From assembly GCF_032062105.1 (NCBI RefSeq), contig NW_026918910.1:62001-126000 (forward strand): a stretch of DNA of 64,000 nt. The letters are read 5' to 3'. Within the stretch, counting starts at the first letter, position 1; every line of letters begins with the position of its first letter. Positions 1-64,000 of this stretch are shown piece by piece. Under the pieces are notes generated by a model, which was not told the origin of the DNA, did no database searches, and was given only the letters and a program-made list of their open reading frames with translations. The DNA is from Saccostrea cucullata (lineage: Eukaryota). A program made the position numbers and the translations under genes.

Positions 1-761
1 TACATCATTTAAATATATAATGTGTATTTTAATGAACTATTATCAAGCAAAATAATCCATACTTCGCTTGATTTTTATAACAGAAAATATTTATACATTA
101 GGCACACTAATTATATAACTATGAGTATGAAACAAATAACAATTAACAACCAATCATCATTCGCATGCAACAATCATACAGTTATTTCATTTTTCAGACG
201 GATTTTCTGCATATGAAAATAATTCATTACATAATTACTCAGTCTCCTAAAATTACCCTTACTCACTGATCAACAAAAGCAGTTCTTTTCAATTTTTTTC
301 TATAGACGTATCTTCAATATTGTCTTGATATGAAGCAGAAATACATGTATATAGATAGGCCTAGATGATTAATAATGTGAGTGAAGCCTTGATCTTTTTA
401 TCATTACATGTATATTAATAAAAGCTGCAGTAATTTTATTTCATGAGTCAAAGCAAGATTCGGGTTTCTTTTTAAGAGATCCTACCCATGCTATGTGATT
501 TTGCCTCTTAAAATAGATCTGATATCGATGAACAAGGGATTTGTATTACAAAAGTCCAGAAACTTAAAAAACTGCTTGCATAAAATTATCTGGCTAGATT
601 CTTTTTAAAAAGATTAAAAAACATTTTCAATGTTAAAAAAGTTACAAAGTTTTGGCAAAATAACATTTTGGTCTTTGCAATGAGTTTTTTGTCTAAAATC
701 AAGGCCAGAATCTTTTTCTTCTGTAATCTGCTTTAGCTATATGTAAAATAGGCATCACATT

Positions 762-2305
762 CTATTTCTTCGTTTCCATAGCCTTTACATTCAGAGTCTT
801 TGCCAAGTCAACCTGCAAATGGAAAAAGAATAAATAATCTCTTTTTTTTTAAGGTAATTTGATAATTTCTTTAAATCTTACAGCTTAATTTTCTCACTTA
901 TAATATTTTGTATTTCTTGAAGACTTTAGAATAGACTTTGAATATAGAATAGAATTTTTTATATATGGATCAATCTAGAATATTCTTGGGTTAAGGTAAT
1001 TCCATCCTCACAATTTTTTAGGTTCAAAGTAGAAAAACTAAATTTATGTTCATTGAATATACATGTGTAGTTTAAATTAACTAATAACAGCAATAAAAAT
1101 GCATTGGTTGCCATATTTTTTAAGAAGACAATATTAAACAGAAGTGTATGTCAGCTGCATTAAAAATTATTTATTTTAGTAATTAACAATATTATAAACG
1201 TAAGGTAAACAAGAGGCCCAGGGGCCACATCGCTCACCTGAGCAATTGGCTAGGAAAAAGCACATATCAGATCAGAACTGAAAGTTTACTGAAGGGGGGG
1301 GGGGGGGGCTTGAATTTTAACCCCCAGGGGGTCATGATTTGAACAAACTAGATTCTACACTACCTGAGGATGATTCCCTATAAATATCACTATAAGCATG
1401 GCTTTGAAGTACTTGAAAAGAAGATTTTAAAAGGATTCCCTATATATTCCTATATAAAACTTTAATCAGCCATTTGGCCCCACCCTACCCCCGGGGGTCA
1501 TGATTTGAACAAACTTGAATCTACACTACCTGAGGATGATTCCACATGAGTTTCATCTTTCCTGGCCCAGTGGTTCTCAAGAAGATTTTTAAAGATTTTT
1601 CCTACATAGTCCTATGTAAAACTTTTATCTGCCATTTGGCCCCACCCTACCCCCAGGGGTCATGATTTGAACAAACTTGAAACTTGAACTACACTACCTG
1701 AGGATGATTCAACAAGAGTTTCATCTTTTCTGGCCCAGTGGTTCTCAAGAGGAAGATTTTTAAAGATTTTTCCTATGTAAAACTTTGATCGGTCATTTTG
1801 GCCCCACCCTACCCCTCGGGGTCATGATTTGAACAAACTTGAATCTACACTACCTGAGGATGATTCCACATGAGTTTCATCTTTCCTGGCCCAGTGGTTC
1901 TCAAGAAGAAGATTTTTAAAGATTTTTCCTACATAGTCCTATGTAAAACTTTGATCGGCCATTTTGGCCCCACCCTACCCCCGTGGGTCATGATTTGAAC
2001 AAACTTAAATCTACACTACCTGAGGATGATTCCACATGAGTTTCATCTTTCCTGGCCCAGTGGTTCTTGAGAAGAAGATTTTTAAAGATTTTTCCTATAT
2101 ATTCCTATGTAAAACTTTGATCGGCCATTTTGGCCCCACCCTACCCCCGGGGGTCATGATTTGAACAAACTTGAATCTACACTACCTGAGGATGATTCCA
2201 CATGAGTTTCATCTTTCCTGGCCCAGTGGTTCTTGAGAAGAAGATTTTTAAAAAACGCCATTAATTTTTCTCTAATTCATAATTATCTCCCCTTGGAAAA
2301 GGGCA

Positions 2306-2342
<37 letters not shown>

Positions 2343-2431
2343 TAAGGATACTTTGTGGCAAGTTTGGTAGAAATTGGCTCAGTGGTTCTTGAGAAGAAGA
2401 TGAAAATGTAAAAAGTTTACGACAACGACAG

Positions 2432-2493
<62 letters not shown>

Positions 2494-5400
2494 TGCATGG
2501 TTAAATTACATAATTCTGATGCTTAAAGTTCAAAAATAATTTTACTTTTTAAAATACTAGTATTGTGAATATCAGGGAGAGCATTTTACATAATATACAG
2601 GTACAATATAGAAAATACCTGAGTACATGTGGAGTTATTGCCCTTGGCCACATTTTTTTAAAGATTGAATACTAGTAATTGATTAAATAAAGAAAATACA
2701 TGTATATCCATTTTTATAATTCTTTTAATTAAAAATTATTTGGATTACACCTATTGAAAAGCATTCATCAAAAAGATATCTTTCTAATGGGTATGAATGT
2801 ACAGTCAATTCTCGAATTATCGCCATTCGATTCATCGCCATTTTCGCAATACCGCCATGATTTCCCAAGAACGTTTTTCCTGCTATATAAAAATAATACC
2901 GCCATCCGCCACCCTGTTTTAAAAACAAACGTCCATTTTTAAGTGTCAATTACCTCGATATACCGCCACAGGTGCGTGCGGTCAGTGAAGCGCGGCTAAT
3001 TTGTTGACGCTATCCCTGTTGTAAAGCAAAGCCATACAAGGTACATGCAATTAAATAATTAAATTAGAATTAAATGAACAAATAATTTTAATATGAACTG
3101 TTACAATGATTTTGTTCTGTTGTTTTGTTTAAAAAATCATTTAGTCACGGCTTCGCCACGAAAGCGGTAGTTGTGAAAGTAGTACGATAATTTTTTTTAT
3201 GATCTCTGCTTTAAACAATGCAAAGTTTGCTTAAAAATGATTATACGTTATAAATTGTGAACGTTTCACGAACAATGATGCCATAAACAATAAATTTATT
3301 CAACAAACTATTTTACGTAATTGCAATATATAAATCGACCCAGCATGAAAATACATGTACATAACTGCACATGTACATGTCTTTATTTCATAACTGCACA
3401 TTTTGTTTTAAAGAAATTGTACATAAGAATTACTTGAAGTATTTTAAAATTGTAATGTAATTATAAGAAAAGAAACGCTTTATGGTATTTCTTAGAACGG
3501 TAACTCTACTTCTTGTTTCCTAAAATATGGGAAATTCAAATCATCGCCAAATTCGTTATACCGCCATGATTTCTAAATTACAAAAGGTGGCGGTTTATCG
3601 AGAATTAACTGTAGATTAATAAAAACAATTTTTGCAAAAATCTGACATCACAGGAGGGTGGAAATGCCTTAAACTTTACTAGAATCTCTGAAAAATTTAG
3701 TAATAATTTATAAGGAATCCTTTCACATCAGTACTATACTTTATAGGGAAAATAAATGCAACAATTATCTTAATTTAAATATGATGTTGCATTTTGTTCA
3801 CTCTCATACATCATAACATGTAACTGCCTTACCCATATTCTGAACCTTACCACACACTGAAACTGATTATAATGGATATTCCCCTCCCCATATTACACCT
3901 TCTACTCTGGGCATTCAGCATTCTGAATCAGACTATGATATCTCCCTTCCCTATTTATAATTCACAATGTGGGATCTTGCCATATATTGAATCTATACAT
4001 ATACAGTATTGATTCTAACCCAACCCCATTGTTCTTCATATTCTGGAACCTTCCCACATACTGAATTTGATTAGGATGGTAGGGAATTCCTTATCATGTT
4101 GTTCCTCATATTCTGGAAGCTTAACACATATTCAATCTGATTAGGATGGTAGGGAATTCCCCCTCCCCTATTGTTCCCCCTACTCTGACACCTTACTGCG
4201 TATTTAATCTGATTAGGATGGTAGGGAATTCCTCCTCCCCTATTGTTCCCCCTACTCTGACACCTTACTGCGTATTTAATCTGATTAGGATGGTAGGGAA
4301 TTCCCCCTCCCCTATTGTTCCCCCTACTCTGACACCTTACCGCGTATTTAATCTGATTAGGATGTAGGGAATTCCCCCTCCCCTATTGTACTCCCTACTC
4401 TGACACCTTACCGCGTATTGAATCTGATTAGGATGGTAGGAAATTCCCCCTCCCCTATTGTACCCCCTACTCTGGCACCTTACCACGTATTTCATCTGAT
4501 TAGGATGGTAAGGAATTCCCCCTCCCCTATTGTTCTCCCTACTCTGGCACCTTACCGCGTATTTCATCTGATTAGGATGGTAAGGAATTCCCCCTCCCCT
4601 ATTGTTACCCCTACTCTGACACCTTACCGCATATTTATTCTGATTATGATGGTAGGGAATTCTCCCTCCCCTATTGTTCCCCCCTACTCTGGGATCTTAC
4701 CACATATTTAATCTGATTAGGATGGTAGGGAATTCCTCCTCCCCTATTGTTCTCCCTACTCTGACACCTTACTGCGTATTTAATCTGATTAGGATGGTAA
4801 GGAATTCCCCCTCCCCTTTTGTACCCCCTACTCTGACTCCTTACTGCGTATTTAATCTGATTAGGATGGTAAGGAATTCCCCCTCCCCTTTTGTGCCCCC
4901 TACTCTGACACCTTACTGCGTATTTAATCTGATTAGGATGGTAAGGAATTCCCCCTCCCCTATTGTACCCCCTACTCTGGCACCTTACCGCATATTTAAT
5001 CTGATTAGGATGGCAGGGAATTCCCCCTCCCCTATTGTTCCCCCTACTCTGGGATCTTACCGCGTATTTAATCTGATTAGGATGGTAAGGAATTCCCCCT
5101 CCCCTATTGTTCTCCCTACTCTGACACCTTACCGCGTATTTAATCTGATTAGGATGGCAGGGAATTCCTCCTCCCCTATTGTTCCCCTACTCTGGGATCT
5201 TACCGTGTATTTATTCTGATTAGGATGGTAGGGAATTCCCCCTCCCCTATTGTTCACCCTACTCTGACACCTTACCGCGTATTTAATCTGATTAGGATGG
5301 TAGGGAATTCCTCCTCCCCTATTGTTCCCCCTACTCTGGGATCTTACCGCATATTTAATCTGATTAGGATGGTAGGGAATTCCTCCTCCCCTATTGTTCC

Positions 5401-8400
5401 CCCTACTCTGGGATCTTACCGCGTATTTAATCTGATTAGGATGGTAAGGAATTCCCCCTCTGTCGTCACACATCTTCATGTGGATTCTCTCAGGATCACC
5501 AGCCACTAAAACATCATTGTCTTTTTCGGCCTACAATATATTGTAATGTTCAATCTACATGCACATTTTATTTACAGCTTATGTTTATTATTTTATTCAG
5601 TGTATACATGTTTATGTTTATAATATCATGACTTTTCTAGAGATTCTCTTAGTTTTAATTTAAAAGATATTTTGATTTCACATAAAATACCGTATAACGG
5701 GTATTTTTTACGTGCTGCTAATTTTTACTAATTTTTACGAGTTTTATAAATCCGTAAAATTTAAACGCGTAAAATTTCACAGAAGTAAAAAAACGCCTCG
5801 CCTAAATTTTGAACATCGTATTATGAGAGTATTTCAATGCTATCATTGTCATTTAGCTATAAGTACCTGGAGGCTATAGAATTAGTACTGACACCCGTTG
5901 GTATTTTGGGGAACTTTTTAATTGATTATCGATTAAGATCAAACAAGTAAATCTTAATTAATGCACAAATTATACAAACACCGTCAATTACCTGGTTCTC
6001 TTATGGCACGCATAATTTCTGATAATGACTTAATTATTACAAACTGAAGTCTTCAAATTATATCTGTTTTTCAAGACTTTGACCCTTTCTTCTTTTTATT
6101 TGCTTCCAGTAAAAACTTTGACATTTTAATACATCGTAATCCGTGTCCCCTGTAATTCTGTCAACTAATCATGATGGCTTCAGTTGTCTCTCTTTGTTTT
6201 CATTAAAATGAACACGGGCACGTGCTGCGCAAAAATAATGATGTGTAGACATGTGTATTAATTGACAAAGGAATAAATTCAGGCATGTGATATATAAAGG
6301 TATTTAAATGAATAAACATATCACTTAAGGAATAGATACTCGTTATCACGGGAACAATTTCGTTTTTATGTTACATCGGGTTGTCCAGACATATTTAAAA
6401 CATGTATATGTATGTTAACGCATTCAAAACGCTAAAACATTGATCTGGAACTTCACCTCTGATGATTTTAATTTTTACGGACATGCTCAATTCGTAAAAA
6501 TTTAACGCGTAAAAAATAAAATCACCCATTTCAACAGAAATTCGTAAAAATTTACAGCAGTAAAAATTACCCGTTATACGGTATAAGCATGCACAATTTC
6601 CAAAACTTAATCACATCTCATACCCTTTTTTACTTAGGATTTTACAAATTTTGGATGTAAAACAGAAGGGTCAAGTAGACTCTGATTAGCATTGTAACCC
6701 TTGGGCCCCGTGTCTCTTGTCATTACAAGTATATTGATTTACAAGTATATTGATCCACAATACATATGAGGTCCAACAAAAGACATACAATAAAGTGATC
6801 AATTGGAAACATTTCTTATCACACACATGCTTTTACAAGCATTTCATTCACTGAAGCTGAAGACTTACAGGTTCCAGATTACGACATATGCCCATCAGAT
6901 CAGACATTCTGTCCTCAAATCCAGGCATGAAAGAATTAGGATCTATGGCAATAAAACACTGACCCTGTGAAAAATAACAAAAAGAGCATTTAAAACTTCA
7001 TCCATCATCGGAAGCCCACAGTCGGTCTCACTTCTCTACAACCATGGGTTTCTTATGACGAGCATCCTCTAGAAATTAATCAATCACATTGGTCTTCAAT
7101 TTAGAGTCAATGTTGATTAAATATATTTATCTAGGAAAGAAATGTTTATCTATCAAAGCATTTCTGATTGTTTGTATACATTTGATGGTAGGGGATGTAA
7201 AATTATACCAGATTAGCGACTGTTGTGGTGTTTTTCCACCTTCTGATGTTTGGTCCATAAGCTGATCCACTTAAAATGCCACAAAATATCTCCACCAGGA
7301 AGCCGAGGCCGGAACCTTTATATCCACCTTAAATTTAACACAATATGTTATTTCAGAGATTTCTTTAAAATTTTGAATGAACAGTTTTTGTCATTTCTTT
7401 TCAACTGATCAGTTCACTAATGACCAAATATGTCATACTTGTCTCTTCAGCCCCACCCAGTGGCATTTGGCCCCCACCATTTAACACTTCTGTTGGATTA
7501 TTTGTCATCTAAAGAATATAAAACAAGGGTGCCAAAATTCAAAGTATCCTCTCAACCAAATCTTAAAAGGGGAGATAACTTTACAATATTACTTAAAATA
7601 TTGCCTTCTCTTTTAAATGGATGAAGTTGAGGATCAATTAATATGGAATAATGTATGTACACACCTTTCCATGAGCATCTACTCCCCAACTGTCTGGAAT
7701 AGGTATTTGTTTTCTCTCATGTATCTCTATCTGTAAAATTGATCAACTGTGCAGCTAGAACAATGTGTTTTAAAACAAGCTTTTCAAAAGATCTGTGAAC
7801 TTTAAAGAGTCAGTAGAACACATACAGTAAGTAACTTAAGCAATTATTAGTTGAAATGTGCAGTCTTGATATTTAACCATCAGAGAAAGATATCATATAC
7901 AATATATCATGTATATACCTTTCCTAAAGCAGCTGTTGAGGTAGCCATATCCAGAACAAAACTGTCACCATGAAGACCTGGGGCAGCTAAACTTATTGGG
8001 TTGGTCCCAAGAATTGGCTGTAAATGACAAAACACTTTTAATTTTTTATACAGCAAATGTAGCTATTTGCGGGCACATTAAATGACAGATAATGATTTTT
8101 TGTTTCCTTTTTTTTGCAGCAAAAGGGTTCCTTTATTCAGCTAAAATCGAGGGGGAAAAATGGTGATATTGACTTTATTACATAATGATAACCAAATAAA
8201 AACACATAAAAAAAGTTCTGATGTTAAACAAGCATTAATGCAGAAATGCAGAGTCAAAATTTATACTGATAATGGCTATTTTTGACAATGTTACTATTGG
8301 TTTGGTGATGATTAGATAAGTAAGCTATAATGGAAATATTTACAATCAAATTTCACTCCTTGGCATACAAGGAATTTTTAACTCTAATCTACATTATTTT

Positions 8401-9739
8401 ACATTATTTTACATCCTTGACACAAAATGAACAGGTATGTGGAAGCACAGGTGGTAAATTCCAAACCATCCCTAAATAGAACTAGATAAAATTGTCACTG
8501 TCATATGTAAAAGGGACTTTGCAACCAATACTATTATTATGATTAATAGATTAATTTTTATATACACCTGTATTTAACCCTTCTATGTACGTGTATTACC
8601 TTTTTTGCTCGAGTTGGCACTACTAATGGTGATGTGTTGGTAAAGGCCATCCCCTTTAATGATTAGAGGTGATTAATTTCAAAACAACCAGAATTCTTTC
8701 TCAACTCAAAACCTTTTATTATTTATGAAATATTTCCGAATTCATTTTATTTTAATATCTATTCAACTACTGAAAAATCCATTTAAAATCTTGCAATTGA
8801 AATGAATATTGTATAATTTCCATGATTTACATTTATCATAGTCTCATCTGAGAAATACGAGAAATTATTTTTTTAAACATTTTCTTTCTCAAACAAGAGT
8901 AAATTGTATTAAACTGCCATACCAGAAGTCCTTTGTCACTTGCTTTTATTGCATAATGACCAGCAATACCATAATGGTTGGAACCTGTAATGTGGAAAAT
9001 AGAGAGCACACAGAAAACCTGGAGTGTGAAAAAAAACAATCTTTTATTGAATACTGTACTAACCTCTGGCCACAACCCATCCTACTCCAGATTGCTTGGC
9101 TTTAGTTATTGCTATGTCCATACAGAAATTGCCGACCACTGGACCTAGTGCATTCTGTCCATCTACAAAAGCAGTGGCAGGACCCTCCTTCATAATGACT
9201 GGCTCTTTGTCGGAGACTGTTATGCCAGTCTGTATGTCTTTCACATACATATCTATAATTGATGTATATAAAAATGCAGAAATAATCAATGTTTACTGTA
9301 TGAATCCTTGAAATATAAAGGATTTTATTTTACTTTAAGATGTGAGTTTTCCTAATTTGTTTACATTTTTAATTTAATGGCGAAGACGTCAGGCTTATTT
9401 TTCGAAGTTTATCTACCTGTCTGCAGTAAATAAATATGGTCCATAAATAATCTGTAAAGGTATTGGAATCAATACATCAATAATTTATATAGTCCGAGGT
9501 GTATTACCTAATCTATTAAGCCCATGGCTGTAGTGCCCCCTGTAGTCTGCTTGTACCAGAACTTCGGCTAGACTCTCCGCGTGCCCTGGCTTGGTGCCCA
9601 CACATGTCATGCAATCCTTGGCAAATCGTTGTACTTCAGTGTTACTAACGACATCCCATTTTTCGGATGAGAAGTGTCTGGATAAATAAAAGTGTAATTT
9701 ACATCTAGATCTATGAGGTAAACGCTTGCAGAACTGCAT
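762..9739 (-). CDS. Ldh_2 / class II malate-L-lactate dehydrogenase family oxidoreductase (YjmC/ComC-like), about 382 aa, probable mitochondrial presequence
   Basis: Exons (minus): 9508-9739, 9064-9252, 8923-8984, 8600-8653, 7919-8017, 7665-7730, 7439-7508, 7209-7327, 6869-6964, 5420-5530, 762-812. All introns are GT-AG and phases are consistent (1149 nt). Family motifs: [74 protein letters not shown]. Confidence 0.93.
1208..2492 (-). mobile_element. Non-autonomous Helentron-like element (HINE) with about 6 copies of a 162-166 bp Cg170-like satellite
   Basis: On the minus strand: 5' TTTTTAGCTCACCTGAGCCGAAGGCTCAAGTGAGC sub-TIR/hairpin, a GTCC/GTCT microsatellite, central repeats (GGCCCCACCCTACCCC at 1476, 1638, 1800, 1966, 2132), and a 3' CTCAGGTGAGCG..GGCCCCTGGGCCTCTTGTT stem-loop. 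Confidence 0.85.
2802..3611. mobile_element. Tc1/mariner (pogo-type) MITE
   Basis: TIRs CAGTCAATTCTCGAATTATCGCCA / TGGCGGTTTATCGAGAATTAACTG, flanked by TA on both sides. Confidence 0.8.
3830..5460. repeat. 72-bp tandem array (about 18 well-conserved units plus decayed units at 3830-4140) derived from the end of exon 10 and its splice donor in the Ldh_2 gene
   Basis: Period 72 (TTAGGATGG at 4141 and 4213). On the minus strand the unit reads [13 protein letters not shown]|gtaag plus intron sequence. Confidence 0.95.
5690..6581. mobile_element. TA-flanked MITE
   Basis: TIRs CCGTATAACGGGTA(T/A)TTTTTAC / GTAAAAATTACCCGTTATACGG, TA flanks, subterminal CGTAAAA repeats. Confidence 0.8.
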
Positions 9740-10195
9740 TTTTTTCTAGTTTCACTTTCAGAATTTCCAGCTGATGATCAATGTTATTCTTTGACATATT
9801 TTCGCCTCATGATCTTTCACATTTTTTCAATCGCACAAAAGATTAAGACTTTTTCTGTTCGATATCTCTCGAGATTTATCATGCATAGTATTATAATAAC
9901 AGTAGAGGAAATCCGCATTACAATAACCAGGCAGAGCTGTCGCATACGAATTAAGTTGGTGATAGCCAGATAGGAAATAGGTAATGTTTTCACTTACAGT
10001 GTACTTTCATTAGTTTTTTTCTTCACAGCACAAAAAATAAATATGAGTTGTTCATTATATTTAAATTCTCAGTTTATTTCTTTATGTTTATTTAATGTAA
10101 TGCATAAGGTGTTTTAATTCTTGCTAGACTTTATAGAAAATTCGAGTTTGCATCTTTTTTTGTAGATAAAGCACCAGATTTAAGGATACTTAGAG
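9740..10195. promoter_or_regulatory. Probable bidirectional promoter and 5' UTR region between the Ldh_2 gene and IPP
   Basis: Divergent ATGs at 9739 (-) and 10196 (+). A likely non-coding IPP exon ends at AG|gtaatg (about 9980), with an acceptor ttttttgtag at 10165. Confidence 0.55.
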
Positions 10196-13100
10196 ATGGC
10201 TAATAATGGAGAACATTACATTTCTAAAAGGTTTGTGTATAAGGAAATGCGTTTGTAAAGTAATCGGGAAGGAGAAAATGGATGGATGTACCAATGAGCA
10301 GGGATGGGGTAATTGAATAAAGTAATTGTAATTGAGTGTAATTAATTACATTTTTCAAAGTAATTGGAAGTAATTTGTATTTGAGTGAGCTTTCAATTAC
10401 AAGTAATTGAATGTATTTAAATACATTTCAAAAAAGGTCATGTATTTTCAATTACTTTTCAATTACATTTCAATTACTTTTTTCAAAATGAAATTTTATA
10501 AAAAGTTTATATACTGATACACAGTTTTTACACTGGTGGATATATGTACTACCTATTCCCACTTTTTAAAAATCTCAATTCTACCTATTCCCACTTGCAA
10601 GTAACAATAGATGGTTTAGATAGTTAGTTTGTTTTTACAGTAATTATAGACTAACTACATGAACTACATCCCCTTTAAGATTTAAATGTGCATGTATTCT
10701 ATACATTTTAAGATAGAAAATACTGAATAGATTTGTGAGAAATATTAATTTATTTTATTCAAAAATATGGATTCAAGAAAGTAACAAACTTCTTGTCATA
10801 CACCATGCTGGTGTAGCATGAGCTTGTGTTTTTACAATAATTAAATGTCTCATAGTGTTTAATTTAATTTGTTTATACAGTGTGTCACACTGCCCAAGTC
10901 ATTATCGGTAAAGGTCTAAATTGGTCCACGTGTGAACCCCTGTCATATCCAAGAACAAAAACATCCAATAAAAATTCACTATAGAAAAAATCTTATTTTT
11001 ACAAAAAAATCTTTCTTTTTTTTTTTTTAAATAAAACTCAAGTAATTGAAATGTATTTAATTACATTTTTCAAAGTAATTGAAAATAATTAATTACATTT
11101 GAAAAAATCAATGTAATTGTAATTGCAAGTAATTGACAAAATTATCAATGTATTTGAAAGTAATTAATTACATTTCAAAGTAATTGACTTTTTCCAAGCC
11201 TTGACCAAGCCTGCCAATGAGGATTCCTGGAATCAAAAGGACTGTCTGCAATAACACAGAGCTATTCAGGCAGATGTTCAAGGTTCTTCATAAAGCCCAA
11301 AACTCTACATCTCCTTAAATTATCTTTGTCCTTGAAAATACACATTTCTACCCAAAAGTCCTGTGCCATCTGTAGTGATTTAATTATTTTCATCTGCAAG
11401 GCCAGGGTTGTCAATTGAACTGTAAAGAGAGAGGAGAAAAATAAGACAGGGCAGATTGGGATTCGAACCCCGATCACAGAATCTCCAGTCAAGTGCCATA
11501 CCAACTGAGCTTTCTGGCCACCAGCAATTAAATTTTTCTGACAGCCTCGTTCCTCCCTGCATTTATGTCACCAGGGGTTGTTAATTTTGAGGAGTAATAA
11601 AATAATTTCCATAAAAATGCCCAGCCCTCCTAGCTATTACAGTAGATTCCTTATTTTTTGCGAGTACTTATTATCGCAAAGGGCTCTTCAACATCAAATT
11701 GCGATAAAATGATTCGTGAATGGACTGTTGATCAAGAGATTTTACATAGATTTCAGCACCATAAAAATAAAGTTGAGTAATTTTATTTTGCGTGTGGTGA
11801 TTCTCGTGAAATTACGCAGTACTTAATTCCATGCGTATATTTAAGAATTTACAGTATACAATTCTGAAACATATGTCCTTTATTTCATTCCATTTCACTA
11901 GCCAGAGGGTTTTCATACCACTTTGCTGTTTATGAGGAGGGAAATGGACCGTTAAGCCTTAGCAAAAATGCTTTTCTTCATCAAGCAAAAACAATTTGTG
12001 TGGTTTCACTTTGAAATCTCTTTCAGCTACAACCCACAGTTTATGAACAATCTGAAGCAATTGCTAAACTCTCAGCTGTTTTGTGACATCAGTATCCAGG
12101 TCTCAACAGAAACATTCCAGGCTCATCAAGTCGTCCTGGCTGCCGGCGGACAGTACTTCAGGGCCATGTTCTCTAGTGCTATGTATGATGTGGAAAACAA
12201 GCGCATCACTCTACATGACATATCCCCCTCGACATTTCAATCACTATTAACATTCATCTATACAGGTTTGGAAAGTTATATTCATTTACAATACATATAT
12301 TGGCCCTATGTACATGTACTTTAAAATTTTTCGAACTTTTGTTATTGAACACCATTTAAGTGGAAATTTTAGCAATTTGTCCTTGAAATTAGGTATTTAA
12401 ATTTTAGCGAGAAGTAATTTTATCGATTTTATAATGCTCACTTAAGAAGCTATTTCAACTAAAGTGCAAATGATTTTTAGTGGTTTTCAATTTTAGTGAT
12501 CTCTGCACCCAATTAAATCTAAAGCACTAAAAATTCTGCTTATACAGTATTTAAAGCCTGTTCATTTTAATATTTTATCATAATGGCCACTAAAATTGAA
12601 GCGTTTTAGTTTTTTCCCAGTATAACATAGCCAAATATGGCCTTTGTTGAACCTTTGAACAAGTTTTGTGATTTATTTGTAGGTGAGATTGACATAACCT
12701 GGGATAACTGCCAGGATGTTTTAGCAGCAGCGGATATGTTTGGAATTACATGTGTAGTCAGTGAATGCACCAAGTTCTTACAGAAACATCTTGACTGCCA
12801 TAATTGTGTTGGTAAGTTATTATCAACTAATAATACCTATTAAGTTTCATACTGAGACCCTATGCTAATGGCAATCATGAATGATGTGGATATGTCCTCT
12901 ACAAAGATTCAACTTTAAATTTTGATCCAATAAAAAAAAGATATCTGTTAATATGAATAGAAGGAGGATAAGTTTTTTGCTAATATTTCATATACGAGGG
13001 CTGTTCGAAAAGTTCGTGGACAACTGGCATATCTTTTTTATTTGACGTCATATGTTATCCAAATTTGGAAGAAATATTTTAACAATAAATCCAAACGATA

Positions 13101-16026
13101 TGTATTAATTTTGACAAAATATTATGATTGAATAAAAACTTATCGAGATTTTAAAAATGCAAAAATCGGATCGCGGAGCAGGTCGAAATTAAGTCAGTTA
13201 CAGATAATACAATAAATAATGTCTATAGTCATATTCTCTGTAAAATGGAGGAAAAACGAAAAACTACCTAGAAATTCAAATTAAGAATTGTTACGTCGAT
13301 ACGTGCACCAAATCATGGTTTTATATTTTGCTTTATTGGAAAGAAATCAATTTGGGAAGATAAGTAGTCCTTATTGAAAACGACAAAAACGATGACGTTT
13401 TAGAACGTCACGGAGCAGCAAATACCGAAGCAATTTTGTGTTTTTCATAGGAAAAATCCTGAATAAACTCTAAAAATGTTGAAGGAATCAAGAAAATATG
13501 TTACAAGCGAGTTGTGCATGTGTGTACAGGCATAGTACAGGCATTATTTGAGTGACAGAGACTCTGTATCAGATGAGGATGACCTGTGGAGAAACGGTTT
13601 TACTGTAAACATCTGAACAAAACTTTAAAATTTGTTCAAAACGTAAATGAAAGACAAAGGCGCTTCAGAGTTGCTTGTCCTGTGAAAGCAGAGTTAAGTT
13701 CTAAAAGAAATTAAAACCTTAACAAATGAAATTATACAATGAGATCAATTATTAAAAAATAAATGTCAAGTATTAGAAAAGAATTTAATGAATGGGCATT
13801 GGAATATTCTGTGTGAAATGTATAGGGATAGTATCTATTATAAATTCTCGACGCTATGTGTTGACGTTACATTGCCGTTTTGTGTGCTCCGCGGGTACAA
13901 AACATATTGATTTTAAAATGTATTAAATTTATTTGTGTTAAATCGAATGGAATAAAACTTCACACATCAACAAAACAAATATTTTTACATATTATAATGT
14001 GCTTGTTTTAAATTTCCAGTGAGTAATATAACGAAGATGGACATCGTCCACAAACTTTTCGAACAACCCTCGTATATGTGTAGTTTCCAATTTTTCTTTC
14101 TTCAGTATTTTGCTAAATTTTAGCCATTGGGTTACTAATTTTCTATTTCTTTCAGGTATATACCAGTTTGCTGATATTCATTCCTGTTCAGAATTGAAAA
14201 ATGATGCTGAAAAATTTATCCACAAGAATTTTGTATCCACATCTCAGGAAGAGGAGTATTTAGAGCTCAGTGAAAATCTTGTTGTCGAGCTCTTAGAAAG
14301 TGAACAGTTGTGTGTGCCTTCTGAAACAGAGGTCCTCAAGGCTGCATTGAGATGGCTTCTACATGACCCACAAAACAGAAAGTTATCTGTGTTCAATATC
14401 CTTAACAATGTCAGGTTCCCCATTATATCAGAGACTGAGCTTGAGGAGGCTATGGAGGAATGCTATGATTTAAGTATCAAGATAGCCGTGAAAAAATTTG
14501 CACAAGACTTGATGAGTGATAGGAAGTTGTGTAATAAATTGAACTTAAGGCTCATTAAACCTCATCTAGTCCAACCAAGAAAGTCGGCAAGAAAAAGCAT
14601 TTATGTGATAGGTGGATACTTCCACGCAAAAGGTGGAAGGTGGAGTGACATTCATACACTAGAAACTGTGGAAAAATTTGATACCTTTTCTCATGAATGG
14701 GAGACCATTCCAAGCTTACAGTATCCCAGAAACCACATGGGCTCTGCAGTCATTAATGGACAGATATATGTAGTGGGTGGGGAGAATGAGTCCCTCATTT
14801 ATGACTTGGTGGAATGTTATGACCCCATCAGTAGAAAGTGGTCCACAGCCCCTCCCCTCACAGAACCACGCTGCGGGCATGGCTTAGCTTCTCTAGGAGA
14901 CTGTCTTTATGCCTTTGGGGGATGGGTGGGGACTGAATTGGGAGGCACAGTGGAGAAGTTTGACCCCACGGCAAATGAGTGGATGGTAGTCTGTAAAATG
15001 CCAACTCTGAGATTTGAAACAGCTGTTACTGAGTTAGATGGTGAGTATTATTAATGTTGATGCTTAAGAGTTAATGAATAAATATCATGATTATAATGAA
15101 ATAAAACATTTTTTGGATAAATATTTTTTGAAATGGAGAGGGAACTCTGTAGAGAGAAAAATGAAAATTCTAATTTACTTGAATGCAAAATACATCTTTG
15201 AACTGTCATTTCACTATAACAATTATTACATGTATAAAATTTGTATTTCAGGCCTAATTTACATTATTGGTGGAATGGATAAGGACTATGGATTCGGGTC
15301 AGAACTGACTACAGTAGAAAGTTTTAACCCAGTGACCAAGGAATGGGAGGAGTTACCTCCCTTGAACACACCCCGTGCCAATGCCAGTGTGGCCACTCTC
15401 AATGGCTACATTTATGTGATGGGGGGATTCAACACCAGGGATGGGGACCTGGCATCAGTGGAGAGGTACTCACCAGAAGAGGTTAGGAAAAAGTCTTTAA
15501 TTTTCTTGTTTTATGTTGTTTGCAGATTATATATTTTTTTCAGAGTATAATTTTAAAGATTTAAAAAGTAATGAATATAAGATCATGATTAATTCATTTC
15601 TTTTGGGGCTTGCATGCACAAGGATGCTATGTTGTGATGCACAATTGTACGTGTATTTTATAAAAGGATTTGGTGACTATTTCCTAATGTTAATACATGT
15701 AGTTGTAAATAAGTGAAGGTTCATATATGAAACTTAAAAATCCAAGTATGTATTACCTGCCATATACCCGGTATTATTGTCATTGTTCACAGAGTGTATG
15801 GGAGGCAGTGCCAGACATGAATCAGAAGAGGACTGCGCCTTGTTCAGTCAGTGTGAATGGATTGTTGTATGTGATGGGAGGTCGGCAGTTCTTTGTCAGA
15901 CTAGATATGTTCAGCTGTAACGAGACTATCAACAGTATGGAATGCTTCGACCCTATCTTAAACTGCTGGCATGAACTACCAGCCATGCCTACACCAAGGT
16001 GTGAAGCAGGTGCCGTTGTATTATAG
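10196..16026 (+). CDS. IPP: Actin-binding BTB-BACK-Kelch protein IPP (KLHL27) orthologue, about 583 aa
   Basis: Exons 10196-10230, 12027-12265, 12683-12811, 14156-15040, 15252-15481, 15793-16026 (1752 nt). IPP-diagnostic stretches: PRKSARKSIYVIGGY..GGRWSD, FDTFS, GGENESLIYD, GGWVGTELG, and C-terminal RCEAGAVVL. Confidence 0.93.
10299..11213. mobile_element. Non-autonomous hAT-type element
   Basis: Perfect 8-bp target-site duplication CCAATGAG (10291-10298 / 11214-11221), CAGG..CCTG termini, subterminal GTAATTG/AATTAC repeats. Confidence 0.8.
11421..11519 (-). mobile_element. tRNA-derived SINE / tRNA-like pseudogene
   Basis: Minus strand GGCCAGAAAGCTCAGTTGGTA (A box) ... GGGTTCGAATCCC (B box), followed by a pyrimidine-rich tail. 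The cloverleaf stems pair imperfectly. Confidence 0.65.
11640..11853. mobile_element. Short TA-flanked MITE
   Basis: TACAGTAGATTCCTTA ... TAAGAATTTACAGTA termini. Confidence 0.55.
12995..14072 (+). mobile_element. Decayed mariner-family transposon
   Basis: TIRs CGAGGGCTGTTCGAAAAGTTCGTGGAC / GTCCACAAACTTTTCGAACAACCCTCG with TA flanks. Frameshifted remnants resembling a mariner N-terminal HTH lie at about 13410-13590. Confidence 0.8.
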
Positions 16027-16710
16027 TGAAGGTGCAAAGAAGGCGCTGTGGTGTTATAGTGAAGGTGCAATGAAGGTACTGTGGTGTTATAGTTAAGGTG
16101 TGAAGAAGGTGTGTTATAGTGAAGATGTAAAACAGGTGCGGTGATTTTACTGTAAAGGTGTGAAGTAGGTGCTGTGGTGTTATGGTGAAGATGTGAAGAA
16201 GGTGTTGTGGTGTTACTGTAAAGAAGTGAAGCAGGTGCTGAGATGTTATAGTGAAGGTGTATAGAAGGTGCTGTGATGTCACCATAAAGGTGTGAAGAAG
16301 GTGCTGTGATGTTACAGTGTATAGCGAGGCAGGTATTGTGGTGTTATAGTGAAGAGTAAACAGATACTGTATGTTACTGTAAAGGTGCGAGGAAGGTGCT
16401 GTGATGATACTGTAGAGGTGGGAGGAAAATGCTGTGGTGTTATAGTGAAGGTGTAAAAGAGGTGCTGTGATGTTTCTGTAAAGGTATGAAGAAGGTACCA
16501 TGGTGTTATAGTTAAGGTGTGAAGGAGGTGCTATGGTGTTACTATAAAGGTGTGAAGAAGGTGCTGTGGTGTTTAGTTAAGGTGTGAAGAAGGTGCTGTG
16601 GTGTTATAGTGTGTAGCAGAGCAGGTGCTGTTATAGTTAGGATGTGAAGCAGGTGCTGTGATGTTATATTATAAAGCAGGTATGGTGATGCTATAGTTGT
16701 GGTGTTATAC
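15996..16710 (+). repeat. 33-bp tandem array (about 21 degenerate units) derived from the last codons and stop of IPP, lying in the 3' UTR
   Basis: The first unit AAGGTGTGAAGCAGGTGCCGTTGTATTATAGTG is the coding end RCEAGAVVL*. Later units follow AAGGTGTGAAGAAGGTGCTGTGGTGTTATAGTG. Confidence 0.92.
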
Positions 16711-17994
16711 TTAACTATCTAGAGAAAAAAATTGTTCCTTTTGCCATTATGGAAAGATTTTGAAGATGCTGTGATTCTAATGATATTGTACATATTACAG
16801 TTTATATCTGCAAGTGTTCTTGCTTTCACTTTCATGATTACTTGCATTTTGTTTTGGGAGTTTTTATCAAACCTGATCAGTGTGCATTATAAAATATTTT
16901 TTAAGCATGCATGGCAAATTATGACAAATTTTTTATATTGAAAATACATAAATAATGTAAAATCTAGTGCACGTAACTTTTCCACGTCACATGCAGTCAA
17001 CCCTCTTTATCTTGAACATGTTGGGGCTGAAAAAAATTATTTTCAAGTAAAAAATATGACACCTTTTATTTCCCTGCAGTTGTTTTCTGACTCTGTAAAC
17101 GGGAAGTTTGACAATATCAAAATGTGTATTTTACAGAAATGGTTTTTTTGAGCTTCCAATTTTTCAACATATCCCAAATATTCCAGATATCGGCATTGAG
17201 ATTACATTGTAGTAAAATTGTATATGTTAGAATTTTTATGGATGTTGGAAAAACAAAATGTAGAATTTTTGCATAGCTTTGCCTTATGTTTTTGAATTAT
17301 TGTAACATTGTTTTAATGCTCTTTGATTCCAATGAGCAATTGCTTGACAATGCTAACTTGTATCTTGTAATGAAGCCATGTCAGCTATAATTTGATTACC
17401 TTTCAAAAATAGTGCAAACATGTGTGTAGTGCAATATCACACATTTATAAACAAATCTCTGCTGATCAAATCCTCTTAATGTAGTTTTTGCAAGCAGAAT
17501 TAAAAGTATGTCAATCCAACTGTACTTGACCCCACAGTGTTAGGTTAACCAGCAGAAATCATTAGGAAATCTCCACATGTCCCAGTAGGAACTGGTTTAT
17601 TTATTTTCTTTGTTGTCTTCAGAGTTCCTATGAGGTATACATGTAGTTTTAGACTGATTTTGTGAGTTTTTTCCTTCAATTTTTTCATTGATATGTTAAT
17701 GATAAAATACATATTTATTGTGAGAGTCAATAGAGTTTCTATTAAAAGACCATTTACAGACTTGAAATTTTATTATCATTTAATATTATACACTGTAGAT
17801 AGACCAGAATGATAACAAATATTTGGTATCCTCTAAATTAATTTTCTGATGCTTTATGGTCACAAATTAGATATGCAACTTGTCTAAATATGAAAGGATT
17901 TTTTTCTACTTATAATTAAACAAATTTGTGTTTGTGAATCACCAATCCCAGGGTATGGCAGCCCATGGCAAGGGTTGAACTTTCTCATATGTAT

Positions 17995-18380
17995 TAATTA
18001 AGTCAAACTCCAAGGTGAAAAGTTAAAAATAATTGTACCTTAAAAGGTATTATCACAAGGAAAACACCCATGAAATGAAAATGCCCAAGCACCAAATGAA
18101 AAGGAATTGCCAGGATTATTATTTTTTTTTTCAAAAGTCTGTCAAACTCCAAGATAAAGGTCAAAAGGTCAACATTGTTGGTTTATGAGATATGAAAGCT
18201 CTAGCCCCAACTTTCAAAAGTCATTGCCAAAGCCGGTTATTTAAAAGTAGGTCAAGGTCAAAGGGTTGAAACTGTTAACACCCAAAGGCATGAGATTGAC
18301 ACAAGAGTTACACTGTGAAATATAAAAGCTGTAACTATAACTGTTCAAATGTTTTGGCCAAGGTTTTAAGTTTTTTTAAC
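17995..18380 (-). repeat. HINE satellite remnant (GGTCAAACTCCAAGGTCAAGGTCA family)
   Basis: Same monomer motifs as the arrays at 47268-48153 and 52832-54140. Confidence 0.6.
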
Positions 18381-18434
18381 TACCTAGTTAGAACTAGACA
18401 AGAATCCTTCTATAAGTTGATTGCGTAGCATACA

Positions 18435-18840
18435 CATTTCAGTAACCATTCAGTCATGCATATTTCAGTGTTCTATCAGTAGTCTTTAAGTGACCAATTA
18501 TCATATTTCAGTATCAATCCAGTTAGCATTTAGTTGTCATTCAGTCATATTTCAGTGACCCAATAACCAGTCAGTTTTCAGTAACTATCAGTCATATTTT
18601 AGTTATCTGTGTTTCCAAGAAAAATCTTTTTCCAAGGAAAATTCATTCATTTTTCAATTATAAATCAATGTACTGTATTCCATTCAGTCAATTTTCAGTG
18701 AAATTACTGTCATTTTTTCCAGATACAATTAAGAATCTATTTACCATTATACTCAGTATATTAATGCAAAGTACTAGTAAATAGAATTGAACTTCGATTT
18801 CTTCCAATACTTCTTTCAATTTCCAGTACTAATTACAGTT
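18435..18840. repeat. Degenerate TTTCAGT/CAGTCA low-complexity repeat
   Basis: Recurring ttcagtcat / atttcagt motifs. Confidence 0.45.
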
Positions 18841-19442
18841 AATTGGTGTAAACCATGCATTTATTGAAGGGGAATTAAAGGCAACATGATTATGCATTTT
18901 TTCGGACCCAATATATTAACCAAACTGATTTTCCGAGGCCATAAGACTGAAGGCATTTGTTTTAGTTTAAGGGGTTGACGAAGTGCATTTTGCCCGAGAA
19001 CACAGAAAATAATGTTTTGTTTAAACTTCTTGATATATCTTGCTTTTACTTCCATTTCTGCGTTAATTGATAAGGTATAGTTGATCAGGCTACTGTGTGA
19101 CGTAAAAAACGTCATAACAGACCAACATCTCATTGACAGGTCCAATATATCACTCAGCAGTCTAACTCTCTATTTTGTTGATCGCTCAGTAAAACATCGG
19201 AAATATTAGACTGCTTAGCGTAGATTTATAAAGGAAACAGTTTTAAAAGTATTGGTAATATATAATAAATGATGCAAAACAAATATATGTATGATAAATA
19301 AAAGGACAGTACAAAATATATTTTGTCGTTTTATTGATAGTCAATGACTCGGTTGTGTTGTATTTTTTGCAATCTATGTACACAAGTCATCATCAGTGTT
19401 TGTTGTATCAAAACATTCGTACTAATCCTGATAGGGCCTAGC

Positions 19443-19802
19443 TTGTACTTCACTGTCGCATCATCGAATATCGATGATAAGGAGTCGATAGCTCGATATT
19501 TAGTAATGCAATGGCGCCATGACAATGAAGCGATGGTCCAATAACGCGATAATCGTGCAACAGTGCGATGACGATGGTGCGGTAGCAGGAAGGAGTAGTG
19601 AACATCGCTTCATTGTCATCTGTACCATCGCCATCGCATTATTGCTATCACGTCGTCACGTCATCGCACTATCGCTTCATCTTCATTGCATTGTCATCCC
19701 CATTGCATCGATCATTGCCATGACACTATCGCTTCCTCATTATCGCGTTATCGCTCAATCGACCCAAACCACAATGGTGCAATGATGCAATAGTGAACTA
19801 CA
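19443..19802. mobile_element. Foldback-type MITE with CGATG/CATCG repeats
   Basis: TIRs TGTACTTCACTGTCGCATCATCG / CAATGATGCAATAGTGAACTACA. The left half is rich in CGATG and the right half in CATCG. Confidence 0.65.
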
Positions 19803-20842
19803 TGCCCTATCCGGATTCCCTGAATTCGTATATACTCTAAATTATTCCATTAATTATTGTAGAACATTCAAAAAACCTTGTGCTTGCATTATGTTTGAAG
19901 GCAACAGCATATGCAGACATTTTTTTTTTACTTTATGGTTATTGATATAAAGATGCTATGCTTCATATCTAAGAGTCGTAGGATGTTCAAACCAGCATGG
20001 TACTAAACTTCAATGCTTAGAAAAATGTATCATGCTAAATATACTGAAGAGTTTGTTTACCAACAATAAAAAGGCAGCTCGTTAGCACAGTAGGGGTACG
20101 AAATTGTGTGCGTTTGTACATGCATCTTATTTCCCTCTTTAAATACCGGTATTTCGAGAACTTTCAAGGCTTTTTCTCTGTAATTACTGTTTGAAAAGCT
20201 AAAATTCTCTTGTAATGACATACTTTGTCTTCAGAATTGAAAGTGTTAGCTAATTTGGTTTCATAAACTTCAATGACAAGAAAATTGTTGTTTACTCATG
20301 ACTCATTCTCAAGAAAGTATTGCCTTCTCAAGTCTAAATGGAGAAATACAACAATGATAAGATTTGTATGTCTATTTTGTTCATTTTAAATTTTAAATAG
20401 GACACGTAATGAGGGGATTAAAATATTAATTCCTACTTTGACTTGACCTGAAAACGAACATTTAATCTGAAGTGCGTCTGAAATATTCATAAGTGTTTGT
20501 AAATTGCCAAAAGCTATATTGTGAATTTACAGGGATATTGTAATATTTGACAATTGTTGAGATTTCCTATTCACAGAAAAGGAAAATATGTTTTTAAGCC
20601 ACGCTTGTTGCATCACTATCATAACGACAACCTTTGGACCCTCCATATGAGCGATGATGCAAGGCCTCCAAGACATCACGTGGGGATACCGGTATCATTC
20701 CAAGAACGAAATTTGATTGGTGCAATTTGCCACACCTCCAACTATTATTTTTGTCTTTTTGTAAAAATAGCAAATATTTGCTTATTTGTTATTATTAAAT
20801 GTCCAACTAGCCAACAAGTTGTGCTCAGCAAAAAGGAAGAAA

Positions 20843-23409
20843 ATGACACAGCAAGTTGTCTACGTTTTCAGTGTTTTTAGCCTTATTTTGCTGACCATTG
20901 TGCCTTGCAGCAATTCATTATTTTTCTCAGAATTACTTGGAATAAAAACGGTTGAAACAGTAGGACACAATGAAACGGCGAAAGAATCAAGAAATTTGAC
21001 TACCAAACAAAACGTTACATCTAATAGTGATGCAGAAGAAAATGATAACGAATCGACAGTACAGGAAAATTACTCAAGTAAAACAAATTCAAGTGTAAAT
21101 GAAACTAAAGCAGAAATCGGTAAAGAAGCTGGATTACCAATGTCGCCAGAAGAAGAACTCAATGCAGAAGAAAATATGCACCTCGAATTTATTAAGAAAC
21201 AGTTAATGACAAAACTACGACTTTCCTCCCCTCCTGTAGCTGATGGTCAGACCCCAGTCCTGCCGCTCGTGGAGCTAGGGAGGGGGTATCTACATACTCA
21301 ACACGACCAGGGGAAGAACAAATACAAGGCCCATCACTTTTACGCCAAGACCTTGCAACTCTACGTCATGGGCAAAGACGGTAAGAAAAAATTTGTTTAA
21401 TCTACGGGTTTTTTCCAACTACTGAAAATCATTTCTTATTCCCGGGAACTTTATTCACGCAGGTAAGTATTCACGCTAATATCAGATTGATTCTCGCGTA
21501 TATTTGAATAAGTAAGGAACAAAAATGTCCAAAGCTTGCGAAAATTTTTTCTCGTTTTTCCAAACAGCTTACTCGCGTAAATAAAATGTCGCGAAAATTT
21601 AGTGATTTTCAGTAATAAACATTTAAAAAATCCAAACAAGAAATTGTTTACTAGGATTTGTGAAGTATTTGACCATTTGAAATTTTTTCTACGTATACAG
21701 TTATTGCAATCCAAAAATGATGTTATCTATGAAAAGCAATTAACATAAAGAGTATGTTATTATATTACAGTGACGAATTTCTCCAATCGTAAGCATTTAG
21801 TAAATCACATTTTGACACTTTTTCCCCATTTTTTCTGAACTGATCTATTCTAACATATCACAAACTCTGTCAGAAAAGAAAATCAAACACATTTTCGATG
21901 TCTAATCTTCACAAATGTAAACTGTATTCGACTGTATTCGTCTTGTCACATGTAGTTCCGTGGCACATGAACATTAAGTGCGATAACATTCATCTCTTCA
22001 TGCCCCCTCCCTCCTCTATTAAGCTGCATAAATATCGAGCTATTCTTTAAATTTTATTTGAACAAAATACATGTAGATATTTATCTGTTGGAAGTTAAGT
22101 ATGGGAGCTGTGTATGAAGAGATGTGCTTTATATGCCAGGATCCACGCTTTAGGAGCCTGTGATCTGTGCCAACCCGACTGCATGTATACTAGACTACTA
22201 GTATTCAAAAGTAATCAGCAATTACTCTGATATGGCTCCTGCCAATTTTACTTATCAAAGGAAGAATAAAAAAAAAAAAAATAGCAAATTTAAATTATCT
22301 TAATTCATTGTTGATTTTTTTTTCATTCCAAATTATGAGATGTGTGTCGCCGCTGGTTTTATATACAATTAATAAATAATGTCACTTAAAAATAATATGC
22401 CTTTATACACATGTACGTTGGTTGTATTTAGTGATCTTGATTTTATTTTATTTCAGAAACGGAGCACTGCAGCTATCGTAAATCTGCAGGTTGCTACTAT
22501 TTTGACGTAAACGGAAAAGTAGACGCCAGCGATGTTGTAAATGCAGAACTTTGGATATATAAACTTTTCTATCACAGAGACCCTTTTATACAAACATTTG
22601 TTGTCTCAGAACTTGGCAGATCTAACAGAGCCGAGAGAAAGGTTCGTCCACGTAATATCATAAAACGGTTTGAGACCAAAATCAAACATGGATGGCTGAA
22701 AATTGACGTCACAGAAACCGTTGTTCGGTGGTTGCAGAAACCGAGAAGAAATGACGGCATTTCTATATTGTGTAAAGGATGTCAACGAAAAAACCATAAG
22801 ACAATATTCAGTTCTAAATATGATTCCATGCCATTTTTGGCCATAAAGACCAGAAAAGGCGTCAGAGAGCGGAGGCGCGTGAGGCGATCGACGCCTGTGC
22901 AGTGTTCGATTGGATATGAGGGCTGCTGTCTGATGCCTATGGAGATCAATTTTGATGCAATCGGATGGACTGGAATTGTGGCCCCCAAAAAGTTACACTA
23001 TGCTTATTGTCGAGGTTCTTGTAACGGCATGTATCATTTTTACTCAGATATTTACATTTTGATGCAAAGGTTTAAATTCCATTTGAGGAAAATCCTTTAT
23101 GGAAAGATACGGTATCTGTGTTAGGTATAATTTAACCAAATAATGGAAATTAAATGAATGAAAGTTGGTATAAATTTTAATTAGCATACCTTGTCCATTC
23201 CAGATGAAATAGATGCCCACAGTGAACACAGTCGAATGATACAAAGTTACAGGCATTCTGACGTCGCTACACCCAAAGAAAGGCGGGAAATGACGCCATG
23301 TTGTTCCCCAATTTCGTTTGCTTCCCAATCTATGCTAATAACAATCAATTCAACTGTGATTCATCACAATGTTCCAAACATAATACCTACAGCGTGTGGG
23401 TGTTTGTGA
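20843..23409 (+). CDS. TGF-beta superfamily ligand precursor (activin/inhibin-beta/myostatin-like, 9-cysteine mature domain), about 437 aa
   Basis: Exons 20843-21380, 22457-23026 (GC donor), 23204-23409. Signal peptide MTQQVVYVFSVFSLILLTIVPCSNS; prodomain LEFIKKQLMTKLRLSSPP, AELWIY, GWLKIDVT; furin site RRRVRR; cystine knot C..CC..GW..IVAP..CRGSC..PCCSP..CGC. Confidence 0.92.
21422..21611. mobile_element. Short TA-flanked MITE
   Basis: TACTGAAAATCA ... TGATTTTCAGTA termini; related to 41603-41789. Confidence 0.6.
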
Positions 23410-24549
23410 AAGCAGAAGTGCATTGCTGGGATTTTGTTATATGCATAGCAAAACAATATAGGGCAGTGTTTGAGCAACTATCAATGCAATCAGTTAAATT
23501 ATATAATTAAAAGATTTACCTGGATATTTTTCATATGTTACTGAAATATATCTTTGAGTTGAAATTAGTTCTTCATTCCAATTTAATAATCCGGTGAATA
23601 CGAAGAATTTGCCGAGACGGGCATACAGATTTATCTACTAAATAAGACGTATAGTGAACTCATCTTCCTCCGTCATGAGCATGGAAAAGTGGACGAAATG
23701 TACAAATCCTTGTCAAAATTCGATTTTAAAAAAAGATCAAGAATATAGAACCCTAAATACTTATATTAGGATATTTAAAAGTTTAAAAATTTGCTTACAA
23801 ACAGTATTCATGATGCTGTCAATATATATCCTCCCTAACCATTGTTTTCCATTTAGGTCAATCAGCAAAAAATTTGACACCTCTTAATTTTTTGAAATAT
23901 TTATTAAATTACTATTAACAGTATATTTCGAGAAATATATTTCATATAAATGAAACAAAATATTAAAATAGAGGAAAGAACCAGCTTTCTTACACATGTA
24001 TATAATTAACATTAACCTATGAAACTGAAAATATTAATTGCGATGTAAATATGTCACTCCACTTTAGGAAACTTGTTTTCAAAGAAAAAGATTGGTCCTT
24101 GAGATATTTATCCAAATAGTTAGGGCACAAGCACCAATTTAAATATCAGTTAAAAGGCGTCAAGTACTTTCCTTAGAAAAAAAACACAAAGGCAAGGGTT
24201 AACACGTAATTGGGATTCCCTTATGCTGCCAATAATGTAGACTATGTGGACGGAATAAGCGAGGGAATCCGAAAGGATGTTGAACTGAAATCAGCGTTTC
24301 GTTCAAGGTCTTGATGCCATGTCAAAAATAAATAGGTTTTGATTAGTTCAGCAAAAATAAATTCCTTCGAATTTTCTGTCCATGTAGCAATAAAAACCTG
24401 CTGTTTCCCGTGGTTTTCACTTGGTTGTACTGAGGTAACGGGGGTCAGGAATGGGGATAATGTCAGATTGCTGCAGAAAAGCTATAAATCAGTTCTAAAA
24501 GTACTCCGTAGAAAAGTTCATTCAGCAAATTTTTGCTTCGTGGATCTTT

Positions 24550-24554
<5 letters not shown>

Positions 24555-24632
<78 letters not shown>
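24555..24632. repeat. (TA)n microsatellite
   Basis: About 39 TA units, a few bases downstream of the stop codon of the minus-strand gene. Confidence 0.97.
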
Positions 24633-24637
<5 letters not shown>

Positions 24638-24638
24638 A

Positions 24639-25260
24639 CTAAGACGCTGTTTTCTTTGCTGCTTCCTTTTGGGCGGTTAGGTCCTCTAACTCCTCGATCA
24701 TTGCCGAAGCCTAGAACAAAAATAAATAATAAAAACACTTCTTTTTACTCTTATACAAGAATACTTTTCATGATGTTTAATTCTTAAAATTTTCTATTTG
24801 TCGCGCGTCGCTTGATAGTCAAAAATAGAAAGAATCTGAAAGATCCCCCCAACCTAAGTTACTTTGATAAAAAGGACTCATCTTCAAATCTACCTAAAAA
24901 TTAGATATAATCAGAATCTGATTACGTGTATTTGTTCCAACATCCAACTCACAACTGTAAGCACCAGAAAAGAAGAGTACACATGTAGTCAAAGAAGTGC
25001 AAATGCACTTATAGATTATCACGGATGTACGTATAAGTGACGCGCATTTAGCGAGATTCTCTTCTCTTTTAACCTGGACTCTCATCGTGGATCCAGGATT
25101 TTTTTACCCGGGGGGGGGGGGGTAAAAGGTCGAACTTTGAAAAATTTTCGACAACTAGGCTAAGTCGAATTACAATAGATCTGTGTTACCTGGGGTGGGG
25201 TCCTAGGTTTTTATTTCGTCCTAGGTCTAGGCAAAACCTTCCTCTAGATTTAGGCATCTC

Positions 25261-25303
<43 letters not shown>

Positions 25304-28300
25304 CACTTATTCTGTACTAAATCTCTTCTTTTTATAAAACTTGGATTTGCATGCATAACTTTAAGTTGATTTCCAATAATTAACCTGTTTTAGACTTTGA
25401 TCATGATGATAATAGAAATATTTCCAAAAGGTACATGGAGACACATACCCCAAACTCCTACCCAGGGTGATTATTATACATGTACATGTACCACCTAAAG
25501 TTCTTGTTTCTTAGGTTTTATGGTCTGAATATTACAAACTACGCAAATTTAACTTGTCAATTTAAAAAATAAATGAACAGAAATCATCACATTCCTTCAG
25601 TTCCAAAGAAGATAATATTTCACCCAGGGAATGTATTACCTCTGGAAATTACCTGTTTGTGAAAATAAATATTCATTGTTAATGTCAAAATATTTTGTCT
25701 TCATCGACAAATGCAAGAGGGCAATACTTTTAAACCCTCCATTTTTTAAGAAAAAAAGGATTATTAGAAAAAAAAAACTTTAAGGGCCATAATAGTCAAC
25801 TGAGTGTAATACAACCCTATATAGAAATCTTGAAATAATGAATAATTAAATAATTCTTGTAGCATGGGAAATTTTCTAATACAGTGCCGTGGACCTTCAG
25901 ATATCCGGACGCCAGATATCCGGATGCTTCAATATACGGACGATTTTTCATCGGAACGAAAATTTTAATGTTATTTTGTCTTGTTTAACTGGTGATTCAG
26001 ATATCCGGATGCTTCACATATCCGGACAAATTGACTGGGAACCAAAGCGTCCGGATAAATGAGGCTCCACTGTAAATGATAATGGAGTGTCACCCTTACA
26101 CCAGAAACCCTGTCTTAGGGGCCATAAATTCAGAACAAGCAAGCTCTCTTCCTCATGTACTCAAGAACAGACAAGATTTTTCAGAGAATAATGTCATACT
26201 CATTTTTACTATACCACTAACAGAACCATTCCTTCCCCCCCCCCTCTGACACAGGGGGAGGGCGACATGGGTGGAGAAAATTTTTGAAGAATTTATGCAT
26301 TTTTGGCATTTTGATCCATAGAGCCCAAACTACATTGTAACACCAGAACCCTGAACCTGGGACCATGAGTTTCATATTTTTCTACAGATCTTCATGCTTA
26401 TTTTATTCACGCCAGCAGTTTAAATGCATCATGTCCAGAAGTACACCTTTAGTCAGAGTTGCTATATGCCAAGGTTGGTTGAAACTGGTTTAGTGGCTCC
26501 AGAGGAATTATAGAAAATGTTCAAATGTTAACACACCAACGGCGGAAAAAAACAGCAGCAGGTCACATGATTAGCTCAGGGGAATTAAAATGAGTTCCAC
26601 AATAGCTTCCACAAAACCTTCTGACTACTAAGGAGATAAATTAGGCAAAATTCATTTTCACTCTATTAAGATTACAATTAAATGTGTAAAAGAATAAAGT
26701 TAGTGATTATGTACGAACAATTGGATTAAGGAAGTATGAGATCCTCAGATTAAAGTATTAATAATAATTAAGTTACTGATTAAAATATGGACCATGTTCT
26801 AACAGAAAATTTGTAAATAAATAATAATGTCACAGAGCGCAGACCGACTCATGAGGAACACTGTTGACTATCTGTTAATCCATCCTACATTTTATTTTAC
26901 CTTGATATCACTTCAGGGCAACAGGAAAAAATCCCAGGACAACGGACTATTATTTATACCCATATAATCAGTCATTTCTTAAATACATTGCTATTGAGTA
27001 ATAATGTATTAGACAATATAATTTTTGGATATTACATACATATTACATACATCTAAACATTTCTAAAGTTACATGTACCAACACTCGTAACCTATAGATT
27101 TTTCCATTAATTGATTTTTTTTAAATGGGAAAAAAATGAAAGATTATTTAATAATTTTAAAACTGAGAGACAGAGCATTTATGCTATGTTTACTTTTTTT
27201 TTTCACAAGGCCTTTTAAAAATATCAGTTATTTTTCACAAGGCCTTTTAATAAATATCAGAGTTATGAACAGAAATAAATCTTGGATTTTAACACAGTAG
27301 CTATTGCAAAAAAAAAAATACCTTCTAAAAATTTTACTTGCAGTAAATAAAAGATTTATATTTGGTAAGTTTATTATAAACTTTCCAAAAATATAGAGAA
27401 AAGTTTGAAAGAAAATAAAATACAACTGATAGAAATTAATTATATAGTAACAGTTCGGTCAAACAGTCCAGGGACTCTTACCCAGACATAGAAAGTGGCC
27501 GCGCCAGCTGACACGTCCCTGACCTCCTCAAGGTCAAATTCTTCTAACAGTGACTTAGCCCTCTTTGCTGGGGTCAGTGGAATGTTTTCAGGCTTGCATT
27601 CAATACAGCGTCTCTTCAAGCTTTCCTTTCCTGTTTTTCCCACCAAAGCTTGGACAGCTTTCCAAATCTACAATTATACATTAACATTCCATTCATTTGA
27701 AAAGTTCATTCATTTTAGTAAAGATAGTGACAAGTCTTGTCTCTTTATATTGCCCAGAAAATATGCGTGACAGAGCTTTTAGAGACTCAATATTTTTTAT
27801 ATGCACAAATAATAATTTCATACCATTGCAAAAAATACTAACCATTGTTTAGAAAATGCAAATTTCACAACCTTCACATCAAAAAATACTAAGACAATCA
27901 AATTCTAAAACCTGTAAATTATCAATCAAAGAGTTAGAAATTTTACATTTGATGGCCCCAAAATAATAACCTTGGTTTCCTTTTCCTGGTGGCCAAGTAA
28001 TAAGAAGGTTGCCGTCATGATCTTGTGAACCATGGGGGGAGGGTTCTGATAACTTCTGATCTCCGCTACAGTCGCTTGCTTCAGCTCCAGGATCTCGTGA
28101 CGGATACGCTCCAGCCGCTTCAGTCGTGTAAACAGCTTGTTAGCCTCGCCTAGCTCCTTGGCCAGTGGAACTTCCAATCCATGCTTCTTCACTGCATTGA
28201 TTGCCTTCTCTAATTCTTCTAATTCTCGTTTTGTCATAGCACGATGTAAGTCTAAAATAGTAGTTAAAAATATGGTTTTATTGTTATTTTTTATAGTATC

Positions 28301-31300
28301 CATACATTTCTCTGAAAGAAAGTGTAATATATGAAATAAATTAAAGCAGAATTTCAATGTTTGAAAATTATTTCCAGATTTACAAACTTGATGCAAATAT
28401 CTTCATTTTTTTTTTTTTTTACCAAATAGAATTAGCCTATTTAACATGAAATAAATAAAAATTGTATAGAAAATCCTAATGTTAAGTAATTCACATAAAG
28501 AATAACATCTAATGACTGAAGACACAAACCGTCTCTGACGAGGAGTTCCTTCAGAATTTTCTCTGCTTTCTTCAGGTCCATGTCTGTATCTTCTAGCTTC
28601 TCCTTCTTGAACTCTGTGATGTTGTAGTCCAGCTGGTACCGATCCCGACTTTTGATTGCCACTTTCAAATTGTACCGTAGTTTTCTGTGCCTTTCATCTA
28701 GTTTTGAAATTACATCAATTGTTTACAAGTAAAGTACTAAATGCATTTGCTTCAAGAAAATGCTGAATATGAATTTGAAATCTGAAAGTTCATATTAGAA
28801 ATATTAATACTTTCAATAGAATTCATCTATCTTTGAGACTAATTTTGAACTACTGGAACCCACTCTAATTCACTGTAGTAATCTATTGGACCTGGGAAAC
28901 CGATCTTATAACAGTTTTTGATACTCGTCCCCACTCTGTAGTATTGTAGCAGTCTATTGGACTCAGTTACTGACCTTGTAACTGTTTGTGTAACACCTCA
29001 GTAACTGACCTTGTAACTGTTTATATAACACCTCATTAACTGACCTTGTAACTGTTTATGTAACACCTCAATAACTGACCTTGTAACTGTTTAAAATAAC
29101 TCCTCAGTAACTGACCTTGTAACTGTTTACGTAACACCTCAGTAACTGACCTTGTAACTGTCTACATAACCCCTCAGTAACTGACCTTGTAACTGTTTAC
29201 ATAACACCTCAGTAACTGACCTTGTAACTGTTTATGTAACACCTCAGTAACTGACCTAGTAACTGTTTATATAACACCTCAGTAACTGACCTAGTAACTG
29301 TTTATATTACACCTCAGTAACTGATCTTGTAACTGTTTATGTAACACCTCAGTAACTGACCTTGTAACTGTTTATGTAACACCTCAGTAACTGACCTAGT
29401 AACTGTTTATGTTACACCTCAGTAACTGACCTTGTAACTGTTTGCCTAACACCTCAGTAACTGACCTTATAACTGTATATGTAACACCTCAGTAACTAAC
29501 CTAGTAACTGTTTATGTTACTCCTCTGAAACTGACCTTGTAACTCTTTATGTTTACATAACATCTCAGTAACTGACCTTGTAACTGTTTATATAACACCT
29601 CAGTAACTGACCTTGTAACTGTTTACATAACACCTCAGTAACTGACCTTGTAACTGTTTATATAACACGTCAGTAACTGACCTAGTAACTGTTTACATAA
29701 CACCTCAGTAACTGACCTTGTAACTATTTATATAACACCTCAGTAACTGACCTTGTAACTGTTTATATAACACCTCAGTAACTGACCTTGTAACTGTTTA
29801 TATAACACCTCAGTAACTGACCTTGTAACTGTTTACGTAACCTCCTCTGCTCCTCCTCAGAACCTCCCTTCTTCTTCAGTTTATCCAGCTCCTCTTTTGT
29901 CTTCTTCTCTTTCTCTTCAGCATCCTATACACAAGTATAAAGGAAATATCTTTCTTTTTTCATAATAATAATATTAAGCATAAGTAACTGTACATCAAAA
30001 AAGTAGAGAACACTATTCAAAGGAAAAATTGCTCCTTGTTGAAATATATTTTATGGTGAGAACTTACTCGATTGATCAGATATAACATTTTTTTTGTAAT
30101 ATGTAATAAATAATCAATAGAGCATTAGAGTTTCGACCTTAGCGAATTTTTCCACATCTTTATATAGCTCTTCTTCTTCTTTTTTCCTCCTCTCTTCCTC
30201 TTCTCTCTGTTTTTTCTCCAACTCCCTTAATCGTTCCAATTCCTACAAGATATCCAGAAGAAGAGTGAGCTTCCAACATTACACATTTCTTTGAAATATC
30301 AATGTAGTAGAAAATTATCTTGAAACCTTGTAACAAAATTAACAAATTTTATAAATGACACTGAAGTACTGTAGGATCATGAAAATTCATGCTAGAGTTA
30401 CCTCCTCTTCCTCCCTCCTTCTTCTCTCTTCTTCCTCTTGTCTCTGTCTCTCTGTGTAATATACAAGGCATTATTAAACTTAATCACTTCAGTCATACTC
30501 ATACAGTAAAATGGATAGTCTGACAGAAATACATGCACTTAACCTTCTAATGTTTTATGTTTATTAAGTGTATCAATTACACTATAATCATTACTGCATT
30601 CAACTAACTCTTATAACTACTTGGATAAAGGGATATAACTGAGGAATGTCTTACTGGAAAGTACATTTCTAGGATTGAAAACTAAAGTGATTTCAGATGT
30701 ATATATAGACAGAGAGATACACAATTATATATATTATACATTTCCTTGTTACATAATCTGTATATGAAATCTAAATGATCATGCAGTGGCCTATACTTAA
30801 CCTCTGGTTTTATCATAAAGTGCTGTATAAACACAGAATAAAAGTCAAAGTTACTCATTTTATATACAAGTGATTTTGATTGTGTTGAAACATGCAATAA
30901 AACCATACTTTTCTATATACTAGAAGACTTGCTGAAAAATCACATTCAAGTGCACATGACACAAAACCTTCAGCTCAAACAAATAAATGATGCTCATGAC
31001 TTTATACCAAACAAAGCATCGTAAAAAAAATATTGCATTCAAATAATTATAAATTCTGGCATGCTAAGCTTCAATCCTGAGGCCTTAATAACCGACACAT
31101 CAATCAAATTTTGCACTGATTGACCTCGGTGACGAATTTCTTCCTCGGTTTCCTCGGTTTCTTCTCCTTCCTCCTCCTCCTCATTTAGTTCTGTGCTGAT
31201 TTCTCTTTCTAATTTATTTTAGTTCATAGAATTGTTAGTGTTATCATTTACAGATATCCAACTTATTTACATGTAATTACATATTACAAGAGGTCTTTAA

Positions 31301-33790
31301 ACCTAACTGACATAAAGAAAATAAATCTTTCTTTACTTGAACCATTTAAAATCACTTATCCATTAAATCTTGCATCAAAACTACAAAAGAGAGAATTCTA
31401 AACACAACTAGGAAATTGACACAGTCAGAAAGGGCTAAAGAGAACTCTCATAGGATAAAAGTTATTGTCTGAATATTTCACTTTTACCAAAATGGGAGAA
31501 ATAAATCATTATTTAAAAGACAGCTTCATAGTTCAAGACCTCTGGTTTGTTTGATATGCTTTTTATGGCTTTGTTAAGATTACATACCTTCATCTTCAAG
31601 TTGTCTTTTTCTTCGCAATTCTTCATCTCTCCTTTGTCCCTGCAAGAGAAAAAATATATAATAGTAGTTTCAAGAAATTTTCAAGGTTTTATTTTAAAGG
31701 GACAAAAATACTAAATATTAAGAAGTGCAAACCTCTTCTTGCTTTCTCCGTTCCTCATCTCTCTTCTTCTTTAACCTTGCCACTTCTTCTTCTGCTAACC
31801 TTTCTCTTCTTAATCGATCTAAAATATTTTTTTTTTTGTAAGGTAGTGTTCCATAACCCTACATGTATAATTACATTGATGAAAATGTACATTTATATAA
31901 TTATTATGAAATAAAAAAATAAATTTGAGGTCATCACCCTCTCTCTCCTGTTCCTCCTCCATTTTCTCTGTCTGCAGATCCAGGCGGTTTGGAATACTGC
32001 ACAACATAACTTCTATCTCAGCAAATGCAACAGCACTGCCAGGAATCGGACGGCCCTTAACAAACTCCTCCCACTTCTTCCTGGAGAAATGGCGGCCATG
32101 GACAGTTTGAACAAACCATCTAGAACATAAATGATTTTATTTGGCATATACCAGTATAAAAAATGAAGGTTAAACAAGAAATCTGTGAGGCAATGCTCAC
32201 TAGGAATACCTCCGCGCTGATGTGAATAAACACTATCATGTTAATATACACAAGTTCCATTACAGACAGATGCACAGACAAACAGGAAGTTGACATCAGA
32301 TTCATATCAAAATTAATCCCACCATATGGCATGCCTCGACAAAGAGTGTACTAAAATTTCAAGCATCTGCTGTGATTAGTTGATGAGAAAACTGCAACAA
32401 AAAATTTGTTATGTATGAAATGGACAGACGCAAAAACAAACAGGAAGTTGACATCAGATTTGACCAAAAATGTATTCCACCGTATGGCATGCCTCAGAGA
32501 AAATTGTGTTAAAATTTCAAGCATCTGCGATGAGTACTTGCTGAGAAAACTGTGACGAAAAATTTGTTACATATGAAACGTACAGACGCACATACAAACA
32601 GGAAGTTGACAATGGATTTGACCAAAAAAGTATCCCACCTTATGGCATGCCTCAGAGAAGATTGTGTTAAAATTTCAAGCATCTGCAATGAGTAGTTGCT
32701 GAAAAAACTGCTACGAAAATTTATTATGTATGAAACGGACAGATGCACAGACAAAAGGGAAGTTGACATCGGATTTAAACAAACATGTATCCCATCGTAT
32801 GACATGCCTCAGAGAAGACTGTGTTAAAATTTCAAGCATTTGCGATGAGTAGTTGCTGAGAAAACTATGACGAAAATTTGTTATGTATGCAACCGACAGA
32901 TGCACGGACAAACAGGAAGTTGACATCGGATTTAAACAAAAATGTATCCCACCGTATGGCATGTCTCGGAGAAGATTGTGTTAAAATTTCAAGCATCTGC
33001 GATGAATAGTTGCTGAGAAAACTGCGACGAAAAATTTGTTAAGGACAGACAGACAGACAGACACACAAGGGTAAAACAGTATACCCCCTCTCCTTCGGAG
33101 CGGGGGTATAATAATTAACTTTCCAACAAAATGTTGTCCTTTCTCAATGTAAGAGTGATCAATTCATTATTTTTTAATCAGATACACAAAGATGAAATTG
33201 TTTGGGAATAAATAAATTTACATTAATGTACTAACTGCTTTTAGATAAACAAATTTACCGAGCTTCGTCCTGTGTAATGGTGTCTTTGTGATGTACATCT
33301 ATCATGGAGAATTCCCATCTGAAGTCCTGAATCAGGAAGTAGCGACGGTCCATCTCCTGTAGTAGAGCATAAAGCTCTGAGGACTCGCAGAAACTGCGAT
33401 GGACACACACATACTTCATTGACTCCATAACCTGCAATACAAGTACAGATATTACTCATAATTTGTGATTTATAAAGCAAAATTCTATTTTTATAAAAAG
33501 GAACATATGCAACATAGGCAATTAAAAGCTAAATATTAATAATAATTATAAAGTTCTCTTTCAGTTTTTCAGTTATATTTATTTTGATGGGATACAGCTT
33601 CTAAAATCACAATTTTCTTTTATTCCAGTGTTTGAAAAATAAAATTTACTTGTGGTAAACTGATTCCTCCCATTCGGAGATCTCCATGCAGTATCTGCAT
33701 CTGTATTGGAGACAGGCTCCCTTTTCCATCTGTATCATAGTTGTTGAAAATGGTCTCCAAAACCACTCTCTCATCTAGAAGACCTCCCAT
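24639..33790 (-). CDS. Uncharacterised protein of about 548 aa: N-terminal EF-hands, long E/R/K charged helix, C-terminal dynein-heavy-chain MTBD-like domain
   Basis: Exons (minus): 33650-33790, 33259-33431, 31938-32119, 31733-31818, 31588-31639, 31125-31208 (acceptor uncertain), 30402-30451, 30138-30206, 29822-29924, 28530-28697, 27971-28251, 27482-27667, 24639-24710. Phases are consistent (1647 nt). EF loops DTDGKGSLSPIQ and DVHHKDTITQDE. C-terminus ELKQATVAEIRSYQNPPPMVHKIMTATFLLLG..IWKAVQ..VRDVSAGAATFYVWASAMIEE. Confidence 0.85.
25257..25300. repeat. (CT)n microsatellite
   Basis: Direct CT run. Confidence 0.9.
25720..26590 (-). mobile_element. Degraded HINE remnant containing a nested MITE
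   Basis: Monomer motifs CACCAGAACCCTGAACCTGGGACCAT as in 37895-39144; end AGGTCACATGATTAGCTCAGGGGAATTAAAA. Confidence 0.5.
25881..26072. mobile_element. Short TA-flanked MITE with ATATCCGGA repeats
   Basis: TACAGTG...CACTGTA termini; internal ATATCCGGA(C/T) repeats. Confidence 0.7.
28960..29843. repeat. 35-bp tandem array (about 25 units) derived from the end of exon 9 and its splice donor in the EF-hand/MTBD gene
   Basis: Unit AACACCTCAGTAACTGACCTTGTAACTGTTTATAT (period 35, e.g. 29701 and 29736). On the minus strand the seed is TTACGTAAACAGTTACAAG|gtcagttactgaggtg (..LRKQLQ|donor). Confidence 0.95.
32173..33112 (-). mobile_element. HINE with 5 copies of an approximately 158-bp satellite monomer
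   Basis: GGAAGTTGAC at 32285, 32443, 32601, 32758, 32915; (GACA)n; terminal TATACCCCCTCTCCTTCGGAGCGGGGGTATA hairpin. Confidence 0.82.
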
Positions 33791-34330
33791 GGTGAATAAA
33801 TACTACAAAATTATTAATTTCCATCCCATTATTATACATAACAGTTATCTCATAAACATTAAACATATTTTATGAATTAGGCCTAAATCAATATTGCAAA
33901 ATTAAATAAAATTTTCAAAATATTTTTTTTCAAAAATCAATCCAATCCAGCGTAAGTGTCCTTAATTACAACACAATAGAAATTCATTTCAAATGACAAA
34001 ATAACAGTTGCCTTTAAACTGCTTAACTTCTTTATTTGATTATTTTCCAGAATACATGGAAATTTAACTCACTTTATTATCAAAACATAGGTTTGAGGTT
34101 CTCAGGTAGCCATTTGTAAACAACCTTTATCCCGAGCACCATAAGAAAGATAGTTTTTGATTCGACAATGATTTAGAATCAACCAATCAAATGTCTCGTT
34201 CTATAATTCGCTTCCTGATAGCACTCTTCCAACATGTCAGCTGGAAATTGTGGGTGGTGGATGTATCATCATATGATAAGAAAATAATGACTGATGACAG
34301 GCTAAGTGACCATCCAAAACAGCAGACGAC
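33791..34330. promoter_or_regulatory. Probable bidirectional promoter between the EF-hand/MTBD gene and FAM91A1
   Basis: Divergent ATGs 540 bp apart; CCAAT at 34183; a minus-strand gtgagt donor near 34070 suggests a 5' UTR exon. Confidence 0.55.
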
Positions 34331-37300
34331 ATGAATTCAGACGTAGAAAACCAAATCAGATTGAACAACCCGTGGCAAAAACTACCAGCAGCCATCAAAC
34401 AAGTAATTACTGACTATAGGATGTCCTCTTATCCCAGGGAGATTGCCCACGTTTATAGTATCAGGAGAAAAGATCATTTTATTCATTGATAAAATGATCA
34501 TCTAATAGATTATAATTTTAATAATAATTGTAAGATTTAGTTTGCCATGGTAGTGGTGCCTGTCAAATTTAATAGCATTTTATAAAACCTGAAGTCGTGC
34601 ATTCATGCATATTGTAAAATAGGTGTTTTATTTATGATAAAATTTGTTTCATTTTCTTCTTATTTCTCATTAAACATTTCATTTATTTGCAGATTCTTGG
34701 CAATTCACAGAGGGAATATGACAAAGCAATTGTCCAGTTTAGCATTAAGAATCAGTTGCGCTATAAAGGTAATTTAGTTCGGACCGTGAGGAAGGATGAG
34801 CGCCGATACTATGAAGACTTGATGCACTACAGTCAGGAGCATCTGATGCTGTACCCCTATCACCTGTCTGATGTCATCGTCAAGGGGTTAAGGGTCACAC
34901 CCTTCACCTACTACATCAACATGATGTCAGACATTATGACCCAGGAGAAGAGCTACGATTCTCTGCCGAACTTTACTGCTGCGGACTGTAAGTTTTAATT
35001 GTCATCTGAAATGAAAAGTTTTTCCTACCTTGGATAGTGTTTCTAGGCTACAATTACAGTTTATTAAGGTTCTCAGATAAAGCAATGAAGAGCTAACAAA
35101 GACAGGAAACATTATCAAGTATTGAGGAAGTTTTAGTTATTCATATTTCTAAAAAAAAAGAATCGCACTGTCATGTGTATGAAGTTCAGGTGTTTGTGAA
35201 TTTTTAGATGTTTTGTTTAAAAAAAATATTTTATAGTCTTTGATATGTACTTTAGTATAAATTACCTTGTTCATCAAATAATAAATATTATTTGCATCGA
35301 AACTGCTTAACTTATGTCAATTTATTAATTTAAAAGTGAAATAATACAATCAAAAGTTTTCCTTTAATTCAGGTTTGAGACTTCTGGGAATAGGCCGTAA
35401 TCAGTACATTGATCTAATGAACCAATGTAGATCTTCAAAGGTAAGTTACTGTAAACGTATCACATTTGGCGGTGTATTCTTTTAGTGCTTTTGGCGGAAA
35501 GATACTTCCGCTAATTCAAGTACACCGCTAAATGTCTTAAACATGATACTGAATAAGAATATCAAGAAATGTGCTAAATGAAATCAACGCTAACTTGTTT
35601 AAAAATCATTTTCCGCTAAATATCATACATGGTTTACAGTACATTTACAGTATACTTATAGATGTAAAATTCAACGCTAACTTGTTTAAAAATCATTTTC
35701 CGCTAAATATCGTACAGGGTTTACAGTACATTTACAGTATACTTATAGATGTAAAATTTATATTAAAGTGTCTGCTATAGGAATATAAAACATTTCTAAA
35801 AATTTCAAGTCTTTACTTATGCAGTCATTTAGTTCCTCTTTCATTAAATTCATATTTTCAATGTATACCTTAAGTATTTCAAATTTTAGTAATATTGTGT
35901 GTTTTGATATTGTATGATAATATTAGAGTTATATGTTAAAATATTTTGAAAGTAAATGCTTACAAAATTTTTGGTTCATGAATACTGATAGAAAAAAGTT
36001 TCTCATTAATTTTCCAGAAATTTTTTCGACGAAAGCCTCCTAAAGACCTCTTGCCATCACAACCAGTAGAAACAGTGACCTTTGAGCACTGGTGGCTAGT
36101 GAATGTAGGCTACATCACAGAAGAAGATGTCAAGGTCATTAGATTTCAAACTTCTAACATTGGATTATTAACTTCCAACATCAATGCTCATCTAGTACTT
36201 TTGTCAGGCCAGCTTAATTCAGTCTAATTTTGCATACAGTAACATCCTTTGATAAACTTGAAACAAAATTAGGAAACAACAGGATATTGTGCTGTGAATG
36301 CAAAACTAGATGGGGCAGCTTTTCACTATCAATTTTTAAGTACAAACCAAAAGAAATACAGTCTCATTGGAGACCGCTGGTTTAAAGTCATTCCCCGTTC
36401 CCCCCCGCCCCCCCCCAAAAAAAAAAAAAGAAAGAAATAACATATGCAGTATTGGTACTGTATAAATCATTATTTTGTCATAGGAAATTTATAATTTTCC
36501 TAAATCTTCAGACTCTGAAAGTTTATTGTTGTGATATACATGTATGACAAGAAGGAGTGTCAGTTCATTGTCAGTGCATGTTGTTGTAGATGCATCAGAA
36601 AAATTAAGTGTAAATTTAAGCCCTATTTTAAATGACTCCCTTTATTTTACGTTTTTTTAGATGTGCTCTGTATCAGAGAAGAATGTGATAGATTCTATAA
36701 TAGACAGTGAGGAGAGCTGTCAGTTAGCTGGGGAGATGGACTACAAAATTATTCAAAGTTAGTTCCTGTATTCTTATTTCATCCAAGCTACCAGTGTTTG
36801 ATCTTTTGTTTCTAGCTCTACTGGTCAAGTTATAACTGTTTCTTTTACACATAAATCATTTTTGCAACAAGATATTATTCCCAATAAGTCACAGCTTCTA
36901 TACTCATGATCAAATGTAAAAATTGTATAATGGTAAAATGTACATTGATTCATTGTACAAATGTTAATTCTTTTTTTACAGGTCTCTATAGAAAGGGATT
37001 AATTTACCTTAATGTTCCTATAAAGGATGATGATTGTATAATAGGTAGGTGGAATGAAAATTTCCTGGTTATTCTGCATGCTGTTAGATTGGTTTAAACT
37101 TATTAGGTTTACATGGTATAGAACAAGTGTATGGTTTTCAAATTCGTAATTGTTTATGATGTAAAAACTGTAAGAAGCTTTCACACAAAACAACATTTGT
37201 AGAAAATACATTTACACACTACATGTATCAAGGACTTGCTTGTACGAATATAAATTTATTTGTTATAAAGTGCCGCCTCTGGAGGGATTTGTTATGAATC

Positions 37301-48743: not shown

Positions 48744-50721
48744 CTGTCATAATTTTAAAAAAGCGGAATAGTTTTTCTGGTATTTTTCTCTTATTATTGA
48801 TGAGAATAAGTTCCATTTACAATTTCCATGTAATTTTTTTAAAAACTTTTCACCAAACATGCTGTGTAATTTCACTTATTTCCATAATATGTAAGAGACT
48901 TCAATTACATCCAGGATACAATCTGACCCGCCTCCGACGTCTCAATTCCATTACCTTTGTCGATTGCATTCTATACGTGGTTAATTACACCTGTAACCAG
49001 ATAACCATCTTACAAAATTACACCTGCAGAAATGAAGATCTCCGATAAAACTTTAATAAAGACCGGAGAAATATATTTGAATGATTCTTTATAACACTTA
49101 TTAGACATTTATACACCTAGCATGTGCTTGAAAAGAATACGTACTTTATATTACATTTAGTAAAGAGAAAAATGAAATTAACTTCCGGGTTCCAGTCCAT
49201 TTTCTGAACAGATTTTTTCCCATACACAATGCGTTTAAAACCTAACCCTAGGATTAACAAATTATACATTTGTGATGAAAGGTCATTCCTTTCTGCAAGG
49301 TGACTTAAAGTTATGAGCCTATGTTTACTTTTCTGCGAATGTTCATTTTTCTGCGAATCGAGTTTTTCCGCGAAAAAAATTCTGGATTGCGTTCAAGATC
49401 GTAGCGGCCAACCTGGCAGCATAGGTGTTATAGATATCCATCTCTACTGAACAGACAGCTAGTTTAGCCGCTAAATTTCAGATTGTAAACTTATTTCTGG
49501 AACAAAAAGACTTTATTTCAAGCGAAAATATAAATCTAAATTTACATTTAATTCTCTCTGGTGTGCAAAATGAAACCCCTTTTAGGTAAGGATGCCATTT
49601 TGGATTTGGTACTTATGCTAGCTCTCTCTTATGTACAATGTAGCGGCTAGGTTAGCTCTCCCTTCAAGAGCGTAGTATCCGTAGCGACTACGAAGCAGTA
49701 ATGCTTTTAAACGCATCCCTTCTTTCTGTGAAAAAACTACTTTTTGTTATTTTATTTCAAGCTACTTCACCCGTCAGCATATTGGCGATGATCCCCTTGC
49801 AACGGAGTTGCGGATAGGATATAGTTACGCGATTGTGCGTGTTCTGTTTGTCCGTGTCGAAACGGAAGTGAATTGCATTTGGACCGATGAAGAGTGCTGT
49901 CTTGATTTATAGATATTCTTTTTGCCAAGGGATGCAAAAGTTTAATATACCATTTAATAGCCTCTGTCTGTTTACTATTGGAAAGTGCATTGGCGGCGAA
50001 AAGGATACAAAAGACGTTATTCAAACAAAACAAACAAAGAAATATTTTTCAAATTGTATTTACAAGAAATTGTCTTTATTAATGTTTTTAGTATAGTAGT
50101 AACCAATAACATGTAATTTTCACAGTCATTGAACCAAACGCTGATATCTAAGTCTTAACAACTCTTGAACATGATATGCCCAGTTTGTACTGGCAATACA
50201 ACATATAAAAGACAACTTGTAGAACTCTTGTTTGGGTAAATCATAATGGTTGCATTGTCTTCGTGGAATTTTGCCTATAAATGAAAATTCAGTACATATG
50301 TATTTACCGGTTTATCAAAAGGAATTTTAAAAGATCTTAGAGTTAGACACAACCGCACACTAGGAACTTGATGCATATTATGTTACACAAATGATTTATT
50401 CCCTAGATGTAAAAAATAAAGTAATAATTTTATCTTCAAACAAGGAAGTTCCTTTGATGACAAATTTTTTATTTAAATTTCTATCCAAAGAAAATCAATT
50501 GCACATGATTGAACTATTGAAATAATCCCGGTAGTAAATGGAACATACAAAAGAATGTCAAATGATTGGCACAAAATATTAACTCCGAACTTGGGTGCCT
50601 TTAATTGGCTGTTCAGAACAAGTGTTTCTTTGTACACGGTATGTAAATATTATATTTTGCTGCGTTTATTTAAACACCGTGTATCATTACCACTCATTGT
50701 GGCGATCTTCAATAAGGATTG

Positions 50722-51895
50722 TCATGAGTCGGGATCGGGTTGCAGTAGCTTGATAACGAAGTCGTTCTTGGAGGCCCCGTGGAGGAATTCCTCACGGCTG
50801 ATCCGCTCATCCTTGTTTATGTCCATGTCAGAGAAGATTTCGTGGGTGAGTTCCTCTACAGACTTTACTGTGGTGGTCGTCATCTTACAGATAGACTGCA
50901 AAAAGTCATAGAAATAAAATCAGAACAAATTCCAGAATAAATAGTTTTTGAAAGTTTGATTTCCAATACAGTTTATGAATAAATATACTGACTTTCCATT
51001 GCTTAATAGCTGGTATTTCAACTTTTGAACTCAATTTATTATACATGTACCTGTTTTGATGAGGTCAAATTTTATAGGTTGAAGTAAAATATATTGGTTT
51101 GCAGGGTTTGGATGTGGTATAAAGATGAAATATTGTAGTACTTAGTCTTCAGTTTATATTTTAACATTTCGTGGTGGATATGGATTTGTGGACCTCTATA
51201 TACATACAAATTAAACCCAACAAAATTATTTATTTCCAGGATATTAAATGCAAGTTAATAAAAGATAAACTCTATTTAATACTTGATCTTACAATAAGGA
51301 TAGGCAGCATTCAAGATTAGTTAGTATAAGCGTTCGAATAAGCTGGCCTGTATTAAGTGAATTTTTCTGAGAGTGTTCGAAGATTAACCTGGTATCCTCC
51401 AAGTTAGCATGCATATATATTCAAGAATCTTGAGTATTAATAGAACATTGTTAATTATTAGAAATAAAACCGAGTGAAGGGGACCCAGGCCTGCATTTAA
51501 AGGTTTACCGTAATGATCTTGCTCATCTCGTCTTTTGTGATAAATCCATCTCCGTTGATATCATAAACGCGGAAGGCCCAGTCCAGTTTTTTGTCCATCT
51601 CCTGAGAACTGGACACAAACAGTCCCACAACAAATTCCTGGAAGTTCACCATTCCATTTCCGTCAGTGTCGAACGTGCGAAACACGTGCTCTGCGAACTC
51701 TCGAGCATCTCCAGAAAATATTTTATCATACACTTCAATAAAGTCTTTCCTGGTGAGTTGAGCTTTACCCGGCGTCAGAGATTCCTGGAAGTCCTTGTAC
51801 CACGTCTTAATATCCTCGTCTGTTAGGTCCGATCCCAGGTGTTTCTGTAACTCCTCTATGGTCTTTGGATGTAATTTTGCCCCCTTGTTTCCCAT
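50722..51895 (-). CDS. Neuronal calcium sensor family protein (neurocalcin/hippocalcin-like), 186 aa
   Basis: Exons 51509-51895 and 50722-50895. N-terminal MGNKGAKL myristoylation-type start; FAEHVFRTFDTDGNGMVNFQEF; KLDWAFRVYDINGDGFITKDEM; DINKDERISREEF; ends LLQPDPDS*. Confidence 0.93.
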
Positions 51896-51984
51896 TTCTT
51901 ATGAAAATAGAGTCCAGAGTCGTTGTGGCTTATGTTAAAACTGAGAAGGACGGAAGTAGTTCTAGATTATGCAATGTGTCTGCC

Positions 51985-51992
51985 TTTTTATA
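51985..51992 (-). promoter_or_regulatory. TATA box of the NCS gene
   Basis: Minus-strand TATAAAAAGG about 90 bp upstream of the ATG. Confidence 0.5.
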
Positions 51993-52314
51993 CCGACTTC
52001 AACACGGTTGGATGATGATGAGCTATCTGATTTTTAAAGAGATAGTGTGTATACAATTGAGGTACTGGCTTGAGGTAAAAACAGGGTATTCATAGAATTA
52101 GCTGAATACCGAAGAGACAATTATTATACACTGGTAACAAAGACAGCATGCAAGCTTTTCGTTTTATATAATGGGGAAATAGCAAGCAAAACTTTGACTT
52201 TATTTATACCCGAAACATGACTGCATGCATGTTTTAAACAGATGCAACCGTCGCCTTGTGACAGAATGTTTATTTAAATACCTTTTTTTCATTTTAAAAA
52301 CACTTGGCTTTTTT

Positions 52315-53123
52315 ACTAGTATGTCCCCGTAAGCTCTGCATATAGTTTTTGGTCTGTCCGTCTGGCTGTTTGCCCGCAAAATCTTCAACCTTGGTCATAA
52401 CTTTTGAAAAGCCAGGGCTTTCATATTTTCTGAATCTTTTCGACAAAGATTTTTCTTTTGACACCAACACTTGTGTTTGAACTTGGAATTTGACCTACTT
52501 TAATAAAATGTTAACCTTGGCTTTTCATTGAACATTGGTGTATTGGCCTTAGCGTTTGACATATATACTTTTCTTATACTTTAACCCTAGCGATGACTTT
52601 TGAATGGTTGTTACCAGGAATTTCATAATTAATAAGTATTTCTTGTGAACAGAACTTTTTTGATGATAAAAGTTTTCGACCACTAACCTTGATCTTGGAG
52701 CATGACCTACTTTTGTAAACTTGATCCTTGGCAATAACTTTGGTGCTATAACTTTCACATATCACATAAGTATTCCATTAGACAAGACCCTTGTTTGAAT
52801 AATAATAGTTTTTACCTATTTGCCCTACCTTTAACAAGATGTGTTCGTGAAACACTGATGCCCCGTATGGCATCATAGCGAAGATTAAACTTTTCTCAAA
52901 TGCAAATTTAATATATTGGTACCAAAAGTATAAGGTATTCTCACTGGAAATACAACTGTGAAATATGAAAGTAGGCCAAGGTTAAAGTACTCATAGTTCG
53001 GAAATCTATAAGGTCAATGTGAAAAGGTCAAGGTTATTGGTATCCAATGAAAGGTCTTGCCACAAAAAATACATGTGAAGTTTGGAAGCCCTAACCCTTT
53101 AAAAGTTATGGCCATGGTTGAAA

Positions 53124-53160
<37 letters not shown>

Positions 53161-54140
53161 AAGGTCTTGCTATCAAATAAAATGTCTTGTTACAAGGATT
53201 AAATATTCAAAGTATAAAATCACTGGCCCTAACACTTTGAAAGTTATGGTCAAGGTTTGCTTTTTAAGTCAAACTCCAAGGTCAAGGTGAAAGGGTCAAA
53301 GTTCTTGGTATCCAATGAAGGGTCTTCTCACAAGGATTACATATGTAAAGTACGCATGAGATCACTAGTCCCTAGCATTCAAAAGTTATGGCCAAGGTTA
53401 AAGTTTTTTTTATAAGTACAAAAATATCCAAGGTCAAGGTCAAAAGTTCAAGGTAATTGGTATCAAATGAAAGGTCTTGCCACAAAGAATACATATATGA
53501 AGTTAGAAAGCCCTAGCCTGAAACCTTCAAAAGTTATGACCAAGGTTACAAATTTTAAAAAGTAGGTCAACCTCCAAGGTCAAAGGGTCAAAGGGCTCGC
53601 TATCAAAGGTTTTGACACAAGGATTAAATATGTAAAGTATTAAAGCAATAGCCCTAACCCTTTAAAAGTTATTGTCAAGGTTTGCTTTTTAAAAGAAGGT
53701 CAAACTCCACGGTGACGGGTCAAAGATCTCTGTATCCAGTGACGGGTCTTCTCACAAGGATTACATAAGTGAAGTATGAAAGCCCTATCCCTTACTGTTC
53801 AAAAGTTATGGCCAAGTTTTTTCATAAGTACAAAAATCTCTAAGGTCAAGGTCAAAACAAGGTTGGTGGTATCCAATGAAAGGTCTTCTCACAAAGAATA
53901 CATATGTAAAGTATAAATGTCCTAGTATCTACTGATATCAAAAGATATGGTAAAAGTAAAAGTTTGGAATTTTTATGTAAAAGTGGGTCAAACTCCAAGG
54001 TCAAAAGGTCAAATTTGGTGGTACCCAAAAGAAAGGTCTTGTCACAAGGAATACACCTGTGAAATATGAAAGCCAAAGCTCCACCAAATCAAAAGTTATG
54101 GGCAAGGTTAAAGTTTTTGCCGACAAACAGACAGACAGAT
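52315..54140. mobile_element. Two adjacent HINE/satellite elements in opposite orientation (52315-52830 +, 52832-54140 -)
   Basis: GTCC microsatellite heads, GGTCAAACTCCAAGGTCAAGGTCA monomers, AACAAGATGTGTTCGTGAAACACTGATGCCCC end. Confidence 0.78.
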
Positions 54141-54254
54141 TTGTTCTATAACAGTATAATATCTCCACTTTACTCACTGTTTAATAATGGGGAAAATTTT
54201 GCATTTTTATGAGTCATGTAATTTAAATAAAAAAGAAGTTACTCTATAACCCTT

Positions 54255-54588
54255 CCCAACAAAGAATGGATCAGTCTGTGACTTACTGGGTAATAAAGTT
54301 ATATACAGTTGTATTCGGTATTACCCAACAAAGCAAAGACAAGTCTGTGACTAAATGGCTTATACATCTATATTTTGAGTATTACAAAACAAAGCATAAA
54401 CAAGTCTGTGATATTACCGAACAAAGCATGGACAAGTCTGTGACTTAATGGGTCATACCTCTATATATTGGGTATTACCCAACAAAGCATGGACAAGTCT
54501 GTGACTTAATGGGTCATACCTCTATATATTGGGTATTACCCAACAAAGCATGGACAAGTCTGTGACTTAATGGGTTATACATCTATAA
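54255..54588. repeat. 61-bp tandem repeat, about 5.5 units
   Basis: AACAAAGCATGGACAAGTCTGTGACTTAATGGG at 54420, 54481, 54542; diverged copies to the left. Confidence 0.9.
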
Positions 54589-54763
54589 GTACGATGTATG
54601 ACAACTGGGCCAAAAAGTAACAATTGCAGGACAATTTTTTTTTGTTTTTGTTCGTTTGTTTAGTGTTCTTTTTCAAAGAAAATTGACATTACATACACAG
54701 TAATCTATATAAAGAACACCCGCTCTAAAAAAAACAATCGGGTTATAGCGAGTCATCAATATG

Positions 54764-54803
54764 ATGACGTCATAATGAGACACGTCATAATGCATGAACG
54801 TCA
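54764..54803. promoter_or_regulatory. CRE/ATF site cluster
   Basis: ATGACGTCAT palindrome at 54764-54773 plus ACGTCA half-sites at 54782 and 54798, about 75-110 bp upstream of the orphan ATG. Confidence 0.55.
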
Positions 54804-54875
54804 CAAAGGTTGCGAACCTTTTCTGTCGGCCAGAAAACATTTGGATTAATCTGCGATTGTAAATCAGCTTAATAG

Positions 54876-56000
54876 ATGGAGGTTTTGGGAGATAAAACGA
54901 TTGAACAGTGTCTTGCAATAAGTTTGTCAGATTATTTATCAAAAACAAAGACTGGAACAATGACCACAGTGGTAAGCTTCAACAGGCACTTATTATTTTG
55001 ATAATTTATTTTTTTTGGGGGGGGTGGGGGGTGGGGGGATTAATTTTTACATTAATCAGTGGCTATGAAATGTATTTAATGTAATCAAGAATTTCCATTC
55101 TAAAATTCTTTTTCATTTACTTTCTAGAGACGAAACATTTTACAAATGGCAATATTTCTCTTTGGAAAAGAAAACACGGATGGATATGGATTTGTGTATT
55201 CCGAAAAGAAAGACGTTGCTGGTAAGACAATGAAATGTATATATGCATACTCGTATATATAAATTCAAAATTTTTTTTTCGATTTGCAAAAAGTTCTAAG
55301 AAGATTACAAACCCGTTGTATATACCGGTATATGTTTTTATTACCAGTGCAACAGAAGAGATTTCTCATCTTCTCCTACTTGTTCCTCGAAGCCCTTAAG
55401 AAAAACACTATTTCGGACAAAGCCATTGCCATTCACAACAGTCTATGGTCTCAACATTTACAGCACCTGGCCAACTGTGGTGAGTTTAATTCTTTGTGTT
55501 TGTTATACCAGATAGTAACTTTTTTATATATTTTTTTATGTTGAAACAGCATTTCATGGAGATTTTTTTTTTTATTTTCAATTTTTCTCCCTTAAACATA
55601 TTAATTGATACTTCCAATTCCGTTCAGAATAATCAGGTATAATTTTCATCAAAACTAATCAAATTTTTTTTCTTCAGGAAATGAGAAGGCAGCAAAGTGC
55701 TTCATAAGAATTTTGGAGGACAGGGAAGAAACTGTTTTCAATGTAAGTACCATCTCTGGGACACTTTCAATATTTAAAGTCGGGCTCAGTGCATCTTAAA
55801 CTGAATACGTGTTTCTTGTTCAGTCTACAGTTATTCATAACAAATCAATTTTATTATTACAGATTAAAAGACTTCAACATCATCTTAAATCCATAGACAT
55901 ACATCATGAAACTGGAATTGAAGAGAAGAAAATTAAGTTCCGCTGTAGGAAACCGAATGTATTTGAGATAATCAGAATAAAGTTGAGAAAACTGTATTAA
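54876..56000 (+). CDS. Uncharacterised 5-exon protein, about 174 aa (136 aa if started at 55146)
   Basis: Exons 54876-54971, 55128-55221, 55348-55479, 55678-55742, 55863-56000. Donors are gtaag/gtgag, acceptors follow pyrimidine tracts, and the frame is open across all four junctions. Confidence 0.7.
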
Positions 56001-56561
56001 CATTTAAATGACTCTCGGGATTCTTTTTCCCCAAAGTTTCAGGACATCAACTGTAAGGAATTCGTATACATGACATGTGGCAGTTCAATTAAATGACATC
56101 ATAACCACTCAGCACCACCACCGCCATCATCATCATCTTATCATTACCACAATCATCATTTCTTGTCATTGGTTTTTTTTTTTCAAATTGGTTTCATTGA
56201 AGAATTATTTCCATATTATAATGCATCTCTTTTAAGGTTTAATCATGTTTTCTTTGTAATTAAAATTGAGATTTGGAGTCATTGATAAGAATTAAACCCA
56301 TTTATCACTTTTTATCCATTATGTTGTTGTTTTCATTCCTACTGCTGTAAGTAATACAAATGTTAAATAACAGAAGGCATACTCTCAGGAATTCCTAAAT
56401 TTGCTTTGGGCCACTGTGTGGGAGAAAAGTGGGATTTTTAGTACAATCTACTTCTTTATTTCATTTTTCTCCCAATGGGCTTTTTCTTCCAACTTTGTTA
56501 AAATGGAATGAATCCCACAGATATTGACAATGAGTCTTTTTTCAATGTACATGATGGGAGA

Positions 56562-58086
56562 AAGAGATGTGTTTTTGAAACACTGATGCCCTCTACGTCA
56601 ACATAGCGAAGATTAAACTTTTCTAAAATGCAGTATATTGGTACCAAAAGAAGGGCATTCTCACTGGAAATACTATTGTGAAGTTTTTTTTTTCATAAGT
56701 ACGAATATCTCCAAGGTCAAAAGGTCAAGGTAAATGGTATGCAATTATGAAAAGTTTTACTACAAAGAATACATAATTATGTAAAGAATGGAAGCCATAG
56801 TCCTAATCCTTAAGAGATTATGACTAAGCCAGTAAGGTTAAAAAGTATGTAAACTCTGGGGTCAAGGTCAAAGGTCTTGCTCTCAAATGAAAGGTCTTAT
56901 TACAAAAATTTAATATGTAAGGTATGAAAGCACTAGCCCTAACCCTTTAAAAGTTATGGTCAAGGTTTGCTTTTTAAAAGTAAATCAAACTCCAAGGTCA
57001 AGGTCAAAAGGTCAAAATTGTTGATATCCAATGAAGGTCTTGTCAAAAGGATTGCATATGTGAAGTATGAACACTCTAGCCCTTACTGTTCAAAAGTTAT
57101 GGCCAAGGTCAAAGTTTGTATAAAGTAGGTCAAGCACCAAGGTCAAGGTCAAATGGTCAAAGTTGTTGATATCCAATGAAAGTTCTTCTCACAAGAATTA
57201 CATATATGAAGTATGAAAACCCTAGGCCTCACTGTTCAAAATTTATGGCCAAGGTTAACGTTTTTTACAGAAGTACAGAAATCTCCAAGGTCAAGGTCAA
57301 TAGATCAAGGTTGTTGGTATCCAATGAAAGGTCTTGCCACAAAGAACTGATATTTGAAATATGAAATTCCTAGTATCTACCATTTAAAAATTACAGCCAA
57401 AGTAACAGTTTAGATTTTTTGTGTAAAAATGGGTGGAACTCCAAGGTCAAGGTCAAAGGGTCAAGGTTCTTGATATCAAATGAAAGGTCTTGTCACAAGG
57501 ATTAAATATGTGATGTATGAAATCCCTAGTCCTAACCCTTCAAAAATTATGTTCAAGATTGTATATGAAGAGTAGGTCAACCTCCAAGGCGAAGGTCAAA
57601 ATTCTTGGTATCCAATGAAGGTTTTTCACAAGGTCTACATATGTGAAGTATGAAAGTCGTAGTCATTACCGTTCAAAAGTTATGACTCAAGGTTAAAGTG
57701 TTCTTCATAGGTACAGAAATCTCCAAGTTCAATGTATCAAGGTCAAGGTTGTTGGTACTCAATAAAAGGTCTTGCCACAAAAAATACATAACTGAAGTAT
57801 AAAAGTCCTGGTATCTACTATTCAAAAGATATGCCCATTGACCTTGACCTTGGAGTTTGGCCTACTTTTAAAAAGCAAACCTTGATCATAACTTTTGAAG
57901 GGTTAGGCTAGTGCTTTCATACTTTTTGATATTTGATCCGTTTGACAAGACCTTTCATTTGATATGATATTTTGAGAATACCCTACTTTTGTTACCAATA
58001 TTTTTTTTTTATTTGCAACCAAGAAAAGTTTTATCTTCGCTATGTTGCCATACGGGGGCATCAGTGTTTTACAAACACATCGTGTT
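56562..58086. mobile_element. Composite HINE satellite block with an internal inversion at about 57838 and element 3' ends at both extremities
   Basis: Left end AGATGTGTTTTTGAAACACTGATGCCC; right end GGGGCATCAGTGTTTTACAAACACATCGTGTT; monomer orientation flips at about 57838. Confidence 0.78.
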
Positions 58087-58129
58087 GTGCCTGCGAAGTT
58101 AAAGATCATGCGTTCGCTATGTGACATTC

Positions 58130-58465
58130 GACATGATGTCATCTGTCCGTCTGTCACAAAAATATTTTAACCTTGGTCATATCTTTTGAATGGGAGGAGA
58201 CGGGTCTTTCATGCTAGTATTACACATGTATATTACTTGTGACAAGACCTTTCTAAATACACAATGATTTTTTACCCGTGACCTTGACGTTTGGCCTACT
58301 TTTCAAAAATTTAAAAATTACATTAATTTGGCTATACATGTACTTTTTGGATGAGAAGAGATGGGGATTTCATATTATACAGGTGTATTACCTGTGACAA
58401 ATCCTTTCTTAAAACACTATGATCTTTTACTCCGTGACCTTGGAGTTTCACTTACTTTTCAACTA
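58130..58465 (+). mobile_element. HINE 5' fragment
   Basis: TGTCCGTCTGTCACA head and two monomers (TTGTGACAAGACCTTTC). Confidence 0.55.
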
Positions 58466-60054
58466 TGTTATTTTTTCCTTGTGAATTTTTAAGAGATAGG
58501 TCTCTCACAGTTGATACACTATACCTAATTAATGACATTTTAACCCCAAAGACACCGAAATTAAGCGGGGGTCGACAATTTATGAAGTTGCTTGTTTTTA
58601 TTTTTTTAGTTCTTAATCACACTTTCTATTTATAAATATAGCTACCTATTTTTGTATACAATGATTAATTTGTATTTCATAGTGCTAATGCCTTTTTTTA
58701 GACCCATGGTCATTAATTCACCAATAATACCCTGGTTGTATTATAGTACATACCCATTGCTTCACCAATTATTCAATACCACATTCAGACTACTTTTTTA
58801 ACATTACCTTGTATTCGAGGATGTACATTGTAGCCTATATCAATTTTTATTACATGGTCGTCACCGGAAGCCTGTTCGGATGGGTCTTTTATTCCACCAG
58901 ATTTTATAGATCTGGGCAATGAAAAAAAAAGCGTTACCAGTGCACTGGAGTGTTTTCCAGATTATCATTCAAGGCGCATTTCCATAGCGATCAAAAAAAA
59001 TAATAACCGCTTTTGAATTGATTTTAATTCAAGCCGTCTGGAATAAAAAGTGTCTTTTTCTTTTCTTTTTTTTTTAATTGAAATGAATTCATGAGAGTAT
59101 TTACATGTACTAGTATTATCTTTGAATGTTTTAGAGTTTTAAACGGTACACATGGCCGTAGGAACCGAGGGAGGGGGAAAGGGGGCGTGTCCCTCCAATC
59201 ATTTTGCCGATATATAGAACACTTACCAGACAATTGTGACCCCCTCATAAAATAACGTCTGATGCCTTTCAGTTTTAATTTCTTTTTATTGTCGAGGAAT
59301 TTTTAGTTGTTGATAGTTACCGAAAATGTATGGTTGCCCCCCCCCCCCCCCTCCGCACTGAAATTGCTTCCTAGCTACGAGTCTGAAAAATGTATATCAC
59401 TACCGCTAGTTGTATCGGTTTGTTCCCATTTCGCTTTAACTGTAAAATTTAGCATTCCCATTTCGCCTTAGAAAGCTCTCAGGTGAATTAAGGTGATGAA
59501 GATTTAATATATTTAGCCTAGAGTATTTAAAAAAAACAAAACTTGGTATTATATGCATTATTTCATTCAGTGTATTCATAAATTCACATTGACTGTTAAA
59601 TTCAATCTAAAAAAAATTATCATTTAAATTATAATATTTACAAATACTAAAATTCCCATTTCGCCTTAGTACTTTTTAACTTTTTCTTATCTGAATTTCA
59701 CAGTTTCACATCCATATCTAAGTAATTCGGATTCTTTAAATACTTATATTATTTTCCACATCAATCTACGAAAAAAAAATTCGGGTAGTACTCATCATTA
59801 TCATACCAGCAATGATAAAAAAAATGCTTTCTTTTCAATGGGTTAGTTTTGTTACCTTTCGTGGGAAAAATATAATTTTAGAGCCCTTTCTTGTACATAC
59901 ACGTATAATTAAAAAAGAGTGGATACCCTATTATTTAAAGTTTCATACAAAACGACCGACTTTAACATTAACAAAGAGCACCATACAAGTTTTGAAAGCT
60001 AAACCGATACCACGTTTTTTCTATTTCTTATGCATACATGACGGGTTTAGTTTC

Positions 60055-60828
60055 ATGTAACCGATTTTTCCTGGGTATAGCTGATTTTTTTGTGTGTAAA
60101 ACCCATTATTCAGAAGTAGACTTCTAATCAGTTTGTCCCGTCTAGAGTAATGAAAAATTAAACTTCATTGTATTATAATACCGGAGTGAAAACTGCACTT
60201 TTTATAACTGTAAACCAAGGTAATGGCTACTTGATAGACATGGAATTCAATATATCAAGGGTATTTACGTTGCCACCAGAATAGATTGACTTAATCATAG
60301 GTGTTTTCAGAAGAAAAACCATAGACAAGACCAATTATGAAATCCAAAACCCTTCTATTATATAATCTGAATCCAGCTGAGAATGAAATTTGCTTTTCTG
60401 CATCATGTTAAATTTTCTGCTTAGATCACAGCAGTGGCGTAGCATCGTTTTTGAAAGTGGGGGGGGCCAGCCAGAGAAAAAAATTTTTGCCCAAAGTCGA
60501 AAATCCTATTTCGTGGGGGGGGGGGGGGGGGGGAAAAAGGTAAACTTTTTCTCAGTGTCAACTACTTTTTGTATCCATACATTTTCGGTACATCACTAAA
60601 AGTCTAAAAGTGGGGGGGATGCCAACCAGGTTTTCAGTTAACATTTCCTTTAGTATAAGTAAGGTACATGGGGTATAGTTTTATGCAACCGAATTTTCCT
60701 GGGTATATAGCCGATTTTTTGGTTTAAACCATTTATTCAGAAGAAGACTCTCCCCCCCAGAGTAATGAAAAATTAAACTTTGTATTATAATACTGCAGTG
60801 AAAACACTTTTTATAACTGTAAACCAGG
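60055..60828. repeat. Pair of approximately 150-bp direct repeats (60055-60220 / 60685-60828)
   Basis: Shared AACCGA..TTCCTGGGTATA..TTATTCAGAAG..AGAGTAATGAAAAATTAAACTT..TATAACTGTAAACCA. Confidence 0.75.
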
Positions 60829-61103
60829 TTTAATTCAAAATGGAAGATTTACGACTACCTGCCATGAATAAAGGGTAACTGTAATTATTTTCATTATGCA
60901 TTGTCACTTTTCGAGGAAATTTTCAAATTTGTAAGATAGTAGAACTTGTACAATTTCATACATAAATAAGAAAGAAATGTTGATTGTCTTGTTTTATTTA
61001 TACATTCTTTGATACTAAAACAAAGTCAATAAATATATATATCCGAGAAAAAATAGTTTTCAAACAATCCAATGATACAAGTACAAAGTAACATTCTCTG
61101 TTA

Positions 61104-61339
61104 TACCATATAAATAGAATTTTTAGCGAGGATTTAATTTTGGCATTATTAGCGAGGGTGTCGAGATTGCTAAAATTGAATATCGCTAAAAAATTAATTG
61201 CATTTTATTTGTTATAACTTCTTTAACGTGCATTTTAAAATCGCTAAAATAACATTTCGCTAAAAATAAATTACCAGTTTTTCAGGACAAATCACTAAAT
61301 TTGCTTCTCACTAAAATTTCTACCGGTACTTATACGGTA
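61104..61339. mobile_element. Short MITE (TTAGCGA/TCGCTAA repeats), related to about 12345-12549
   Basis: TACCATATAA...TTATACGGTA termini; inverted subterminal motifs. Confidence 0.55.
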
Positions 61340-62123
61340 CATGTATGTGGAGTTGGTACTTTAACAGATCTGTACATTTGTATAAAGAATTCATACTAAG
61401 TTATTGTGGTTTAAAAAATATATTGACCAACTTGATTTATTGAACAATTGAATAAACTGAAGTAATTTATAAACTAGAAATTAAGATACAGAATGTGACA
61501 ATGTAAACCCCCACCCACCCCAAACACACACACAAAGTTGTACTTGCATTTGAGTTGGAATACAATTTCCACTTTCTTTTGAATTTTATTTTTCACAATC
61601 CAACCAATTTTTTTTATTGGCCTGGCCTTTTATTAGTTAAAAATAAGGATATTATGTATGTTTTACCACTGCTTTGTTTTTATTAGGCATGCTTTTTGAT
61701 ATTTAGAGCCATGTACATATATTTTTTTTCAGTTTTCATAGAAAATGGATGACTTACTATAAATAACTAAACATTTCCATATCAAAAGTAATTTCTACAA
61801 CAAATATAAAACTATAAAACACAACGTAAGTACAGAGCAACAATGAAATTTTTGCAAACAAAATAATTAATGTACATTTTATATGAAGACAAGTTTGTGA
61901 AATGAATATAATACTTTGTCTTTTACCAACTTCCAGAATTATTTGTTGGTCAAAGATTTTTTTTTTCTCATTATCAACATAAATAATACTCATTTTCACT
62001 GTAATATAAGCAAGAAAAAAAAAATTCTCATAAATATGATTTACCCTCAGGAAACGGATCAACTGATGAAAAGATTGCTGCACTGAAGTTTGGTAGACAG
62101 TTAATTAACATCAAATGATTAAA

Positions 62124-62463
62124 AACTAGAGGTACTGTGAGCAATGAGCTCACTAAATGATACCCCCCGCCTCCATACAGTTATAATGGCAAAGTCTATG
62201 TTTTGCTGTGGCCGGGAAACCCAAAATATGTGTCGGATCAAAAACTAAAATAGGAAGTGCACAATGGCAATATGTAATAAAGATTCTGTGAAAGTTTCAT
62301 CAAATTTCATTCAGTGGTATGAAAGGAGTTGTGGATAAGAGATGGGTACCCCAAAGCGTAACAGACGGACGGACAGCTAGACAGACGGACGGACGGACGT
62401 ACAGACGGACGGAATTAACGATTACTATATACCCTCCCGCTTTTCAAGTGGGGGGTATAAAAA
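62124..62463 (-). mobile_element. Short HINE with termini related to 32173-33112
   Basis: CTGTGAGCAATGAGCTCAC hairpin, (GACG)n, TATACCCTCCCGC..GTGGGGGGTATA end. Confidence 0.75.
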
Positions 62464-63308
62464 TCTTACACTAAATAAACATATATTTTCTTGAATACAT
62501 AGTACATGTGTAGTACTCATATGTATGTGCGTGTTTAAGTGAATGGTATTGCAGCATATAAATGGTAGAAAGTGATTAGCCTATAACCTAATTCAAAATG
62601 TTGATAGTAAACAAATTTCACAGCTTTGAAAAGTTTAACATTTCATAAATTAATGTCAAAAGAGATTGAATTGCTGAAAAAATAGTTAAAAAATACCTGT
62701 TGATAAAATATTTACATTTGGGCTAATTTGAGATTTTTTTTCACAATATATGAAACAATTGATGCTTAGACAAAACATGACTTTATGTAAAAAAAAATAC
62801 TAGTATATTGTACCTGCATCAAAAAAAAAAAAATTTTTTTCTTTCTTTTGGACATCATAAAATTAAGTACCAAAGGAATATATAACTTTGGTTGATTTAT
62901 GTGTAACTACATTTTAAAGTCAAAATTATGGTGTTTATATTGTCCTTTTTTGTTCTAAAAAATATGTTTAATTATTTTTGATATCACATATGACAATATG
63001 TACACCAAAAAGGGGGGTTTAATTTAAAACTAGTTTGAAGGCAAATAGAGACCCATTTCATACCCTGTCATGTGACCCTTTGACTAGTAATGGTGAAATA
63101 AATCATGTATATTAAATGATGAAAATTTGATTTCTGGTACAGAAAAATTGACAGCACAAAACCTTGAAATGTACGACTTAAAAAAATACAAAAATAACAT
63201 TCCTTTAGCCAGTTATCAGTTCTTCAACTGACAGACACACAGACAATGATAAAGGCGGCTAGGTTTTGATGGAGCTGATGGTACAGGGGATGGGGTGATG
63301 CTGAAGGG

Positions 63309-63428
63309 TCAAGTCCCTGCATAGCTGATCAGACACAGGGGCATGACTTGTGTGCTGTTAAAGACGATATACTCCTCATTGTACACAACATCCCCCCCTC
63401 CAATGGCTGATTGAAGTCGACCTGAAGT
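63309..63428 (-). CDS. Last coding exon of a probable PARP/ADP-ribosyltransferase-domain gene (the rest lies beyond the window)
   Basis: Acceptor cattgcag, then TSGRLQSAIGGGDVVYNEEYIVFNSTQVMPLCLISYAGT*, which fits the PARP C-terminal E-Y-I-V-(Y/F)-x-x-x-Q-V-x-P-x-x-L-I-x-Y pattern. Confidence 0.65.
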   Translation of the reverse strand, partial: TSGRLQSAIGGGDVVYNEEYIVFNSTQVMPLCLISYAGT

Positions 63429-63772
63429 CTGCAATGATAGTCATATCATACAAATTAATTTCATTTATCAGTGTGTTCAGATGGACATATTGAATACACT
63501 CATTATGTATGTCTTATACAAAGCTAAAATGTGACCCTTTTCAATTTAAAATTCATGTACCAAAATAAGTTGTAACATTCTTCATAAAGGTAATAGGTCA
63601 CATATCTGATATCATTTTACCCTTTAATGATGAAAAAAAAGGACAAAGGGACATTTCTGAGCTGATATTCCCCTCCACTGACTAAGTGTAACATGATAGA
63701 ACCTAGGGTATAACCTCTCACAAGGAAGAATGTTGTTGATACAGTTTCAGATTATGCCAAATGCTGTTACTG

Positions 63773-64000
63773 TTTTTATGCCCATGTAATCGAAGATTCG
63801 GAAATATATAGTTTTGCCCTGTCTGTCTGTTTGTCTGCAAGAACTTTAACTTTCCCAAGACTTTTAGATGGTCTGGGCTGAGGCTTTCATATTTCACAGG
63901 TGTATTCCTTGTGACAAGATCTTTCTTTGGTACCACCAAATTTGACCTTTTAATCTCGACCTTGGTGTTTGACACACTTTTAAACAAAAATACCAAACTT
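63773..64000 (+). mobile_element. HINE 5' end, truncated by the window edge
   Basis: TTTTTATGCCCATGTAATCGAAGATTCGGAAATATATAG, (TGTC)n, first monomer; same family as 47268-48153. Confidence 0.75.

What the first reader, a model, noticed from the sequence alone, without database searches (positions are those of the whole stretch)
24639..33790. Motor-less protein combining EF-hands, a single-alpha-helix-like rod and a dynein-type microtubule-binding domain
The C-terminal about 120 aa (ELKQATVAEIRSYQNPPPMVHKIMTATFLLLG..W..E..VSAGAATFYVW) follows the dynein heavy chain stalk-tip pattern (L...L.E.RS...PP..V......C.LLG...W......S.A...L..W) as I recall it. It is preceded by a coiled coil but has no AAA ring, and the gene is complete at about 548 aa. 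The N-terminus has EF-hand-like loops, and exons 4-9 encode alternating E and R/K runs typical of stable single alpha helices. Inference: a calcium-responsive microtubule tether, or a competitor for dynein sites, possibly in gill cilia or sperm flagella.
Basis: partly seen in the sequence, partly recalled or inferred. Interest (0 to 1): 0.75.

Follow-up and report, generated by a model that had tools for sequence, protein, structure and literature searches.

The report
Motor-less protein with dynein microtubule-binding domain
An oyster gene, currently labelled only "trichohyalin-like", encodes an EF-hand-like head, a highly charged helical rod and a genuine copy of the microtubule-gripping tip of the dynein motor without the motor, and the same tip module is reused in dozens of other non-motor proteins of marine invertebrates.

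Summary
A GT-AG gene on the minus strand (ATG 33790, stop 24639-24641) has 12 exons that each match, at 100% and in order, the NCBI protein "trichohyalin-like isoform X2 [Saccostrea cucullata]" (P0176, 532 aa). A 13th candidate exon is probably an acidic alternative cassette.

The C-terminal about 150 aa are homologous to the dynein stalk tip:
- A family profile hits solved dynein MTBDs at E 6.5e-9.
- AlphaFold models align to them at Z 12.8-17.4.

No dynein AAA exons lie on the contig. The N-terminus has a four-EF-hand fold, but its Ca2+-ligand positions are degenerate, so "calcium-responsive" is not supported. Residues 155-295 are 68-86% charged.

- The protein is an orthologue group running from ctenophores and sponges to amphioxus and tunicates.
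- The same module sits at the C-terminus of KY/hillarin-like transglutaminase, CLCA-like and 4-TM proteins.
- About 30 copies of its exon occur in this genome.

Pfam's MT model recognises 2 of 68 orthologues. My paper searches found no description. Microtubule binding, expression and tissue remain untested.

The parts
33650..33790 (-). Exon 1 (ATG; aa 1-47): first EF-hand-like helix-loop-helix
   Evidence: 100% identical to P0176 residues 1-47. EF-hand_6 at E 0.0016 for the exon alone.
33259..33431 (-). Exon 2 (aa 48-105): EF-hand-like lobes 2-3, including the highly conserved LQEMDRRYF block
   Evidence: 100% identical to P0176 48-104. Near-invariant columns in A2.
31938..32119 (-). Exon 3 (aa 105-166): EF-hand-like lobe 4 and start of the charged rod
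   Evidence: 100% identical to P0176 106-165. AF2 pLDDT is above 90 up to about residue 140.
31733..31818 (-). Exon 4: E/R/K-rich rod
31588..31639 (-). Exon 5: E/R/K-rich rod
31125..31208 (-). Candidate alternative cassette exon ('E6', 84 nt, acidic), not part of P0176
   Evidence: AG/GT sites and phase fit. No match in P0176. Annotated isoforms of three other oyster species carry acidic inserts at the same exon 5 / exon 7 junction. No RNA evidence.
30402..30451 (-). Exon 7 in my numbering (6th exon of P0176): rod
30138..30242 (-). Exon 8: rod
29822..29924 (-). Exon 9: end of the rod. Its last bases and its donor are the first unit of a 35-bp tandem array.
   Evidence: (100% to P0176 264-297).
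28530..28697 (-). Exon 10: first conserved helical repeat of the C-terminal module
   Evidence: Conserved in the module of other architectures (A1).
27971..28251 (-). Exon 11 (aa 354-447): second helical repeat, CC1, and MTBD helices H1-H2 (EIRSYQNPPP...LLLG)
27482..27667 (-). Exon 12 (aa 448-509): MTBD helices H3-H6 (W449 ... VSAGAATFYVW)
   Evidence: Alone it finds nothing in the PDB.
24639..24710 (-). Exon 13 (aa 510-532 plus stop): CC2, the return strand of the short stalk hairpin
   Evidence: AF2 helix 501-531.

Best explanation
The gene encodes a non-motor protein with four parts.
1. Residues 1-148: a calmodulin-like four-EF-hand-fold head whose Ca2+-ligand positions are largely degenerate.
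2. Residues about 150-300: a rod that is 68-86% E/K/R/D, of single-alpha-helix type, and variable in length and sequence among orthologues.
3. Residues about 300-383: two conserved helical repeats.
4. Residues 384-532: a dynein-type microtubule-binding domain, made of six short helices held on a short antiparallel CC1/CC2 hairpin that ends at the free C-terminus.

Shown here: the gene model, the absence of a motor, homology and fold identity of the tip with dynein MTBDs, the EF-hand fold with degenerate loops, and the wide reuse of the module.

Inferred: the tip still docks on the tubulin surface used by dynein. With no AAA ring to shift the coiled-coil registry, it would act as a static, ATP-independent anchor. 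The rod would hold the EF-hand-like head some 20 nm away (140 residues at 0.15 nm per residue). The head would bind a partner helix constitutively, as light-chain-type EF-hand proteins do. On this reading the protein is a microtubule-tethering adaptor rather than a calcium switch.

The same C-terminal cassette would give microtubule anchorage to the KY/hillarin-like, CLCA-like and 4-TM proteins that carry it.
For: Gene model: 12 exons at 100% identity and contiguous in P0176.

Homology to the dynein MTBD:
- Exon 11 alone against the PDB gives dynein stalk tips, best E 0.0032.
- Profile A1 gives 30 hits at E<=1. Of these, 24 are named dynein. Five more are dynein-size chains (4,191-4,625 aa) or 6rzb_C, whose entry is the dynein-1 MTBD. 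One is FAP114 at E 0.27. The best hits are DNAH6 at 6.5e-9 and the yeast MTBD 6kio at 2.3e-8, covering H1 to H6.
- Orthologue P0038 passes Pfam MT's own cut-off (26 against 24 bits).

Fold:
- AF2 of P0176 has mean pLDDT 84.3, with 85-94 across the tip.
- 11 of the top 12 VIA rows are dynein stalks or MTBDs: 3err_A Z 17.4, rmsd 3.9 over 144; 6kjo Z 15.3, rmsd 2.6 over 136; 6rzb_C Z 14.6; 6l4p_B Z 14.0; 2rr7 Z 12.8.
- The module-only model (P0049) has pLDDT 95.8 and pTM 0.86. All but one of its 31 listed Foldseek rows are dynein entries.

No motor: no AAA_8, AAA_9 or Pfam MT match lies on the window's contig or on the paralogue contigs.

Microtubule-contact residues: the six yeast salt-bridge residues come from passages of Nishida 2020, PMC7042235, section 9.
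- Conserved in 68 orthologues: E3122 corresponds to E417 (68 of 68), R3124 to R419 (64 R, 4 K) and R3152 to K450 (61 of 68).
- The other three positions have a conserved basic residue in the adjacent column: K411 (64 of 68), K458 (68 of 68 K or R) and R497 (61 of 68).
- Median net charge of the globular tip is +4.

Position in the protein: the module lies within 60 aa of the C-terminus in 109 of 124 proteins, as a free-ended hairpin requires.
Against: - No experiment or expression data bear on microtubule binding.
- Three of the six dynein salt-bridge positions are replaced in-column: K3117 by Q412, R3159 by G457 and R3201 by D498.
- The family has a conserved three-residue insertion (the KTGK block) after H3 that the dyneins aligned lack.
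- Pfam MT fails on P0176 itself (no hit at E<=1) and hits only 2 of 68 orthologues at E<=0.01.
- Foldseek E-values are modest (6.8e-5 to 1e-2).
- The structures are predictions. The rod between residues 201 and 260 has pLDDT of only 51-64.
- The role proposed for the head is by analogy only.
Confidence: 0.55

Rival explanations
1. The tip is a dynein-derived fold that has been re-purposed. It no longer binds microtubules and instead recognises another ligand, for example another cytoskeletal filament or a protein partner, through the family-specific conserved basic block after H3.
For: - Three of the six dynein-microtubule salt-bridge positions are substituted in-column.
- The most conserved family block (G457, K458, T459, G460, K461, K465, R466) includes a three-residue insertion absent from the dyneins aligned.
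- The module is attached to very different partners: transglutaminase/Ig-like_KY, CLCA+VWA and 4-TM proteins.
Against: - The dynein-contact residues that are kept (E417, R419, K450) are invariant or nearly so.
- The substituted positions keep a basic neighbour.
- The tip keeps a net positive charge.
- Passages of Nishida 2020 say that the H3 contact residues also differ among true dyneins, with Dictyostelium using other H3 residues.
Confidence: 0.3
2. One reading: a Ca2+-responsive microtubule tether, or a competitor of dynein, acting in gill cilia or sperm flagella.
For: - EF-hand fold at the N-terminus.
- Loop 1 keeps D1, D3, G6 and L8, and loop 3 keeps D1, I8 and E12 in the window protein.
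- 36 of 68 orthologues give an EF-hand_6 hit at E<=0.01.
- The named hits come from animals with ciliated epithelia or larvae.
Against: - Positions 5 and 12 of loops 1 and 3 are mostly K and Q across 68 orthologues.
- The P0176 EF-hand score is below Pfam's cut-off (22 against 25 bits).
- Vertebrates have motile cilia but do not appear among the named hits.
Confidence: 0.1
3. Artefact: a dynein heavy-chain fragment, a pseudogene or a mis-assembly, or helical or coiled-coil similarity arising by chance.
For: Single-exon evidence is weak: E 0.0032, and nothing for exon 12 alone. Long helices give middling structural scores by chance, as the tool's own note warns.
Against: - An intact ORF identical to an independent NCBI model.
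- Full-length orthologues from ctenophores to amphioxus.
- Profile E of 6.5e-9, with 29 of 30 hits being dynein or dynein-size chains.
- The dynein rows stand 3 to 8 Z units above the next class.
- No dynein AAA exons nearby.
Confidence: 0.02

Closest known systems
Dynein heavy chain stalk tip / microtubule-binding domain (Pfam PF12777 'MT'; solved as 3ERR, 6RZB, 6KJO, 6KIO, 2RR7, 6L4P)
   Same: The order is CC1, six short helices, CC2. The signature is shared: E-I-R/K-S, a PP turn, L-L-G, an invariant W in H3, and S-x-A-A...W in H6. Profile E is 6.5e-9 and Z is 12.8-17.4. Three of the six microtubule salt-bridge residues are kept in-column.
   Different: It is not embedded between AAA4 and AAA5, and there is no motor at all. 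The hairpin is only about 25-30 residues per strand and ends at the protein's C-terminus. There is a three-residue insertion with a conserved basic block after H3. Pfam MT misses 66 of 68 orthologues.
KY (kyphoscoliosis peptidase) / hillarin-like transglutaminase proteins of invertebrates (Pfam Transglut_core plus Ig-like_KY)
   Same: Many of them end in the same helical-repeat plus MTBD-like cassette, at 30-43% identity to exon 11 and with the same exon boundaries, in this genome. Database examples are P0004, P0007, P0075, P0139, P0090 and P0259.
   Different: The window protein has no transglutaminase or Ig-like_KY domain. Its head is EF-hand-like. That leech hillarin sits at the axon hillock is my recollection, not from any call, and I did not test whether hillarin itself carries the cassette.
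Calmodulin-like and penta-EF-hand proteins (calpain domain VI, sorcin, FCaBP, calmodulin)
   Same: Four helix-loop-helix units over about 145 residues: Z 8-9.4, Foldseek E 1.5e-3 to 1e-2, and the ESM Atlas nearest clusters are all EF-hand.
   Different: The canonical ligand positions are degenerate and the Pfam EF-hand score is below the cut-off. These Z values lie in the range that the tool says can reflect only a common helical arrangement.
ER/K single alpha-helix (SAH) spacers, as in myosin VI/X and caldesmon (named from my own knowledge)
   Same: About 140 residues with 68-86% charged and 7-21% hydrophobic residues, and dense i/i+3 and i/i+4 opposite-charge pairs. Long helices are predicted.
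   Different: Not shown to be a stable monomeric helix. AF2 confidence is low over residues 201-260, and G-containing breaks occur near residues 195 and 283-285.

Membership tests
Dynein MTBD / stalk (Pfam PF12777 MT) | Scores above the Pfam MT gathering cut-off (24 bits) | tested here: not met
   P0176 has no MT hit at E<=1, and none of the 9 exon translations submitted (of 13 modelled) has one. Only 2 of 68 orthologues hit at E<=0.01. P0038 scores 26 bits.
Dynein MTBD / stalk (Pfam PF12777 MT) | Significant sequence homology to solved dynein MTBDs across H1-H6 | tested here: met
   Profile A1 against the PDB: DNAH6 at 6.5e-9 and yeast 6kio, 6kjo and 6kjn at 2.3e-8. 29 of 30 hits are dynein or dynein-size chains.
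Dynein MTBD / stalk (Pfam PF12777 MT) | Fold: antiparallel CC1/CC2 hairpin capped by six short helices | tested here: met
   AF2 models. VIA Z 12.8-17.4 with rmsd 2.3-3.9 Å over 122-144 residues to MTBD-only structures. Foldseek TM-score normalised to the target is 0.63-0.72. These are predicted structures, not solved ones.
Dynein MTBD / stalk (Pfam PF12777 MT) | Lies between AAA4 and AAA5 of a dynein motor ring | tested here: not met
   0 of 79 AAA_8 matches and 0 of 59 AAA_9 matches are on contig C1047. The protein is 532 aa, and the tip ends at the C-terminus.
Dynein MTBD / stalk (Pfam PF12777 MT) | Microtubule-contact residues, meaning the six salt-bridge residues of the yeast MTBD | tested here: inconclusive
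   Three of six are conserved in-column. The other three are replaced but have a conserved basic neighbour. The mapping rests on the HMMER alignment.
Dynein MTBD / stalk (Pfam PF12777 MT) | Binds microtubules | not testable with these tools
   Needs co-sedimentation, TIRF or cryo-EM.
EF-hand Ca2+-binding proteins | Paired helix-loop-helix fold | tested here: met
   Residues 3-149 align to calpain PEF (Z 9.4), FCaBP (8.9) and calmodulin (8.9). pLDDT is 91-96.
EF-hand Ca2+-binding proteins | Canonical 12-residue loop with acidic or polar ligands at positions 1, 3, 5 and 12 (E or D at 12). This definition is from my own knowledge. | tested here: not met
   Loop 1 has K at position 5 and Q at position 12. 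Loop 3 has H at 3 and K at 5. Across 68 orthologues, position 12 is Q in 44 (loop 1) and 41 (loop 3), and E in 14 and 15.
EF-hand Ca2+-binding proteins | Pfam EF-hand score above the cut-off | tested here: not met
   EF-hand_6 at 22 bits against 25 for P0176. 36 of 68 orthologues reach E<=0.01.
ER/K single alpha-helix | Long stretch rich in E, K and R, poor in hydrophobic residues, with i/i+4 salt-bridge pattern | tested here: met
   Windows covering 155-295 have 68-86% charged and 7-21% hydrophobic residues. My pair score is 0.4-0.96, against 0.2 or less outside that region. The score is home-made, not a published predictor.
ER/K single alpha-helix | Stable monomeric helix in solution | not testable with these tools
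   Needs CD, SAXS or AUC. AF2 predicts helices but with pLDDT 51-64 over residues 201-260.
KY / hillarin transglutaminase-like proteins | Transglut_core and Ig-like_KY domains | tested here: not met
   Neither is found in P0176 at E<=1. Both are found in module-bearing relatives P0004, P0007 and P0139, and Ig-like_KY alone in P0075.

The most novel reading that the evidence does not exclude
Early in animal evolution the dynein stalk tip was copied out of a motor gene and became a free-standing, exon-shuffled microtubule-docking cassette. It founded an unrecognised class of ATP-independent microtubule-associated proteins that sit on the motor-binding site of tubulin. One class is an ancient EF-hand/SAH/MTBD adaptor present from ctenophores and sponges to amphioxus and tunicates. 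It is not seen among the named vertebrate, insect or nematode entries returned here. Other classes are lineage-expanded KY/hillarin-like, CLCA-like and membrane proteins, with about 30 copies of the exon in this oyster.
Probability: 0.4. Interest if true: 0.75.

Novelty: new variant of a known kind. Interest (0 to 1): 0.6.

Why it matters
To my knowledge the dynein MTBD has been treated as a part found only in dynein heavy chains. That is my own recollection, and it is consistent with six paper searches that found nothing to the contrary.

If the module binds microtubules, three things follow:
- A stand-alone, naturally minimal MTBD on a short hairpin with a free C-terminus would be a natural experiment on what the tip does when no AAA ring sets the coiled-coil registry.
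- It would define a new family of microtubule anchors that could compete with motors for their site.
- It would suggest a cytoskeletal anchorage for the large and so far unexplained expansions of "kyphoscoliosis peptidase-like" and "hillarin-like" genes in molluscs and amphioxus.

There is also a practical gain. Hundreds of database entries named trichohyalin-like, caldesmon-like, golgin-like or "PERQ amino acid-rich" could be given a meaningful domain annotation.

Tried and rejected
- Pfam exon by exon (9 of my 13 exon translations submitted; exons 5, 6, 7 and 9 were left out as short and low-complexity) gave no MT hit. Exon 12 alone found nothing in the PDB.
- Shared intron positions with dynein. 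I compared the module's two intron positions (just before the H3 tryptophan, and just after the H6 tryptophan) with exon ends of this genome's real dynein genes. In the loci I read (L009/L012, L013, L014, L017, L018, L020, L016, L011) the dynein introns lie elsewhere, for example after H3. I found no support for a shared intron and dropped the idea.
- The ESM Atlas search on the head returned only generic EF-hand clusters with scores of 0.92 or below, which is no functional lead.
- The region-limited search with the head (59 hits among 119 candidates) found only the same orthologue group plus four unnamed proteins of 305-316 aa, which I did not pursue. No vertebrate relative appeared.
- Whether the conserved G-K-T-G-K block could be a P-loop: by eye it does not fit the Walker A pattern (recalled from my own knowledge), so I rejected it.
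Expression, tissue, use of the cassette exon and the exon 9 donor therefore stay unchecked.
- Paper searches: one search served only to find the two structural papers. Searches found nothing on this family or on a dynein-type MTBD outside dynein. Subscription journals and supplements were not searchable. Supplementary Figs 4 and 6 of Nishida 2020, which hold the mutational data and the cross-species comparison, were not seen.
- Papers seen:
  - PMC7042235: search listing plus passages of sections 9 and 11.
  - PMC6629372: search listing plus one passage of section 6.
  - The hillarin paper: not seen, recalled only.


Full report
WHAT IS THERE. The window has no N. Between 24639 and 33790 the minus strand carries a GT-AG gene. 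I worked out its exons from stop-to-stop frames and the raw sequence. They cover consecutive positions 1-47, 48-104, 106-165, 167-194, 195-211, 213-228, 229-263, 264-297, 299-353, 355-447, 448-509 and 510-532. The single residues between them are the split codons. Exon lengths sum to 1599 nt, which is 532 codons plus the stop.

A further candidate exon at 31125-31208 (84 nt, acidic, phase-compatible) is not in P0176. Annotated isoforms of Ostrea edulis, Magallana gigas and Crassostrea virginica carry acidic inserts at exactly this junction, so it is probably an alternative cassette. All later full-length work used P0176, a database protein.

THE C-TERMINAL DOMAIN IS A DYNEIN-TYPE MTBD. Exon 11 alone (93 aa) searched against PDB sequences gives 21 hits at E<=10. 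Of these, 16 are dynein heavy chains by name or entry title, 2 are chains of over 4,500 aa under other labels, and 3 are unrelated. All the dynein hits align at the CC1/H1-H2 boundary, with a best E of 0.0032. Exon 12 alone finds nothing.

A profile of 15 short family members that contain the whole module (A1) gives 30 hits at E<=1. Twenty-four are named dynein. Four are chains of 4,191-4,625 aa matched at the stalk tip. One is 6rzb_C, whose entry is the mouse dynein-1 MTBD. One is FAP114 at E 0.27. The best are DNAH6 at 6.5e-9 and the yeast MTBD constructs at 2.3e-8, aligned from H1 through H6.

AlphaFold2 of P0176 with 68 orthologues (A2) gives mean pLDDT 84.3. It predicts CC1 at 384-408, short helices at 412-420, 426-438, 443-446, 449-456, 464-470, 478-488 and 493-499, and CC2 at 501-531. 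Foldseek against the PDB returns two classes: dynein stalks and MTBDs (9fqr_K2 at 6.8e-5; 5ayh, 3wuq, 3err, 6rzb, 6kjo) and calmodulin-like proteins.

VIA-align puts dynein entries in 11 of the top 12 rows. The exception is a radial-spoke chain with rmsd 34 Å. The MTBD-only structures score as follows:
- 3err_A: Z 17.4, rmsd 3.9 Å over 144 residues.
- 6kjo: Z 15.3, rmsd 2.6 over 136.
- 6rzb_C: Z 14.6.
- 6l4p_B: Z 14.0.
- 2rr7: Z 12.8.

The next class, EF-hand proteins, starts at Z 9.4. The tool warns that helical models can reach Z of about 13 by chance. Here the matches cover the whole domain at low rmsd and agree with the sequence profile.

A module-only model (P0049, 212 aa, an unnamed relative 45-48% identical to the oyster module, folded with 72 sequences) has pLDDT 95.8 and pTM 0.86. 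All but one of its 31 listed Foldseek rows are dynein entries.

NO MOTOR. In this genome Pfam MT, AAA_8 and AAA_9 pick out the real dynein genes together on the same contigs, for example C12779, C22873, C8270, C3701 and C12694. None of the 34, 79 and 59 matches lies on the window's contig C1047 or on the paralogue contigs.

THE REST OF THE PROTEIN. Residues 3-149 fold with pLDDT 91-96 into four helix-loop-helix units. They align to calpain penta-EF-hand, FCaBP, calmodulin and sorcin at Z 8-9.4. Pfam EF-hand_6 reaches 22 bits against a cut-off of 25.

The Ca2+-ligand positions are not kept. In P0176, loop 1 has K at position 5 and Q at position 12, and loop 3 has H at 3 and K at 5. Across 68 orthologues, position 12 is Q in 44 (loop 1) and 41 (loop 3), and E in 14 and 15; position 5 is K in 31 and 32. 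By my reading of the sequence, loops 2 and 4 carry no acidic ligand set. A calcium switch is therefore unlikely, though it is not excluded.

Windows covering residues 155-295 have 68-86% D/E/K/R and 7-21% hydrophobic residues, with dense i/i+3 and i/i+4 opposite-charge pairs (my own score). AF2 predicts long helices there but with pLDDT 51-64 over residues 201-260. Residues 300-383 form two conserved helical repeats that always travel with the tip.

A FAMILY, NOT A ONE-OFF. An exhaustive HMMER search with exon 11 finds 525 proteins at E<=0.001 and 160 at E<=1e-10.

Full-length orthologues with the same head-rod-tip layout carry only automatic names: trichohyalin-like, caldesmon-like, golgin-like, EF-hand domain-containing. 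They come from gastropods, bivalves, a brachiopod, nemerteans, annelids, a bryozoan, an orthonectid, hemichordates, echinoderms, amphioxus, tunicates, cnidarians, sponges (Sycon, Oscarella) and ctenophores.

No vertebrate, insect or nematode name occurs among the 90, 94 and 59 listed hits. These lists are capped and word-seeded, so this is an observation about the lists and not proof of loss.

The same cassette ends proteins of other kinds:
- Transglut_core plus Ig-like_KY proteins (P0004, P0007, P0075, P0139, and the KY- or hillarin-named P0090, P0258 and P0259).
- A CLCA+VWA protein (P0085).
- 4-TM, CD20-like proteins of amphioxus (P0042, P0040).

In 109 of 124 proteins with a complete module, it ends within 60 aa of the C-terminus.

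In this genome, exon 11 has 30 further copies at E<=0.0124 with 27-43% identity, nearly all covering the full exon. There are six each on C7787 and C3251, five on C270, two on C20323 and eleven singles. In the loci I read, the neighbouring ORFs look KY-like by eye, and an exon-12 equivalent follows.

Pfam MT recognises only 2 of 68 orthologues at E<=0.01, which explains the uninformative names.

DOES IT BIND MICROTUBULES? This is inference. Passages of Nishida et al. 2020 (PMC7042235, section 9) name six salt-bridge residues of the yeast MTBD: E3122, K3117 and R3124 on H1, R3152 and R3159 on H3, and R3201 on H6. I mapped them through the HMMER alignment, with numbering checked against the chain range.

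Among the 68 orthologues:
- E417 is invariant.
- R419 is R in 64 and K in 4.
- K450 is K in 61.
- The K3117 column is Q (66 of 68), with K411 next to it (64 of 68).
- The R3159 column is G457 (68 of 68), followed by K458 (68 of 68 K or R).
- The R3201 column is D498 (67 of 68), preceded by R497 (61 of 68).

The globular tip has a median net charge of +4. The same paper's passages say that H3 contacts also differ among true dyneins. A passage of Lacey et al. 2019 (PMC6629372) says only H1 moves on binding. Both are compatible with a constitutively binding-competent tip on a short, free-ended hairpin. Neither shows that this protein binds.

WHAT STAYED UNCHECKED. Expression, tissue, cassette use and the exon 9 donor are all unchecked. 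The run search gave only 5-7% word shares. I worked beside that stretch afterwards and did not look for the gene in read or contig collections again.

NOVELTY. The gene and its relatives are in public databases, so the sequence is not new. What appears undescribed is the identity of the tip: a dynein-type MTBD living outside dynein, ancient in animals and widely shuffled. Six paper searches found nothing on it. The library lacks most subscription journals and supplements were closed, so prior description cannot be excluded. I rate it a new variant of a known kind, with interest 0.6.

Noticed in passing
window 28962-29835 (intron 9, minus-strand gene): A 35-bp tandem array of 24.8 copies at 90% match. 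Read on the gene strand, it begins inside the last 13-14 bases of exon 9 and repeats the exon end plus its GT donor. The intron therefore opens with a ladder of donor-like sites. In the exon's frame, read-through meets a stop within the first units.
   Followed up: partly
window 32265-33041 (intron 2): A 157-bp tandem array of 4.9 copies at 85% match. It produces the repeated short ORFs seen in all frames.
   Followed up: no
window about 24560-24630: A long (TA)n microsatellite starts a few bases after the stop codon, at the start of the 3' UTR.
   Followed up: no
window 31125-31208: An acidic 84-nt candidate cassette exon. It is absent from the NCBI isoform X2, but it parallels the acidic inserts at the same junction in isoforms of three other oysters.
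   Followed up: partly
G000 contigs C7787, C3251, C270 (loci L002, L007, L008 and others): Tandem clusters of five to six genes whose last exons are the same helical-repeat plus MTBD-like cassette. Their upstream exons look like KY/hillarin transglutaminase and Ig-like_KY domains.
   Followed up: partly
P0144 (937 aa) and P0149 (513 aa), unnamed metagenome proteins: The helical-repeat part of exon 11 (about residues 8-50 of the exon) matches these proteins in 5 and 8 tandem stretches. One source calls P0149 a TPR repeat protein. The repeat preceding CC1 may therefore be a separate repeat family.
   Followed up: no
P0085 and P0042/P0040 (Branchiostoma): The cassette also ends a CLCA+VWA protein and 4-TM CD20-like proteins. 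This would place a dynein-type tip on the cytoplasmic tail of membrane proteins.
   Followed up: partly
P0004 (Pinctada imbricata, 1437 aa): The only protein of 124 with more than one complete module (three, at 578-727, 973-1136 and 1273-1431). It may be a fused gene model of tandem paralogues.
   Followed up: no
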